From Nitrospiraceae bacterium (GTDB taxonomy: Bacteria > Nitrospirota > Nitrospiria > Nitrospirales > UBA2166): a stretch of 64,000 bases of DNA. Shown one piece after another: positions 1 to 64,000 of this stretch. How positions within the stretch are numbered: the first letter of the stretch is position 1; the number at the start of each line of letters is the position of its first letter. A program made the position numbers and the translations under genes. Where the stretch lies: positions 1-64,000 of the forward strand of contig PBSN01000012.1 of NCBI GenBank assembly GCA_002726235.1, written 5' to 3'. Below the pieces are notes generated by a model. It made no database searches and had not been told where the DNA came from. It saw only the letters and a list, made by a program, of their open reading frames with translations.

Positions 1-20
1 GATCGCGAATGGGAATGCGT

Positions 21-96
21 GGGGGGTTAGCTCAGTTGGGAGAGCGCCAGAATCGCACTCTGGAGGTCGTGGGTTCGACTCCCATACCCTCCACCA
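21..96 (+). tRNA. tRNA-Ala (anticodon CGC)
   Basis: Cloverleaf with acceptor stem GGGGGGT/ACCCTCC containing the G3:U70 Ala identity pair, anticodon arm CCAGA-ATCGCAC-TCTGG, T-loop GTTCGACTC and encoded CCA end. Confidence 0.97.
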
Positions 97-140
97 CCGT
101 TTCGTCCACCTTGATCCAATAAAGACCGAGTAGGTCCATT

Positions 141-166
141 AAACCCGCTGAAATGGCGGGTTTTTT
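141..166 (+). terminator. Intrinsic terminator downstream of tRNA-Ala
   Basis: AAACCCGCT-GAAA-TGGCGGGTTT hairpin followed by a T-tract. Confidence 0.8.
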
Positions 167-232
167 GTTGTTTGTGTTATATTTATTTTGATGGTTATTA
201 AAAATTTAAATAATTTTAAGTATATATAATAG

Positions 233-612
233 ATGAGTGATTCATTAATAAGATTTAAAAAAATAATTTCATTAGCTAATCTGGAACCTCATAAATTACC
301 TGAAAGAATGAGTAATATTTCTCAGGTATCATTGAAAAGGGCTTAAATGCACTTGAGGAAATTGAATATTTCTTAAATTTTGGTAAAGATTTTTCTTCTG
401 GTAGATCAAAAATTCTAATTTTTAGAAACAAATGGGAGAATGGGATTTTAAGTGAAAGTAAATTTCTAATTGAAGATACTTTACGAGAATTTATTCAAGA
501 AAATGAAAAATATACATATGATCAGTACCTATGGGATTGTAGGTATAGTTTGAAATATTCTACAGATAAAAGTTTCATAAAAACTGTTTTTAATGGGCAA
601 TATAATTCTTAA
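233..612 (+). pseudogene. Very AT-rich, apparently frameshifted ORF of unknown function
   Basis: ATG at 233 reads MSDSLIRFKKIISLANLEPHKLPERMSNISQVSLKRA*. An overlapping frame stays open for about 95 codons (SGIIEKGLNALEEIEYFLNF...NGQYNS*, stop 610-612), which is unlikely by chance in such AT-rich DNA. Confidence 0.45.
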
Positions 613-687
613 TAGTTGGGAACCCAAAAGACCATGGCAACCAAGTGTAAATGCAATAAAACAATTAAAGAAAAAAATGATGACGGT

Positions 688-2295
688 TTAAATGTCGCTT
701 TTACGGGGAGGTGAAGTTTCTTTCTCTCGGTATAGACCATGAGATTTGTCTGCTGGAGGTTCGCGTGAGCCTAAGAGAAGGGAGGGAGGAAGCTGGGGCA
801 AAGATTGCTTTAAGCGAGACGCTAATGAGCTTGCATATGACGGAAACAACCAGATAGTGTTGATGTATAGCGAGTACAATTTCGGGTATGCTCTTAAAAA
901 AGATCCTGCCATCTTCGCCAAAATTTTCAGGAGAGGCCAATGCCCTTTATACACTCGCCACCAGAAAACAATAAATTCAAACCGGATTCTTCTACTGGAA
1001 AATCTGTCCATATCTAATAGCGCCAATCCTCTTTCTGCTTTGGTTGCTCCCGTTGGGGTCAATTCTTCATGAGTGACTAGGCCCATATTGATTGCCATAG
1101 TTGCTAGGTCGGTGCCAAGATAAGGAAAAAATATCGCAACATAGCAATTGTCGGGTTGTGCATTACGAGCCGCTTTTACGGTTTCGTAGTAGTCTTCAAG
1201 CGTTTCTCCTGGAAGGCCAAGAAGTACGTAGAAAATTACGCGCACATTGTATTTTTTTGCCATTTTGCAAAATTCTACTAATTCGTTGTTTGTATATTTT
1301 GGTCGTAAAAGAATCTCTTTCCGCATTCTTTCTGATCCGCTTTCCAATCCAATATGAATGATGGCTAAATTCGCAGCTCGCGATTTCTCAAACAACTCTG
1401 TTATGCGTTCATTGGTTTCCATGAAATGGGATGTCAGGGCAAGATTGACTCCAAACTGTATTGGGTTTTGCAAGTGTTTGTTGTAGGCGGCCAAGGCATC
1501 AAAGATACGGTAGGAAGCTGGGCGATTGGCCCCAAAGGTTTCGACCTCGAGAAAGATTCGTTCAACGGAGGGATAATTTTCGAGTATGTAATTGATTTCC
1601 CCATGAATACTGTCAGGCGACCGAAAGCGAACATATTTTCCTCCGGACAACTTCTCCATGGCGTGATTAGAGCAATAGGTGCATTTAAACGGACACCCTC
1701 TTCCTAACAAGAGCGATGGGTACTCGTTGGGCAGTTCGATCCATTTATCCCATATCGTTCTGTTAATGTAGGGTAACCCGTCGAGGTCCCCATCAAAGTC
1801 ATTTGTATGATTTTTGGTGACCTGGCCTGTTTCGCGGTTCCTCACCCATATGCTGCCGATGTTATGGACAGGCATTGTATTGTTTATGGCATCTGCAAGT
1901 TCTACGACAGCGTTTTCACCTTCCCCGATACATATTGCGTCAAAGATTCCGTCATTAATGACCTCGTCTGAGTTTAGCGACGCGTGGTGACCGCCAAGCA
2001 GACAAAAAATATTTTTATCGAGCGTGGCAAGATAACGAGCAACGTTTTTTACTTGCCAATATTGGGTTGATACTGCGGTGAAACAGAATAACGATGGCTG
2101 GTGATCTTTGACGTAACGACCGATGTATTCGTCCAATGGCGTTTTCGGTGTCACCACAAAAAGCTCTACGTCGTGTCCTGCCTTTTGAAGTACGGTAATA
2201 ATCATCGCAAGGCCAAATGGAATTAGCGTTGCCATATTCAGAGGCTTTTTTACGCTATGGTACGGATCAGTTGTATATACGCAGCCAATGTTCAT
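688..2295 (-). CDS. Cobalamin-binding (B12-dependent) radical SAM protein
   Basis: N-terminal B12-binding domain (LGGHHAS, DAICIGEGE), GRGCPFKCTYC CxxxCxxC motif, IGLESGSE and LLGLPGET motifs of class B radical SAM enzymes. Confidence 0.9.
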   Translation of the reverse strand: MNIGCVYTTDPYHSVKKPLNMATLIPFGLAMIITVLQKAGHDVELFVVTPKTPLDEYIGRYVKDHQPSLFCFTAVSTQYWQVKNVARYLATLDKNIFCLLGGHHASLNSDEVINDGIFDAICIGEGENAVVELADAINNTMPVHNIGSIWVRNRETGQVTKNHTNDFDGDLDGLPYINRTIWDKWIELPNEYPSLLLGRGCPFKCTYCSNHAMEKLSGGKYVRFRSPDSIHGEINYILENYPSVERIFLEVETFGANRPASYRIFDALAAYNKHLQNPIQFGVNLALTSHFMETNERITELFEKSRAANLAIIHIGLESGSERMRKEILLRPKYTNNELVEFCKMAKKYNVRVIFYVLLGLPGETLEDYYETVKAARNAQPDNCYVAIFFPYLGTDLATMAINMGLVTHEELTPTGATKAERGLALLDMDRFSSRRIRFEFIVFWWRVYKGHWPLLKILAKMAGSFLRAYPKLYSLYINTIWLFPSYASSLASRLKQSLPQLPPSLLLGSREPPADKSHGLYREKETSPPRKSDI

Positions 2296-2727
2296 TCGGT
2301 ATCTTTTCCCTGATGAGTAGGGACGCTAGCCCTATGCTTTGCACAATTGCCGTCTCTTGCTGAACGTCGTAATTGTAATACAAATGTATGATTTGGAAAA
2401 AGCATTGCTCTGGTTTCACACTCGCAACATGTCTTGTAGTATGTGAAATTTGCGTGATGAATCGTGCCAAAGCATTTTTCCGAAAATTGTTTTTAACTTC
2501 TTTTCCTGTATGCGATGGGTAGATCAAATCATGGGATGGCGTAGTTATCAAAATTAGTATCGCAAAACGTCGGAGTCGATAATCGTATACCACCCTCATA
2601 TGGCACGAATGATTGATTCCCTTCTTAAGGTCAGCTAGAGGCGTGTCATAGTCCGTAGCACACATGATGCGACAAGGCGTGAAAACGCTGCATGAAAAGA
2701 ATCATTGCCTTTATATGCGCACAATTT

Positions 2728-4095
2728 TCAGGGTGTCGAAAGGATGGCTGACTGTGCTTCGAGGCTGAGGTTCATGAAATTATCAAACTCAATATAGAAC
2801 GCGTCGGGGGTTAGACCAAAGTGCTTGGTAAATGAGGCGATCCACCCTAAGGACGCATTGTCCTGTAGAAAAGAGAGATAGAACGTGTCCAATGAGGTTT
2901 TGCGAACGAGCCATGCAGTGGCCCACTGTCCTGTTTCAAATTGGAGTTGGCCCATACAGCGTCCACAAAAGGCCAATACTCTATCACGCAACTGCTCAGT
3001 TTCTATGTCGTGAAGGCGCAATCTCGGGATCAATGACCGTAGCCTGCTGGCAGTTGCGAGTGCTACCTCCATTTCTTGTTTGAAGGAACCCCATCCTTGT
3101 TGATCTCCCAGATACAGAGCTAAGAATTCAGCGGATCCTTCCTCCAGCCATCTAGGCATTCCTTCATCGTAAAGTAGGTGTGCATTCTGATAAATATGCA
3201 CATATTCATGCACTGCAATCTTGTTACCGCTTCCCGACTCGGGGTTGCCGATGACAAATGATTGGGTTGGTGACGCAAGCGAACTCGAATGTTGCGCGAA
3301 GCCATTGTTTCCCTGAAATTGCGCGATCTCACGTATCCCCACTCCTTGATCATGCTCAACACAGCTATTGAAATTATCGGTGCTAGCGCTGTGTGCCCAT
3401 GAACAAAAATCTTGAACAATTGGCTCTGTAGCCGAGACATCAGTCCCAACAACAAAAACACGCAATGGGCCGTAGGTTCCCAGATAGGCTTCGGTAGCGC
3501 TAACGCCTTTCCGTACCTCGGAGATCGCGTCCTCGGAAAGGTCTGCTGTTTTTACATATGTGGTCGGGATGCTTGTTGGTCGATTCCAGCCAGCACTGAG
3601 CAAACGGGTGGCCTCGCCTTGCGCATCGGCATCCGGGGGGGGGAAGGGAGAACGTTCAGGGGGTATCGAGACAAACTCGCGATATGACTTGTATTCCCAG
3701 CACTCTTCCGAATCTGTTTGCTTACATGCGTTTCTTTTGGCGATGCGGAATCCGAACTCCCGATTGAAGGCTTCGCAGACATCCAAGTCCTCAGCGCAAT
3801 TACCTATTGCTTGAAGTAGCTCATCTTTAGTTACTTGTTCCCACGCGACATCATCCCACTCCCAGCACATTATTTGAGTCTTCTCTGTGCACTTGCCGCC
3901 AGCCGTCTCTACGGAACTCGCCGTTATTGGGGGAGGTGGCGCAGGCTCAGCCGTGGGAGCAGCGGTAGACGCCGGCTGACTCATGATTTCAGGTGGAGGC
4001 CCATCATCATCCCCACCATAATTACTGCACGATATGGCAACGAGTGAAAATGTTGCCATGACAACGATTTTTGTGAGTTGTGCGTATCGAGTCAT
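2728..4095 (-). CDS. Lipoprotein with zinc metallopeptidase (gluzincin-type) domain
   Basis: Lipobox VAIS-C, Pro/Ala linker, HEYVH motif followed by WLEEGSAEF third-ligand motif. Confidence 0.75.
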   Translation of the reverse strand: MTRYAQLTKIVVMATFSLVAISCSNYGGDDDGPPPEIMSQPASTAAPTAEPAPPPPITASSVETAGGKCTEKTQIMCWEWDDVAWEQVTKDELLQAIGNCAEDLDVCEAFNREFGFRIAKRNACKQTDSEECWEYKSYREFVSIPPERSPFPPPDADAQGEATRLLSAGWNRPTSIPTTYVKTADLSEDAISEVRKGVSATEAYLGTYGPLRVFVVGTDVSATEPIVQDFCSWAHSASTDNFNSCVEHDQGVGIREIAQFQGNNGFAQHSSSLASPTQSFVIGNPESGSGNKIAVHEYVHIYQNAHLLYDEGMPRWLEEGSAEFLALYLGDQQGWGSFKQEMEVALATASRLRSLIPRLRLHDIETEQLRDRVLAFCGRCMGQLQFETGQWATAWLVRKTSLDTFYLSFLQDNASLGWIASFTKHFGLTPDAFYIEFDNFMNLSLEAQSAILSTP

Positions 4096-4486
4096 GTGTT
4101 GTCTATTCTTTGCTGAGTGAGTGCGCCTATCCTACGCTGCTTGTGAGTGGCTATCATAAGGTAGGGAGGAACGCCCTACTGCTTTTAGCCTCAGCCTGAT
4201 TTTCCAAATGATATCGTCCCTACAAAATGGGGGGAGCAGGGTGGAGCATAAAAGGCTAGAACTGCTCTTGATTCACGTTATAGGCCGACATCAAGATTTT
4301 TGAATCCGATGTGATTGCACGTGAAGAACGCTTCTAAGGTAGCGTCTGACCGAAACGCTTACATATCTCTTGGTATACTTATCATGGTTGATGTTTGCTG
4401 TACATTGTTTAGGAGGTGAAGCCAAAAAGCGTCAAGTTTGTGCTTCGATTATCCGCTGACTGTGTTCCAGTTCTGGAAAGGCTTCC

Positions 4487-5023
4487 CTAAGGAATTTGGG
4501 CTGCTAGCCTTTGTCTATCGATTTGTGTCAGGCCAGTTTCTGTCTGTGGACGATCTGTGACATCGTATATACCATATCCAAAACCAGCAGCGGTTCCGCT
4601 AACAAAAAGCCAGCGCATTATTTCGCATGCAGGACCTCCAGGCACTGCTGCTGCAATGGCCATGCCGATTATTAATCCTCCCAAACCACCCCACACCGTG
4701 CCTTTGGCTATCGACATGACAGGATTTTCTCCGCTTTTCCGAGTGCGATCTTTTCGGGTCATGTCGTCAGTTTGAGTCTCACTTTTCGACGGCTCTTGGA
4801 CCTGACTCGTGTCGTTCATTGCCATGTTCACATTCACGTCAATATCGAGACTGTTGCCATGTTCACTCACAGGTAAAACAAATTCCCCATGAGACTCCAT
4901 GAGGCCTTGTGTGTCTAGAGAAAACACTGAATTGCCATAGTCTTGTGCAAAGCTAAACGGTACCACTAGGCATACACCGAGGACGCAGGTCAAAGCACAC
5001 CAAACCCATCTCACAATATACAT
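4487..5023 (-). CDS. Hypothetical exported/membrane protein with glycine-zipper-like helices
   Basis: Signal peptide ending SFA-Q, GGLGGLIIGMAIAAA and GTAAGFGYGIY hydrophobic segments, GGAGGG RBS. Confidence 0.65.
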   Translation of the reverse strand: MYIVRWVWCALTCVLGVCLVVPFSFAQDYGNSVFSLDTQGLMESHGEFVLPVSEHGNSLDIDVNVNMAMNDTSQVQEPSKSETQTDDMTRKDRTRKSGENPVMSIAKGTVWGGLGGLIIGMAIAAAVPGGPACEIMRWLFVSGTAAGFGYGIYDVTDRPQTETGLTQIDRQRLAAQIP

Positions 5024-5200
5024 CCCTCCATTCTTGCCTTAGCGATTGAACTCAGAACCAATGAATAAAGGACTACACTCTCTCCACGCATGGACTCTCT
5101 CCATCTCATCATTGGATGTCAGACACCCATCTTATTTTACATGCCCAAAAAGGGAAGTGCGCGAAAAAGAGCGCGAGGACTTCAATTGCGAAAATGAAGT

Positions 5201-5243
5201 CAAAACAAACGGGCCACCTCCGAACAGGAAGACAACCCGCTTG
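5201..5243 (-). terminator. Intrinsic terminator-like hairpin
   Basis: Minus strand CAAGCGGGTTGTCTTC-CTGTTC-GGAGGTGGCCCGTTTG, a 16-bp stem with G:U pairs followed by TTTT. Confidence 0.65.
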
Positions 5244-5274
5244 CCGGCACTTAGGATGCCAGTATCTGGTATTT

Positions 5275-5589
5275 ACCTGTTGCTAGAATCCGCCTGTCAG
5301 TGGGTGTTGGATGCGTTGCCCCTTTGCCATGGTAACTGCGGGGTACCCATTTTTGAGCCTTCTTTGCAAAGGCACCTGGATCTGACTCGCGTCATTTGGT
5401 GGTACTGAACAGGCGCTTCAGGCGCCCACTGTTATCCAGGCTGGTGGGAGGCAGCACATGATAGAGCACTCACGTCCAAGCACGGCACAGAAACCATCGT
5501 ACCGCAGGCGGACCTAAATGGCCTGGTGGACTAAGCTCGCTATCCAATAAGCCCTCCTTTCTTTCGACCCCAGGGCTCTCTAGACAGGT
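5275..5589 (-). ncRNA. Candidate large structured RNA (family not recognised)
   Basis: Nested long-range helices (5275-5287 with 5579-5589; 5289-5296 with 5505-5512; CCTGGA/TCCAGG), several local hairpins, GNRA-capped stems (GCGA, GCAA) and G:U pairs that favour the minus strand; no convincing long ORF. Confidence 0.5.
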
Positions 5590-5645
5590 GCACGCCGTCC
5601 GTTGCCCTTGCGACTTTCTGGGTCATGACCGTCGCTTACTTTCAT
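5580..5645 (-). CDS. Putative 21-aa leader peptide MKVSDGHDPESRKGNGRRAPV
   Basis: Strong GGAGGAG Shine-Dalgarno (plus-strand 5652-5658) 6 nt before the ATG; TAG stop at 5580-5582. Confidence 0.4.
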   Translation of the reverse strand: MKVSDGHDPESRKGNGRRAPV

Positions 5646-5831
5646 GCTACGCTCCTCCGTTATGAGTGTCAACAACAGAAATTTGACGTCTTCATGGGCT
5701 TGGGAAGATTGGAGAAGAAGTGGAGGGTGGGGGGGTCGAGTGGATTGGATATGCGGGCATTCACAAGAAAATAAGCGCGGTATTACAAGCGATATTCGAA
5801 ATGCAGTGTTCTCGCGCTGGTCAATGCTTCT

Positions 5832-6560
5832 CTACAGCATGAACTGTATTCCCATCGTCACAGGAATAAGTTGTAATTCATTAATGGTTCCAGCTCCCCG
5901 ATAGTATGATGCTTCTACATAAAGGCTGATGGTGTCGGTCACATCAAAATCCATCCCACCCCCAATGTGAACCATCAGACCATGCTGCTCAATAACACGA
6001 TGGACCCCGATTAATTCCCCCCATCCGACACCGGCAAGTGCATAGGGGTGAATCTTGCTTGTGCCGGGATTGTTCTGAAGGTAAACCTTGCCGTTCATGG
6101 AGGCCACCCCTCCTTTGTCAAAGGCATCTGAAGTATTAATGCCATTTAGTAGAAGAATATTGAGTTCCAAGGCAAAGCGTGGCTTGAAGTGATATCCAAA
6201 TTTCATGTTCCCAGCAAAGCCAGTGTTATGATCTCCGCCTACCGATTCCACAACACTTCCCCCTACGGCTCCATATGATCTGGACTTCCCAAGAGGCACA
6301 TTGCTTGGGTCAGCAGACGACAGAGCAGGAGTTGGTTTTGTTTTCTTTTTTCTCAGGTCATGGGGAAACTGATTTCGGCACGAGTGAAGTATTGCGTCAG
6401 CCGTGACGTTGTTCTGTGTATCCTTCATTGCTTTGATGACACAGTCGTCAAAATTGCGTGGAGCAGACAGAAGCCCAACATCACCAGCAGACTGTGCGAG
6501 TATGGTGCTTGTAAATGTGCTTACGAACAGAAAGACTCCGGCACAAAAGATGCTTTTCAT
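5832..6560 (-). CDS. Outer-membrane 8-stranded beta-barrel protein with N-terminal two-Cys helical domain
   Basis: Signal peptide, DDCVIKAMK...LHSCRNQFP segment, barrel motifs (FGYHF, HPYALAGVGWG, GGGMDF, terminal MGIQF). Confidence 0.75.
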   Translation of the reverse strand: MKSIFCAGVFLFVSTFTSTILAQSAGDVGLLSAPRNFDDCVIKAMKDTQNNVTADAILHSCRNQFPHDLRKKKTKPTPALSSADPSNVPLGKSRSYGAVGGSVVESVGGDHNTGFAGNMKFGYHFKPRFALELNILLLNGINTSDAFDKGGVASMNGKVYLQNNPGTSKIHPYALAGVGWGELIGVHRVIEQHGLMVHIGGGMDFDVTDTISLYVEASYYRGAGTINELQLIPVTMGIQFML

Positions 6561-6747
6561 GTCTTGATCATCCCTACAGCGTGGTTTCTAATACTTATTC
6601 CAGCTGAGGTATCAAATTTGGGGACTGCCAAGGCTACAGGAAGAGGAGAGCCTCAACGAAGAAACCACTCTCGCCTAGATTAAGGTTCAAGATGCTTAAA
6701 TGGAAGAGTTTGGCATCGAGTGGGATGTCCCAAAGGTTGACAGATCT

Positions 6748-9276
6748 TCAACCATCACCATCAGGACAGCCAATGTTCAAAAACTCACACTCAAGCGCAT
6801 CAGGGGTAAGGGGAGGTTCGAGTGTAGGCGCGGACTCAGCAGGCTCGGAGTTGATAGGTGAGACCTCGGCAAAGATGGCGATTACCGACCTATTCTGAAG
6901 CAACGGAACAAACTGGCAGGTTCCGCTCCGCAAATCATTGGCGATGAGGGTAACGTTACATGCGTCGCCGCTCCATCCCGTGAACACAGAGCCCGGATCA
7001 GCCGTGGCCGTGAATAGGACGGTCGCGTTGGATGAAAAATTGCTGGCGCATCCTGTTGCCGTGATGTCAGTTGACACACATGCGATGCCTTCTGGAGCGC
7101 TAGTGATCATACCACTTCCACCTCCGGCACGAGTGACGGTCACGAGGGGGAAACTATCAGGAGTGGCGGTAATACTGGGGGCATCCTCGATCACTTGTGC
7201 CACGGTGTTATTGTGTATGTTTCCTTCGCCGACAACAGGATCAAAGGTGGCAATTGCAAACATGCCAGTAACAGCTCCTAGTCCCAAGACTGTAATATTT
7301 TTGTGTTCCTCTTCACCGGCCGCGACGTCTTCTTCGATGATGATGGTTTGGAGAAGGGCATCCCGCTCATCAAGGTTTTCATCGGCAGACAAGAATAGGG
7401 AGAGAGCAAAGGGATTACTGGCTACTTCTGTCCCGATATTGCTGATTGTTATTTTGACTTTGAGTTTGTTGCCGGTTTCTTTTGTCTTCACTTTCAGTTT
7501 CGTGATGGTCACGGCAAGGTCAGGCATAGACTTCACGAACATCTCCGCGGTGGCGAGGCTGCCAATGCCCCCTGTCAGGAGAAGTTGTCCACTCTGAAGC
7601 AAGGTGGCTGTGTGCAGTTGACGCGGTGTCGTCATCGGAGTGCTGGCGGTGAAGGAGGCGTTCGCAGGATCAAATGTCTCCGTGGCTGCGTTATCGCCAA
7701 CCCCGCCTGAGAGAAGCACGTGTCCGCTTGGAAGTAAGGTGGCCGTATGGAGTTCGCGTGCCGTCGTTAGAGTGCCGATCGTGAGGAATGATTCGGCGGT
7801 CGGGTCAAATAGCTCGGCTGTCGCGGCTGCCGTAGCCTCCTGACCGATTCCGCCTGCGATAAGGACGGTGTCGTCAGGCAACAACGTGGCGGTATGGAAA
7901 CTCCGTGCGGTCACCAACTCGCCGGTTGCGGTAAAGGACCCCGTGTGTGGGTTGAATACTTCGGCGGTGGCAAGTGCGAAGATATCACCTAGACCGCCGG
8001 TGATGAGGACGCGGCCATCTGCTAGCAGGGTGGCGGTGTGGCGACTTCGGGCGGTAGTCATATTGCCGGTTTTGGTGAATAATCCGATAGTCGGGTCGAA
8101 CACTTCGGCGGTGGCAAGCGCGCGGCCGTCTTGGCTGATTCCGCCGGTGATAAGGATGCGGCCATCAGGCAACAGGGTGGCGGTATGGCGGTTTCTGGCG
8201 GTCGTTAACTCTCTGATCAGCGATATGAATGTCGCCTTGTCTGGGTCGAACACTTCGGCGGTGGCGAGCGTGTGGCCGTCTTGGTTGATTCCGCCTGCGA
8301 TTAGCACGCGACCGTCTAACAACTGCACTGCGGTGTGCTCGTGGCGAGCCACGGTCATGGTTCCCGTCGGGAAAAACGACTCAAACACAGGGTCAAATAG
8401 TTCGGCTGTCGCGCCGCCGCCAAACCCTCCGGCAATGAGAACCTGTCCCGTCGATAAGAGGGTTGCCGTATGATTCTGGCGAGCTGCGCTCATGCTGTTT
8501 GTTGCTCGAAAGCTTCCTTCAAGCAATGGAAGTCCCGGCGGCGCAGGGTCAAACGTCGCTGTCACGGTACGCTTGGCACTCATCGTCACCTGGCATTGTT
8601 CCATTCCAGAGCAGCCGCTCCCTCTCCATCCGGAAAATATTGAGCCGGACGTGGCCGTCTGATTGAGTGTGATCACTGTGTCCACGTCATAGGATGCGGC
8701 ACAAATTCCAGTAGAGCAACTGATCCCTGATGGTGACGATGTCACAGTCCCATCGCCATCCCCGTCTGTGGTCACGAACAGGATGATCTGGGGTGTATGC
8801 ATCAGCTCAAATGTTGCGGCGACAGCCTGATTCTCCGTCATTGTCACTGTACAGATGCTGGTGCCGGAACAGCCCCCCCCACTCCAGCCCGTAAACGTCG
8901 AACCCGCCGCCGGGGTTGCGGTCATTGTGATTACCGTGCCTACGTCATAGGTTGCGGTACAGATATCCCCACAACTAATGTCTGTTGATAACGTGATGTC
9001 TTTTGCGGAGGTCACCGTTCCTGTGCCTGTGCCTGCTGGCGTTAAGGTCAAGATGAGTGCTGCTGCAGGAGTGGCAGACAACGCGAAGAATCCGGCGACG
9101 AGAACAATGCCCGGAAGAATACGTCTCACGAGGTTGCTCCGCGACGGGAACCACGTCGCGCGAACGACCTGATGTAGCAACGCTCGGGATTTTTGTTTTT
9201 GGTGTTGGTCCCTAAGATCACCATCAGGCACGTTTTGAAATCGTTTTGCTTTTCGCTCACACATCATATCGTCCAA
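6748..9276 (-). CDS. Secreted kelch-repeat protein with InlB B-repeat-like and CARDB-like domains
   Basis: Six AR.xHTATLLxDGRVLIxGG...TAE.FDP kelch repeats, three GxVTSxPxGISC...FTGWSGxxC repeats, PDLAV...NNT CARDB-like domain; start codon uncertain. Confidence 0.85.
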   Translation of the reverse strand: MDDMMCERKAKRFQNVPDGDLRDQHQKQKSRALLHQVVRATWFPSRSNLVRRILPGIVLVAGFFALSATPAAALILTLTPAGTGTGTVTSAKDITLSTDISCGDICTATYDVGTVITMTATPAAGSTFTGWSGGGCSGTSICTVTMTENQAVAATFELMHTPQIILFVTTDGDGDGTVTSSPSGISCSTGICAASYDVDTVITLNQTATSGSIFSGWRGSGCSGMEQCQVTMSAKRTVTATFDPAPPGLPLLEGSFRATNSMSAARQNHTATLLSTGQVLIAGGFGGGATAELFDPVFESFFPTGTMTVARHEHTAVQLLDGRVLIAGGINQDGHTLATAEVFDPDKATFISLIRELTTARNRHTATLLPDGRILITGGISQDGRALATAEVFDPTIGLFTKTGNMTTARSRHTATLLADGRVLITGGLGDIFALATAEVFNPHTGSFTATGELVTARSFHTATLLPDDTVLIAGGIGQEATAAATAELFDPTAESFLTIGTLTTARELHTATLLPSGHVLLSGGVGDNAATETFDPANASFTASTPMTTPRQLHTATLLQSGQLLLTGGIGSLATAEMFVKSMPDLAVTITKLKVKTKETGNKLKVKITISNIGTEVASNPFALSLFLSADENLDERDALLQTIIIEEDVAAGEEEHKNITVLGLGAVTGMFAIATFDPVVGEGNIHNNTVAQVIEDAPSITATPDSFPLVTVTRAGGGSGMITSAPEGIACVSTDITATGCASNFSSNATVLFTATADPGSVFTGWSGDACNVTLIANDLRSGTCQFVPLLQNRSVIAIFAEVSPINSEPAESAPTLEPPLTPDALECEFLNIGCPDGDG

Positions 9277-9788
9277 TCCTCAGGCAACTTGGCATTTGGG
9301 ACTGTTGGAACTCGATCCCCCAATGTCATACGCACAGTTTTTTCAGAAGCCTGTGAGGTGGCTCACGGAATCACCCGAACACGCACAATAGCACGCACAA
9401 TAGAATGGGTAGCGTAACGGCTGATTAATTTAGGCTTGGCTGGAAGCCTGGACTATGGAGTGAAAAGACACGAACCATGGGTGCAGTATTTCAATATTTT
9501 TGATGGTGTTGAGCACGGAACGGAACTCGAATATTCAAAGCCTTGACTGGGGTAGGGTGAGCTGTCCTCCACAACCCCGTTATCCATGGATATGCGTTAG
9601 GATCAAGTCACGGACAAAGCGCGGTGACAGTGAGTGTCTATGGCAATGACCGTTAAGATAACTTTCCTATGTGTATGTGCCGACCAATGTGTATTTGTTC
9701 GTCCTTTTTACTTTTGCGTTTCGTGATTGTGCCCTGCTGAGGCAACACGTTTCACACGTTGAGCGTACTAGTGCCACTTCTAGCGTTT

Positions 9789-10010
9789 TTATTCTACAGG
9801 CGGAGTAGTTAGGGGACGGGTTGAGCTTTTGAGACTACGAAATCCAAAAACGGAAAGACTTCCTGCGACAACAACAGTAATCCAAGATGCCCACACTGGA
9901 AACGACCACGCGCTGATTGATACGGTCCATCCCATTGATGCACGAATAAGGTGGATCAATGCGACTGTACCAAAAATGGCAGCTGAAATGACGGTATACC
10001 TATTGTTCAT
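9789..10010 (-). CDS. Small two-TM membrane protein
   Basis: Two hydrophobic helices (IFGTVALIHLIR; PVWASWITVVVAG), AGGAGG RBS. Confidence 0.75.
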   Translation of the reverse strand: MNNRYTVISAAIFGTVALIHLIRASMGWTVSISAWSFPVWASWITVVVAGSLSVFGFRSLKSSTRPLTTPPVE

Positions 10011-10075
10011 GATGTCCTCCTTTGCCGAACGTATGTGCCGATCTGATCAGCAACGTCATGTTCGATCGCTGACGG

Positions 10076-10324
10076 TCATTCGACAATGCGCAATGCTATA
10101 TAAGGGACAAGATTGAACAGGATGATGCCTGCCTTGAAGAGTCCAAGGCCTGCATAGTTAAACGTGTTAAAGTGTTCTTCCGACAACTGCTTGATGAACC
10201 ACTTTTTCTGTAGGAGATATACCCAATCGTGGGCTAGTCTGATCCACAGAAACCACCATAGCAGAATGCCGAAGTTGATAACCGTGCACCATCCTAACAC
10301 TTCACGAATGAACTCAATGGTCAT
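10076..10324 (-). CDS. Small membrane protein (DUF6868-like)
   Basis: LGWCTVINFGILLWWF...HDWVY...FNLVPYIALRI pattern, GGAGGAG RBS. Confidence 0.75.
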   Translation of the reverse strand: MTIEFIREVLGWCTVINFGILLWWFLWIRLAHDWVYLLQKKWFIKQLSEEHFNTFNYAGLGLFKAGIILFNLVPYIALRIVE

Positions 10325-10578
10325 TGCTCCTCCCCGAATTCAGGTAGTGGCCCATCACCATTCGCAACGCATGAGACGATAAGGGACCGTGTGGCAAACA
10401 ACAAACATGCATTGCGTACTGATACGAGTAGTGTACGCCTCATGGGAACGCGATTCAATGTTTGTTGCATGCTAGGAGAAAGTACATTCGCTGGAGTACG
10501 CGTAGGTATCTTGGCGGTAACGTTCAGGCACTCGCGCTCTCAGTGAAAAGGAGAACGCTTACATTGCAACTGAGGAGT

Positions 10579-10619
10579 ATAAATGTGAAGAGCTGGGTAT
10601 CCCCGCTCTTCACATTTAT
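10579..10619. terminator. 15-bp perfect inverted repeat downstream of the collagen-like gene
   Basis: ATAAATGTGAAGAGC...GCTCTTCACATTTAT. Confidence 0.65.
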
Positions 10620-10634
10620 GGGGTAAGTAAGAAA

Positions 10635-11096
10635 CTATTCGGTGGAGACGACCGCACAAACCAGCGTGAGTTCTACAAAGCTGACTGGTGGGCATCCATT
10701 ATCATTGGTGCAAGTAACCCATCCTCCCCACGTTGAATTGTTGAGGGGTTTGTTATTTCTCACTACATACCCGTCGGGCAGAAAAAACCATCCTGCCGAA
10801 AACACATTGCTGCCTTCAGGGCAGCTTCCTTTAAAGCCGTTTTTATCATTAACGGGCACAGTGATGTCGACTTGAGTGTAGCCAGAAAGGCCAGAAGTGC
10901 CTTGGGGGCCTTGCGCTCCTTGGAGGCCTTGCGCTCCTTGGGGACCCTGTGTGCCTTCCGTTCCTTGCTGACCTTGAGAACCCTGTAGTCCGTCTGGGCC
11001 TGGCGGTCCCACCAGTAGATCAGATAGTGCACATCCCTGCAGAACCAAGCAGGATAAGACAACGCCAAAACCATTCAGGACAGTTCGTTTCAACAT
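10635..11096 (-). CDS. Collagen-like (Gly-X-Y) lipoprotein
   Basis: Start reassigned to ATG 11096 (GGGAGGT RBS); lipobox LQG-C; about 14 G-X-Y triplets (GPPGPDGLQGSQGQQG...); Cys-containing C-terminal domain. Confidence 0.8.
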   Translation of the reverse strand: MLKRTVLNGFGVVLSCLVLQGCALSDLLVGPPGPDGLQGSQGQQGTEGTQGPQGAQGLQGAQGPQGTSGLSGYTQVDITVPVNDKNGFKGSCPEGSNVFSAGWFFLPDGYVVRNNKPLNNSTWGGWVTCTNDNGCPPVSFVELTLVCAVVSTE

Positions 11097-11447
11097 ACGC
11101 ACCTCCCAATTAGGAACTACCGCTGGTCTCTCAAGTACCTCTATACAGGGGGGATGATACACTTTGGGGTATCGTAAAATCAACGTTTTTTGCTTAAGCC
11201 ATGCTCCATATTTTCCGAATTCTTTTCTGGGAATGAGAGGATAGCATTCATCCATGAGCGAGTAAACGGATGAAAATCTTTGTCAAGACACGTCTTGTGG
11301 ATGGGGCATTGTAAGTAACATCATTGAATGAGGTGATAAAATGTCCACCACGTTAAGGACGGTTTGTGATGGACAAAGCTTGAGTAGATTGTTGTACGGA
11401 GTGTACGCGATTCCCAACTGCGTTGCCTGTTTCTTTTTGGGTAACGG

Positions 11448-12236
11448 ATGTCAAGATTCGTTTGCATAGGGTTCGCCATGGCGCTTGTCTTAAGTGCCTG
11501 TGGGGATTCAAGCGAACATGGAGCAGAAATCACTGCGTCCAGTATCACGGGCTCGGGAGACAACGGATCTGTAGTAGATAATGGTGGCGATGTTTTCGAG
11601 GTCATGGTCGTAGAACTCACTGATGGTTCCTATGTGTGTAGTCCGTCCGGCCAAGGACTATTCCCCGGTGTGCTCTACAACCATGGCGGGCTAGGTACGG
11701 CAATTGGAGGTGATTTGAAAGGAACCTGTCAGGCATTGGCAGAAGCCGGTTTCCTTGCCCGCTCGGAGAAGCGACCAGAGACCGTACCACTCGTAGGGCA
11801 TCTTGATGAGGTCTTGGCCGGTCTTGATATGCTTCGATCCCATGCGAAGATCGACCCGAGCCGCGTTGGCATCATGGGATTTTCGCGTGGAGGCTTGTTG
11901 ACCCTACAGGCTGCGATTGCTAGGCCTAATGATGTCCACGCTATCCTGATATTGGCACCGGCGTCTGGGAGGGGGGGGCTGCGACAAGCGCTTGAAAATG
12001 CATTGCCCATCTCAGCGCCCCTCAGCATCCATGTTTCAGAAAACGACCTGCTTCGGGCGAACCATGTTCAACTCTCCCGTGATGTTGAGAATGCATTACG
12101 GGAAATAGGCAAAGATGTTGAGCTGACAATCTACCCGCCCTTTGGCGAAGATGGACATCGACTATTCTTCGAAGTCAGGGACCCATATTGGAGCGATGTC
12201 ATCGCGTTTCTCGACACCACAATCGGTAGCCTGTAG
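11448..12236 (+). CDS. Dienelactone hydrolase-family alpha/beta hydrolase lipoprotein
   Basis: Lipobox LSA-C, YNHGG, GFSRGG nucleophile elbow, END and DGH catalytic residues. Confidence 0.85.
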   Translation: MSRFVCIGFAMALVLSACGDSSEHGAEITASSITGSGDNGSVVDNGGDVFEVMVVELTDGSYVCSPSGQGLFPGVLYNHGGLGTAIGGDLKGTCQALAEAGFLARSEKRPETVPLVGHLDEVLAGLDMLRSHAKIDPSRVGIMGFSRGGLLTLQAAIARPNDVHAILILAPASGRGGLRQALENALPISAPLSIHVSENDLLRANHVQLSRDVENALREIGKDVELTIYPPFGEDGHRLFFEVRDPYWSDVIAFLDTTIGSL

Positions 12237-12415
12237 CCATACTGTGGATTATACTGGTATCGTTGACCACGCAGTTTGTTTTTTGGTAGCATGCGCCCCT
12301 GTTTGGACTGGTAATTAGAGCTCATGAGCGAAGGCGAGTGGTATTTTGCCTTGCACGCCGAGTAACGTGAGTCATAAGTGATACTCCTCAAAAGCTGTTC
12401 GGGTACGGGGAATCA

Positions 12416-13378
12416 ATGCCAAAGTTGATGGTAGAAGCTCGCGATCTCTATAAGAGTTTTGGTGAAACCCAAGCGGTTGACGGGGTCTCATTCTCTGTAC
12501 CTATTGGCCAAGTCGTTGGGTTTCTTGGTCCCAATGGCGCGGGGAAAACCAGTACGCTCCGCATGTTTGCGGGGTACTTAGAGCCGACCAAAGGCCAGGC
12601 CATCATCGACGGAGTGGCTGTGAGTGACGATCCTCTGCTGGCGCGCGAGAAGATCGGCTATCTGCCTGAGAATTGTCCCCTCTATGACGATATGATGGTG
12701 GTGGATTTTCTCCGCTTTGTTGCTGAGGTTCGTATGATTCCGCCATCTCAGCAGGATGCCAGGTTGCGGCTGGTGTGTGATCGATGTGGAATTTTGTCGG
12801 TCTTGGGAAAGGATATTGGCCAGCTTTCAAAAGGCTATCGGCAACGAGTCGGACTTGCGCAAGCGATCGTGGGGGATCCGGACCTGTTGCTTCTCGATGA
12901 ACCCACTTCGGGTCTTGACCCCAATCAGATTCTTGAAATTCGTGCCTTGATCAAGGAACTTGGCAAGGAGAAAACGATCATTCTGTCGACGCACATTCTT
13001 CCCGAAGTTCAGGCGTCTTGCGACCGTGTCATCATCATCTCAGATGGAAAACTTGTGGCCGATGACACTCCGGATGCATTGATGACCAAGGGAACCGCTT
13101 CCCGCGTTAGCATGCTTTTTGGGCCGATGGATAGTGCGACGGTTGATGTTCACCGCATTCGCGAGATTCTTGCCGATATTCCGGAAACTCGAAGTGTGTC
13201 TTCACGGCCCGGTGAAGGTGATGGAACGCTTGGGTTCTCGGTTGATGTTGGTGGTGATGGTGATGCGCGGTCGGCATTGTTTCAGACCGTGGTGCAGCAC
13301 GGTCTGCCTTTGTTGGAGATGCACCGTGAGCAAGTCAGTCTTGAAGAAACGTTTCGCAAATTGACGCAAGGTGATTGA
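12416..13378 (+). CDS. ABC transporter ATP-binding protein (GldA-like)
   Basis: Walker A GPNGAGKT, signature LSKGYRQR, Walker B LLLLDEPT. Confidence 0.92.
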   Translation: MPKLMVEARDLYKSFGETQAVDGVSFSVPIGQVVGFLGPNGAGKTSTLRMFAGYLEPTKGQAIIDGVAVSDDPLLAREKIGYLPENCPLYDDMMVVDFLRFVAEVRMIPPSQQDARLRLVCDRCGILSVLGKDIGQLSKGYRQRVGLAQAIVGDPDLLLLDEPTSGLDPNQILEIRALIKELGKEKTIILSTHILPEVQASCDRVIIISDGKLVADDTPDALMTKGTASRVSMLFGPMDSATVDVHRIREILADIPETRSVSSRPGEGDGTLGFSVDVGGDGDARSALFQTVVQHGLPLLEMHREQVSLEETFRKLTQGD

Positions 13379-13397
13379 GTAGGTTGAGGACCCACGT

Positions 13398-14114
13398 ATG
13401 ATATTTGTACGCCGTACATTGAGCATTGCAAAACGAGAATTCCAGAGCTACTTTAACTCTCCCATCGCGTATATCGTGATCGGCGTATTCTTGCTTCTGT
13501 CTGGCTGGTTCTTTTTTACGCCGCTATTTCTGGCTGGGCGCTCTACCCTTCGCGGGTTTTTTTCGTTTACCCCAGTTCTGTTCATCATGTTTATTCCTGC
13601 GATTACTATGCGATTGCTTGCAGAAGAAGTGAAAACCGGAACACTTGAATGGCTAACCTCAATGCCGCTGCGTGATCTTGAAGTGGTGCTCGGAAAATTC
13701 CTTGCGGCGCTTGGATTCATTGCGGTTGCACTTGCCATTACCATTCCCTATCCGATTTCTGTAGATATGATCGGGGCGCTTGACTGGGGGCCGGTAATCG
13801 GGGGGTATTTGGGGTTGCTTCTGTTGGCTGGGGCATTTCTTGCGGTGGGGCTCTTTGCGTCAAGTCTGACGGAAAATCAGATTGTGGCCTTTATTATAGG
13901 CGTCACCTTCTGTTTTACGCTCTATATGGTGGACAAAGTCCTGTTTTTCCTGCCGGAGCAGCTTGGCGCGATTTTTCAATATCTCTCAGTCGACTACCAC
14001 TTTCGAAATATTGCCAGGGGCGTGATTGATACTCGCGATATCATTTTTTATTTTGGCCTGATGATTGTTGCACTCTTTCTCACCATGGAATCTTTGAAAC
14101 GACGTCATGCTTGA
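13398..14114 (+). CDS. ABC-2 type permease (GldF-like)
   Basis: YFNSPIAY, PAITMRLLAEE.KTGTLE, RGVIDTRD motifs; six TM segments. Confidence 0.9.
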   Translation: MIFVRRTLSIAKREFQSYFNSPIAYIVIGVFLLLSGWFFFTPLFLAGRSTLRGFFSFTPVLFIMFIPAITMRLLAEEVKTGTLEWLTSMPLRDLEVVLGKFLAALGFIAVALAITIPYPISVDMIGALDWGPVIGGYLGLLLLAGAFLAVGLFASSLTENQIVAFIIGVTFCFTLYMVDKVLFFLPEQLGAIFQYLSVDYHFRNIARGVIDTRDIIFYFGLMIVALFLTMESLKRRHA

Positions 14115-15789
14115 GTCACCGTCAAGATCGCAAAGCACAAAAAAGCGTGTTGATCGAACTACCTACGGGTTGGCCATCATCGGCATCGTTATCCTTGTGA
14201 ATATTTTAGCTGTTGGGTGGTTTGCACGTGTCGATCTGACCGAAGAGGGGCTTTACACTCTCTCTGATGCCTCGCGAGCCACCGTGGGAAATCTCGAAGA
14301 TCCGGTTTCCATCCGGGCGTATTTTACCGCGGATCTTCCAGCGCCGTACTCGTCGACGTCACGGTATGTTAAAGACCTGCTGGATGAATACGCCACATAC
14401 TCTCATGGAATGCTACGGTATCAATTCATCGATCCTGTTGAGGAGGAGACGGAGGAGGACAAAGCCAAGAAAAAAGCGTTTAGCCAGGATATTTTTGGGC
14501 GGACCATTCGTGAACGAACGGATAAAGAATATGAGCTATTGAGCTTGGGCATTCCACCAGTACAAATTCAGGTCAACGAGGGGGACAAGCTTGAGGTCAA
14601 ACAGGCTTATATGGGAATCTTGCTTCGGCATGGCGACAAGCAGGAAGTGATCCCCTTGGTTCAAGATACGGCAGGTCTTGAGTACGACCTGACGTCTTTA
14701 ATTCGCAAGCTGGTTCGTCCAAAGACGCCTGAAATTGCATTCATTACCGGCTCTGAAGGTTCGGATTTGCGGCGAGAGTTGGGACGAACCTATGGGCGAA
14801 TGGAAGAGTTGTATAACGTCAGAGAAGTTGATCTGTCTCAGGAACAGGAAATCGAAGATACCATCGACGGGATCATCATCGTGGGAACCTCCACCCCGTT
14901 TAGCGATGTGGAACAACGCACTATCGATCAATTTATCATGAGTGGCAGGGGTGCTGCGTTTCTTCTTGACCGGATTAGCGTCGACGTGCGGACACTGAAT
15001 CAGGAGCCTGTGGATCATGGGCTTGATCGGGTGCTTGAACACTATGGGGTAAAGGTTGGAGATGGGTTAGTACTTGATGTTGAATCATCGATGGTGAATG
15101 TGTCACAACAACGACGTTTTATGCAGCTTGCTCAGCCGGTTCACTATCCGTATATTCCCGTTCCGAGACAACTGGATCCAGAGCATCCGCTAACACGTGG
15201 GTTGATTGGCGTCAGCTTTCCGTTTGTGAGTCCGCTTGAGAATGTTGCGTTGCAAGACTCTGGTTCAGCCATTGATATGTTGGTGACATCGTCCGAACAA
15301 AGTTGGATACGGCAACGACCGTTTGAGCTCCATCCGCTGCAAGAGTGGGGAGCGGGAGGCATTGAATTCGAAGGCAAACAGAATCTTGTCGCGACTATCT
15401 CAGGGCCACTTAAGACTGCTTTTGATGAGCCATCCGATGTCGCGGTGAGTGAGGAATCCGTATTGAGTGCGGTCCCAGAACCACGATTGACGAAAACCGA
15501 TCATGCGAGGGTTGTGGTGGTTGGCGGGTCCTCAATCCTTCGTGATAAGTATACCTCTGAGTCGAACCAGGCATTCGTTCTGAACCTTTTGGATTGGATG
15601 TTGCTGGATGATGCGATGCTGTCGATTCGGACGCGAGGGTTAACGGTTGCTCCTCTCAACGAAGTGTCTGATACGGCTCGCAATGCCATAAAATATCTTA
15701 ATATGCTGGGGCTACCTGCGGCGTTGGTTGCATTTGGTCTTGTGCGGTGGCGTATTCGAGAAGCTCGGCGTCGTGGACTGACACTGTAG
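14107..15789 (+). CDS. GldG-family ABC transporter auxiliary protein
   Basis: RVDLTEEGLYTLS, LEYDLTSLI, NLLDW motifs; N- and C-terminal TM helices. Confidence 0.88.
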   Translation: MLESPSRSQSTKKRVDRTTYGLAIIGIVILVNILAVGWFARVDLTEEGLYTLSDASRATVGNLEDPVSIRAYFTADLPAPYSSTSRYVKDLLDEYATYSHGMLRYQFIDPVEEETEEDKAKKKAFSQDIFGRTIRERTDKEYELLSLGIPPVQIQVNEGDKLEVKQAYMGILLRHGDKQEVIPLVQDTAGLEYDLTSLIRKLVRPKTPEIAFITGSEGSDLRRELGRTYGRMEELYNVREVDLSQEQEIEDTIDGIIIVGTSTPFSDVEQRTIDQFIMSGRGAAFLLDRISVDVRTLNQEPVDHGLDRVLEHYGVKVGDGLVLDVESSMVNVSQQRRFMQLAQPVHYPYIPVPRQLDPEHPLTRGLIGVSFPFVSPLENVALQDSGSAIDMLVTSSEQSWIRQRPFELHPLQEWGAGGIEFEGKQNLVATISGPLKTAFDEPSDVAVSEESVLSAVPEPRLTKTDHARVVVVGGSSILRDKYTSESNQAFVLNLLDWMLLDDAMLSIRTRGLTVAPLNEVSDTARNAIKYLNMLGLPAALVAFGLVRWRIREARRRGLTL

Positions 15790-15809
15790 CGATCGTACGG
15801 AATTCTCAT

Positions 15810-17204
15810 ATGCACAAACGAACCGTTATAGTCTTCGTGCTTTTCGTTGCCCTGCTGGGGTTGGTGATGATCACTGTCTTCAAACCCCAGGAACGAAATA
15901 TCAGTCGTCTGCTTATCCCCACAGTTCTGCCTGAGACAGTCGACAAAATCGCCTTTGATGCAGATGAAACATTTGAGTTACTGAAGGAAAGCGAGCAATG
16001 GGTTCTTGATGACGGACGACTTGCCGATCCTGAAATGATTGAGCGTGCATTGGAGAGCTTGGGGAATCTCGCCTCGACAGAATTGGTGTCGAGCAATCCA
16101 GAGAAACATGCCATCTATGAGGTTGATGAGGAAAAGGGCCATCGGGTAACGGTATTTGTTCAGAACCAGCCCGTGGTTGATTTCGTGATCGGGAAGGCGT
16201 CGACGTTTACCGGAATGTATGTGCGGCTGGCCGATACCGATGATGTGTATCTGGCCCAAGGTAGTTCCGTAAAATCATACTTTGCCTCGTCTAAAGCTGA
16301 CTGGCAGAGGTTGCAACTCTTTGATGAAAGCCTTGCGGATGTTGTGTCATTGGCGATGGTTTTGCAGGATGGCACTGGCCTTGACCTTGTGCAGGGTGAA
16401 AATAAGGAATGGGCACTCCGCGATATGTCTGTCCTTCCCAAAGGATTTCGATTTGACGGTTCCAGAGTACGATCCCTCGTCTCCGAGTTTCTGAATCTGA
16501 AGGCAAAGGAAGTCTTGGTCATGTCACCTGATCCTGCGGTCTCTGGCCTAGGCACTGATGGGAACGCAGACACGTATTCCCTCTCCTTGCGAAATGGTGT
16601 GACACATACGTTGCGTGTAGGCAACCTCGATTCTATACGGACGAGCAACCTGGATGAACAAAATCGTTACGCGCAGTTCGATGAAGACCGTCTCCTTTTG
16701 ATTGAGGTATTTAGGGCGGACAATCTTCGAAGAGCGCTCAATGATTTTCATGCGCTGAACCTCATGGAATTTGATCCCAACAACGTGACGCGACTGTCGA
16801 TCAAATCGAAAACAGAGCGACGCGCATTTGAGAAAAAAGGTGGTCAGTGGTCGGTGGCGGGTGACTCGGTTCAGCCCTCGCCAGATTTTGTCTTAAATGG
16901 GGCAGTGGTGGAGCGATCGATTCAGGAATTGTCTCGTGTAGTGGCGATGTCCCATCTTGAGAGTGTGTCACCCTCCGATAAAGACGGGTTGCGAGATCTG
17001 ACGTTTGAGATCGCGGTTGCACTTGAGTCAGATGAAACCATAACCTTGGTTCTTGGTGCCGAGTTGAAAGAACTTGGTGCCGAGTTGAAAGCAAGCGCGC
17101 AAACTGCTTATTACGCGCGAGGAAATACTGATGATGGCGCCTATCTTGTGACGGATCGAGCAGTCGCACAATTTATTGTCGCGGGGTTTGATCGCTGGAG
17201 ATAG
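15810..17204 (+). CDS. DUF4340-domain protein
   Basis: Start at ATG 15810 with N-terminal TM; repeated DUF4340-like units; typical fourth gene of gldAFG-like operons. Confidence 0.75.
   Translation: MHKRTVIVFVLFVALLGLVMITVFKPQERNISRLLIPTVLPETVDKIAFDADETFELLKESEQWVLDDGRLADPEMIERALESLGNLASTELVSSNPEKHAIYEVDEEKGHRVTVFVQNQPVVDFVIGKASTFTGMYVRLADTDDVYLAQGSSVKSYFASSKADWQRLQLFDESLADVVSLAMVLQDGTGLDLVQGENKEWALRDMSVLPKGFRFDGSRVRSLVSEFLNLKAKEVLVMSPDPAVSGLGTDGNADTYSLSLRNGVTHTLRVGNLDSIRTSNLDEQNRYAQFDEDRLLLIEVFRADNLRRALNDFHALNLMEFDPNNVTRLSIKSKTERRAFEKKGGQWSVAGDSVQPSPDFVLNGAVVERSIQELSRVVAMSHLESVSPSDKDGLRDLTFEIAVALESDETITLVLGAELKELGAELKASAQTAYYARGNTDDGAYLVTDRAVAQFIVAGFDRWR
17052..17093 (+). repeat. 21-nt tandem duplication (LGAELKE LGAELKA)
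   Basis: CTTGGTGCCGAGTTGAAAG(A/C)A occurs twice, in frame. Confidence 0.9.
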
Positions 17205-17261
17205 GCTGTGCTCCCTTCTCCCACGATCGGGAGAAAGGAGAATTGCAAGCCCTCCGTCGCG

Positions 17262-17903
17262 TTAGAGCGACTTCTTGCACAAGTAGAAATCGGTTTTCGC
17301 GTAGTCGCTCGCCAAGCGATCCGCTACTTCTTTTTCGGTTTTCGGTGGTGGGACGATAACCTGATCTCCCGGCTTCCAATTTACCGGGGTCGCACAGGCA
17401 TGTTGTTCGGATGTCTGGAGCGAATCCACTAACCGTATGATTTCATCGATATTTCGGCCGTTGGTCATCGGGTAGTAAATAATCGCCCGAATGGTTTTTT
17501 TCGGATCGATGAGGAACACTGCACGCACTGTTGCCGTTGCACTCGCTCCGGGGTGGATCATGCCGTATTTGTGGGCAACCGCCATGTTGAGATCAGCGAC
17601 CAGCGGGTAGGGAATTTCAACTTTGAGCTTTTCCTTTATATTCTGTGTCCAGGCAAGGTGAGCATGGATGCTGTCGATACTGAGTCCTATCAGTTTCACA
17701 TTGCGTTTTTCAAAGTCATCCTTACGTTTGGCGAACTCGGCCAATTCAGTTGTGCATACTGGAGTAAAATCAGCCGGGTGTGAAAACAGTACGACCCACG
17801 ATTTGTCAGCCCATTTGCTGAATGTAATTTCTCCATGCGTGGTCACTGCCGTAAAATCAGGCGCGGGATCGCCAATTTTCGGTAAGCTTATTGCCTCTGA
17901 CAT
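17262..17903 (-). CDS. Peroxiredoxin, Prx6 (1-Cys-type) subfamily
   Basis: FSHPADFTPVCTTE active site, GRNIDEI, TPVNWKPG. Confidence 0.95.
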   Translation of the reverse strand: MSEAISLPKIGDPAPDFTAVTTHGEITFSKWADKSWVVLFSHPADFTPVCTTELAEFAKRKDDFEKRNVKLIGLSIDSIHAHLAWTQNIKEKLKVEIPYPLVADLNMAVAHKYGMIHPGASATATVRAVFLIDPKKTIRAIIYYPMTNGRNIDEIIRLVDSLQTSEQHACATPVNWKPGDQVIVPPPKTEKEVADRLASDYAKTDFYLCKKSL

Positions 17904-18144
17904 CGTTCCTCCTTTACGGTTGTGGGTGTGGTTGATGTGACGATATTCAAACGACGAACTCCTCTCTGGTGATTACTTTATCAGATTCCATTGGGCTTAG
18001 CATGGGCTCCACTAGGGACTCAGGCACTTATGATTTCTGACATCCATTTTTTCTTGCTTCTATGGGAGGTGGAAAGTTTTTTTCGTAATAGGCTCACGAC
18101 AATCGATGGGTCATACGACCACCTTGTCATGCTGCCGTGGCAAC

Positions 18145-19068
18145 TCATTTCAATTTGCCAGCATAGATTTTCATGATCGTATCGAGAAACTTTAGAGCCG
18201 TACGTTTTTGTCGTTGAAATGAGTTTCGCCCGATAATTGACCCGTATCCTCCGCCTGTGCGGATGGCTCTGACTTCGTCGAAGATCTTTTTGTCGTCGCC
18301 TTTTGCTCCTCCAGAGAAAATGATGATCCTTCTGCCATCGAAGGTGCTTTGGACAACATGTCGAACTCGTTCGGCTGCCGTTGCAAGTGGTACTCTGCGA
18401 GCGGTATATATTTTTTTCGCTTCAGCCTGTTCGATGTGGGATGTCGGCATTTTCACTTTGACAATGTGCGCTCCAAGTTGCGCGGCAATCTGTGCGGCGT
18501 ATGCAACGACATCAATGGCTGTTTCGCCTTCTTTGCTGAGCCCTGCTCCACGCGGGTAAGACCAGACCACGACAGCGAGACCGTAGGATTTAGCTTCCTC
18601 GGCTATTTCACGCAGGTCTTCATACATATCTTTCGCGAAAGCGGACCCTGGATAAATGGTGTAACCGACAGCTGAGCATCCAAGACGTAATGCATCAGTG
18701 ACGCTGGCTGTTACTGCAGAACAGGGATTTTTGCTTGAGTAGAGGCTCTCACTGTTATTCATTTTTAGGATGAGCGGAATTTGGCCTGCAAACTCCGTTG
18801 CTCCGGCTTCCAGAAAGCCCAACGGGGCGGCATAGGCGTTGCACCCTGCGGTAATCCCAAATTCGAAATGGTAATGAGGGTTGTATCCGGGAGGATTAGG
18901 CGCAAAGCTTCGCGCGGGTCCATGTTCAAAACCTTGATCAACTGGTAAAATCACTAGTTTTCCGGTTCCTCCAAGAGTTCCATGGTTGAGCAAGCGTGAC
19001 AGGTTGGTAAGGATCCCAGGACTGGCGTCCTGATAATAGCCAAGAATTTCTTGAATACGAGCGTTCAC
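18145..19068 (-). CDS. fbaB: Class I fructose-bisphosphate aldolase (DhnA/FbaB family)
   Basis: ILPVDQGFEHGP, WSYPRG, HIVKVK Schiff-base Lys, GSIIGRNSFQR. Confidence 0.92.
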   Translation of the reverse strand: MNARIQEILGYYQDASPGILTNLSRLLNHGTLGGTGKLVILPVDQGFEHGPARSFAPNPPGYNPHYHFEFGITAGCNAYAAPLGFLEAGATEFAGQIPLILKMNNSESLYSSKNPCSAVTASVTDALRLGCSAVGYTIYPGSAFAKDMYEDLREIAEEAKSYGLAVVVWSYPRGAGLSKEGETAIDVVAYAAQIAAQLGAHIVKVKMPTSHIEQAEAKKIYTARRVPLATAAERVRHVVQSTFDGRRIIIFSGGAKGDDKKIFDEVRAIRTGGGYGSIIGRNSFQRQKRTALKFLDTIMKIYAGKLK

Positions 19069-20081
19069 TTCTTGTCCTCCTTTCCGTCCCGCATAAATGT
19101 CTCTGCCAACGATACGTCATCATAACTTCCGATAAAGATAGGCGTACGTTGGTGGATTGTGGTTGGTTGGATATCGAGAATGCGTTTTGTGCCTGTACTG
19201 GCCTTTCCTCCGGCCTGTTCCACGACATATCCCATAGGGGATGATTCGTAGAGAAGTCGAATTTTCCCCTCAGGGTTCTTTGCTTCGCCGGGATAGAGGT
19301 AGATGCCTCCGGTCAATAGTGTTCGATGTACATCTGCGACAAGCGCTCCGATATAGCGACTTGAATAGGGCCTCCCATCATCAGGAATGGGTTTGTGTAA
19401 GTGATCGATGTATCGTTGTGTAGGCGCGGGCCACTTCTGATAGTTACCTTCGTTGACACTGTAGGTGTGTCCACGGCTAGGAATCTTCATGTTTTCGTGT
19501 GACAGCAGAAACTCCCCACTAGCAGGATCGAGGGTGAACCCATGGACGCCTTTTCCACAGCTATAGACCAACATGGTACTTGACCCATATAGGATGTATC
19601 CAGCCGCCGCTTGATCGATTCCTTTTTTCAGGAGGTCAGGGTTCGTTGGCAAGGAAGCCACATCGTTGAGTCTATGGATTGAAAAAATTGATCCGACGGA
19701 GCCGTTCACATCGATGTTCGACGATCCGTCCAACGGATCAAGATAGACAACATATCTTCCTGATGATTGATTTTCTTGGAATACAACGGGATTTTCGTCT
19801 TCTTCGGTGACCATGGCGATAACCTGGGCACCGTGTTGAAATGCCTGCTTGAACGCATTGTTGGCATAGACATCCATCTTTTTGACGACTTCGCCATGGA
19901 CATTGATGTCACCAGTCACACCCAACACGTTCGCAAGTCCAGCGCGGCTCATTTCTCGAGAGATCATTTTTCCGGCAAGGCTGATTTGCGAGAGGAGTAT
20001 GGTGAACTCGTTTGTTGCCTCAGGATGACCTTGCTGTCCTTCTCGAAGAAACAGGGTAAGTGGTGTGCCGATATTGTTCAT
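19065..20081 (-). CDS. fbp: Fructose-1,6-bisphosphatase class 1
   Basis: DPLDGSSNID, RYIGALVADVHR, GKIRLLYE motifs. Confidence 0.96.
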   Translation of the reverse strand: MNNIGTPLTLFLREGQQGHPEATNEFTILLSQISLAGKMISREMSRAGLANVLGVTGDINVHGEVVKKMDVYANNAFKQAFQHGAQVIAMVTEEDENPVVFQENQSSGRYVVYLDPLDGSSNIDVNGSVGSIFSIHRLNDVASLPTNPDLLKKGIDQAAAGYILYGSSTMLVYSCGKGVHGFTLDPASGEFLLSHENMKIPSRGHTYSVNEGNYQKWPAPTQRYIDHLHKPIPDDGRPYSSRYIGALVADVHRTLLTGGIYLYPGEAKNPEGKIRLLYESSPMGYVVEQAGGKASTGTKRILDIQPTTIHQRTPIFIGSYDDVSLAETFMRDGKEDKK

Positions 20082-20096
20082 GTGTGACTGCCCTCC

Positions 20097-21074
20097 TTAC
20101 ACCAACTGGCTGGCGTGGTGAGCTGCTCCAAGCAATGCCGACTTCGGGTTGAGAATAAGCTGAACTGGAATGTTGGCAAGGATGTCGTGATAGCGTCCTT
20201 TTCCGGTAAACCTCTCCATGAATTCTTCATCTTGAAGGTAGGGGAGAATTTTTGGTCCGATGCCGCCGCCGATGTACAATCCGCCGGTTGCCATCGCTTT
20301 CAGTGCCAGATTTCCCGCTTCTGCTCCATAGAGACGAACGAAGAGGCGCACGGCTGCGACACAGGGTTCAAAGGTGTGATCTAGCGCGTTTTTCGTAATC
20401 ACTACTCCGGCGTCTTCGGCTTTCAGTTGTGTGGTCAACCACTCTGGTTCTGTAGCTTTCTGATCCGCGAGCATAAACCGGTAGAGATTGGCGAGCCCCA
20501 TCCCAGACACAACGCGTTCCCAACTTACATGGCCGAATTCATTTCGAAGAAACTGAAGTAACCGAATTTCTTCATCTGTCTCTGGAGCAAAGTCACAATG
20601 TCCCCCCTCTGAAGCTGAAGGGTGATAACAGTTCCCGTCGTAAAAGATGAGTGATTGGCCAAGACCTGTTCCTGCGGCGATGAGCGCTCGATTTCCTATT
20701 GAGTTGGCGTTTCCTTCGTTGAGGGTGAAAAGGTCGTTTTTTTGCAGCCGTTCAATGCTATTGGCCATTGCTTCCAAGTCATTGAGTAGCGTAACAGAAC
20801 GGACATTGATCGTCTGTGCCAGCTTGTGTGCGTCGATGATCCAGGGAAGGTTGGTCGTTTCGCAATAGCCATTGACCACTGGACCGGCAACACCAAAACA
20901 GACTCCGGAAAGTTCAAGTGCTATGGATCCAATTGCGGCGTGTACTACGGCTTCAAGCCCGTCGTATTCACGGCTGGGGAATGACCACTCTTTGACCGTG
21001 GTCAGACGGTTTTCGTCTGAATTCATCAGGGCCAGAAGGGTCTTGGTGCCGCCGACGTCTCCAGCCAGAATCAT
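20097..21074 (-). CDS. glk: Glucokinase
   Basis: LAGDVGGTKT, LLNDLEA, GTGLG, SEGGH, GGGIGPK motifs. Confidence 0.95.
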   Translation of the reverse strand: MILAGDVGGTKTLLALMNSDENRLTTVKEWSFPSREYDGLEAVVHAAIGSIALELSGVCFGVAGPVVNGYCETTNLPWIIDAHKLAQTINVRSVTLLNDLEAMANSIERLQKNDLFTLNEGNANSIGNRALIAAGTGLGQSLIFYDGNCYHPSASEGGHCDFAPETDEEIRLLQFLRNEFGHVSWERVVSGMGLANLYRFMLADQKATEPEWLTTQLKAEDAGVVITKNALDHTFEPCVAAVRLFVRLYGAEAGNLALKAMATGGLYIGGGIGPKILPYLQDEEFMERFTGKGRYHDILANIPVQLILNPKSALLGAAHHASQLV

Positions 21075-21811
21075 TGTGTCAACAAGGCTGACGCGGATTT
21101 CTCGATTAGCCAGAGCTGAAAACCGCGTTTTTGGCGAACAAGCTGGGCAGGGAATTCTTGAGGGTTACTCGGTCCTTCGAGAACTTGGCGCAGGGCCTCT
21201 GCTTTGTCCTCACCGGCGACAAGGAAGAGGAGTTGCTTCGCTTCGTTGATGATGGGAAAGGTCATGGTAATGCGCCAGTTCTCCGTTTCTGGAATTTTGT
21301 TGGCCGTCGCCATCTGCGTTGTGACATGAAGCGCCTCACTATGGGGAAAAAGTGAGGCGATATGGCCATCTGCTCCGACACCTAAGAACATGAGATCAAA
21401 AACAGGTAGCTCACCTGGAGCTAAATTAAATGCTTTCATGAGTGTCAATTCATACTTTAGGGCGATGGCCTGAGGGTCTGGACGTTCAGTCATAATCCGA
21501 TGGATATTGCCGGTTGGAATGGGAACTTTAGAGAGGAGACTGTCCGAGGCCATTTTATAATTACTGTCGTCGTGGTCCGGTGGTACGTGACGCTCATCGC
21601 CGAAAAACCAATAGGTGGATTCCCAGGGAATGCGAGACTCAAATTCTTTACTGGCCAGGCGTTCATAGAGTTTTCGCGGTGTCTTTCCTCCCGAGAGCGC
21701 GATCATGCATTTTTTTCGCTCTTGGACCGCACGTTCAATGATTTCGGCCATGTGGTTCGCACCACGCTGGCTCATCTCTTCAACATCAGCCACGATAATT
21801 CGTTCACTCAT
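21071..21811 (-). CDS. pgl: 6-phosphogluconolactonase
   Basis: Start reassigned to ATG 21811 (GAGGAG RBS); ALSGGKTP, GDERHVP, DGHIASLFP, RITMT motifs. Confidence 0.93.
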   Translation of the reverse strand: MSERIIVADVEEMSQRGANHMAEIIERAVQERKKCMIALSGGKTPRKLYERLASKEFESRIPWESTYWFFGDERHVPPDHDDSNYKMASDSLLSKVPIPTGNIHRIMTERPDPQAIALKYELTLMKAFNLAPGELPVFDLMFLGVGADGHIASLFPHSEALHVTTQMATANKIPETENWRITMTFPIINEAKQLLFLVAGEDKAEALRQVLEGPSNPQEFPAQLVRQKRGFQLWLIEKSASALLTQ

Positions 21812-21961
21812 TGATAACTCCTCATCGAAAGGGGGTTCATCGTCTGCCCATTCGCAGGGTGTGCAAAAAGGCTTGTCCAACCAGTCAGGATTGCATGGGC
21901 GTACGTGCAGACAACAAGGGGGCAACAAGATCTGCCACTGGTAACCTTTTTCAACATCCTG

Positions 21962-23467
21962 CTAAAGTTTACGCCATTTACGTAGATCTTTTCGAATCAG
22001 ATCGTCGGATTCATCCGGGCCCCAACTGCCCGATTGATATTCGGGAAGTTGGGGGCGTGGAATGCCATTCCAGACATGGAGGATGCGAGTCACTAGGTCC
22101 CATGCATGTTCAATTTCGTCGCGTCGTGCAAAAAGGGTAGAGTCGCCGGTCAAGCAGTCAGACAATAATCGCTCGTATGCTTCCGGTTGCGCATCTTGAA
22201 AAGACGTTTCGTACAGAAAATCCATTTGTACGGGATCAATGCGAATGGTTGTGCCGGGCGCTTTGCTTCCAAATCCAAGGGAGATGCCTTCGTTTGGCTG
22301 AATACGCAGTGCCAACACGTTGGGTTCAAGCGTATAACATCCTGCAGATCGGAAGAGGGCATAAGGGGCGTGCTTAAAGTAAATCGCCACCTCTGTGAGG
22401 CGTTTCGCCAGCCGCTTGCCAACGCGCAAGTAGAACGGAACCCCAGCCCACCGCCAATTGTCGATATCCAGACGCATGGCTACAAAGGTCTCGGTGGTTG
22501 ACTTCGGATTCACCTCAGGCTCTTGTCGGTAGCCAACCATTGCGTTCCCGTCGATATTTTTGGCCACGTATTGCGCTCGAACCACATGGTCGGTCACATC
22601 GGTTTGCGAATAGGGGCGGATTGCATGGAGGACTTTTACTTTTTCGTCTCGGATGGCATTGGCTTCGAATGCTACTGGTGGTTCCATGGCAATGAGCGTG
22701 AGTAGTTGCAGGACGTGGCTCTGGATCATGTCTCGCAGAATTCCAGCTTCTTCAAAATATGATCCGCGTTCTTCAACGCCGAGTGGCTCGGCAACTGTAA
22801 TCTGAACGTGATCTATATAGTGATTGTTCCAGAGCGGTTCAAAAATTCCATTGCTCATCCGGAAGACCAAAATATTCTGAACGGTTTCTTTCCCAAGGTA
22901 ATGGTCGATACGATAAATCTGGTCTTCTTGAAACACGGCAGCAATTTGCTCATTGAGTATTCTCGCAGTTTCAAGGTCACTTCCAAACGGTTTCTCAACG
23001 ATGATCCGTGTCCATCCATCATCATTGGCTTCTTTGGTGACAAGGCCTGCCCCCCCAAGGCGCTGAATGATGACCGAAAAGACGCTTGGGGGTGTGGCGA
23101 GATAAAACAGACGGTTGCTTGGCCCCGTATTCTTTGGGGGAAGAGAGTCTAAGAATTTCAGAAGGCTAGCGTAGTCTTCCGCGTTGGCAAAATCCCCCTT
23201 GTGGTAATAGACACGTTCGGCGAATGTTTTCCACGGGCATTTCCCGCTTTCCTCTGCCTTATCTTTGAATCGCGAATGTTGTTTGATCGCCTCACCTAGC
23301 TCTGTCCTAAACTGCTCATGGCTTTTTTCTTTTCGCGCAAAGCCGACAATCACCACATCGTCAGCAATGAGGGTTTCACAGCTAAGTGCATAGAGTGCTG
23401 GAAGAAGCTTGCGTTTGGTGAGGTCTCCGGAGGCACCGAAAATCACGATATGAGTAGGAGATGACAT
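21962..23467 (-). CDS. zwf: Glucose-6-phosphate 1-dehydrogenase
   Basis: IFGASGDL, EKPFG, RIDHYLGKE, RWAGVPFYLR motifs. Confidence 0.97.
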   Translation of the reverse strand: MSSPTHIVIFGASGDLTKRKLLPALYALSCETLIADDVVIVGFARKEKSHEQFRTELGEAIKQHSRFKDKAEESGKCPWKTFAERVYYHKGDFANAEDYASLLKFLDSLPPKNTGPSNRLFYLATPPSVFSVIIQRLGGAGLVTKEANDDGWTRIIVEKPFGSDLETARILNEQIAAVFQEDQIYRIDHYLGKETVQNILVFRMSNGIFEPLWNNHYIDHVQITVAEPLGVEERGSYFEEAGILRDMIQSHVLQLLTLIAMEPPVAFEANAIRDEKVKVLHAIRPYSQTDVTDHVVRAQYVAKNIDGNAMVGYRQEPEVNPKSTTETFVAMRLDIDNWRWAGVPFYLRVGKRLAKRLTEVAIYFKHAPYALFRSAGCYTLEPNVLALRIQPNEGISLGFGSKAPGTTIRIDPVQMDFLYETSFQDAQPEAYERLLSDCLTGDSTLFARRDEIEHAWDLVTRILHVWNGIPRPQLPEYQSGSWGPDESDDLIRKDLRKWRKL

Positions 23468-23477
23468 CGTTCGGTCT

Positions 23478-24614
23478 TTACGAGAATGATTCGTGTATGG
23501 TCGGAGAAGGCCTCAACTCAGAACATGCGGTGCGATACAATCGTTCTGTCGCTTCGATCATATGATCAAGACTGTAGCTTTTCTCTATCAGGCGTCTGCC
23601 GTTGATTCCCATTTGTTTACTTGTGTATGTGTCTTTGATGCCCTGCTCAACACTTTGCGCCAAAGCCAGTGCGTCCGCTGGAGGAACGAGTAACCCGGTG
23701 TAGCCGTGGAGCACCACCTCCTTAGTCCCTCCTGTATCGGTTGCCACCACTGGTTTTTCCAGTCCAAGGGCTTGGAGGAGGACCTGCGAGATGCCTTCAC
23801 TGCCGGTGGTGGGGAGCACGAGGACATCGAGTGCAGCCAAAATCTGCGGGACGTCCTCACGGTATCCCAACAAGTGCACGCGATTCTCTAGTCCAAGCTC
23901 ACGAATGCGTGCTCGGACCTTTTCCTTGATTGGCCCATCTCCAGCAATGCAAAACCAGCAATTCTTGACCGATTGGAGCAGGTGTTTGGCGGCATCCACG
24001 AAGTAGAGCACTCCTTTTTCAAAACGAAGAAATCCTACCATTCCCACCAAAATCGCGTCTGCAGGAAGTGATAGTTCTTTACGAAGATGGGAATTGCGGC
24101 TGCCATTTTGCAACTTTAGAAGATCTACTCCCGTTGGAATGGAGAATATGCGTGTTTGGTCAAAGCCGTTTTGAATATGCATTGCGTTTCGGATCGTTTC
24201 ACCTGTCGTAATGATGCGATCAGCGAGCTTCTCGTAGAGAAACCGACTCAGCCAGCCAGTCGAGATTGGTGTGGCTTTGTGTCGTGTCCGAATCAGGATC
24301 GGGCGTTGCGGGGCCAAGCGGGCTGCAATGCCAGCGATCCATGTGTCAGTTGACCCGTGAGTGTGGACAATATCAGGAGAAAATCGGTCGATCAGTTTGT
24401 AGACCATGTGTACTCCGCAGGGAAGTGTCCAACGATTCATGTTGATCGGTTCCACTGCAAGTCCGGCGTTTCGAGCGAGGCTCTCCATTTGACTGTCGAT
24501 CTGAGTTACGAGGAGAACGTCATGTCCTCTTCGAGCCATGCTTTCTGACTCAGCAAGGGTTCTGAACTCTTGTCCCCCTAGTCCTTCTGAGCTTTCGGTA
24601 TGCATAATTCTCAT
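23478..24614 (-). CDS. Glycosyltransferase family 4 (GT-B) protein
   Basis: Start at MRIMHTESS..GGQE; EKG; EGISQVLLQA variant of the EX7E motif; PVVATDTGG. Confidence 0.88.
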   Translation of the reverse strand: MRIMHTESSEGLGGQEFRTLAESESMARRGHDVLLVTQIDSQMESLARNAGLAVEPINMNRWTLPCGVHMVYKLIDRFSPDIVHTHGSTDTWIAGIAARLAPQRPILIRTRHKATPISTGWLSRFLYEKLADRIITTGETIRNAMHIQNGFDQTRIFSIPTGVDLLKLQNGSRNSHLRKELSLPADAILVGMVGFLRFEKGVLYFVDAAKHLLQSVKNCWFCIAGDGPIKEKVRARIRELGLENRVHLLGYREDVPQILAALDVLVLPTTGSEGISQVLLQALGLEKPVVATDTGGTKEVVLHGYTGLLVPPADALALAQSVEQGIKDTYTSKQMGINGRRLIEKSYSLDHMIEATERLYRTACSELRPSPTIHESFS

Positions 24615-24746
24615 GGCATGGCGTTTACTTGAGTGGTATGTCGAAACGCCGAATGTTACCAAATCCTGACCAATGCTGTAACTGTTTTTATGGTCTGATG
24701 GGGGGGGCGTGTGTGGCGTTAGCAAATTCCAGAAAATGCTATGGGT

Positions 24747-25934
24747 TTATCTGAGTGCGTTAACGGTATTTAGCCCAACCTTGCCGTCGACTACCATTCC
24801 CTTCTGCTTTTGGAAGGTTCTGACGGCACGATCGGTTTCCTTGCCAAAAATACCGTCGATGCGATCAGCTGGAAATCCGAGGGCGCGTTGTAGCGCAGCA
24901 ACATCCTCTCCGCGCATGAGTGGCGTCTTCAGAAATAAAATGCGGTTTTGCTGTAGTGAAGTCCGCTGTTTACGCGCTTCATATTTGGTGTGAATTGCTT
25001 GTGTCTGTGCTTTGATTTTGCGTTCCAATCTCTGGATGTGGTCGTCTTCAACGGCGGTGATGCGATCTGTGGCATCATCCGATGAATCTTCTTGTTCCAA
25101 AGGTTGTTGCTGTATTTTTGATGAGACCATTTGTTCTGGACGAGAGGGAGGTGTCTCTACTGTGGGTGGGTGTATCGGTTTTGATTTCTGTAACGTTGTG
25201 TTCATGGGGAGTAATTGGCCAATACTGGACGGTCCTTCACTGGCCATATTTGTTGCCAATGGTGTGGCTGATGACTGGATAGAGGTGTAGTCGATGATAA
25301 TCTCTTTTCTTTCCTGTCCGAAGAAGTGCTTGCCAAAACCGACGAAATGTTCCTTCCTGGTAAAACTCAGATCATATGTCTGAGGGCGTATCGCTGACGG
25401 GTGAGGGGATACATATGTCCTTCCGCAGAGTGAACTCGGACTATTATCAGCGTCAATCGATTGAAAACAGTTGAGGGTGAGGTGGAGCGTATTTTCTTTA
25501 ACGAACATTTCTCCCGCCGTGACCTCATAGCGGTTTCCGACCGGATTGATCATTGCAAAAATGACACGTTCCTGTGGTGTGGCTTGCAGAAAAGCCTTAT
25601 GGATGTGGGGTGCGAAGAGCGTGATGTCGTGTTTGGAAAAGACCCTCATCTGTTTGGCGGGTCCCTTAAACGCGTGCTGAAAAAATGACCGATGTTCTTC
25701 AACGCGTGTTGAGTCGAAAATGGTGTGGATCTGGCCCGTCTCAATGTCTATCGGATGGGTATAGCGGCGGGGGTCATCTGGTCCCCCAATGCTTCGATCA
25801 AGATCCAGACGCACAAGGTACGGGTCGCCTTGAAAAATGATTGTAGGGGGCATCTTTATTCCGGCGCATCCGGTGATGAGAAGGGTGGCTAGGATGACGA
25901 CGACGCGTTGAAAAGATGGGAGCAATACCATCAT
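24747..25934 (-). CDS. Lipoprotein with C-terminal peptidoglycan-binding domain
   Basis: Lipobox ITG-C; C-terminal GEDVAALQRALG...DGIFGKETDRAVRTFQ...VDGKVG (PG_binding_1); GGAGGAG RBS before MMVLL. Confidence 0.8.
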   Translation of the reverse strand: MMVLLPSFQRVVVILATLLITGCAGIKMPPTIIFQGDPYLVRLDLDRSIGGPDDPRRYTHPIDIETGQIHTIFDSTRVEEHRSFFQHAFKGPAKQMRVFSKHDITLFAPHIHKAFLQATPQERVIFAMINPVGNRYEVTAGEMFVKENTLHLTLNCFQSIDADNSPSSLCGRTYVSPHPSAIRPQTYDLSFTRKEHFVGFGKHFFGQERKEIIIDYTSIQSSATPLATNMASEGPSSIGQLLPMNTTLQKSKPIHPPTVETPPSRPEQMVSSKIQQQPLEQEDSSDDATDRITAVEDDHIQRLERKIKAQTQAIHTKYEARKQRTSLQQNRILFLKTPLMRGEDVAALQRALGFPADRIDGIFGKETDRAVRTFQKQKGMVVDGKVGLNTVNALR

Positions 25935-25994
25935 CAGCTCTCCTCCAGTTATAGATTTATGAGGGATGGGGCTACGTGCCAAAACGAGAGGGTT

Positions 25995-26921
25995 TCAGAA
26001 CTCTTTAAGCCTTCCCACAGCCTCTGTGGCTGAGCGAAGACCTTTCCTCTCGACAATGGTCGTGAGTTCCTGCTCAAGTCGGACAAACACTTGCGGGCCT
26101 TCTTCGACGAATGCGGTGCCAATCTGTACTGCCGATGCGCCTGCTAGTAGGTGCTCATAGATATCCTGTCCAGTTTCAATGCCACCCACGCCGATGATTG
26201 GGATATGGCCCTGAAATCTGAGGGCAAAGGCCCGAACATTTGCCAGCGCGACGGGCTTGATAATAGCTCCACCTAGTCCTCCAAATCCACCTTTAGGTTT
26301 AATGATGACGGCATCTGTTTCTGGATTGATGACCAGTCCATTGCCTATTGAGTTGATTACGGAGATGAAGTTAACGCCACATCGCTTGAGGATTGTTGCC
26401 ATGTGGTCGTGGTGAGCGGGATCGAAGTATGGAGGAAGTTTTGCGCCCATCGGACGATTTACCACGTTTCGAATTCGGGTGAGGAGTTGCTCTGCAGTTT
26501 CGAAGTCGTATGCGATTTGAGGATGTCCCTCGATGTTTGGGCAGGAGAGGTTGATTTCCATCAGGTCAGGTTTTACAGCATCAATTGCCGTTGCAATGTC
26601 AAGAAACTCAGCGGGGCTGAAACCTGCGATGCTCGCAATGACAGGTTTCTTGAATTCCTTGAGACGGGGAATGAGGTCGACATATGCCTGATATCCGAGA
26701 TTCGGGAGTCCCATTGAGTTGATCGAACCGTGTGGGAACGTGACATATCGTGGGGTTGGGTTTCCGTCTCGTGCATTGAGTGTCATCGACTTTGTCACGA
26801 TGGCACCTGATCGCGAATTTCCAATTGCCTCAAGCTCTTCAGCGGTCACACAACGAGCACCAGCGGCATTCATGATGCAAGTAGGGAATGTGATACCAGC
26901 AATTTCAACAGTAGGGTTCAT
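25995..26921 (-). CDS. pyrD: Dihydroorotate dehydrogenase, family 1 (1A-like)
   Basis: NSMGLPN, NLSCPN, KLPPYFD, GGLGG, IIGVGGI motifs. Confidence 0.92.
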   Translation of the reverse strand: MNPTVEIAGITFPTCIMNAAGARCVTAEELEAIGNSRSGAIVTKSMTLNARDGNPTPRYVTFPHGSINSMGLPNLGYQAYVDLIPRLKEFKKPVIASIAGFSPAEFLDIATAIDAVKPDLMEINLSCPNIEGHPQIAYDFETAEQLLTRIRNVVNRPMGAKLPPYFDPAHHDHMATILKRCGVNFISVINSIGNGLVINPETDAVIIKPKGGFGGLGGAIIKPVALANVRAFALRFQGHIPIIGVGGIETGQDIYEHLLAGASAVQIGTAFVEEGPQVFVRLEQELTTIVERKGLRSATEAVGRLKEF

Positions 26922-26951
26922 GCTCTTGGGTCCTGACTTTTCATGAGGCGC

Positions 26952-28163
26952 TCACTGGCGGTTGTCTAAGCAGACCCGGATGAGATCGAGGATTTTCATG
27001 GCCATTCCACGTTTGGGCATCAGAGGCATATCTTCAACAATGCCGTGCGCATCTAAGACAATGGCTGCATTGGTATCGGAGCCAAATCCAGCGTCGGGTT
27101 GGGTGACATCGTTTGCAACGATCATGTCGAGCCCTTTCTCCTTAAGCTTTCGTGTGGCTTCTTCAATGAGGTTTTCCGTTTCTGCTGCAAATCCCACCAT
27201 GAATTGCCCGGTTTTTTTTGCGGCCAAGTTGCCCACAATATCTGGGGTTAGAGATAACGCGAGTGACAAGTGCTTTTGTCCTTGTTTTTTGAGCTTGGTT
27301 TCTGCAGGGTGAGTGAGTCGGTAGTCTGCAACGGCCGCGGCCATGATGACAACCGTTGCGCGTGCAAAATGTTTGTGCACTTCATCCTGCATTTCCTCAG
27401 CCGTTGAAACCGATATGGTGTGAACGCCTGGTGGTGGTGTGAGGGATGTCGGCCCCGTAATGAAGGTGACTTGGGCTCCTCGTTTCTGGGCAGATTGTGC
27501 CAGAGCGTATCCCATTTTTCCCGACGATCGGTTTGTGATATATCGAACTGGATCAATTGCCTCGTGTGTCGGTCCGGCAGTGATCAACAGCACTTCGTTG
27601 TGATAGTCACCAGGCATCGTGAGCAGGGAGATGATTGACGACATGATTGTCTCTTCGGATGGGAACCGGCCCCATCCAATATGTCCAGAAGCGAGAGTGC
27701 CAAATTCCGGATCGAGGACCTCCACGCCAGTCTCGCGTAGGGTTTTCACATTTTGCTGGACCAGCGGATGTTGCCACATGCCCCCATCCATGGCTGGGAC
27801 AAGTAATAGCGGTGCATGTGACGCGAGGATAAGCGTAGACAACAAGTCATCGGCTAGCCCTTGTGCAAAGCGCCCTATCAAATTTGCTGTCGCGGGACTA
27901 ACCAAGATGAGATCTGCAGTTTCTGCCAGTCTGAGGTGAGTCATATTGTCGTCAGTGGCAAACAAATCGGTATGGACTGGATGACCGGATAAGGTTTGAA
28001 AGGTGAGAGGAGTGATAAATTGACGGGCGGACGCCGTCATCACTACTTCCACGTCAGCGCCTAGGTCAGTAAGTCGTCGAAGCAGAAGGATTGCCTTATA
28101 TGCGGCAATGCTCCCACCCACTCCGAGCACGATACGCTTTCCAAATAGTTGTTTTGTGGTCAC
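26952..28163 (-). CDS. coaBC: Bifunctional phosphopantothenoylcysteine decarboxylase/synthetase
   Basis: GSIAAYK, PATAN, TAGPTHEAIDPVRYITNRSSGKMG, AAVADY, GFAAET motifs. Confidence 0.96.
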   Translation of the reverse strand: MTTKQLFGKRIVLGVGGSIAAYKAILLLRRLTDLGADVEVVMTASARQFITPLTFQTLSGHPVHTDLFATDDNMTHLRLAETADLILVSPATANLIGRFAQGLADDLLSTLILASHAPLLLVPAMDGGMWQHPLVQQNVKTLRETGVEVLDPEFGTLASGHIGWGRFPSEETIMSSIISLLTMPGDYHNEVLLITAGPTHEAIDPVRYITNRSSGKMGYALAQSAQKRGAQVTFITGPTSLTPPPGVHTISVSTAEEMQDEVHKHFARATVVIMAAAVADYRLTHPAETKLKKQGQKHLSLALSLTPDIVGNLAAKKTGQFMVGFAAETENLIEEATRKLKEKGLDMIVANDVTQPDAGFGSDTNAAIVLDAHGIVEDMPLMPKRGMAMKILDLIRVCLDNRQ

Positions 28164-28329
28164 TCGAGGGGTTCGACCGTGGTGTGAAAATGAGCAAATC
28201 AGAGCAATGCTGGTCTAACCACACACTATATCAACCATGTTCCATTGAGGTCAAAGTCGGAGTCCTCTTGCACCGTTTTTGGAGCAGACGAGCATTGCTG
28301 CATTAAGTAAACTAAGATTGGGACGCAGC

Positions 28330-28372
28330 TTGACGGGGATTGAACGGTTTGATTCAATGATAATAGCAATCA
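28330..28372 (+). promoter_or_regulatory. Possible sigma70 promoter with overlapping Fur-box-like site
   Basis: TTGACG(28330)-N17-TTCAAT; TGATAAT-A-GCAATCA (28358-28372) resembles the 7-1-7 Fur consensus, with a perfect left half and 4/7 right half. Confidence 0.4.
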
Positions 28373-28447
28373 AGAGCGTTTTCGGCGGAGAATTGGGATA
28401 TTGCTACCGCAACACTTGGAAGTTGATTTTGTGACTGGAGGAATGTT

Positions 28448-29449
28448 GTGAGGTGTACTATCAGGATGACCACGGTTATTGTGGCCGGGGTGATGCTTTT
28501 TTTGGCGACGGTCCCAGTGTTTGGGGCCGACATGATTTTGTATTCTGGGAGAAAAGAAAAGGCCATCAAGCCGGTGGCAGATGCCTTTACCGCAAAGACT
28601 GGTATTACGATTGCTCTCAAAACTGGAAAAACCTCAGGGTTGGCGAACACTCTTCTTCTTGAAAAGCGTAGACCGCGTGCGGATGTGTTCATCGCAACTG
28701 TGGGTGGTGTGATGGAGATCTTGGCCGAGAAAGGTGTGTTGTCTTCCTATAGCTCCTTGGCGACGGAACGATTGCCGGCGGAATTTAAAAGTGCATCGGG
28801 GCATTGGGCTGGGATTTCGGGGCGGGCGAGGATCATCATTTACAATACTGAGCTCGTTGCCACAGATGATGTTCCACAATCGGTGTTCGAACTGGTTGAT
28901 CCTAAATGGCAGGGAAAGGTTGCCGTGGCTGGGACGAGAGAGCGAACCACTCTGAGTTGGGCTTCTTGGCTTGTTCATGAAAGGGGCAAAGATTCGATCC
29001 AAAAGTATTTTCAGCAACTAGGATTGAATGGTCTCACAATCCTGTCTGACAATTCTGAGGTGTGGCGTGGGGTAGGACGAGGAGAGTTTGTGATTGGACT
29101 GACGAACTCTCCAAACTCTCATTTGGCTGTTAAGGCGGGATTGCCGGTTGGTGAAGTGTATCCCGATCAGGATACGATTGGCACGTTGGTCAATCTTAAT
29201 GCCATCGCGGTCGTTCAGGGTGCTCCACATCCTGAGAAGGCGAAGCGATTTGTCGATTTCGTGCTTTCGCCCAACGGACAACGATTGTTGGTTGAAAATG
29301 CCTATGAGATCCCATTACTGGCAAACGTTGACTCCGGATCGGTGAAACCACTTTCAGCGATGAAAACACCGTCAATCACCGTCCGTAGCCTTGCCGCAGC
29401 CGCCGACTCTACGATGGATCTTCTCCGAAACATCGACCCACGCTGGTAA
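28448..29449 (+). CDS. Extracellular solute-binding protein, FbpA/FutA-like family (ligand uncertain)
   Basis: Signal peptide; YSGRKE, RADVF, GRARIIIYNT, DPKWQGK, AKRFVDFVLS motifs; no ABC permease or ATPase next to it. Confidence 0.85.
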   Translation: MRCTIRMTTVIVAGVMLFLATVPVFGADMILYSGRKEKAIKPVADAFTAKTGITIALKTGKTSGLANTLLLEKRRPRADVFIATVGGVMEILAEKGVLSSYSSLATERLPAEFKSASGHWAGISGRARIIIYNTELVATDDVPQSVFELVDPKWQGKVAVAGTRERTTLSWASWLVHERGKDSIQKYFQQLGLNGLTILSDNSEVWRGVGRGEFVIGLTNSPNSHLAVKAGLPVGEVYPDQDTIGTLVNLNAIAVVQGAPHPEKAKRFVDFVLSPNGQRLLVENAYEIPLLANVDSGSVKPLSAMKTPSITVRSLAAAADSTMDLLRNIDPRW

Positions 29450-29602
29450 ACCTGGTTTTGCTATGTGGGGCTTTCGACCGGTATTTCAGCGTATCCTTCT
29501 GTTCCGACTCTACCATGGAACCGAGGCGTTTAACACCGTACAATGCCACGTTCGGTCAAGGGATGAGGATGTTATGAATAGAACCTTATGTGAGAGGGCA
29601 TC

Positions 29603-30679
29603 GTGTCTAAACTAATGTGGCCAGTGGCGATTGGGGGTGTTTGTGCGGTTGTGACGTGGATTGTCTCTGGGATGCTCCACTTTCCTCTGATCTTTCAATG
29701 GATGTTCATGTTCTATATCGCGCTTGGGACAGGGGTGTTTCTCTTGCTCGCGGCGCCGGAGCTTCCCCTATTGCGTACTGGGAAAGCGATCGTAGGGCTT
29801 GTCGCATTTTATCTCTTCACTTCGGGGGTTTTTTTAGCGGGTGGTGCAATTCTTCCTCAATTCGATCCGACGGTTGAACAGGAGAAGATCAATAAAATTC
29901 TGAAACATCGGCGCGCGCAATTTGAGGCGCCGGATAACACTGAACAACTTCTTAAGAAAGCTCAAGTTTTGTCAGTGCAAGCCAACGACTTGATGGGACG
30001 TGTTGCAAAATTGCAAGGTACGGCTGCCCCCATTCTTGTTGCTTCGGCGGGGGCAACGCTTTCTCCTGTTGAACGAGGCAAGGAAGTCTACAACCTCTAT
30101 GAGTGTTACAATTGCCATAAAATTGGAGGTGAAGGGGGAACCAAGAAACGCGGGCCTGAAATGGGCAATCTTGGCAATCTTCTCACTCCAAAGCAAATCA
30201 TTAAGAAGATCCTGAGTACGAAGGCCGATCCGTACTTCTACGCGGAGGGGTTTGAAAAAGAACACAAGAAGGGGTTGATGCCGGAAAAATACCGCGAGCT
30301 GATGACCGAGGAGGAATTGAGTACTCTCGCGGCGTACTTAATGACACTTAAGAACCCGGCCCATAAAACACCTAAGCCTATCTTCCTGAAGGACGAAGTG
30401 GAACATGGATTCACGGTGTACGGTTATGTTCGAGACGTGAATGGTCAGCCGGTGCCGAATATGAAGGTTGCGGCTCGGCCTTCCACAGCCGGCAGCCACG
30501 CTGCCTCAGCCACCACGAATAAGGATGGGTATTATGAGGCCTTCATCCATCTCCACAATACGGATGCAGGTGCGCTCATTCGCTTGTCGGTTCGCAACCA
30601 GAAGAAAGAACTTCGTGCTGACTTTGACCCATTGGATAAAACAACCAAACGTCAGGCGACCGTGGATTTCACACTATAA
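29603..30679 (+). CDS. Membrane-anchored c-type cytochrome with C-terminal beta-sandwich domain
   Basis: Three N-terminal TM helices, CYNCH heme motif, GLMP candidate axial Met, C-terminal VYGYVRD.NGQPV...TNKDGYY carboxypeptidase-regulatory-like domain. Confidence 0.85.
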   Translation: MSKLMWPVAIGGVCAVVTWIVSGMLHFPLIFQWMFMFYIALGTGVFLLLAAPELPLLRTGKAIVGLVAFYLFTSGVFLAGGAILPQFDPTVEQEKINKILKHRRAQFEAPDNTEQLLKKAQVLSVQANDLMGRVAKLQGTAAPILVASAGATLSPVERGKEVYNLYECYNCHKIGGEGGTKKRGPEMGNLGNLLTPKQIIKKILSTKADPYFYAEGFEKEHKKGLMPEKYRELMTEEELSTLAAYLMTLKNPAHKTPKPIFLKDEVEHGFTVYGYVRDVNGQPVPNMKVAARPSTAGSHAASATTNKDGYYEAFIHLHNTDAGALIRLSVRNQKKELRADFDPLDKTTKRQATVDFTL

Positions 30680-30870
30680 CCCTGCAATAGCATGGTAGAA
30701 AAGATAGTAAAAATCTCACTGCAATTGGAAGCAAAAAATGGTATGTACAGAACTCTTGCCACGTCACCGGTTTGAATACTTGCGGAACGGATGATTCGTC
30801 GAAGGAGTGAAGGAGCGTGGATGGGCAGTGTGTTACCTGCCTCAAATAATTATGCGAAGGAGGCTCTGAA

Positions 30871-31437
30871 ATGAGAATAGGGACTGTGATCGCAGGATTG
30901 GCGGTGCTGGTTATCTTGGCACCAATTTCGTTTGCCGACGAGGGGCACAACGGCCATGGGAAAATGGGTGCTGCTGGGCCTGTGTCGTCTGAAGCTCTTC
31001 GAGATGTCGGAATAGCCATTGCAAATATGGCCATGGGATGTGCGGTGGAGTGTGGGCTTGAAACCTTCGAACCTTTCAGCCCAGCTCAGCCTAACCACTT
31101 GTGGATTAAGGCAAGCGATAACTACGTATGGTTCCTTCATTTCAACAAGCCTCGGAACCATAAGGCGGCAAAGGTGGTATTCGTTGGAGACGGCGTGAAG
31201 GGGCGTTTTTGTTCCGAGGATCAGCCAGATGGTGGAAAGACGGGTTTTGTTCATTTCCACAGAGCGGAGACATCGGCGGGTGCCATGGGTCATGGTGGCA
31301 AGCCTGGGACTGATGGCTGGTGGCTTCGCCATGTTGCGGTCGGAAAGTCTGAGATGAAAATGAAAGGGATGTCGATGCAGTTTGTGCCTGGGCTTGCGAT
31401 GAAATTTCCGCCGACTCCAGCACCGTCATGCTCATAA
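30871..31437 (+). CDS. Secreted His/Met-rich protein, paralog 1
   Basis: GGAGG RBS, signal peptide ending SFA-DEGH, motifs NHLW, LHFN, GRFC, VHFHR, MGHGG, LRHVA, terminal APSCS. Confidence 0.8.
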   Translation: MRIGTVIAGLAVLVILAPISFADEGHNGHGKMGAAGPVSSEALRDVGIAIANMAMGCAVECGLETFEPFSPAQPNHLWIKASDNYVWFLHFNKPRNHKAAKVVFVGDGVKGRFCSEDQPDGGKTGFVHFHRAETSAGAMGHGGKPGTDGWWLRHVAVGKSEMKMKGMSMQFVPGLAMKFPPTPAPSCS

Positions 31438-31504
31438 AGTATGGCTTGAGTACCCCTCAGAGATTCTCACTGAAGATTCTATTCGCAGAAGAAGGAGAAA
31501 CGTC

Positions 31505-32098
31505 ATGAATTCAGGAATTCGTCGCAGTGGCATTGTCTTCGTCATTCTGGTTGCAGCCTGTGGCCTCTTCGCATCAGGGAGTGTTGCCGATGAAGGGCAT
31601 GGTGGGCATTCCAGCATGAGTGGTCCCGTTCCCTCGTGGACGGCGATGCAGGCTGTTGGTGAAACGCTGGCCAAAGTCTATGACTTCAAACCCTTCAGCC
31701 CAGCTCAGCCCAACCACTTGTGGATGAAGGCGTCAGACAACTATGCAACTTTCCTGCACTTTAATAAGCCTTTTTCTAAGAAAGGCGCAAAGCTCGTTTT
31801 TGTCGGTGATGCTGTGAAGGGGCGGTTTTGTTCCGAGGATCAGCCGGATGGCGGAAAGACGGGCTTTGTTCATTTCCACAGAGCAGTGACGTCGGCAGGT
31901 GTCATGGGTCATGGTGGCAAGCCTGGAACTGATGGCTGGTGGCTTCGCCATGTTGCGGTTCGTCATGCTCCAATGAAAAATCCGAAGACAATGAAGAAAA
32001 TGATAGTCAAGCCTGGCTTGGCCATGATGTTCATGCCGACAAAGGCGCCAGCTTGCTCTTCTTCGGGGAAAGGACCTCTGCTTCCATTACCGGAATGA
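31505..32098 (+). CDS. Secreted His/Met-rich protein, paralog 2
   Basis: AGGAG RBS, signal peptide ending SVA-DEGH, same motifs as 30871..31437; TGA stop overlaps the next ATG (ATGA). Confidence 0.8.
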   Translation: MNSGIRRSGIVFVILVAACGLFASGSVADEGHGGHSSMSGPVPSWTAMQAVGETLAKVYDFKPFSPAQPNHLWMKASDNYATFLHFNKPFSKKGAKLVFVGDAVKGRFCSEDQPDGGKTGFVHFHRAVTSAGVMGHGGKPGTDGWWLRHVAVRHAPMKNPKTMKKMIVKPGLAMMFMPTKAPACSSSGKGPLLPLPE

Positions 32099-34608
32099 CG
32101 CTTTTGCAAGGGGCTACGGTACTGTACCAGCCCGAGTGTACTGAGTTCGAACGCAACGGCCTGTGTTTTTTTGTTGATGGGGGCCGTCCCAATTGGGTAT
32201 CGACCGATTGGCGCGGCGCGGCGGTGCTTCGTCTGATCGATGGGCGCCGAACGTTGAAGGATCTCGTTTGTGATTATGGCGAGCAGGTTCGGATTGATCC
32301 TCTACGGGCGTGGGTTCATGTTCGTAGGTATGTGCAGGCGGCGCTACGCAGCGAGATTGTCTCCCTTGCTCCCATAATTCCAGAGAGGTATTCCGGACGG
32401 GCGTCGTACCTTCGCCCGTCCGCTCTCAATGAGTTTTGGGTGCATACGAACAATTCATGCAATCTTACCTGTTCCCATTGCCTTGTCTCTTCTCATCCTG
32501 GTGCTGATCCGGGACCATCGACCGCGCATCTACTTCGCGTGATGACAGAAGCAAAAGAACTTGGAGCTTCGCGATTTTACTTTACCGGGGGTGAGCCTTT
32601 TCTTCGCAAGGACATCTTTCAACTTGTTGAGCATGTCACCAAAACACTTGATTCCGAGCTCATTGTGCTCACGAATGCGACCTTGTTTCGTGGCACAGTT
32701 TTAAAGCAGCTTGCTGCGCTTGATCGAACACGATTGAAGCTTCAGATTAGTCTCGATGGCGCGACATCTGAGGTGAATGATCCGATTCGTGGAGAAAAGA
32801 CGTTCGAGAATATCACGCGAGGCATTCAAGCCGCTGTTGGAATGGATATTGAGATCTCACTGACTGCCGTATTGACTGGAACAAACCTGACAGATATTCC
32901 CAAGCTTCCGGCCTTGGCAAAGTCTCTTGGTGTCCAATCGATTCACGTGATGTGGATGCATCGTCGCGGAAGAATTTTAGACCATGCCAATCTGCAGTTT
33001 CCCAGTAATGCGCAAATGCTGGCGTCGATGCGCTTGGTCAAACAGTATGCCGATGAATATGGTGTGACATTAGATAATTTTGAGTCCCTTCATGGGAGGG
33101 TGAATGGACGTCCTGGCGTCAAGGTCGATCTCAGCAATGCCTGCTGGGATAGTCTCTGTCTGAGCTATGATGGGCATGTCTACCCTTCGGCGTCATTTGC
33201 GGGGCATCCTGAGCTTGATCTTGGCGATACCAGAACGGCCTCTTTGCGTTCGTTGTGGTTGGAAAGCGCCGTCGCGAAAGACATTCGAACCGCAACGGTG
33301 GCGAATAAGGCTGGAGTATCGAACGATCCGTTTCGGTTTATTTTGGGTGGAGGAGATATTGAACATAGCTACTTCTTCTCAGACCAGCGGCTTGGTAGGA
33401 GTCATGTGTTGGATGAGGACCCGTACTACGGGCTCTATGTTGAACTGTCCAAGGACATTATGGTCCACCTCGCGGAATCGAAACGGTCTGCTTTCAATGC
33501 AACCTCTGGGTTTGATGGGCCAATCCTGCTTCATGTGATGGGGGAGGGAATGGCCACTTGTGGCAGTCATTTCTGGGATACGCCGGTCACCACGCTGCAT
33601 TCCAATTGTGTGCTGGCGTTTAACGTAGAGACGCCTCATGACATTATTCAGGATTATTACGGGAAGGCAGCAGAGGTTCCTCAACCGGAATTGTGCTGTA
33701 CCATCGATGGCTATTCCGAAGAGGAACTCTCGCATATCCCGCAGGAAGTCCGCGAACGTTCGTATGGGTGCGGGTCGCCCATGAGAAGCGCAGGGATTGA
33801 AGAGAGTGAAACCATCGTGGATTTTGGCTCCGGTGCTGGCATTGATTGTTTTGTTGCCGCACGAAAAACGAGCTGTTCGGGACGTGTAATTGGCGTCGAT
33901 ATGACCGACAATATGCTACAGGTCGCTGAGCGCAATCGATGTCAGGTTTCTAAATTGCTTGGCTATGACAATGTTGAATTTCGCAAAGGATATTTGGAAG
34001 AGATTCCAGTTCAGGATAAAACGGCAGATCTTGTCACCTCCAATTGCGTCATCAACCTCTCTCCTGACAAAAAAGCCGTGTTTTCGGAAATTTGGAGAAT
34101 TCTCAAGAATGGTGGTCGGACGGTGATTTCTGATATCGTCTCCGAGTGCTTGGTGCCTCCCACCATCAAAGTGAACAATCAACTGTGGGGAGAATGTATT
34201 GCGGGTGCGTTGACCGAAGAAGAATTTATCGCCTCACTCGAAGAGGCAGGTTTTTATGGAATAGAGCTACTTCAGAAGGTGGTATATCGTGACGTCGAAG
34301 GACACCGGTTCAATGCTGTAACCGTACGGGGTTATAAATACGAAATGTCCGTTGGGCCTTCCGAGAATGGATTTGTAGCGATTTATCGTGGTCCAATGAA
34401 AATGGTCGTGGATGAGGCCGGGAAGGCCTATCACAGAGGTGAGTCTGTTCCCGTCTCAGCACACACCGCGGCACGGCTTCAAACTTATCCATACACTTCT
34501 CTTTTCACAGTGATTCCCCCCGAACATCAATCGATGGATATTTTGCCGTCGACACAATCCTCAGGAGACTCGCCTTTTATCTCCGGGGAAGTCTCCTGTT
34601 GCTCCTAA
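32095..34608 (+). CDS. Fusion: PqqD/RRE-like domain + radical SAM + degenerate SPASM + ArsM-like SAM methyltransferase
   Basis: Start reassigned to ATG 32095 (ATGA overlap); LRLIDGRRTLKDL RRE-like helix; CNLTCSHC, FTGGEP, ISLDG; SYGCGSP, VDFGSGAG, SNCVINL, WGECIAGA; terminal CC. Confidence 0.85.
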   Translation: MTLLQGATVLYQPECTEFERNGLCFFVDGGRPNWVSTDWRGAAVLRLIDGRRTLKDLVCDYGEQVRIDPLRAWVHVRRYVQAALRSEIVSLAPIIPERYSGRASYLRPSALNEFWVHTNNSCNLTCSHCLVSSHPGADPGPSTAHLLRVMTEAKELGASRFYFTGGEPFLRKDIFQLVEHVTKTLDSELIVLTNATLFRGTVLKQLAALDRTRLKLQISLDGATSEVNDPIRGEKTFENITRGIQAAVGMDIEISLTAVLTGTNLTDIPKLPALAKSLGVQSIHVMWMHRRGRILDHANLQFPSNAQMLASMRLVKQYADEYGVTLDNFESLHGRVNGRPGVKVDLSNACWDSLCLSYDGHVYPSASFAGHPELDLGDTRTASLRSLWLESAVAKDIRTATVANKAGVSNDPFRFILGGGDIEHSYFFSDQRLGRSHVLDEDPYYGLYVELSKDIMVHLAESKRSAFNATSGFDGPILLHVMGEGMATCGSHFWDTPVTTLHSNCVLAFNVETPHDIIQDYYGKAAEVPQPELCCTIDGYSEEELSHIPQEVRERSYGCGSPMRSAGIEESETIVDFGSGAGIDCFVAARKTSCSGRVIGVDMTDNMLQVAERNRCQVSKLLGYDNVEFRKGYLEEIPVQDKTADLVTSNCVINLSPDKKAVFSEIWRILKNGGRTVISDIVSECLVPPTIKVNNQLWGECIAGALTEEEFIASLEEAGFYGIELLQKVVYRDVEGHRFNAVTVRGYKYEMSVGPSENGFVAIYRGPMKMVVDEAGKAYHRGESVPVSAHTAARLQTYPYTSLFTVIPPEHQSMDILPSTQSSGDSPFISGEVSCCS

Positions 34609-34630
34609 ACGTCGAACGGCTCTCTATTCC

Positions 34631-35332
34631 ATGTTGACTGTTAATCGCCAGACGATTGCCATTGGACTGGTTATTCTTGTGCTTGGCCTTGGGATCGCTG
34701 CGTTTGTGGTCATGGAGTTTTCCGACACGTTTCATATTCCAACACCCGACGAGATCTCAGTATGGGTCGAGGGATATGGAGGAGCCGGTCCGGTGGCGTA
34801 TCTTCTACTTTACACGTTTGCCCCAATGTTGTTTGTCCCCAGCTTTCCGATTAGCATGGCGGCGGGACTTCTATTTGGACCGTTATGGGGCACGGTGTTC
34901 GCCTCGTTAGGATCAACCCTTGGCGCACTTCTCCCCTTCATCATTGCGCGACACTTTGCCCGGCCGTATGTTGCGCGACATCTTCGTGGTCGGCTGAAAG
35001 ACTTAGATCAGAAAATAGAGGCCCATGGCTGGATATATTTGGCCGTTACACGATTGATTCCACTATTTCCATTCGAACTTCTCAATTATGGTTTTGGCTT
35101 GACCAAGGTCAGGTTTGTGACATACATTGTCGTGTCGTGGCTCGGAATGCTGCCAGCAACGATTGCGTACGTGTTTTTCGGGGCATCAATGTTGGATATC
35201 GTTGAGGGTACATTCCGCATCGAGCTTGTTATTGGAGTGGTTCTCTTCGCTGTCCTAGGTCTTTTGCCAGTCATTTATCGGCGATCTCGTTATTTCAAAC
35301 CCAAGCAGAAACCTGAGAAAACGATTGGCTAA
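34631..35332 (+). CDS. TVP38/TMEM64 (DedA superfamily) membrane protein
   Basis: AAGLLFGPLWG, RLIPLFPFELLNYGFG, GMLPAT motifs. Confidence 0.92.
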   Translation: MLTVNRQTIAIGLVILVLGLGIAAFVVMEFSDTFHIPTPDEISVWVEGYGGAGPVAYLLLYTFAPMLFVPSFPISMAAGLLFGPLWGTVFASLGSTLGALLPFIIARHFARPYVARHLRGRLKDLDQKIEAHGWIYLAVTRLIPLFPFELLNYGFGLTKVRFVTYIVVSWLGMLPATIAYVFFGASMLDIVEGTFRIELVIGVVLFAVLGLLPVIYRRSRYFKPKQKPEKTIG

Positions 35333-35383
35333 GGTAAGGTGCGTGTTCGGTGGGTGTGGCACGTTAGCTATGGGTAACTGATC

Positions 35384-36991
35384 ATGGCGAAGTCGACGAC
35401 TCTGCAACAAAAACTTGCCAAGGTGTTGGATGCCGCGCCGATGGGTATTGGGCTCATCGCCTTATCCGGACACGAGACCGAGCCTCTAGTGGCTCAGGCC
35501 ACTCAAGGTCTTATGCCGCGAGAGATTCAAGCGTTACTCCGGTCCATTCCGTTTCACACTGAGAGCGTATCTGCAAATTCAAACACGGATGTCGTGGAGA
35601 ACGATAGTTCATTTCGACTTCGCATTGCAGCACCCAATCATAAATGGATGGTCGGCACGCTGTTCCGGAGTGTGCCTCAAATATCTGTTGCGCTTTTGGT
35701 TGGACGTAAGACGGGAGCTGATATTGCCAAGAAAGAAAAGACGCTCCTCAAAGAATTAGCGAAGCAGGTTCTCACGCTTCTCGATGATGCAGCTGTCCAT
35801 ACAGGCGTGGAAAGCTCTCGTGTGCACGCGGATGTGCCGACGGCCCCTGCGGTAGACGGCGTGGGAGAGGCACTGCAAGAATTTCTGCAGTTCGACCAGG
35901 TCTGGTTGTCGGAATATATGCCCGAAACAAATAGTGTGACGGTGACGCACACCTTTGTCCCAGGGCAGTCAGATCTGAAGATCGGACAGCAGTTTCCCAT
36001 CGACGCTTCTGCATCTGGGTGGGTTATTCGGCATAAGAAGCCACGTGTTGATTTGAAACTCGCATCGACACAGGGACGGTTTATGGATCAGTGTGTGCTG
36101 TACAAGCAGAAATACAAGTCGATGATGGTGCTTCCGCTGCGGGTTGATCGTCGAGTGGTTGGGACGTTGAGTGTGGCGTCAAAGCTTCCCGATCAGTATT
36201 CACGAGAGCAGATTCCAGCACTGGACTCTGTTGTGCGGAAGTTTGCAGAGTATCTGACTCAGGCGGGCAACATTGCTGTCGTGTCCGGTTCTCCTCAGCC
36301 TAGTGTTCCCACCTCTGCGCTCGGACATGCGCAGAGCGTGGAAGACCTTCGTCGTATTCTCGCGAGTGATGTGCGTCCTCCCCTTGTGGTGGTGCATGGG
36401 GCGCTAATGGATATGACGCGTATGCAGGGCATTCCGTCGGGCTTGCGCGCCACGGTTGAACGCGTCGCACATAAAGTGGGACGGATCGGAGACGTTTTGT
36501 TTCAGCTTTTGGAGTATGGGAAGCCTCTCAAACTTAGCCGCATGCCTTCCCAGATTATTCCGTTGCTTGAGGAAGCGGTGGCGTTCGTGCATGAGGATTT
36601 CACAGCAAAAAATATTCAAATTATCCCTGAATATCACGCTCCTCTTCCGTTGTTCCGATGTGATAAGGCCAAGATGAAAAGTGCGTTAATAAGTTTGTTT
36701 CGATGTGCAGAAGAAGTCATTCAAACGGGTGGGACCATTCATCTTGCCGCAACTGCCCATCGTACGGGTCTTCTCATCACCCTAGAGTGTCAGCGAGAGG
36801 AGACGAGGTTGCAGAATGGATCCCTTCGGCCCCAGAATGTGTCGTGGGCGGGTTTTCCTATTGCCAGTCAGATTGTGGAGGATCATGGGGGCAAGGTTTC
36901 TGTCGCAAGCAGTCCCACTCAAGCCATGACGATCGTAATTCACCTTCCCATCAAGGCGAAGCCTCCGTCTCGACGACGTTGGCGGAACTGA
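35384..36991 (+). CDS. GAF-domain protein with degenerate histidine-kinase-like C-terminus
   Basis: GAF domain (SASGWVIRHKKP, SMMVLPLRV..RVVGTL); HisKA/HATPase-like fold with SDVRPPL replacing HExxNPL and eroded N and G boxes. Confidence 0.75.
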   Translation: MAKSTTLQQKLAKVLDAAPMGIGLIALSGHETEPLVAQATQGLMPREIQALLRSIPFHTESVSANSNTDVVENDSSFRLRIAAPNHKWMVGTLFRSVPQISVALLVGRKTGADIAKKEKTLLKELAKQVLTLLDDAAVHTGVESSRVHADVPTAPAVDGVGEALQEFLQFDQVWLSEYMPETNSVTVTHTFVPGQSDLKIGQQFPIDASASGWVIRHKKPRVDLKLASTQGRFMDQCVLYKQKYKSMMVLPLRVDRRVVGTLSVASKLPDQYSREQIPALDSVVRKFAEYLTQAGNIAVVSGSPQPSVPTSALGHAQSVEDLRRILASDVRPPLVVVHGALMDMTRMQGIPSGLRATVERVAHKVGRIGDVLFQLLEYGKPLKLSRMPSQIIPLLEEAVAFVHEDFTAKNIQIIPEYHAPLPLFRCDKAKMKSALISLFRCAEEVIQTGGTIHLAATAHRTGLLITLECQREETRLQNGSLRPQNVSWAGFPIASQIVEDHGGKVSVASSPTQAMTIVIHLPIKAKPPSRRRWRN

Positions 36992-37347
36992 AGAATTCCT
37001 CGTACACCGTCTCCTTTGATCTCGTTCGTAACGGTTTTCGCTGTTCAGTTGCACGTACGCATTGACCTGTCTATCGATTCTCTCACAGATTCGGGTGTGC
37101 TTCGGTTGGCACGTTTGACATGGGGGTTATTAACGTGTTCCCTCCTAATGAGGGACGAAAACGTCTGAAACCAGAGTAATGTGTGCAACTCTCATGTGCA
37201 CATTGCTCTGCAGGTTGAGCAAGTGGTGGTTTTCGTTCTGTAAATTTCTCACAGATAGGGTTCTCCGTACTCGCTAGCCTGTGTCTTAGAAGGTGGACGT
37301 GTGGTGACTAGCCTTATTATCAGGTAGAGATTAACGAGAGGAGGCTT

Positions 37348-38031
37348 ATGATGAGTGAACAACAGGGTAAGCGGTTGGTACGTGGTTTGAGCAGGGTGTT
37401 GCTAGGAACAGTGTTGTTGGTGAGCCTGTTGCTAACAAGCAGTTATGCGCAAGCGGATGAGAATCAGGTCTTCTTCCGTGCCGGTGGCGCGTTTGCCGAG
37501 AGTGATCGTGCGGGTGAAGTATTTACGGATGTTTTTGGGGCAGCCGGAAGTCAAACTGGCAGTGATGATGGGTCGTATATTGGGGCGGGGGTTGAGCTCC
37601 TCTTGTCGAAGGATGTCTTGGGTTTCCTGCCAGGGGCTTCGCTCCTCGGTGAAATTGGCATCGAGTATAAGGATTTTGGCGCGAAAAACGTTGCACAAGC
37701 GGTTCCAACTGTCGCCACAGGTGAAGTTTTCATGAAAGATGTTCAGGTTTCTATGCTCACCGTTGATATCGCGCCTAAGATTAAATTCATGCAGGGAAGC
37801 CGGCTTCGTCCATGGGTCATCCCTATCGGGCTTGATTTTCACGTGATCAGTCCGCCGTCCAACAGTACGACCTATTTAGATGTTGGAGTCCAATTTGGGG
37901 CAGGGCTGGAATACAGGGTATGGAAGGCACTGAACATTGGTGTGGATGCACGGTATCACGCTGCTTCTGGCCAGACCAGTACCGTGAATAATTACAGCAC
38001 CATCGGAGTGTATACAGGACTCTCGTTCTAG
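37348..38031 (+). CDS. Outer-membrane beta-barrel (porin-family) protein
   Basis: Signal peptide ending AQA, amphipathic strands, GVQFGAGLEYRV, GVDARYH, C-terminal Phe; GAGGAGG RBS. Confidence 0.8.
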   Translation: MMSEQQGKRLVRGLSRVLLGTVLLVSLLLTSSYAQADENQVFFRAGGAFAESDRAGEVFTDVFGAAGSQTGSDDGSYIGAGVELLLSKDVLGFLPGASLLGEIGIEYKDFGAKNVAQAVPTVATGEVFMKDVQVSMLTVDIAPKIKFMQGSRLRPWVIPIGLDFHVISPPSNSTTYLDVGVQFGAGLEYRVWKALNIGVDARYHAASGQTSTVNNYSTIGVYTGLSF

Positions 38032-39057
38032 ACAGATATATTGAAAAAGACCACCAGGGGCGTTCTGGCCCCTGTCCACCTCACCTACTGTCTTGTTGTG
38101 CGCTCCGGGCGCCAACGCCTTGGTGGCTCTTTATTTGTTTATTTGAGAGACGCAGCGCAGTCAGAGCAGGGTGGGGTGGGTATGCGATCGGCGCGCTCTG
38201 TTTAGGTAAAGTCTGTGCAGGCATGCCAATCCCGTTGTTCCTTCTCGTTGGCTAGCTTGGATTGAGCTTCCCCCGACTTTTCGATTTGCCGTGAACGCTG
38301 GCTGTGTGTTTTTGTTTGTGATTCCCAGGTCCCCTCGGCCGGTGTTTGCAATTGCTCGGTCCGCTGTGGTCGTTTGTTTCGCGTTATATACCTTGCCGCC
38401 ACCAATTTGCAGCGGTTTGCGCTTCGGCTCGATTCCAAAATAATTTTCCGTTGAGACACGCGTCTTAGAATTTACCACTGAAGCTCTTGCTAAATCCGTT
38501 TTCCCGCAGGCGCCCATCCAGCGTAATGTAAGCTGGATAGACGTTTGTGTCGCGTAGCCATGTTGTGAGCTACTTTGCGACAAAGTCCAACCCATTGCGA
38601 TTTGGATGGCGCGGGATGAGAAGAGGCACTTCTCGATGAGGCGGTAGTTCACGCGGCTGTTGACGGGTGAGCCGAGGATCGACGCATAAAAACCGACGGC
38701 AGACTGGGCAACACTCTCCACTGGACGATGGACCAAATTGTCATGTCTTGCAACAATATTGTGGTGTCTTTGTCTCGTTATTAACGTAGCTTGATGTGGA
38801 TAATGCAGTTGCGCTTATTCGAACTTGCTGCGCTGGTGTTGGCAAAACGTGACGTCCTATGCCATCAAAGCTTTGAGATGTGCGTGGTGGTATGCTATTT
38901 GCTCCTTCAGTATGACTGCGGAGTGGGATAGCACGAGATCATTCAGGATGGTGGGTCTCATGCAAACTTGTGTTTTTGTGCTATCTGTTACATTATATGG
39001 TGTTTTTTGTCGGGGCCTCGGCGAAGGGTCCGAGGAGGGGGGATTTTGGTGATAAGC

Positions 39058-39426
39058 ATGGGGCGAGTAGCTGGATATATTTGGGGGCGAAGCCAACTGT
39101 TGCTCGTGTGGGGTGGCGTTTTTGTTTTTGTGATGGGTTGTATGCTCGGCGGGGTGGCGCACGTGGTTGCGGCTGAGTACGTGAACATAATTGAGAGTGA
39201 AGAGAATAGGATATCGCATTTGGCGTCTGGGCAGATGGGTGCGGCGAAGTACCCGGATGTGATTATGCTCGATGATATCGGGGCGGGTGCGGCGAAGTAC
39301 CCGGATNTGATTATGCTCGATGATATCGGGGCGGGTGCGGCGAAGTACCCGGATGTGATTATGCTCGATGATATCGGGGCGGGTGCGGCGAAGTACCCGG
39401 ATGTGATTATCCTCGACAATGGATGA
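39058..39426 (+). CDS. Small exported protein with four GAAKYPDVI(M/I)LD repeats
   Basis: Signal-peptide-like N-terminus ending VAA-EY; in-frame repeats end directly at the TGA; start may be 39046, 39049 or 39058. Confidence 0.65.
   Translation: MGRVAGYIWGRSQLLLVWGGVFVFVMGCMLGGVAHVVAAEYVNIIESEENRISHLASGQMGAAKYPDVIMLDDIGAGAAKYPDXIMLDDIGAGAAKYPDVIMLDDIGAGAAKYPDVIILDNG
39238..39423 (+). repeat. 48-nt tandem repeat, three full copies plus one partial
   Basis: GGTGCGGCGAAGTACCCGGATGTGATTATGCTCGATGATATCGGGGCG at 39238, 39286 and 39334; diverged partial copy at 39382. Confidence 0.97.
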
Positions 39427-39545
39427 TGGATCGTTGAATAGTATGCGACAGGGGAAGTCGTGGGTTGCTTGAATAACGGGGTAGTTCGTTTATCATCCAC
39501 GCGTTATTTATTAACATTAGGTCATATCGCAAAAGGGGGCAATGG

Positions 39546-40862
39546 ATGGAGACAATAGNCAAGTATGTCGGGTGGCGAAGCCCGATTATTCTCGGGTTAT
39601 GTGCTGTGCTTGTCATGGCCATGGTATTCGGGGGAGCGTTGCAGGCGTTTTCGTCGGAGTATCCGGACATGATTAGTCTTGGGAGTGATGGTTCCACGAC
39701 TGTTGTGGGGAACACACCGTCAAGCGGTGGAGGCCCACATAACAAGTGGTCTTCGGCGAGTGGGGACCAGTGGTTGAGCTTTGGGATGGGTCTTCGCAAC
39801 AGCTACACGGGTAGTGAGAACGGTAATCAGCGAGGAGACGACTTCGGTGGTGGGTTTGCGACGGATAATTTTCGTCTATATATGAATGGCCAAATCCATA
39901 AATACCTGAAGTTCGAGTTCAACACGGACACTCGTTTTAGCAAGGGTGATGATGCTCAAAGTGTTGGTAACAGTCTCGATATGTTTGTTCTTGACGCGAT
40001 TGCCAAAATTGAACTGAACGACTATGTCAATATATGGCTTGGACGCCAGCTCGTGCCATCGGACCGGGCAGAGTTGTCCGGACCGTTCTTTGCCAGTACC
40101 TATACGTTCAATAAAACCCCATTCTATCCGTCAGATTACAGCGGTGGAGATGAAGCCGGAAAATATGGCCGTGATGATGGTGTGAATTTATGGGGTGCCG
40201 CAGGTGGCGGGCGATTGCAGTACGTCGTTGGTGTCTTTGAGGGTGCAGAAGGCCCGTTTAATCAAACATCGTCTCCGCTCGTGGCGGGACGGGTTGCGTT
40301 TAACCTCTTAGATGTTGAGAAAAATCCTGGGTACTATACGAGCAGCACGTATTACGGAGAGGGTGGCGACATCTTGACCGTTGGTCTTGCGGGCCAGCAT
40401 CAGAAGGATGGCGTGTACCAGAGTTTTGCCGATGTCAACAGTGGGACGGACTTTACCGGTTATAGCGCTGACCTCTTGTTTGAAAAGAAGCTCGCTGATA
40501 ATAGTGTTGTGACCATCGAGGGAGAATTCAAGCGCTTTGATGTTGACTTAGATCTTACAAATCCGACGGGGGATTGCTTCTGTCTTTTTGATGGCGATTC
40601 GTTCTTAGCAAAAGGGTTGTATATGCTTCCGGAGAAGATCGGGGTAGGACAATTCCAGCCTTATCTCGTCTATACGGAAGTCCGCCCCGAAGGCTTTNAC
40701 GNGCAGAAAGAGATCGAAGGTGGTCTTAATTACGTAATTGATGGACACAAAGCAAAGATCTCAACGTGGTATTCATACGGAGATATTAATCGGTTTGAGT
40801 ACACAGTTGATACTGAAAAGCAATGGACTGTTGGGTTAGCCCTTCAGTTCCAGATTCTGTAA
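39546..40862 (+). CDS. Outer-membrane porin, short-chain amide/urea porin (FmdC-like)
   Basis: Signal peptide; RLYMNGQ, LDAIAKIE, WLGRQLVPSDRAELSGPF, GRDDG, PGYYTSSTYYG motifs; directly upstream of urtA. Confidence 0.75.
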   Translation: METIXKYVGWRSPIILGLCAVLVMAMVFGGALQAFSSEYPDMISLGSDGSTTVVGNTPSSGGGPHNKWSSASGDQWLSFGMGLRNSYTGSENGNQRGDDFGGGFATDNFRLYMNGQIHKYLKFEFNTDTRFSKGDDAQSVGNSLDMFVLDAIAKIELNDYVNIWLGRQLVPSDRAELSGPFFASTYTFNKTPFYPSDYSGGDEAGKYGRDDGVNLWGAAGGGRLQYVVGVFEGAEGPFNQTSSPLVAGRVAFNLLDVEKNPGYYTSSTYYGEGGDILTVGLAGQHQKDGVYQSFADVNSGTDFTGYSADLLFEKKLADNSVVTIEGEFKRFDVDLDLTNPTGDCFCLFDGDSFLAKGLYMLPEKIGVGQFQPYLVYTEVRPEGFXXQKEIEGGLNYVIDGHKAKISTWYSYGDINRFEYTVDTEKQWTVGLALQFQIL

Positions 40863-40890
40863 CTGTTGTAGGGATTTAAATACAAAAAAA

Positions 40891-40923
40891 CCGGCCCTCT
40901 CCGATGCACCGGAGGAAGGCCGG
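40891..40923. terminator. GC-rich stem-loop between porin and urtA
   Basis: CCGGCC-CT-CTCCG...CGGAG-GAA-GGCCGG preceded by an A7 tract (U-tract on the minus strand). Confidence 0.5.
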
Positions 40924-40992
40924 AACGTTGCAACTACCACAACACGGCGACCCTATCATGCAGGGCACGTCGAGTCAAGATAAGGGGAGGGG

Positions 40993-42312
40993 ATGGAAAT
41001 GCAGTCACGTATATCTACTTCGAGTATTGGTCGGAGTTTCGTTCTGAGTGTCATGGCAGTTGCTCTTGCACTGTCGGTGAGTGTGGGGAGCAGCCTCGTA
41101 AATCCGCAGATGGTCTTTGCTGCGGATCCGGTCAAGGTCGGGATTCTTCATTCGTTAAGTGGGACGATGGCCATCAGTGAGGTGTCTCTGCGCGATGTGG
41201 TGATGATGGCGATTGAGGAAATCAATGCCAAGGGAGGCGTTCTCGGACGAGAGATTGAGCCCGTGGTTGTTGATCCGGCATCCGATTGGGATCTGTTTGC
41301 TGAAAAAGCAAAACAGCTGTTGTTGCAGGATAAGGTCGACGCGGTGTTTGGGTGTTGGACGTCGGTGAGCCGTAAGTCAGTCTTGCCAGTGTTTGAACGA
41401 AACAATGGTTTGTTATTCTATCCAGTGCAATACGAAGGCGAAGAGTGTTCCAAGAACGTTTTTTATACGGCGGCCACGCCGAATCAGCAATTGATTCCGG
41501 CAGCCAAATACCTTCTGAGTGAAGAGGGCGGAGGGTACAAGAAGTTCTATCTGCTGGGGACGGACTATGTCTTTCCCAGAACGGCCAATAAAATTCTCCG
41601 CGCCTATTTGCTTCATGNAGGNGTNCCNGNGAAGAATATTATCGAAGAATANACNCCGTTCCATCANCAGGANTACCAAACCATCGTTGGNAANATCAAG
41701 AAATTTGCNCGCGGNGGTGATGCGGCNNTNTTGAGNACGATNAATGGGGACAGCAACGTTCCNTTNTATAAGGANTTNACCAATCAGGGNNTNACTGCCG
41801 ATGATGCTCCAATTATGGCATTTAGTGTTGCCGAGGACGAACTGCGTGGCATGGATGCCAAGGCACTCGCCGGACATCTTGCGGCGTGGAATTACTTCCA
41901 ATCAATTGATACGCCAGAGAACAATAAATGGGTGGCGAATTTTAAAGAATATGCGAGAACCCATGGTCTTCCTGGAGGTTCCAAGCGTGTGACGGATGAC
42001 CCAATGGAAGCGGCCTATTATGGGGTCTATCTCTGGGCGAATGCAGTTGAGAAGGCTGGCACTACGGATGTTGATGCCGTGCGTAAGGCTGTGTATGGGA
42101 CGGTATTTGATGCGCCTGGTGGGAAGAAGAAGGCCGATCCGGCCAATCATCACATGTACAAGGAAGTGTACATTGGCGAGATTCTCAAAAATGGACAGTT
42201 TCGTGTCGTGTGGAAATCCGACGGGTTGGTTCGAGCTGAACCATGGAGCAAATATACCAGTCCTGACAAGGGTTGCGATTGGGTTGACCACAGTGGGACG
42301 TACAAGAAGTAA
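40993..42312 (+). CDS. urtA: Urea ABC transporter substrate-binding protein
   Basis: [53 protein letters not shown] motifs; contains N calls. Confidence 0.95.
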
Positions 42313-42321
42313 AGCGTGAGG

Positions 42322-42356
42322 TACGCTTAGTCCGTATCTAGCGTAGGATAAGCGTA
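42322..42356 (+). other. Intercistronic stem-loop after urtA
   Basis: TACGCTTA-G-TCC...GGA-TAAGCGTA inverted repeat; position typical of mRNA-stabilising hairpins after SBP genes. Confidence 0.5.
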
Positions 42357-42364
42357 TCAGTAAG

Positions 42365-44176
42365 GTGTTGTATGCGACGCCTGGTTCTGAGTCAGAACTC
42401 GGAGCCAGGCGTTTTCTTTTGCTGCTGAGGGAACGGGTTGTGAGACATAGTAAACTGATTGGCTTGTGTGCCATGGTGATCGCGATTCTTCCTCTGGGCG
42501 CTTTTGCACAGAGCCCAGTATTTTCCGACCCCTCTCTTCCGACCCCTCCGATGATTCACCCTCACATATCCGCTCTCGCCGGTGGCGATCTAGCGATACA
42601 AAAGGAGGCAATTGTCGCGCTTGGGGAGACCGGTGATCCCAAGGTGCTCTTTTTTTTAGAGGAGTATCGTGTTGGCAGTTTGCACATTTGGATTCGACCA
42701 GATGGTCAACGGGTGCTAGTCATGGGAGGGGCCGAGACAACACAGGCTGGCGAGGATGTCATCCCACTGTTTGCACCGTACGGAATGATAGACATTCTTC
42801 ATGAGGATGGGAGTGCTTTTTACGTTTCACTTGATGACGTTGAAGTGGTGCGACCCAATCGACGTCTGCGTCGAGTCGTAAAACAGCAGATTGATTCACT
42901 TCGCAATCGGATTCATTTGACGGATCCAAGTTCCAATGTTCGCCGTTCGGCTGCGATGGATCTCGGATTACGGGGCAATCCTGACGCAATTCCTCTTCTC
43001 GAAGAACGACTATCGATTGAACAGAATAAATGGGCACTACTGGCGGTTGATACCGCGATCAATCTGATCAAGGTCGCAGATGAGGATCCTACTGTGCGCG
43101 TTGCTGCGGCCATCCGCCTTGGCGAGTTGCGGGGTGAAGATGCTGTACCGGCTTTGATGCAGATCATCGAGGGGTCCGAAGATGATGGGATCGAGCCGGA
43201 TACAGATGAGAATGTGCGCGTTGCAGCGGTGGCAGCCGTCAAACGCATCGACAACTGGGCATTTTATGCGCGCACGGCTCAGACGCTCTTCCGCGGGCTG
43301 AGTCTGAGCTCTATTCTTTTGCTGATGGCTCTCGGCTTAGCAATCGTTTTTGGCTTAATGGGTGTCATTAACATGGCCCACGGCGAACTTATGATGATTG
43401 GGGCCTATTCAACATTTGTCGTGCAGCACATCTTTCTTGCCTATTTTCCACAAAGTGCATTTGACTATTATTTTATCGCCGCGCTTCCGGTCGCATTTTT
43501 GGTTGCGGGTGTGTTTGGTTTGGCGATCGAGCGCGGAGTGATTCGATTTTTGTACAACCGTCCGCTGGAGACGTTGCTGGTAACGTGGGGCATTGGCCTC
43601 ATTCTTCAGCAGACGGTTCGGCAAACATTCGGCGCTGCGAACGTGGATGTTTCTTCTCCGTCTTGGTTGAGCGGGGGAGCTCAGCTCATGGTTGGGGTGT
43701 TCATTCCGTACAATCGTCTTTTCATTATTGGACTCACGATTGTTTGCGTTATCGCGACTTATCTGTTCCTTTTTCGGACCAATACGGGTCTCAAGATTCG
43801 AGCGGTCACACAGAATCGAGAGATGAGTGCATGCTTGGGGATTCGTACCGGACACATTGACGCATTGACCTTTGCCTTTGGGGCAGGGTTGGCTGGGTTG
43901 GCCGGGGCGGCGCTCAGTCAAGTTGGGAATGTCGGTCCAGATCTTGGACAAAACTATATTGTTGATTCTTTCATGGTCGTTGTGACCGGCGGTGTTGGGA
44001 AATTGAGTGGGACGGTTGCCGCTGCGTTGGGGATTGGAAGTTTGAACAAATTTCTTGAACCCCTGTTTGGTGCAGTGTACGGGAAAGTGTTCATTCTTGG
44101 CTTGGTGATATTGTTCTTGCAGTGGCGTCCCTCAGGGTTTTTCCCGGCCAAGGGACGAGGTCTTGAAACAACATGA
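42365..44176 (+). CDS. urtB: Urea ABC transporter permease with N-terminal HEAT repeats
   Basis: GVINMAHGE, RPLETLL, YIVDSFMVVV motifs; HEAT repeats (VRRSAA, VRVAAA); true start probably downstream (GTG ~42440 or ATG ~42473). Confidence 0.92.
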   Translation: MLYATPGSESELGARRFLLLLRERVVRHSKLIGLCAMVIAILPLGAFAQSPVFSDPSLPTPPMIHPHISALAGGDLAIQKEAIVALGETGDPKVLFFLEEYRVGSLHIWIRPDGQRVLVMGGAETTQAGEDVIPLFAPYGMIDILHEDGSAFYVSLDDVEVVRPNRRLRRVVKQQIDSLRNRIHLTDPSSNVRRSAAMDLGLRGNPDAIPLLEERLSIEQNKWALLAVDTAINLIKVADEDPTVRVAAAIRLGELRGEDAVPALMQIIEGSEDDGIEPDTDENVRVAAVAAVKRIDNWAFYARTAQTLFRGLSLSSILLLMALGLAIVFGLMGVINMAHGELMMIGAYSTFVVQHIFLAYFPQSAFDYYFIAALPVAFLVAGVFGLAIERGVIRFLYNRPLETLLVTWGIGLILQQTVRQTFGAANVDVSSPSWLSGGAQLMVGVFIPYNRLFIIGLTIVCVIATYLFLFRTNTGLKIRAVTQNREMSACLGIRTGHIDALTFAFGAGLAGLAGAALSQVGNVGPDLGQNYIVDSFMVVVTGGVGKLSGTVAAALGIGSLNKFLEPLFGAVYGKVFILGLVILFLQWRPSGFFPAKGRGLETT

Positions 44177-45342
44177 CAGGACTGAGGTCGTCTTACATGC
44201 TGGTGTCGCAGAAGGACAAGAGAGGTGAATGGCCGGTCTTTAGCATTGTCGCGTTCTGTCTTCTGGTTGTTGTGCCACTGCTCAATATGGTTCCAGGAGA
44301 AGAGTCGTTTTTTCATTTCAGTGACTTCTCTATCAATCTTCTCGGGAAATATTTGGCGTTTGCCATCTTGGCATTAGGCATTGATTTGATTTGGGGCTAT
44401 ACGGGAATTCTCAGCTTGGGGCATGGGGTATTTTTCGGTTTGGGAGCCTACTGCATGGGGATGCACCTTATGTTGCAGATTGGTGATCGAAGTGTCTACG
44501 GTTCGGCCTTACCGGATTTTATGGTCTGGAATCGCGTCACCGAGCTTCCCCTGTTTTGGAAGCCCTTTTCCAGTTTCCTGTTTACATCTGGGGCGGTGAT
44601 TTTTGTCCCCATGCTGGTGGCAGCGATATTTGGATTCTTTGCATTTCGGAGCCGTATTCGCGGGGTTTATTTTGCCATTATTACCCAGGCGTTTGCTCTC
44701 TCGATTTGGCTTCTTTTTAACCGCAATGAACTGAACCTTGGTGGAACCAATGGTCTCACGGATTTTAAAACCCTCCTCGGGTTTGAGCTTGGCGATCCAA
44801 ATACGGCGCGCGGACTGTATATCGTGACCGTCATTGCCCTCATTGGCGCCTATCTATTTTGCCGATGGCTCGTTCGTTCACGCTTGGGGAAAGTGCTCGT
44901 CGCCATTCGCGATCATGAAAATCGCTTGAGGTATTCTGGCTACTCTCCGGCTGCATTCAAACTGATGGTCTTTGTCATATCGGCAGGTCTTGCTGGCTTG
45001 GCGGGCGCACTCTATGTCCCGCAGGTTGGAATCATTACCCCCGCCCGGATGGGTGTTCTGACATCTATCGAAATGGTGTTGTGGGTCGCGGTTGGTGGTC
45101 GTGGTGCCCTCTATGGTGCGGTGATTGGTGCTGTAGGAGTCAACTGGGCGAGAAGTTATCTAACAACAAACTTTCCGGATGTATGGCTGTTTTTTCTCGG
45201 TGGGTTGTTTGTGGCTGTCGTCGTGCTGTTTCCCAATGGCATTGTGGGCCTTATTCAGCAGGCACAACATTGGATTGGGAAGATCTTCAAGAGTCGTTCC
45301 GCTGATGCCGTGGCGGAGCATAAGGAACGCGCGGCACCATGA
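44173..45342 (+). CDS. urtC: Urea ABC transporter permease
   Basis: DLIWGYTGILSLGHG, LPDFMVWN, GVYFAIITQA, GGTNGLTDF motifs. Confidence 0.94.
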   Translation: MTGLRSSYMLVSQKDKRGEWPVFSIVAFCLLVVVPLLNMVPGEESFFHFSDFSINLLGKYLAFAILALGIDLIWGYTGILSLGHGVFFGLGAYCMGMHLMLQIGDRSVYGSALPDFMVWNRVTELPLFWKPFSSFLFTSGAVIFVPMLVAAIFGFFAFRSRIRGVYFAIITQAFALSIWLLFNRNELNLGGTNGLTDFKTLLGFELGDPNTARGLYIVTVIALIGAYLFCRWLVRSRLGKVLVAIRDHENRLRYSGYSPAAFKLMVFVISAGLAGLAGALYVPQVGIITPARMGVLTSIEMVLWVAVGGRGALYGAVIGAVGVNWARSYLTTNFPDVWLFFLGGLFVAVVVLFPNGIVGLIQQAQHWIGKIFKSRSADAVAEHKERAAP

Positions 45343-46088
45343 CGGAGCATGGATCGATTATCTATGTTGAGGATCTGACCGTCAGTTTTGATGGGTTCAA
45401 GGCGCTTGATGCGCTGAATTTCTTTATGGACTATGGTGAACTTCGCTTGGTCATTGGGCCCAACGGGGCGGGCAAGACCACCCTACTTGATGTCATCTGT
45501 GGAAAGGTTAAACCGGCTAAAGGACGGGTTATCTTCGGGCGGGATTCAGACATCTCCACCTATCGAGAACATGAGATTGCGCAACTTGGGATTGGGCGAA
45601 AATTTCAAACGCCTTCAATTTATCTCCACCATACGGTTCGAGAGAATCTCGAGTTGTCTCTGCATCAAAACAAAAGCGCCTGGGCCATGCTGTTTCGGCG
45701 GTTGTCATCTGAAGATGGGGATCGTGTTGAGGAAATACTTGACATGATCGGGCTTGCCGAGAAGCCGTATCAGATTGCCGGGAGTCTTTCGCATGGTGAA
45801 AAGCAATGGCTTGAGATTGGAATGGTAATGGCTCAAGAGGCGCAGTTGCTTCTGATTGATGAACCGGTTGCGGGTATGACGGAGGACGAAACGGAGAAGA
45901 CGGGTAGGCTGTTGCAGGCTATTGCCAAAGAGCGATCGGTGTTGGTCATTGAGCACGATATGCAATTTGTTCGTCAGATTGCCAACAAGGTGTCTGTGCT
46001 TCACGAAGGGCGACTTCTATGTGAAGGGCCAGTTGATGAAGTGCAGAATAACGAACAGGTTATGGAGATCTACCTTGGGCGTGGGTGA
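45339..46088 (+). CDS. urtD: Urea ABC transporter ATP-binding protein
   Basis: VSFDGFKAL, GPNGAGKTT, GIGRKFQTP, LSHGEKQWLEIGM. Confidence 0.94.
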   Translation: MTEHGSIIYVEDLTVSFDGFKALDALNFFMDYGELRLVIGPNGAGKTTLLDVICGKVKPAKGRVIFGRDSDISTYREHEIAQLGIGRKFQTPSIYLHHTVRENLELSLHQNKSAWAMLFRRLSSEDGDRVEEILDMIGLAEKPYQIAGSLSHGEKQWLEIGMVMAQEAQLLLIDEPVAGMTEDETEKTGRLLQAIAKERSVLVIEHDMQFVRQIANKVSVLHEGRLLCEGPVDEVQNNEQVMEIYLGRG

Positions 46089-46794
46089 ACAACCTATTCT
46101 TGTTCTGGATAATCTCAGTGTATCGTATGGAGAAAGCCGTATCCTGCGGGATGTGAGCTTGACGGTTCCTTCTGGCCAAATTGCCTGTCTGCTTGGGCGA
46201 AATGGAGTGGGAAAGACCACAACACTGAAAAGTATCGTAGGGTTGTTGCGACCGACGGAGGGATCAGTGAACTTTGATGGTGCCAATGTGAATCGTTGGG
46301 TACCTGAAAAGCGCACGAAGCGTGGAATTGGGTATGTGCCGCAGGGGCGAGATATCTTTTCAATGCTTACGGTGGAAGAGAACCTTATGATCGGGCTTCA
46401 GGCGCGTCCACGTGGAAAAGGAAACGAAATTCCACGTGAGATTTACGATCTGTTCCCAGTATTGCAAAGTATGCTTGGACGTGCGGGTGGTGACCTGAGT
46501 GGTGGCCAGCAGCAACAATTGGCGATTGCGAGGGCATTGGTGGGTGACCCGCGATTGCTCCTCTTGGATGAACCGACAGAAGGTATTCAGCCGTCGGTGA
46601 TTCAGGAGATTGAACAGACGATCATGCGGCTCAAGCAACAAGGGACGGTGTCAATTCTCCTGGTCGAACAATATTTGGAGTTTGCTTGGCGTTTGGCTGA
46701 TCTGTACTATGTGATGGAAAAGGGCGCCATTGTCTCGCAAGGTTTGACCAAAGACTTGGATGAAGCCACAGTGAAGAAGCATTTGACGGTTTGA
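46081..46794 (+). CDS. urtE: Urea ABC transporter ATP-binding protein
   Basis: Start reassigned to GTG 46081; GRNGVGKTT, YVPQGR, LSGGQQQQLAIARAL, DEPTEGIQPS. Confidence 0.94.
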   Translation: MGEQPILVLDNLSVSYGESRILRDVSLTVPSGQIACLLGRNGVGKTTTLKSIVGLLRPTEGSVNFDGANVNRWVPEKRTKRGIGYVPQGRDIFSMLTVEENLMIGLQARPRGKGNEIPREIYDLFPVLQSMLGRAGGDLSGGQQQQLAIARALVGDPRLLLLDEPTEGIQPSVIQEIEQTIMRLKQQGTVSILLVEQYLEFAWRLADLYYVMEKGAIVSQGLTKDLDEATVKKHLTV

Positions 46795-46800
46795 CCTGCC

Positions 46801-47103
46801 ATGCACGTATCCCCTCGAGAGCAAGAAAAACTCATGATATTCACTGCTGCTGAGGTGGCGCGTAGAAGGAAAGAACGTGGTTTGAAACTCAATTACCCTG
46901 AGGCCGTGGCTCTCATTACTGCGGAAATTCTTGAAGGAATTCGAGATGGGAAGACTGTTTCTGAACTCATGACATTTGGTGCAACCATACTCATGCGTGA
47001 TGATGTGATGGAGGGAGTGCCAGAGATGATTCACGACGTGCAGGTGGAGGGGACATTTCCAGACGGTACCAAACTTGTGACTGTGCATGATCCCATTCGG
47101 TAG
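46801..47103 (+). CDS. ureA: Urease subunit gamma
   Basis: [32 protein letters not shown]. Confidence 0.97.
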
Positions 47104-47108
47104 CCTTT

Positions 47109-47462
47109 ATGATGATACCGGGAGCAATCCAATACTCAGATCAATCGATCATGGCAAACGAGGGGCGGGAGTGTGTCGAATTAGTCGTCTCCAATACGGG
47201 GGATCGCCCCATTCAAGTAGGCTCACATTGTCACTTCTTCGAGGCCAATCGTGCGTTGTCATTTGAGCGCGAACGCGCTTTTGGGATGCGGCTTAATATC
47301 CTCTCTGGTACCGCGGTTCGTTTTGAGCCTGGTGAAGAGAAAACCGTTATCCTGACTGTACTCGGCGGCGCTAGGGTTGTGTATGGGATCAACAATCTTA
47401 CCTGTGGGAAGCTTGATGATGCCGATGTTAAGAAAACAGCGTTGGTACGCGTTCTAAGGTAG
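47109..47462 (+). CDS. ureB: Urease subunit beta
   Basis: MIPG, NTGDRPIQVGSHCHFFEAN, GTAVRFEPG. Confidence 0.97.
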   Translation: MMIPGAIQYSDQSIMANEGRECVELVVSNTGDRPIQVGSHCHFFEANRALSFERERAFGMRLNILSGTAVRFEPGEEKTVILTVLGGARVVYGINNLTCGKLDDADVKKTALVRVLR

Positions 47463-47492
47463 AAGGAAACACATAAGGACTATCATGACACC

Positions 47493-49202
47493 ATGAGTCT
47501 GAACATCGAACGCAGAACATACGTTGATCACTACGGTCCGTCGTGTGGCGATCGTATTCGATTGGCGGATACCGAACTGTGGATTGAGGTTGAAAAGGAT
47601 TTCAACGTCTATGGTGATGAGGCTAAGTTTGGTGGAGGAAAGGTGATTCGAGATGGCATGGGCCAATCCTCTGGTGCAACGGATACCCCAGATTTGGTCG
47701 TCACCAATGCAGTCATTCTTGACTACAGCGGTATTGTCAAAGCTGATATTGCGATCAAGAATGGAAAAATCTCCGGCATCGGCAAGGCTGGGAATCCCGA
47801 CACCATGGATGGAGTAACCGCAGGGATGATCATTGGAGCCGGCACTGAAATTCTTGCGGGCGAAGGCATGATTGTGACTGCTGGGGGTATTGATAGTCAC
47901 ATTCATTTTATTTCGCCACAGCAGATCAATGAGGCCTTTTATTCTGGCGTCACCACAATGATTGGTGGTGGAACCGGGCCGGCAACTGGAACCAATGCAA
48001 CAACCTGTACTCCCGGCCCATGGAATATCCAGAAAATGTATCAATCGGTTGAAGCCTTTCCCTTGAACTTCGGGTTTCTCGGCAAGGGGAATGCCTCCCT
48101 TCCGCAGGCCCTTGATGCACAGGTTGAAGCTGGGGCCATGGGTTTGAAACTGCATGAAGATTGGGGAACGACACCAGCAGCTATCGATTGCTGTTTAGGC
48201 GTTGCTGATCGCTATGACGTCCAGGTAGCCATTCATACTGATACGCTCAATGAGGCGGGATTCGTAGAAGACACTATCGCGGCATTCAAGGGGAGAACCA
48301 TTCACACCTATCACACTGAAGGCGCGGGTGGGGGACATGCTCCGGATATCATTAAAGTGTGTGGACAGTCGAATATATTGCCGTCCTCCACTAATCCCAC
48401 GATGCCGTTTACCGTCAACACCATGGATGAGCATTTGGACATGCTCATGGTCTGTCATCATTTGGACCATCGTGTGCCTGAGGATGTTGCCTTTGCGGAA
48501 TCGCGGATTCGTGCTGAGACGATCGCGGCTGAGGACGTGCTGCATGATATGGGTGCGTTCAGCATTATGGCATCAGATTCTCAAGCGATGGGACGGGTAG
48601 GCGAGGTTATCTGTCGGACATGGCAGACAGCGGATAAAATGAAACAACAGCGAGGACGGTTGGCGGATGAGCAGGGGGAGAACGACAACCTGCGGGCAAA
48701 ACGCTATGTGGCCAAATACACCATTAATCCTGCAATCGCGCATGGCGTGAGTGATGTGATCGGATCAATTGAAGTGGGAAAGATGGCGGATTTCGTGCTG
48801 TGGAAGCCAGCGTTTTTTGGCGTGAAACCAGAGGTGATCGTGAAGGGTGGGTTTATTGCGGGTGCATTGATGGGCGATCCGAATGCGTCGATCCCCACAC
48901 CTCAGCCATGCTTCTACCGCCCAATGTTCGGTGGGTTTGGGCGTGCAATCCAAGCTACGTCTGCACACTTTGTGTCGCAAGCCGCGGTGAGTAGCGGAAG
49001 CTTGAACTCGATGGGGTTACAGAAAGAGCTCATTGCCGTAAAGCATTGTCGAAATATCGGGAAGCGTGATATGAAACTGAATGATCTGCTTCCCAACATT
49101 GCAGTCGATCCGGAAACCTATCATGTGACTGTTGACGGTCAACACATCACCTGTGAGCCTGCCTCGCGCCTAGCTTTGGCCCAGCGCTACTTTCTTTTTT
49201 GA
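47493..49202 (+). CDS. ureC: Urease subunit alpha
   Basis: [48 protein letters not shown] nickel-site motifs. Confidence 0.98.
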
Positions 49203-49541
49203 CGTGCCTCTTTTCGCACGTTGACGATTGATCAATCGGACAGACGTTAGGGTTTCAACGGTGGATCGTGTGTTTTTGGATGTTTCGGCGCCGTTCGTCG
49301 TTTCTTATGCTTCCGATGTGGACACTTTTCACTCCTCTCTCTTTTCGGCAACAGCTACTTATGTTATTCGTGCGTAGCTCCTAACCTCCTGTCATTGTTG
49401 ACGAATTCTCCTTGCTCTGTGTTGCAAATGGCTTCGTGGATCGAATATACTGGCCCGTAGGCAGGGCTGAGCTCTAAGGAATTTACGGTCTCGATATCAA
49501 CTCGCGAAGATTCTCATAACATTGATTTTAGGAGGGGCGCG

Positions 49542-50207
49542 GTGAAAGAGTTAATGAGCCTAAAAGGGTTGATTTGGGGTGTCATCCTCATTGGTGTGAC
49601 CGTGTTGATTTCAGGATGTGTGACCCGCGAAACCTATGAGAGCCAAGTTAAGCGGTCAACAAACTTGCAGCGTCTGCTCGCAGACGAAGAAAAAAAGCGA
49701 AATGTAGATGTTCGGAGGTACAAGACTTTGGTGCGTGATTTGGAAACGCAAAATCTTGAATTGGAGGATCATAATCGAGGGCTGTCCGCTCAGGTTGCGG
49801 CCTTGCAGGATGAAGAGGCACGGATGGAAGAAGAAATGGGTTTTCTCCAACTTCAACCGACATCTGTTCCTGACATCGAAGACTTCACGATTGATATGGA
49901 TGATATCGAGTCATTTCCGCCGCTAGAATCTTTTGAAGTTCCCGATATGGCCATTGCAGGTGACGAAATTCCCGATATGGCCATTGCAGGTGACGAAATT
50001 CCCGATATGGCCGCTGTAGGGGAAGAGGATTTTTTGGGAACGATGGAACAACCGATCTACTATGAGCTTGAGCAGGGTGATACGTTATATAGTCTTGCCA
50101 GGCGTTATAACACGACGGTGAACGAGCTAAGGGAATTGAACGGGTTAACTGAAAAGAACGATAGAAACCTGTCGCTGGGCCAACGTCTTATTGTAGGGTA
50201 TCAGTAG
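49542..50207 (+). CDS. Lipoprotein with coiled coil and C-terminal LysM domain
   Basis: Lipobox ISG-C, heptad region, YELEQGDTLYSLARRYNTTVNELRELN LysM motif. Confidence 0.88.
   Translation: MKELMSLKGLIWGVILIGVTVLISGCVTRETYESQVKRSTNLQRLLADEEKKRNVDVRRYKTLVRDLETQNLELEDHNRGLSAQVAALQDEEARMEEEMGFLQLQPTSVPDIEDFTIDMDDIESFPPLESFEVPDMAIAGDEIPDMAIAGDEIPDMAAVGEEDFLGTMEQPIYYELEQGDTLYSLARRYNTTVNELRELNGLTEKNDRNLSLGQRLIVGYQ
49939..50012 (+). repeat. 30-nt tandem repeat (PDMAIAGDEI) x2.5
   Basis: TTCCCGATATGGCCATTGCAGGTGACGAAA twice plus a partial third copy. Confidence 0.92.
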
Positions 50208-50228
50208 CGGTTAGATATCGTGTAGCAC

Positions 50229-50314
50229 GCCGAAGTGGCGGAACGGCAGACGCACTAGATTCAGGGTCTAGCGAGGGCGACCTCGTGGGGGTTCAAATCC
50301 CCCCTTCGGCACCA
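50229..50314 (+). tRNA. tRNA-Leu (anticodon CAG)
   Basis: GCCGAAG/CTTCGGC acceptor stem, CTAGA-TTCAGGG-TCTAG anticodon arm, long variable arm, GTTCAAATC, CCA. Confidence 0.97.
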
Positions 50315-50429
50315 GCACCCTTCCTGTTGGGTTTTCCTGCCAAACTAACGTTTCTTCAATTCGATAGGTTGTGAGCCCTGTGTCATCGTAACGGGTAGCA
50401 CTCGCAGTGTGAGTGGGGTGGGTAGAGTA

Positions 50430-51641
50430 ATGACAAGCGAAGAGATCCTAGCTGCTACTGAACGCTATCTCATGAATACCTATGCGCGGCAACCCATCGC
50501 GCTTACGCGAGGAGCCGGGTGTCGTGTCTACGATCCTGAGGGACGTGAGTATATTGATTTTGTTTCTGGCGTTGCCGTCGACGCACTCGGACACTGTTCT
50601 GAGGAGGTAACGGAAGCGATTAATGCCCAGGCTGCCACGCTGATTCACGTGTCCAATCTGTATCACACTGAACCACAGGTTCAGTTGGCTCAGGTGCTTG
50701 TCGAATATTCGTTTGCCGACAAGGTATTTTTTTGTAATAGCGGCGCGGAAGCCAACGAAACTGCAATCAAGTTGACGCGGCAGTACGCGACCCAAACACA
50801 TGGTTCCGAACGCTATGAGATTATTGCTATGGAGAATAGTTTTCATGGTCGTACATTGGCGACCATCGCCGCAACAGGTCAAGCACGATTTCACATGGGA
50901 ATTGGCCCACTGCTTCCTGGCATTGTTCACATTCCCTTTAATGATATTGCTGCCGCAAAAAATGCCGTCACGTCGCGCACAGCGGGAATTTTGGTTGAAC
51001 CTATTCAAGGTGAAGGTGGCGTTGTGGTTGCGGAGCAGAAATTTCTTCAGACGCTCCGAGAGTTGTGTGACCATTTCGGCAGTCTGCTGATTTTTGACGA
51101 AGTGCAAACGGGTGTGGGACGAACGGGGAGTCTCTTTGCGTACGAGCATGATGGAGTGCTCCCCGATATTATGACGTTGGCAAAAGGGTTAGGTGGGGGC
51201 ATTCCTATTGGAGCCTGCTTGGCCGTTGATCGGGTTGCTCGAGCATTTAGTCCTGGGATGCATGGGTGTACCCTTGGGGGCAATCCGTTGGTTTGCTCTA
51301 CAGCGCATGCTGTCTTGTCCAGATTGCTGGAAAACGATGGCCTGCTTGATCGTTGTCGAGAGATAGGTCAGTATTTCGTGAAAAAACTCTATGCACTGAA
51401 GGAAACGTTTGGATGTATTCAGGAAGTACGTGGCCGAGGCTTATTGCTAGGGTTGGCGCTGAACATTGAGGGAAACCACATTGTCGACACTTGCCGTGAG
51501 CAAGGGGTATTGATTAATTGCACGAGTGGGCGTGTGTTGCGATTTGTCCCTCCCCTCACTATTAGCCGAAATGACATTGATCAATTAGTTGAGGTACTTA
51601 CAGCCGTGTTTCAGAAGACCATGTCTAAGGCGGTTTTATGA
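50430..51641 (+). CDS. argD: Acetylornithine aminotransferase
   Basis: FCNSGAEANE, SFHGRT, EPIQGEGG, DEVQTG, TLAKGLGGG; first gene of the arg operon. Confidence 0.93.
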   Translation: MTSEEILAATERYLMNTYARQPIALTRGAGCRVYDPEGREYIDFVSGVAVDALGHCSEEVTEAINAQAATLIHVSNLYHTEPQVQLAQVLVEYSFADKVFFCNSGAEANETAIKLTRQYATQTHGSERYEIIAMENSFHGRTLATIAATGQARFHMGIGPLLPGIVHIPFNDIAAAKNAVTSRTAGILVEPIQGEGGVVVAEQKFLQTLRELCDHFGSLLIFDEVQTGVGRTGSLFAYEHDGVLPDIMTLAKGLGGGIPIGACLAVDRVARAFSPGMHGCTLGGNPLVCSTAHAVLSRLLENDGLLDRCREIGQYFVKKLYALKETFGCIQEVRGRGLLLGLALNIEGNHIVDTCREQGVLINCTSGRVLRFVPPLTISRNDIDQLVEVLTAVFQKTMSKAVL

Positions 51642-52558
51642 AGCCAACACATCTTATGCAGATTGCAGATCTCAGCGTGTCTGAAATCGACGGATTTCTC
51701 CGTATGGCTAGTGCGATGAAAGAAAATCCCGTGGAGCACATCTCATCACGGCCTCTCGCAGGAAAGACCCTTGGCCTTGTGTTTGAAAAGGCGTCAACAC
51801 GTACACGTATTTCCTTTGAAGTGGCGATGACGCAGTTGGGAGGACATTCACTTGTGCTTGGATCGGAAGGAAGCCAGATGACGCGTGGGGAAAGTGTGGC
51901 CGATACGGTGAAGGTCCTTTCCCGCTATGTCGATGGTCTTGTGATTCGAACATTTGGACAAGATATTCTTGAAGAGTGGGCGTTACACGCGACAATTCCA
52001 GTCATTAATGGTCTGACAGATCTTCACCACCCCTGTCAGGTTCTCGCAGATCTTCTGACGATACAAGAGCGTGTTGGCCAGCTACAAGGGGTGAAAATTG
52101 CGTATATTGGCGATGGGAACAATGTGGCACACTCTTTGATTGAAGCTGCTGTGCGTATGGGTATGACCTTATCGCTTGCGTGCCCGTCAGGATATGAGCC
52201 GAATCAGGTGATTGTGGAGGCGGCTTGTATGGGGTCGCATGCAGGTACTGTTGAATGTGTGACTGACCCAATAATTGCAGTAAAAAATGCGGACTTCATC
52301 TATACTGATGTCTGGACAAGTATGGGATATGAGGGAGAGCAGGGTACTCGAACAGCTGTATTTTCAGGATATCAGGTGAATGCGGCGCTTGTCGCTGCGG
52401 CAAAACCCCAAACGCTTGTGATGCATTGTTTGCCTGCACACCGGGGCGAAGAGATCACATCTGATGTTGTCGACGGGCCACAATCAATTGTTCTTGATCA
52501 AGCCGAAAACCGGTTGCATGTTCAGAAAGCAATTCTTGTACGACTGCTTGGCAGCTGA
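51638..52558 (+). CDS. argF: Ornithine carbamoyltransferase
   Basis: [24 protein letters not shown] motifs. Confidence 0.96.
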
Positions 52559-53778
52559 TGACGACGATGAGCGCTGAGAAAAGAAAAGTTGTCCTTGCAT
52601 ATTCGGGTGGCCTCGATACGTCGGTCATTCTGAAATGGCTCATTGAAGAATCGGGGTATGCGGTGGTCGCGTTTTGTGCTGATCTTGGCCAAGGCGAAGA
52701 TTTTTCGGTTGTGCGTGAGAAAGCGAGAGCTGTTGGCGCATGTAGCGTCTGGATAGAGGACTTACGTGATGTCTTTGTCTCTGAGTTCGTGTTTCCGATG
52801 CTTCGTGCCAATGCGGTTTATGAGGGGTGCTATCTGCTGGGAACAGCGATTGCGCGGCCACTGATTGCGAAGCGGCAGGTGGAGATCGCACGGAAGGAAG
52901 GGGCTGAGGCTATCGCGCATGGAGCGACGGGTAAAGGAAATGATCAAGTGAGATTTGAACTTGCTGCGCGAGCGTTGGATCCTGACATTGCCATTATTGC
53001 GCCTTGGCGGACATGGCCATTTCGGTCACGCAATGACTTGCTCTCATATGCGAAACAGCATGGCATTCCAGTCTCTGCGTCTCCGGCAAAACCTTATAGT
53101 GTGGATCAGAATCTGTTTCATGTCAGTTCAGAAGGAGGCATTCTCGAGGATCCATGGAAGGAGGCACCTGCAGATGTCTATCAAGTCACGAGCGCGCCTG
53201 AGTCAAGTCCAGACATCCCTCGATACCTTGAAATCCAATATAACGCAGGTAATCCTGTTGCAGTTGATGACCAACAACTGTCACCTGTTGACCTTCTGGC
53301 GTACTTGAATACTGTTGGAGGGATGTACGGGATCGGACGACTTGATCTTGTCGAAAACCGCTATGTGGGGATGAAATCAAGGGGGATATATGAGACGCCA
53401 GGTGGAACCATTCTGCACGTGGCGCATCGAGGCATTGAATCGATCACGATGGATCGAGAGGTTGTACATCTGCGCGATGCACTGATTCCTCAATATGCCA
53501 AAATCGTTTATGAAGGGTATTGGTTTTCTCCAGAACGTGAAATGCTTCAGCGTGCGATTGATGAGGCACAACGGCATGTCACCGGGACGGTCAGGGTGAA
53601 ATTATACAAAGGGACATGTGCCGTTGTTGGACGACGATCGGATGATTCGTTGTATCGCGAAGATCTGGCGACTTTTGAAGAGGACAGTGTGTATAAGCAA
53701 CAAGATGCAGAGGGATTCATTCGGCTGAATGGACTTCGACTGGCCATCCAAGCATCCCGGCGACGTGGGCCATCATGA
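52558..53778 (+). CDS. argG: Argininosuccinate synthase
   Basis: [39 protein letters not shown]. Confidence 0.97.
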
Positions 53779-55184
53779 CCGCCAAGAAAGATCCGACAGA
53801 AAAACTCTGGGCGGGTCGGTTTCGCGTGCCGCTTGATTTGGAGGTCGAACGGTTCAGTAGCTCACTGCCTATCGACCGACGCCTCTACCGCTATGATATA
53901 CGTGGGAGCATTGCTCACAGTCAGACGCTCGCAAAAGCTGGACTTCTAACACCTCGGGAATCATCTCGAATTGTGAGAGGGTTGAAGCAGATTGAGCGAG
54001 AAATTGACGATGAGACGTTTGTGTTCACAAATGAAGATGAAGATATTCATATGGCCATCGAACGTCGATTAACTGCTTTGTTGGGCAAGGTTGGTGGAAA
54101 ATTACATACCGGCAGAAGTCGCAATGATCAAGTCGCCGTGGATGTCCGCATGTATGTCAAAGATCGTGTCAATGATTTAGTGAAAGGGGTTATTCGATTT
54201 CAGCAAGTACTGGTCGACTGTGCGGGACGCCATCGGGATGTGGTGATGCCGGGATATACGCATCTTCAGCGTGCACAGCCGATATTATTTGCGCATCACC
54301 TGCTGGCGTACGTCGAGATGTTGGGACGTGATAAACAGCGCTTACGTGACGCGCTGAAGCGCATCAATGTGATGCCGCTTGGATCGGGGGCGCTTGCGGG
54401 GCCGAATTTTCCTCTTGACCGGAAGTACACCGCACGCATGCTCGGGTTTCGTGCGGTAACGGAGAACAGTCTCGACGCGGTATCGGATCGAGATTTTATT
54501 TTGGAAACCCTCGGAATTTTGTCCATCTTAATGATGCACCTTTCACGTCTTAGCGAAGAGTTGGTTTTGTGGTCGTCCAACGAATTTCAGTTTATCGAAC
54601 TTGATGATGCGGTGTGTACTGGAAGCAGCATGATGCCACAAAAGAAAAATCCAGATGTGCCAGAGCTTGTGCGTGGAAAAACCGGTCGAGTGTATGGTCA
54701 TCTCATTGGTTTACTGACCGTCATGAAAGGTCTTCCCCTCAGCTATAATCGAGATTTGCAGGAAGATAAAGTGCCCCTGTTTGACGCAATGGAGACAGCT
54801 AGTGCGTGTGTGAGCCTGTATCCAAAACTTTTTCAGAGCATTACTGTCAATCGTGGGGTATTGGCCGCGGCAGTTCAGGATGAATGGCTTTTTTCAACTG
54901 ATCTCGCCGATTATCTTGTGACGCGAGGTGTGCCGTTTCGGGAGGCCCATCATATCGTTGGTCGAATGGTGCGGTTTTGTGCGGAGAATAATCGGAAGTT
55001 TACCGACTTTACCTTGAAAGAACTTCGAGCATTTACAATTCAGTTTGATAAAGGCGCACTTGAGGTGCTGACGGTTGAAGGGTCGCTCAAGCGTCGGTCG
55101 GCAATCGGTGGTACTGCGCGGAAACGGGTTGAAGCAAGACTTGCTTCCCTTACGAAGGCGTTGCAGCGTGAAGCTAATTGGTGA
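53775..55184 (+). CDS. argH: Argininosuccinate lyase
   Basis: [38 protein letters not shown]. Confidence 0.97.
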
Positions 55185-55344
55185 GATAAGAGACTGGCGT
55201 CTGGTTTTGGTTTCCAGTGTGCTATTGGTGGTATCTTGGGCTTGCGGAGTCAAAGGGCCTCCGGTCGCACCGGAAGATCTTCTTCTTGACACAAGTTCAA
55301 CGTTGATTGAGGACGAGGAAGGACAAGAGTCAACTGGCTACTAG
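55168..55344 (+). CDS. Small lipoprotein (YifL/LptM-like, LPAM_2 motif)
   Basis: Hydrophobic signal followed by WA-CGVKGPP; position upstream of lysA-dapF is typical; start uncertain. Confidence 0.7.
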   Translation: MKLIGEIRDWRLVLVSSVLLVVSWACGVKGPPVAPEDLLLDTSSTLIEDEEGQESTGY

Positions 55345-55403
55345 TTGTGTTCGTGTGTTGAGATGGTGGATGCAAAACTTGATCGTTCCTAGGCATATTT
55401 ATC

Positions 55404-56660
55404 ATGCATGATTTTCAATTTGTCGATGGGGAGTTTTTCTGTGAAGGTGTTGCTATCGACACCGTTTCGGCCAAGGTAGGGACTCCATTCTATCTGTATA
55501 GCTACGCGACTCTCTGCCGCCACTTGCAGGTCTTTGATTCTGCGTTTGCTGATATTCCTCATCTGACTGCATTTGCTGTGAAATCGAATTCAAATCTTGC
55601 GGTGCTGAAGCTGGTTGCGAATCATGGGTTTGGTGCGGATATCGTGTCTGGCGGAGAACTTTACCGTGCAATCCAAGCAGGCATTGATCCGAACAAGATC
55701 GTCTTTGCGGGAGTTGGGAAGAATGCGGGAGAGATCGAGTATGCGCTTGAGATTGGAATTCGCATGTTCAATGTCGAATCGGGGGAAGAACTTCGTGCGA
55801 TCAACACTGTCGCGGTACGGATGGGCAAGAGAGCTTCTGTCGCTTTGCGTGTGAATCCTGACGTCGACCCCATGACTCACCCGTATATTGCCACAGGATT
55901 GAAGAAGAGTAAGTTCGGTATCGATTCTCAATTTGCTCTCGATAGCTTTGAGGCTGCAACGCATCTTTCCGCGATTGATGTGGTTGGAGTGCATATGCAT
56001 ATCGGGTCGCAACTGACCAAGGTGAGTCCATTTCTTGACGCGGTGAAACGAATCTTAAGGCTAATGGAGAACCTGCAGAAACGGGGGATCAACCTGAGCT
56101 ACATCAACATTGGTGGTGGTCTCGGCATCTCGTATGCGGATGAAACCCCGCCGCATCCAAATGATTTAGCTGAAGCACTGATGCCGCTTCTGCGGGATCT
56201 GAAAGTACGCTTGATTCTTGAACCAGGACGGGTCATTGTCGGAAATGCTGGAATTCTCGTGACCAAGGTGCTGTACACCAAAAACGGGGACGGGAAACAC
56301 TTTGTTATTGTCGATGCGGCGATGAATGATCTTCTTCGTCCGAGTTTATATGAGGCGTATCATGAGATTGTGCCTGTCCGACAGGAGAAGCGAGATTCGA
56401 TGATAGTTGATGTTGTTGGACCAATCTGCGAATCTGGTGACTTTCTTGCCAAAGATCGTGAGCTTCCTGAGGTCAAATCCGGAGAGTTGCTCGCCGTAAT
56501 GAGCGCTGGTGCCTACGGGTTTACAATGGCGTCGAATTATAATACGCGCCCTCGCGTTCCGGAAGTGATGGTTCGAGACCGGGATATTTGTGTGATTCGC
56601 GAGCGTGAAAGCTACGCGGATCTAGTGAGGGGAGAAGTGATTCCTGATTTTCTCCAATAG
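55404..56660 (+). CDS. lysA: Diaminopimelate decarboxylase
   Basis: FAVKSN PLP lysine, HIGSQ, EPGR, GPICESGD, GAYG. Confidence 0.97.
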   Translation: MHDFQFVDGEFFCEGVAIDTVSAKVGTPFYLYSYATLCRHLQVFDSAFADIPHLTAFAVKSNSNLAVLKLVANHGFGADIVSGGELYRAIQAGIDPNKIVFAGVGKNAGEIEYALEIGIRMFNVESGEELRAINTVAVRMGKRASVALRVNPDVDPMTHPYIATGLKKSKFGIDSQFALDSFEAATHLSAIDVVGVHMHIGSQLTKVSPFLDAVKRILRLMENLQKRGINLSYINIGGGLGISYADETPPHPNDLAEALMPLLRDLKVRLILEPGRVIVGNAGILVTKVLYTKNGDGKHFVIVDAAMNDLLRPSLYEAYHEIVPVRQEKRDSMIVDVVGPICESGDFLAKDRELPEVKSGELLAVMSAGAYGFTMASNYNTRPRVPEVMVRDRDICVIRERESYADLVRGEVIPDFLQ

Positions 56661-56681
56661 TCCATTGTATGTGATACCGAT

Positions 56682-57509
56682 ATGATTCCTTTCATGAAGC
56701 TAGCGGGGAGTGGAAACGATTTTATCCTTATTGATAACCGACGTGCGTCCATTGCGGCGACGCGATTGAAACGACTCGCGGTTCAGCTCTGTCGCCGTCG
56801 ATGGTCAGTTGGAGCTGATGGATTGATTGTAATTGAATCTTCATCGCGGGCTGATTTTAAGTGGAGATTCTTCAACGCCGATGGAAGCCGAGCTGGGTTT
56901 TGTGGAAATGGGGCACGCTGTGCTGCGCGTTTTGCCCATGTCAAGAAAATCGCACGGCGGCATATGGTGTTTGAGACCCGCGTTGGTCTGATTACAGCCG
57001 AGGTGATTAGTTCTCGTGGCGAGAGAGTAAAAGTTCGTATGCCTAATCCGAAAAGTCTTCAATTGGATATGAAAATTCCAATCGATGGCCGAAAACAAAC
57101 CGCACATTTCGTTGATACTGGGGTGCCACACTGTGTGTATGTGGTTGACGATCTCATTAACGCAGATGTAAATGGATTAGGGAGCACGACGCGCAATCAC
57201 CGCCTGTTCCACCCATTGGGGACCAATGTGTGTTTCATTAACGTGCTGAACACTCATCGCATTAGGATTCGAACCTACGAACGGGGTGTCGAAGGGGAGA
57301 CCTTGGCGTGTGGAACGGGTTCGATTGCCGCAGTGGTAATTGCGAATAAACTTGGTGCCGTGACCTCTCCGGTAACCGTTATACCAGCTAGCGGTCGGCC
57401 ACTGAGCGTGTCATTTATGGTTGAAGATGGTATGTATCGAGAGGTATTTCTGGAAGGTGATGCTCGCGTGATCTATGACGGCCACATCAGGCCGGATGCC
57501 TTGGATTAA
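56682..57509 (+). CDS. dapF: Diaminopimelate epimerase
   Basis: GSGNDF, FCGNGARC, ERGVEGETLACGTG. Confidence 0.96.
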   Translation: MIPFMKLAGSGNDFILIDNRRASIAATRLKRLAVQLCRRRWSVGADGLIVIESSSRADFKWRFFNADGSRAGFCGNGARCAARFAHVKKIARRHMVFETRVGLITAEVISSRGERVKVRMPNPKSLQLDMKIPIDGRKQTAHFVDTGVPHCVYVVDDLINADVNGLGSTTRNHRLFHPLGTNVCFINVLNTHRIRIRTYERGVEGETLACGTGSIAAVVIANKLGAVTSPVTVIPASGRPLSVSFMVEDGMYREVFLEGDARVIYDGHIRPDALD

Positions 57510-57533
57510 TTGACGGGAACGGAAAACCTGCTC

Positions 57534-58424
57534 ATGGGAACCCCTCAGACGCTATATCGCGGATCAATGGTGGCGATCGTCACGCCTTTTAAAGAGGGCG
57601 TGTTTGAGGCCACTGCGCTCGAGCATCTGATCGATTTTCAGCTCAGCAACGGCACCGTTGGTATTGTTCCCTGTGGGACAACCGGAGAATCAGCGACCAT
57701 GAGTCACGAGGAACATCGGCGTGTGGTCGAGGTAGCGGTCAAGGCGGTTGGTGGTCGAATCCCTGTGATTGCGGGTACGGGGTCGAATAGTACTGATGAG
57801 GCCATTGATCTGACCCGTCATGCCAAACAGGTTGGCGCCGATGCAGCACTTCTCATTACTCCCTATTACAACAAACCAACTCAAGAAGGCCTCTTTCTCC
57901 ATTATAAGCGGGTCGCCGAATCCGTAGATTTGCCCCTGATTCTGTACAACATTCCTGGGCGGACAGCCGTGAATATGTTGCCTGAGACCGTCGAACGATT
58001 GTGCGCAGTTTCCAACGTTGTCGCGATCAAGGAAGGATCAGGTTCGCTGCAACAAATCAGTGATGTAGTGAGACGATGTGGGGACCGCATGCCTGTGCTC
58101 TCAGGTGATGATGCGTTGACTCTTCCGATTTTGGCTGTTGGAGGGACCGGCGTGATTACCGTATCTGCAAATATCATCCCCAAAGAGGTCTCCACTATGA
58201 TTGATGCGTTTAACGTTGGGAATATCGACCAGGCGAGGCAGGGGCATTTGAAAATGGATCCGCTCGTGTCAGCCCTCTTTCTCGAAACTAATCCCATTCC
58301 TGTCAAACAAGCGCTTGCTTTTATGGGGAAAATGTCAGCCGAAGTGCGTCTTCCTCTTTGCCGGATGTCTGATGAAAACCAGCAACGCCTTAGGCAAGTC
58401 ATGACAACATACGGATTACTCTGA
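57534..58424 (+). CDS. dapA: 4-hydroxy-tetrahydrodipicolinate synthase
   Basis: CGTTGES, PYYNKPTQ, YNIPGRT, IKE, ETNPIPVK. Confidence 0.96.
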   Translation: MGTPQTLYRGSMVAIVTPFKEGVFEATALEHLIDFQLSNGTVGIVPCGTTGESATMSHEEHRRVVEVAVKAVGGRIPVIAGTGSNSTDEAIDLTRHAKQVGADAALLITPYYNKPTQEGLFLHYKRVAESVDLPLILYNIPGRTAVNMLPETVERLCAVSNVVAIKEGSGSLQQISDVVRRCGDRMPVLSGDDALTLPILAVGGTGVITVSANIIPKEVSTMIDAFNVGNIDQARQGHLKMDPLVSALFLETNPIPVKQALAFMGKMSAEVRLPLCRMSDENQQRLRQVMTTYGLL

Positions 58425-59221
58425 TGCGGCTAATCATGTCTGGAGCAGCCGGCCGGATGGGCCAGTGTATTATCGGATTAATCCAACGGGCGGAGGATTG
58501 TGAACTTGCCGGCGCCGTTGAAATTTCAGGTCATCCTGCCGTCGGATTGGATGCTGGGACTTTTGCTGGATATGGGGTTGTTGGCGTTGAGGTGAGCGAT
58601 GTGCTTGAGAAAGTGGTCGATCAGGCCGATGCCGTGATTGACTTTTCATTGCCTTCGGGAACGATGGAAAATGCGAAAATCTGTGCCAAGCATTCCACTC
58701 CGTTAGTGATTGGAACGACAGGAATTTCATCAATTCAGGCCGATGCATTGCAACAACTTGTTCGGACTTTTCCCTGTGTTCTGGCACCTAATATGAGTAT
58801 TGGCATCAACGTCTTGTTGAATGTGCTTGCGGATATGGCTGTAGTCCTTCAAAAAGATTACGACGTCGAAGTTGTCGAAGCCCATCATCGATTTAAACAA
58901 GATGCGCCAAGTGGGACTGCGCTTGGCATGGCAAAGGAGATTGCAAGGGCACAAGGGAAGGATTTCGACATGATGGGGATATATGGTCGCCAAGGGGAGC
59001 GAAAACCTGGTGAAATTGGAATGCAATCCATTCGTGCTGGAGATATTGTTGGAGATCATACCGTCTATTTTGGAGGAGTAGGTGAGCGGATTGAGATTAC
59101 GCATCGCGCTCAAAGTCGTGAACCCTTTGCTTACGGAGCCATACAAGCAGCTCGCTGGGTATCAGCTCAGCCACCAGGACTGTACGACATGCAAGATGTC
59201 CTCGGGCTAAAGAAAGATTAA
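58424..59221 (+). CDS. dapB: 4-hydroxy-tetrahydrodipicolinate reductase
   Basis: GAAGRMG, IGTTG, APNMSIG, EAHHRFKQDAPSGTA. Confidence 0.96.
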   Translation: MRLIMSGAAGRMGQCIIGLIQRAEDCELAGAVEISGHPAVGLDAGTFAGYGVVGVEVSDVLEKVVDQADAVIDFSLPSGTMENAKICAKHSTPLVIGTTGISSIQADALQQLVRTFPCVLAPNMSIGINVLLNVLADMAVVLQKDYDVEVVEAHHRFKQDAPSGTALGMAKEIARAQGKDFDMMGIYGRQGERKPGEIGMQSIRAGDIVGDHTVYFGGVGERIEITHRAQSREPFAYGAIQAARWVSAQPPGLYDMQDVLGLKKD

Positions 59222-59228
59222 TCAACGT

Positions 59229-60395
59229 ATGAATGTTGAATGGAGCGATCGAATCAAAAATCTTCCCCCCTATCTCTTTGCGGCCATCGATGCTGCCAAG
59301 CAGGCAGTACAAGCTAAAGGGATGGATATTATCGATCTTGGTGTTGGCGATCCTGATCTTCCAACTCCAGGGTTAATCATTGAGCGTCTTTCGTCTGCGG
59401 CACGAGATTCGAAGAACCACCAATATCCGTCCTATATTGGCATGCTGTCTTTTCGTGAAGCGGTCGCAAAGTGGTATAAGCGAAGATTTTCTGTTTCGAT
59501 CGATCCAAGGCGTGAATCTCTTACGTTGATCGGTTCGAAGGAAGGCATAGGACATGTCCCTCTCGCATTTATTAATCCAGGAGACCTTGTGCTCGTTCCC
59601 GATCCAGGGTATCCGGTGTATTCCGTTGCCACGACATTTGCAGGAGGTGTCGTGTATACCATGCCACTGAAACGGCCAAATGGATTCTTTCCAGACCTTG
59701 AGGCGATTCCGGCTGATGTGTGTACGCGGGCAAAGCTGATGTTTTTAAACTATCCAAACAATCCAACAACCGCAGTCGCTACACGAGAGTTTTTTGCGCG
59801 CGTGGTTGAGTTTGCGTCTCGGCATAATATCATCGTGTGTCATGACAATGCCTATTCCGAGATCTATTTTGATGATCGTCGCCCGATCAGCTTCATGGAG
59901 GTTGATGGGGCTCGGGAGGTTGGTGTTGAGTTTCACTCGTTGTCAAAAACATTCAATATGACCGGATGGCGCATTGGGTCGGTAGTAGGAAATGAGTCTG
60001 TCATTGCTGGGTTAGGGAAGGTTAAGACGAATATAGATTCTGGCGTCTTCCAGGCAGTCCAAGAGGCTGGGATCACCGCCTTGGAGGCCGACGACCAGAT
60101 TGTTGCGGACGCGAGAGCAATCTACCAAGAGCGTCGAAATGTGTTGGTTCCAGGACTGAAATCCATTGGTATTGATGTTTATCCAACCGATGCAACCTTC
60201 TACGTCTGGATGGATGTGCCGTCGTCGTTTACCTCTGCAAGCCTTGCAAGTCATCTGATTGAGAAAGCTGGCATCGTTGCAACGCCAGGAAATGGTTTTG
60301 GAAATGCGGGAGAAGGCTATCTTCGTATGACCCTGTGTGCACCAAAAGAACGACTTGCCGAGGCGGTGGACCGGATAAAAACCATTGGCATTTAG
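59229..60395 (+). CDS. dapL: LL-diaminopimelate aminotransferase
   Basis: LPPYLFA, LIGSKEG, NYPNNPT, SLSKTFNMTGWR; position in the dap operon. Confidence 0.85.
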   Translation: MNVEWSDRIKNLPPYLFAAIDAAKQAVQAKGMDIIDLGVGDPDLPTPGLIIERLSSAARDSKNHQYPSYIGMLSFREAVAKWYKRRFSVSIDPRRESLTLIGSKEGIGHVPLAFINPGDLVLVPDPGYPVYSVATTFAGGVVYTMPLKRPNGFFPDLEAIPADVCTRAKLMFLNYPNNPTTAVATREFFARVVEFASRHNIIVCHDNAYSEIYFDDRRPISFMEVDGAREVGVEFHSLSKTFNMTGWRIGSVVGNESVIAGLGKVKTNIDSGVFQAVQEAGITALEADDQIVADARAIYQERRNVLVPGLKSIGIDVYPTDATFYVWMDVPSSFTSASLASHLIEKAGIVATPGNGFGNAGEGYLRMTLCAPKERLAEAVDRIKTIGI

Positions 60396-60397
60396 GT

Positions 60398-60895
60398 GTG
60401 CAAGCTTATCTTGGTATTGGCTCGAACGTAGGCGATCGGCAAGCGTGGTGTATGAAAGCCATCACGTGTCTGACCAGCCATCCTGATATTTCTCACCTCA
60501 CCCACTCTGTATTGTATGAGACAGAACCGGTAGATGCTCCCACCCAAGGGTGGTTTCTGAATTGTGCGGTCAGTATTGAAACAGAATTGACCGTTCGATC
60601 CCTCTTTTCTTTGTGTGCGCGAATCGAATGTGATCTTGGACGTGTGCGATCTGAAAAGAACGCACCGCGAACCGTTGATCTTGATCTGCTCTTCTATGGA
60701 ACAGCGATAGTGAATACGTCGGACCTTATCGTGCCGCATCCTCGGATTGAGACACGGAGGTTTGTTCTTGTCCCACTCGCAGAGATCGCACCAGATGTGC
60801 TGCATCCCCTATTGCACCTCACCGTACGGGAATTACTGGATCGTCTTGGAAACTTTCCGATCGTACGAAAGCTCAACGATAGTACAGCCGAGTAG
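60398..60895 (+). CDS. folK: 2-amino-4-hydroxy-6-hydroxymethyldihydropteridine diphosphokinase
   Basis: Start GTG 60398; YLGIGSNVGDR, YETEP, PRTVDLDLL, VPHP, RRFVLVPL. Confidence 0.95.
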   Translation: MQAYLGIGSNVGDRQAWCMKAITCLTSHPDISHLTHSVLYETEPVDAPTQGWFLNCAVSIETELTVRSLFSLCARIECDLGRVRSEKNAPRTVDLDLLFYGTAIVNTSDLIVPHPRIETRRFVLVPLAEIAPDVLHPLLHLTVRELLDRLGNFPIVRKLNDSTAE

Positions 60896-60905
60896 TAAGT
60901 AATCG

Positions 60906-61760
60906 ATGAAGGTCATCAAGACCATTTCAGCAATGCAAAAATCCGTGACGCATTGGCGGAAAACAGGCAACTCTATTGGGTTCGTCCCGACGATGGGTGC
61001 CTTTCACGGCGGGCATTGTGCGCTCATTGAGGCCGCTCGTCGCACCAACCAAATCGTCGTGGTGAGTCTGTTTGTAAATCCACTGCAGTTTGGACCTCGC
61101 GAGGATTTCCACCGTTATCCTAGAACCTTTACCCAAGACCGACGTTTCTGTGAGAAGGCTGGAGTAGATGGTTTGTTTGTGCCAAATGAAAACGCAATGT
61201 ATCCCGATAGGTTCCAAACGATAGTCATGGTGCGCAAGATCACTCAAGGGTATGAGGGACAGTCACGTCCGACGCATTTTGAAGGCGTAACAACGGTGAT
61301 CACAAAACTCTGTCATATCGTTGTACCTGATCAGGTGTATTTTGGCCAAAAGGATTATCAGCAGGCGATTGTGATAAAACAGATGCTGGCTGATCTGAAC
61401 ATGCCGATTAAAATGGTGATGCGGCCAACGGTGCGGGAATCAGATGGTCTCGCGATGAGTTCCAGAAACTCACTTCTTAAGCCCAACGAACGAAGGACAG
61501 CGGCTGTGATATATCGTGTGTTAGAGGAAGGTGCGAGGCGTATTCGCGCAGGAGAGCGGTCTGGATACAGGCTCCGTCGCAACATTGAAACGAGGTTGAA
61601 TGCCGAACCGTCAATAAAAGTCGATTATGTTGGGATTATGCACCCACAGACGTTAGTGGCCGTGAGGCAACTCGAGGGGAGTGTGGTCCTGACAATTGCC
61701 GCCTATGTTGGAAAGACGCGGCTTATTGACAATATTATTGTGCGGGTTCCGGCATGGTGA
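60906..61760 (+). CDS. panC: Pantoate--beta-alanine ligase
   Basis: [39 protein letters not shown]. Confidence 0.96.
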
Positions 61761-61762
61761 AG

Positions 61763-61839
<77 letters not shown>

Positions 61840-61849
61840 CCATTTTTAG

Positions 61850-62590
61850 TTATAAGCTTCCGATCAAGTTTTTTTGGATAGTGACAAGATTTTCAATGGC
61901 TTTTCGGCCCAAGTCTAAAAACTCTGACAATTCCTCTGATGTAAAGGTCATGTGCTCTGCTGTACCTTGGATCTCAACAAACCGGCCTTCACCGGTCATC
62001 ACCAGGTTCATATCTACTTGTGCCATTGAATCCTCTTCATAACAGAGATCCGTCATAAGCATATTGCCCACTTTTCCTACGCTGATTGCGGCGAGGTAAT
62101 CGGTCAGTACTTGTTTCTTGATGAGGCTCTTATTTTTTGCGAACATGATAGCATCGTGAAGTGCGAGAAAACTTCCCGTGATTGATGCGGTTCGTGTTCC
62201 ACCATCAGCCTGGATGACATCACAGTCGATCCAAACCGTCCGTTCTCCAAGTGCCTCAAGGTCGGCAACCGAACGCAGTGACCGGCCAATGAGACGCTGG
62301 ATTTCATGTGTCCGTCCGCCGATCTTTCCGCGAGATGATTCTCGTGGGCTCCGTTGGTGTGTAGAGCGTGGAAGCATTGAGTATTCTGCGGTGATCCATC
62401 CAGTCCCTTTGTCTCTTAAGAAAGGCGGCACTTTCTCTTCTAGGGAGGCTGTACAGATGACTTTCGTTTCGCCCATTTCAATCAAGACAGACCCTTCTGC
62501 TGGCTTGATGAAATTTCGAGTAATTGTCACTGGGCGATGGGCGGAACATGCGCGACCATCTTTTCGAATCATTGATGCTGCAATGGTCAT
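61850..62590 (-). CDS. rph: Ribonuclease PH
   Basis: [43 protein letters not shown]. Confidence 0.97.
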
Positions 62591-62730
62591 GAGTGTTGAG
62601 TGGGAGGTTTGCTCTCCTTGGCTTGGCGTTTAATTTTTTTTACGATGTAAAATCGAAGCATGAGAAGCCCAACGATAAGAAGACTAACTCCACCGATGAA
62701 TACTTCAGCCTGTCCAATAACGTAAGGCAT
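62587..62730 (-). CDS. Putative small single-TM protein
   Basis: [28 protein letters not shown] followed by a basic tail; stop overlaps the rph ATG (ATGA). Confidence 0.5.
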
Positions 62731-62791
62731 AGTAACCGAAATATTGCCGTTTTGACAGGGGAAATTCAAGTATGCTACCGTTCACACTGTA

Positions 62792-63367
62792 ATGAAAGTT
62801 GGACCAAAAACAGTTGTCGCAATGGATTATGCTGTCCTCTTGGATTCTGGTGAAGTTGGGGAGTCTACCTATGGGAAGAGTCCTGTTCAATTTATTTACG
62901 GGGACCAGACAGTTGTCCCAGGTTTGTATAAGGCAATTGCCGGATTGACGAAGGGTGACCGGAGATCGTTCAAGATTGATCCAACGGAAGGGTATGGAGT
63001 TTATGAGGCGTCAGAGGTTCGCAAAGTGCCACGAGCGGGTCTTCCCCCAGAGCTGACTCCTGAAGTGAACATGGCACTCCAAGTGAAGGATCCGACTGGA
63101 ACCTACCGTCTGGTCACGATTAAAGAAGTCGAAGATGAAACGCTCACCGTGGATTTCAACCACCCGTACGCAGGCCATACGCTTACATTTGATGTCCTGA
63201 TTCGTGACGTCCGCGAGGTAACAGACGAAGAGTTGGAACAAGGTCTTACGTCACAAGTAGAAGAGGGCGAGGATGACCTTTCTGCGTACTCAGGTCCTGG
63301 GGGTAACATTGCGGATAACATCATGGAAGATGATGAGCCTCCAGATTACCCGGAAGCGTTCAACTGA
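62792..63367 (+). CDS. slyD: FKBP-type peptidyl-prolyl isomerase, SlyD-like
   Basis: VAMDY, EGYG, VDFNHPYAGHTLTFDV, VREVTDEEL; acidic rather than His-rich tail. Confidence 0.85.
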   Translation: MKVGPKTVVAMDYAVLLDSGEVGESTYGKSPVQFIYGDQTVVPGLYKAIAGLTKGDRRSFKIDPTEGYGVYEASEVRKVPRAGLPPELTPEVNMALQVKDPTGTYRLVTIKEVEDETLTVDFNHPYAGHTLTFDVLIRDVREVTDEELEQGLTSQVEEGEDDLSAYSGPGGNIADNIMEDDEPPDYPEAFN

Positions 63368-63392
63368 ACGAGTTTCTGCTGTTTTACATCTT

Positions 63393-63818
63393 TCACTTCT
63401 CTGATTTATCCCTGCCGTTTTTTCCTTTTATTGCTTTCGGTGAAGATGCTGTAGGCGGTGTTGTGTTGTTTGCTTTGTTGCTCTCAGGCGATGATGTGGA
63501 TGTTGTAGCATGGTCTGCAGAGGGTGAGGAGTCTGGGGTTTTTTCTTTGTCAGGAGACGTACCTTCTTTTGACGTATCACTCGGTGCAGTATTCTCACTG
63601 GGTTTTTCAGCTTGTTCTTTTGAATCTGGGGGTTTCGATTTTGACGAGTAGTCGGTGATATACCAGCCTGTACCCTTAAATGATAGCCCTGGGGCTGAGA
63701 TTAGTTTGGTTACTTTTCCAGAACATTGCTCGCATTTTGTGATTGGTTGGTCCGAGAACTTTTGAATTAGTTCAAAGCGATACCCGCACTTATTGCATGA
63801 ATATTCATATAAAGGCAT
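63393..63818 (-). CDS. FmdB-family zinc-ribbon protein
   Basis: MPLYEYSCNKCG...CEQC...FKGTGWYITDY followed by a low-complexity tail. Confidence 0.9.
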   Translation of the reverse strand: MPLYEYSCNKCGYRFELIQKFSDQPITKCEQCSGKVTKLISAPGLSFKGTGWYITDYSSKSKPPDSKEQAEKPSENTAPSDTSKEGTSPDKEKTPDSSPSADHATTSTSSPESNKANNTTPPTASSPKAIKGKNGRDKSEK

Positions 63819-64000
63819 TAAACATCTCCTAAGTGATAGATGTAGAGTCACTATTCATACATCTTCTTCTTTTTCCTAGACTGTCGTTTTTCTAGTGCGC
63901 GAACCATTACGTATGTCTCAGGAACGTTTCTGTCTACGGTCCTCTTGTATTGTCATTATGCGATACCATTGAATCCATCTGGGTTGAGACAGTAATGGAT

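Follow-up and report, generated by a model that had tools for sequence, protein, structure and literature searches.

A structured RNA of about 390 nt, probably of a new noncoding family, in uncultured marine Nitrospirales

Introduction

OLE, GOLLD, ROOL and raiA each raised new questions about what RNA is able to do, and all four are families contained in Rfam. Bacterial RNAs of such size and complexity that belong to no family are, to our knowledge, rare. Among the closest described systems, raiA is very abundant in cells, occurs in more than 2,700 species and is described as still lacking a known function (PMC12968392). OLE, ROOL and GOLLD form homo-oligomers (PMC12286853), and the expression of Ms1 is high in stationary phase (PMC4191392 and PMC9130861).

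Here we describe an RNA encoded on the minus strand of a 64,000-nt stretch of DNA, hereafter the window, from an uncultured, small-genome (~1.9 Mb) lineage of marine Nitrospirales. A first-pass annotation, made from the letters alone, had proposed an unrecognised structured RNA at 5201-5660. The analysis points to a real, independently expressed, structured noncoding RNA of about 390 nt that represents a new family, with a probability of roughly 0.85, a figure that excludes mechanism. By newness we mean that neither sequence nor structure models place the RNA in a known family and that every test of membership that was applied failed; a new mechanism is no part of the claim. The RNA biology of the lineage appears to be undescribed as far as the searched literature on it reached: the accessible parts of publications on Nitrospirae and Nitrospirales, including those on deep-sea and hydrothermal-plume noncoding RNA, contained no report of this RNA, and a term search of PMC10579370 gave nothing relevant to it.

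Results

Searches against known families

At the family gathering scores, none of the 4227 models of Rfam 15 matched within 5201-5660, and the four matches in the window all lay elsewhere. The cmscan search, which the first-pass annotation had recommended as a check, was also run over 4900-5950 with a limit of E<=10 and returned just two matches, both at chance level and beyond the RNA body (Ocean-V with 18.5 bits against a cut-off of 75, at 5134-5210, and RF_site3 with E=2). Nothing relevant was found in Rfam for the homologous loci (L052 and L002), and OLE, ROOL, GOLLD and raiA matched neither the window stretch nor these loci. The 6S model (RF00013) likewise gave no score in the stretch at E<=10. 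Genes for tmRNA, RNase P RNA and SRP RNA, of which the first-pass annotation saw no hallmark in the stretch, lie on other contigs of the genome (191, 309 and 64 bits, respectively).

Distribution and divergence

In a BLAST search of 41 related genomes, the stretch matched four, among them the window's genome (G000), where it is single-copy; copy-to-copy identities were 73.4, 76.5 and 71.6%. The full-length RNA was recovered as three distinct copies (G000, G004 and G002) in three of the five species of one genus of uncultured marine Nitrospirales. It was not found in G003 (73% complete), and just its last ~100 nt are present in G001 (98% complete), where no counterpart was found for the 5' strand of H8, a helix of the fold described below; the RNA is therefore dispensable or replaced in at least one species. 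Instead of the RNA body, G001 has a 174-aa ORF, for which neither a Pfam family nor a homolog in the four other genomes was found.

Wider searches returned the same copies. Scanning every genome contig for a 16-base motif yielded 37 stretches, among them the three relatives; the remaining 34, with BLAST matches of at most 18-29 bases, were taken as chance. A metagenome scan gave three stretches, of which one matched the window exactly, another the G004 locus exactly, and the third the G002 locus at 99.9% identity; none of the stretches from two viral-contig scans (6 and 0, respectively) carried the RNA. A covariance model (R1) built on the core (5289-5512) found, among 151 genomes of the order, the three copies and a match in G060 (E 0.0055) that was taken as chance; in a set of 151 genomes from the phylum, G000 was its only match. 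A hairpin-plus-terminator pattern with up to three mismatches gave two foreign matches in 401 genomes of the phylum, which are regarded as chance because the reversed control gave six.

Between G000 and G004 the RNA is 76.8% identical in a global alignment, barely above the 68-74% at four-fold sites of these genomes. The four-fold-site identities were 58-62% for G000-G002 and 44-49% for G002-G004. In the same genomes tmRNA is 94-97% and RNase P RNA 94% identical, so that the RNA described here evolves far faster.

Genomic context

The neighbours in the window encode an OMP beta-barrel protein, a Kelch-repeat protein and two proteins without a family; for the OMP and 178-aa genes on its flanks, close orthologs are confined to G004. 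In G000 and G004 a gene in the same orientation as the RNA (4487..5023), encoding a small secreted protein, lies ~180 nt downstream of it, and no ortholog of this gene was found in G001, G002 or G003. The G002-type copy is flanked by Rieske and CCG-domain genes, both on the opposite strand and unrelated to the window's neighbours. Between G000 and this non-syntenic copy, homology covers exactly window positions 5687-5202, that is, promoter to terminator; the RNA remains a unit when its neighbours change. A transposon-associated guide RNA (omega RNA or reRNA) was considered and rejected, as no iscB or tnpB gene is among the neighbours and the RNA is single-copy in G000.

Gene layout and transcript ends

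The locus is a free-standing gene with its own promoter and a terminator-like hairpin:

5644..5672, minus strand: sigma-70-like promoter (TTGACA at 5672-5667, 17-base spacer, TAGCAT at 5649-5644)
5244..5637, minus strand: mature RNA of ~394 nt, with ends taken from RNA-library contigs
5244..5262, minus strand: invariant 3'-terminal hairpin CUGGCAUCCUAAGUGCCGG, a 7-pair stem with a CCUAA loop
5202..5243, minus strand: intrinsic-terminator-like hairpin (5243-5206) and U-tract (5205-5202), from folds and pair counts

The promoter matches at 10 of 12 positions and is the sole promoter-like site within 5000-5900; all three copies retain TTGACAC and a TAGnnT hexamer. The likely 5' end of the RNA near 5637 lies 7 bases past the -10 hexamer, and its 3' end at ~5244 coincides with the foot of the terminal hairpin. 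The 16-base core of this hairpin is identical in G000, G004, G002 and G001, the last of which shares it although it is without the rest of the RNA. The terminator that the first-pass annotation had placed at 5201-5243 is present in the folds as a hairpin plus U-tract at 5202-5243; its 16 pairs are 95.8% paired across copies, and a simple terminator scan did not flag it. The interval then described as folded (5589-5275) lies within the RNA, but the mature RNA is longer, extending over about 5637-5244.

Taken with the contig ends, this layout suggests that transcription would begin near 5637 and reach the terminator near 5205, after which the 3' tail would be cut back to the invariant hairpin, leaving the end at ~5244. 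The hairpin would stop exonucleases and so make the RNA stable. The terminator hairpin is apparently part of the primary transcript and missing from most of the mature RNA.

Expression in RNA libraries

Of the words sampled from a 571-base query, six RNA runs contained 50-68% and some 14 DNA runs 48-88%; runs with small word shares, and those whose contigs were not placed on the locus, were left out of the expression evidence. Four runs, from four marine or vent studies, each yielded one contig at >=99% identity that was confined to the RNA, spanning 5244-5625, 5236-5628, 5245-5627 and 5216-5637, respectively. In run X11, the contig end at 5244 meets non-genomic, adapter-like letters. The flanks (4400-5169 and 5709-6700) gave no contigs in three of the four runs, which is no proof of silence, and in the fourth they gave two short contigs with a word depth of 3.7-3.8, compared with 5419 for the RNA contig. 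In none of the four did a contig connect the RNA to the downstream gene.

RNA libraries therefore contain the RNA as a discrete molecule, and the transcript ends that the first-pass annotation had wished to see from metatranscriptomes are indicated by the contigs from four studies, which cover just the RNA stretch. It is abundant, with the caveat that assembled contigs give neither strand nor true level and that contig depth is a poor measure of the latter.

Conserved fold

The fold was derived from the three distinct full-length sequences (G000, G004 and G002), and comprises the following domains:

5565..5631, minus strand: 5' domain, helices H1-H4 (RNAalifold and pair counts)
5525..5557, minus strand: hairpin domain, helices H5-H6; its GAUA loop is invariant, and its 5' strand carries a Shine-Dalgarno-like AAGGAGG
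5281..5523, minus strand: core domain, with closing helix H8 around H9-H18 and a weaker outer helix H7 (5523-5281)

The consensus contains ~18 helices and 125 pairs, and 94.1% of 375 cells are paired, with G:U pairs in 61 of them on the minus strand. H1 and H4 are 100% paired, one position of H1 showing three pair types, and the hairpin at 5601-5580 in the 5' domain has a loop with an invariant UGCA inside GUGCAC. H8 consists of 12 pairs (5512-5501 with 5301-5289), encloses the 224-nt core and is fully (100%) paired in each of the three copies, with one double and four single-sided changes; compensatory changes were found in H11, H13 and H15. Overall the core forms a long, closed stem of irregular shape that contains an internal loop of 14/15 nt; G004 lacks the 5' side of the largest internal loop (5471-5458), which shows as a 12-column gap. 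Invariant unpaired runs are UGCA, GAUA, ACAGU, CUGAA, AAUA and CCUAA. A loop-loop contact of CCUAA with UUAGG (~5516) was dropped, as it is not kept in G002, while a contact of CUAAG with an invariant CUUAG (~5536), neither side of which ever varies, is possible.

For the single sequence, folding was just marginally better than chance: the minus strand of 5201-5660 reached -171.8 kcal/mol, compared with -160.9±6.0 in 100 dinucleotide shuffles (z -1.82), of which five folded as well, and the plus strand gave z +1.24. The superiority over shuffled controls that the first-pass annotation had asked about is accordingly weak for one sequence, and the fold lies clearly beyond chance once the two other full-length copies are added. 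Doubly changed pairs numbered 12, compared with 5.3±1.7 in shuffles (0 of 500 reached 12) and 0-2 in slid controls, the tested structure having been derived from the same three sequences on which it was scored. The consensus energy was -96.0 (-74.8±4.5 in 100 column-shuffled alignments), and the structure conservation index (SCI) was 0.69 (0.58±0.03 in 100 column shuffles, maximum 0.65). Among paired columns 156 of 218 were invariant, and among unpaired columns 87 of 187. The covariation expected among homologs is visible as compensatory changes in the three-copy alignment, for which no formal covariation statistic is possible because just three distinct sequences exist. The minus strand, taken earlier as the sense strand, also has the better consensus energy (-122.0, and -88.0 for the plus strand).

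All nine helices listed in the first-pass annotation are present in the window at the coordinates given there, and six of them are kept in the relatives. Pairs retained in G000, G004 and G002, respectively, were 8/8, 8/8 and 8/8 for UCCGCCUG/CAGGCGGA (5505-5512 with 5289-5296), 7/7, 7/7 and 6/7 for CCUGGAU/AUCCAGG, 5/5 in each copy for GGCGC/GCGCC, which shows a compensatory change, 8/8, 5/8 and 8/8 for GUG-C-UUGGA/UCCAA-CAC, 7/7, 7/7 and 5/7 for CGGUACG/UGUGCCG, and 6/6, 4/6 and 6/6 for the GCAA-capped hairpin. The other three were not kept, including the outermost (5579-5589 with 5275-5287; 11/11, 7/11 and 7/11), in place of which the local hairpin 5601-5580 is kept, together with UGCCUC/GGGGCA (6/6, 4/6 and 4/6) and UGAC/GUCA (4/4, 1/4 and 3/4).

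Coding potential

No reading frame is common to all three copies on either strand, and indels of 1 and 2 bases occur at 10 places in the alignment; a conserved reading frame is therefore ruled out. The plus-strand ORF at 5046..5408, whose codon-type conservation had been named as evidence that would speak against an RNA, is not conserved. One short frame deserves consideration:

5470..5547, minus strand: UUG-initiated frame of 25 codons after AAGGAGG, with the same start in all three copies

This frame is probably untranslated. That the transcript is an mRNA or a dual-function RNA encoding a small peptide from this frame (5547-5470) seems highly improbable. A Shine-Dalgarno-like AAGGAGG stands 8 nt ahead of a UUG that all three copies retain, and the frame and its stop codon are common to G000 and G004, but a 1-base insertion in G002 shifts the frame after codon 16, AAGGAGG and UUG sit within the conserved helices H5 and H6, and the frame accounts for only 78 of the 394 nt.

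Discussion

The earlier proposal of a novel noncoding RNA on the minus strand is supported by the outcome of all four conditions that it had named as refuting, namely the lack of a fitting Rfam family, a fold that surpasses its controls when homologs are included, compensatory changes and a plus-strand ORF that is not conserved, and by the RNA contigs. The coincidence of contig ends from four independent marine or vent studies with the ends of the gene gives unusually direct evidence of a real, discrete natural molecule.

A cis-acting leader, that is, a riboswitch or attenuator controlling the co-oriented gene 4487..5023, was among the options of the first-pass annotation, next to a possible ribozyme-like element, and the position of a terminator-ended structured RNA ~180 nt upstream of that gene in G000 and G004 would suit it. 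This option is contradicted by the G002-type copy, in which both neighbours are unrelated and on the other strand, so that one species has no co-oriented downstream gene at all; the downstream gene itself was without an ortholog in three of the genomes, no Rfam riboswitch matched, and no RNA-library contig joins the two, leaving it a negligible probability. Scarcely more probable is a transcribed remnant or stable by-product with no function of its own, which would seem conserved merely through recent species divergence. Narrow distribution, fast evolution, a G000-G004 identity near that of synonymous sites and the loss or truncation of the RNA in G001 are in keeping with such a by-product, but G002 and G004 are 72% identical in the RNA compared with 44-49% at four-fold sites, compensatory changes are present, structure conservation exceeds every shuffle, and homology stops sharply at promoter and terminator in the non-syntenic copy.

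Two trans-acting roles of known type are both rather unlikely, to a similar degree. As a 6S- or Ms1-like decoy, the RNA would sequester RNA polymerase in place of a canonical 6S RNA undetected in the genus: like housekeeping regulatory RNAs, it stands out as a separate contig in RNA libraries, its core forms the long, irregular closed stem with the 14/15-nt loop described above, RF00013 detects 6S in none of the five genomes of the genus while giving weak partial matches in all nine genomes of a neighbouring family (f2), and Ms1 differs in length and sequence yet binds the polymerase (PMC4191392 and PMC9130861). The silence of RF00013 says little, however, because the model was positive in just 5 of 14 control genomes; moreover, the 394-nt RNA has separate 5' domains and is no single rod, the 5' side of its large internal loop is dispensed with in G004, and G001 has neither the RNA nor a detectable 6S. 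A comparison by synteny of the flanks of the 6S-like matches in f2 with G000 gave two weak tblastx regions only and no usable orthologs. A base-pairing regulator of unusual size, with an invariant loop as the mRNA seed, would agree with the free-standing gene, its own promoter and terminator, and the invariant unpaired runs available for pairing. Against it, Hfq (PF17209) was not found in G000, an absence that is unproven because the genome is 90.65% complete; the rest of G000 holds no complementary or identical stretch of more than 16 nt (best E 0.14), and the size and ~18 conserved helices go far beyond the need of a seed-bearing sRNA. A CsrA sponge of the CsrB/RsmZ type was rejected, CsrA (PF02599) not being found in G000; the three copies contain 6, 9 and 7 GGA motifs, compared with 8.3, 8.5 and 9.4 expected from base composition.

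Most likely, then, the RNA would be a stable, trans-acting molecule that binds protein or assembles with itself, rather than a riboswitch or a classical Hfq- or CsrA-linked RNA. By analogy with 6S/Ms1, raiA or OLE/ROOL/GOLLD, we tentatively picture a stable scaffold or decoy in preference to a base-pairing regulator or ligand sensor, a reading to which we give somewhat less than even odds. It is more doubtful still that this lineage-specific RNA founds a new functional class among large bacterial RNAs, as opposed to being a 6S-type or base-pairing variant. If it did, the elaborate fold would be there for a task that structure alone can accomplish, be it catalysis, a dedicated ribonucleoprotein or self-assembly by way of its palindromic loop. 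The narrow distribution restricts both comparative analysis and the general reach of the RNA.

Comparison with known systems

With 6S and Ms1 the RNA shares a free-standing gene and long irregular closed stems; 6S, however, is a single rod of ~190 nt (187 positions in RF00013) with a conserved large central bubble, whereas the RNA here is twice that length, multi-domain and without a conserved largest internal loop. Like raiA, it is a free-standing structured bacterial noncoding RNA of a few hundred nucleotides, but it lacks an Rfam match to that family and was found in three species of one genus. It resembles OLE, ROOL and GOLLD in being large, many-helix and free-standing, with no known catalytic or regulatory mechanism, and differs from them in its smaller size (~394 nt), in matching none of their models, and in its host group and neighbourhood. 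The palindrome GUGCAC in its invariant hairpin loop could in principle allow a loop-loop contact.

Gene unit and genomic context

The RNA gene lies on the minus strand of contig C12 in G000, the source genome (1.87 Mb, 27 contigs, 90.65% complete), within an 808-base gap separating two minus-strand ORFs, and the features of the locus are listed below.

Features of the RNA locus
5832..6560, minus strand: ORF with an outer-membrane beta-barrel domain (PF13505)
5672-5667 and 5649-5644, minus strand: sigma-70-like promoter, TTGACA, 17-base spacer, TAGCAT (10/12 positions)
5631-5565, minus strand: 5' domain, helices H1-H4 (RNAalifold)
5557-5525, minus strand: hairpin domain, H5-H6 (RNAalifold)
5512-5501 with 5301-5289, minus strand: 12-pair H8, which with the weak H7 closes the core around H9-H18 (RNAalifold)
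5262-5244, minus strand: 3' hairpin, H19 (RNAalifold)
5243-5206, minus strand: terminator-like hairpin, H20, 16 pairs, 95.8% of cells paired across copies
4487..5023, minus strand: ORF without a Pfam family

The promoter was the sole sigma-70-like site in 5000-5900, and both hexamers were conserved in all three copies of the gene. The terminator-like hairpin, which shows a double change at one position, was not flagged by a simple terminator scan. In G004, another species of the genus, the order of outer-membrane protein gene, RNA, and small-secreted-protein gene is the same (flanking proteins 75 and 64% identical), and close orthologs of the G000 neighbours were found only there. In the G002-type copy the neighbours are Rieske-domain and CCG-domain genes, one on each side and both running opposite to the RNA; the homology of this copy to G000 extends from window position 5687 to 5202 and ends there, limits that fall just upstream of the -35 hexamer and at the end of the U-tract. 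The RNA gene is a self-contained unit, and the cis-regulatory leader that the first-pass annotation gave as one option is contradicted by the G002-type context. Directly upstream of the outer-membrane protein gene lies 6748-9276 (minus strand); its 842-aa product, probably a surface protein, combines Kelch repeats and a CARDB domain with InlB B-repeat-like domains.

Distribution and divergence

Among 41 related genomes searched at the DNA level, three of the four other species of the genus yielded the stretch, and the 36 genomes from elsewhere in the order gave no match.

Matches in other species of the genus
G004: 74% identity, whole length
G002: 76% identity, broken off at the contig end
G001: last 100 bases only

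A metagenome scan yielded three stretches, identical to the window, identical to the G004 locus, and 99.9% identical to the G002 locus, the last (L052) being complete and providing the full-length third copy. The exact 16-base motif of the 3' hairpin occurred in 37 stretches among all genome contigs, of which only the three relatives had more than 18-29 bases in common with the RNA. R1, a covariance model of the 224-nt core, retrieved only the three copies and one match at E 0.0055, taken as chance, from 151 genomes of the order, and nothing further from a 151-genome sample of the phylum. A degenerate hairpin-plus-terminator pattern gave 2 foreign matches in 401 phylum genomes versus 6 for its reversed control, and the viral contigs scanned held no real match. 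No copy was detected in G003, a genome with only 73% completeness. As found, the family is restricted to three of the five species of one genus.

The mature RNA was 73.4, 76.5, and 71.6% identical in the G000-G004, G000-G002, and G004-G002 pairs, respectively, compared with 68-74, 58-62, and 44-49% at four-fold degenerate sites in genes that adjoin the RNA or belong to housekeeping loci (short ORFs overlapping tmRNA or RNase P genes left out). Measured against these sites, constraint on the RNA is clear for the two more distant pairs and barely visible for G000-G004, the closest. In the same genomes, tmRNA (97.5 and 93.8% identical) and RNase P RNA (93.7%) evolve far more slowly than this RNA.

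All that G001 (locus L004, 1500-1650, minus strand) retains of the gene is its final 100-150 nt, comprising the H8 3' strand along with the invariant hairpin and the terminator. Its last ~100 bases are still 75% identical despite saturated neutral sites (33-39% four-fold identity for G000-G001), and the 16-base hairpin core is unchanged. The remnant adjoins a tRNA gene and directly follows an unrelated orphan ORF of 174 aa, which has a good Shine-Dalgarno sequence and begins like a signal peptide. Since it was kept behind such an ORF, the 3' hairpin module may have a use of its own, e.g., transcript stabilisation or processing. Downstream of the remnant, L004 430-1230 is a 363-aa Sel1-repeat gene with DNA-level repeats (~108-base units, 67-76% identical).

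Conserved fold

Single-sequence folding was suggestive and no more: the minus strand of 5201-5660 reached -171.8 kcal/mol versus -160.9±6.0 in 100 dinucleotide shuffles (z -1.82; 5 of 100 as good), and the plus strand folded worse than its own shuffles (z +1.24). With the three copies, RNAalifold predicted 125 pairs in 20 helices from start site to terminator. Although this structure was predicted from the same three sequences on which it was assessed, standard pairs filled 94.1% of 375 cells, versus 33-40% with partners slid by 1-3 columns, and both sides had changed in 12 pairs, versus 5.3±1.7 in 500 partner shuffles (none reaching 12) and 0-2 in slid controls. As an independent control, alignment columns were shuffled 100 times, with exchange only between columns equal in gap pattern and variability class; the mature RNA surpassed every shuffle in consensus energy (-96.0 versus -74.8±4.5, best -85.7) and in structure conservation index (0.69 versus 0.58±0.03, maximum 0.65). 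The consensus thus bears out the folding claim that the single sequence left weak. The RNA strand of the alignment scored -122.0 and its reverse complement -88.0, and 61 of the 375 paired cells held G:U, a pairing lost as A·C on the opposite strand. Invariant columns comprised 156 of 218 paired and 87 of 187 unpaired ones.

All nine helices named by the first-pass annotation are present in the sequence where it had placed them, and six hold in the consensus; UGCCUC/GGGGCA, UGAC/GUCA, and the outer helix do not, the last being supplanted by a local hairpin at 5601-5580 that is paired in every copy. GUGCAC in the H4 loop (5589-5594, minus strand) and GGUCAUGACC near the RNA 5' end (5620-5629, minus strand) are palindromes that all three copies preserve; either could make an RNA-RNA self-contact, and palindromes of such length are not unlikely by chance.

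The RNA gene is non-coding. Within the RNA, indels of 1 and 2 bases interrupt the three-way alignment at ten places, no ORF on either strand is common to all three copies, and the plus-strand ORF 5046..5408, whose conservation the annotation had named as a possible refutation of its proposal, has no same-frame counterpart in the other copies. A 25-codon frame that begins with UUG (5547-5470, minus strand, 8 nt after AAGGAGG) is common to G000 and G004, and a 1-base insertion in G002 shifts it past codon 16; both the ribosome-binding-like AAGGAGG and the UUG lie within conserved helices.

Expression and transcript ends

An index of public runs returned 20 runs with all or part of a 571-base query, including six RNA libraries, each with 50-68% of the sampled words, approximately the portion of the query taken up by the RNA. 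When contigs of four RNA runs from four studies were placed on window 4400-6700, each run gave one contig with at least 99% identity spanning only the RNA.

RNA-run contigs (strand cannot be read from assembled contigs; word depth is a single value per contig and gauges level poorly)
X11: 5244-5625, word depth 5419
X15: 5236-5628, word depth 1176
X16: 5245-5627, word depth 32
X7: 5216-5637, word depth 5.65

In four studies, the stretch exists in RNA libraries as one discrete, assembled molecule. Contig ends agree to ~10 bases at either boundary of the RNA, and DNA contamination would produce no such stops. The flanks were bare in three runs, uncovered parts proving nothing, and in X11 two short contigs (depth 3.7-3.8) lay over the downstream gene. 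The X11 contig is joined at 5244 to 23 non-genomic letters, which we take to be the tail of the Illumina read-1 adapter; if so, this hints that many library fragments end exactly there, and with a dUTP-type stranded library the junction would fit a minus-strand RNA with its 3' end at 5244. From position 5637, 7 bases past the -10 hexamer, and 5244, the final base of the invariant hairpin, we infer a primary transcript of ~433 nt (5637 to ~5205) that would be trimmed to ~394 nt. At 5290, the X15 and X16 contigs have plus-strand T for C (G to A in the RNA), probably a population variant, which hits the second pair from the 3' end of H8, with no compensating change listed.

Relation to known RNAs and possible mechanism

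Rfam 15 at gathering score matched the whole window four times (three tRNAs and 5_ureB_sRNA) and the RNA locus not at all; at E<=10 over 4900-5950 it gave just two matches (5134-5212), both of chance level and lying beyond the RNA body. Because of this and because RNase P RNA, tmRNA, and SRP RNA reached full score elsewhere, on contigs C20, C25, and C7, respectively, the exclusions made by the first-pass annotation stand. The 5_ureB_sRNA match (RF02514; 47648-47934, minus strand, 104 bits) most likely reflects conserved urease beta-subunit coding sequence rather than an sRNA, if the family is, as we assume, defined by an RNA antisense to Helicobacter ureB.

We consider it most plausible, at roughly 35-40%, that the RNA is stable and works through its shape, binding or holding a protein or assembling with itself. 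Such a role fits because the gene has its own strong-looking promoter, a discrete contig in each of the four studies, and a protected 3' end, because stems are more conserved than loops (the few invariant loops being UGCA within GUGCAC, GAUA, CUGAA, and CCUAA), and because the RNA is independent of its neighbours and dispensable in one species; the same set points away from a seed-type regulator or ligand sensor. A polymerase decoy, one form of this shape-based role, is in itself unlikely. The RNA is not 6S by model or by shape. 6S was not detected anywhere in the genus with a model that is insensitive; sub-threshold ~74-nt matches (28-45 bits, 6S model positions 59-134) occurred in all nine genomes searched of a neighbouring family and in none of five of the RNA-bearing genus.

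A base-pairing regulator is about as improbable as the decoy: no long complementarity to the rest of the genome was found, nor was Hfq in the 90.65% complete G000, so that an Hfq-dependent sRNA is probably not at hand. A CsrA sponge was rejected (CsrA not found, GGA not enriched in the RNA), as was a transposon guide RNA (single-copy RNA, no such neighbour gene). Another function, or none, takes up the remainder.

With no Rfam match, a conserved three-copy fold, no shared frame, and discrete RNA-library contigs, the novel ncRNA originally proposed is upheld, and we rate it as a new family without a known home, as judged from three sequences of one genus. In literature listings and abstracts, nothing comparable was described for the Nitrospirales lineage. 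The RNA belongs to none of raiA, OLE/ROOL/GOLLD, 6S, and Ms1; each membership feature that could be checked spoke against it. As summarised in PMC12968392 and PMC12286853, raiA and OLE/ROOL/GOLLD are abundant or ornate orphan RNAs and would be its nearest counterparts by kind; by possible role, the nearest appear to be 6S and Ms1, as outlined in PMC4191392 and PMC9130861.
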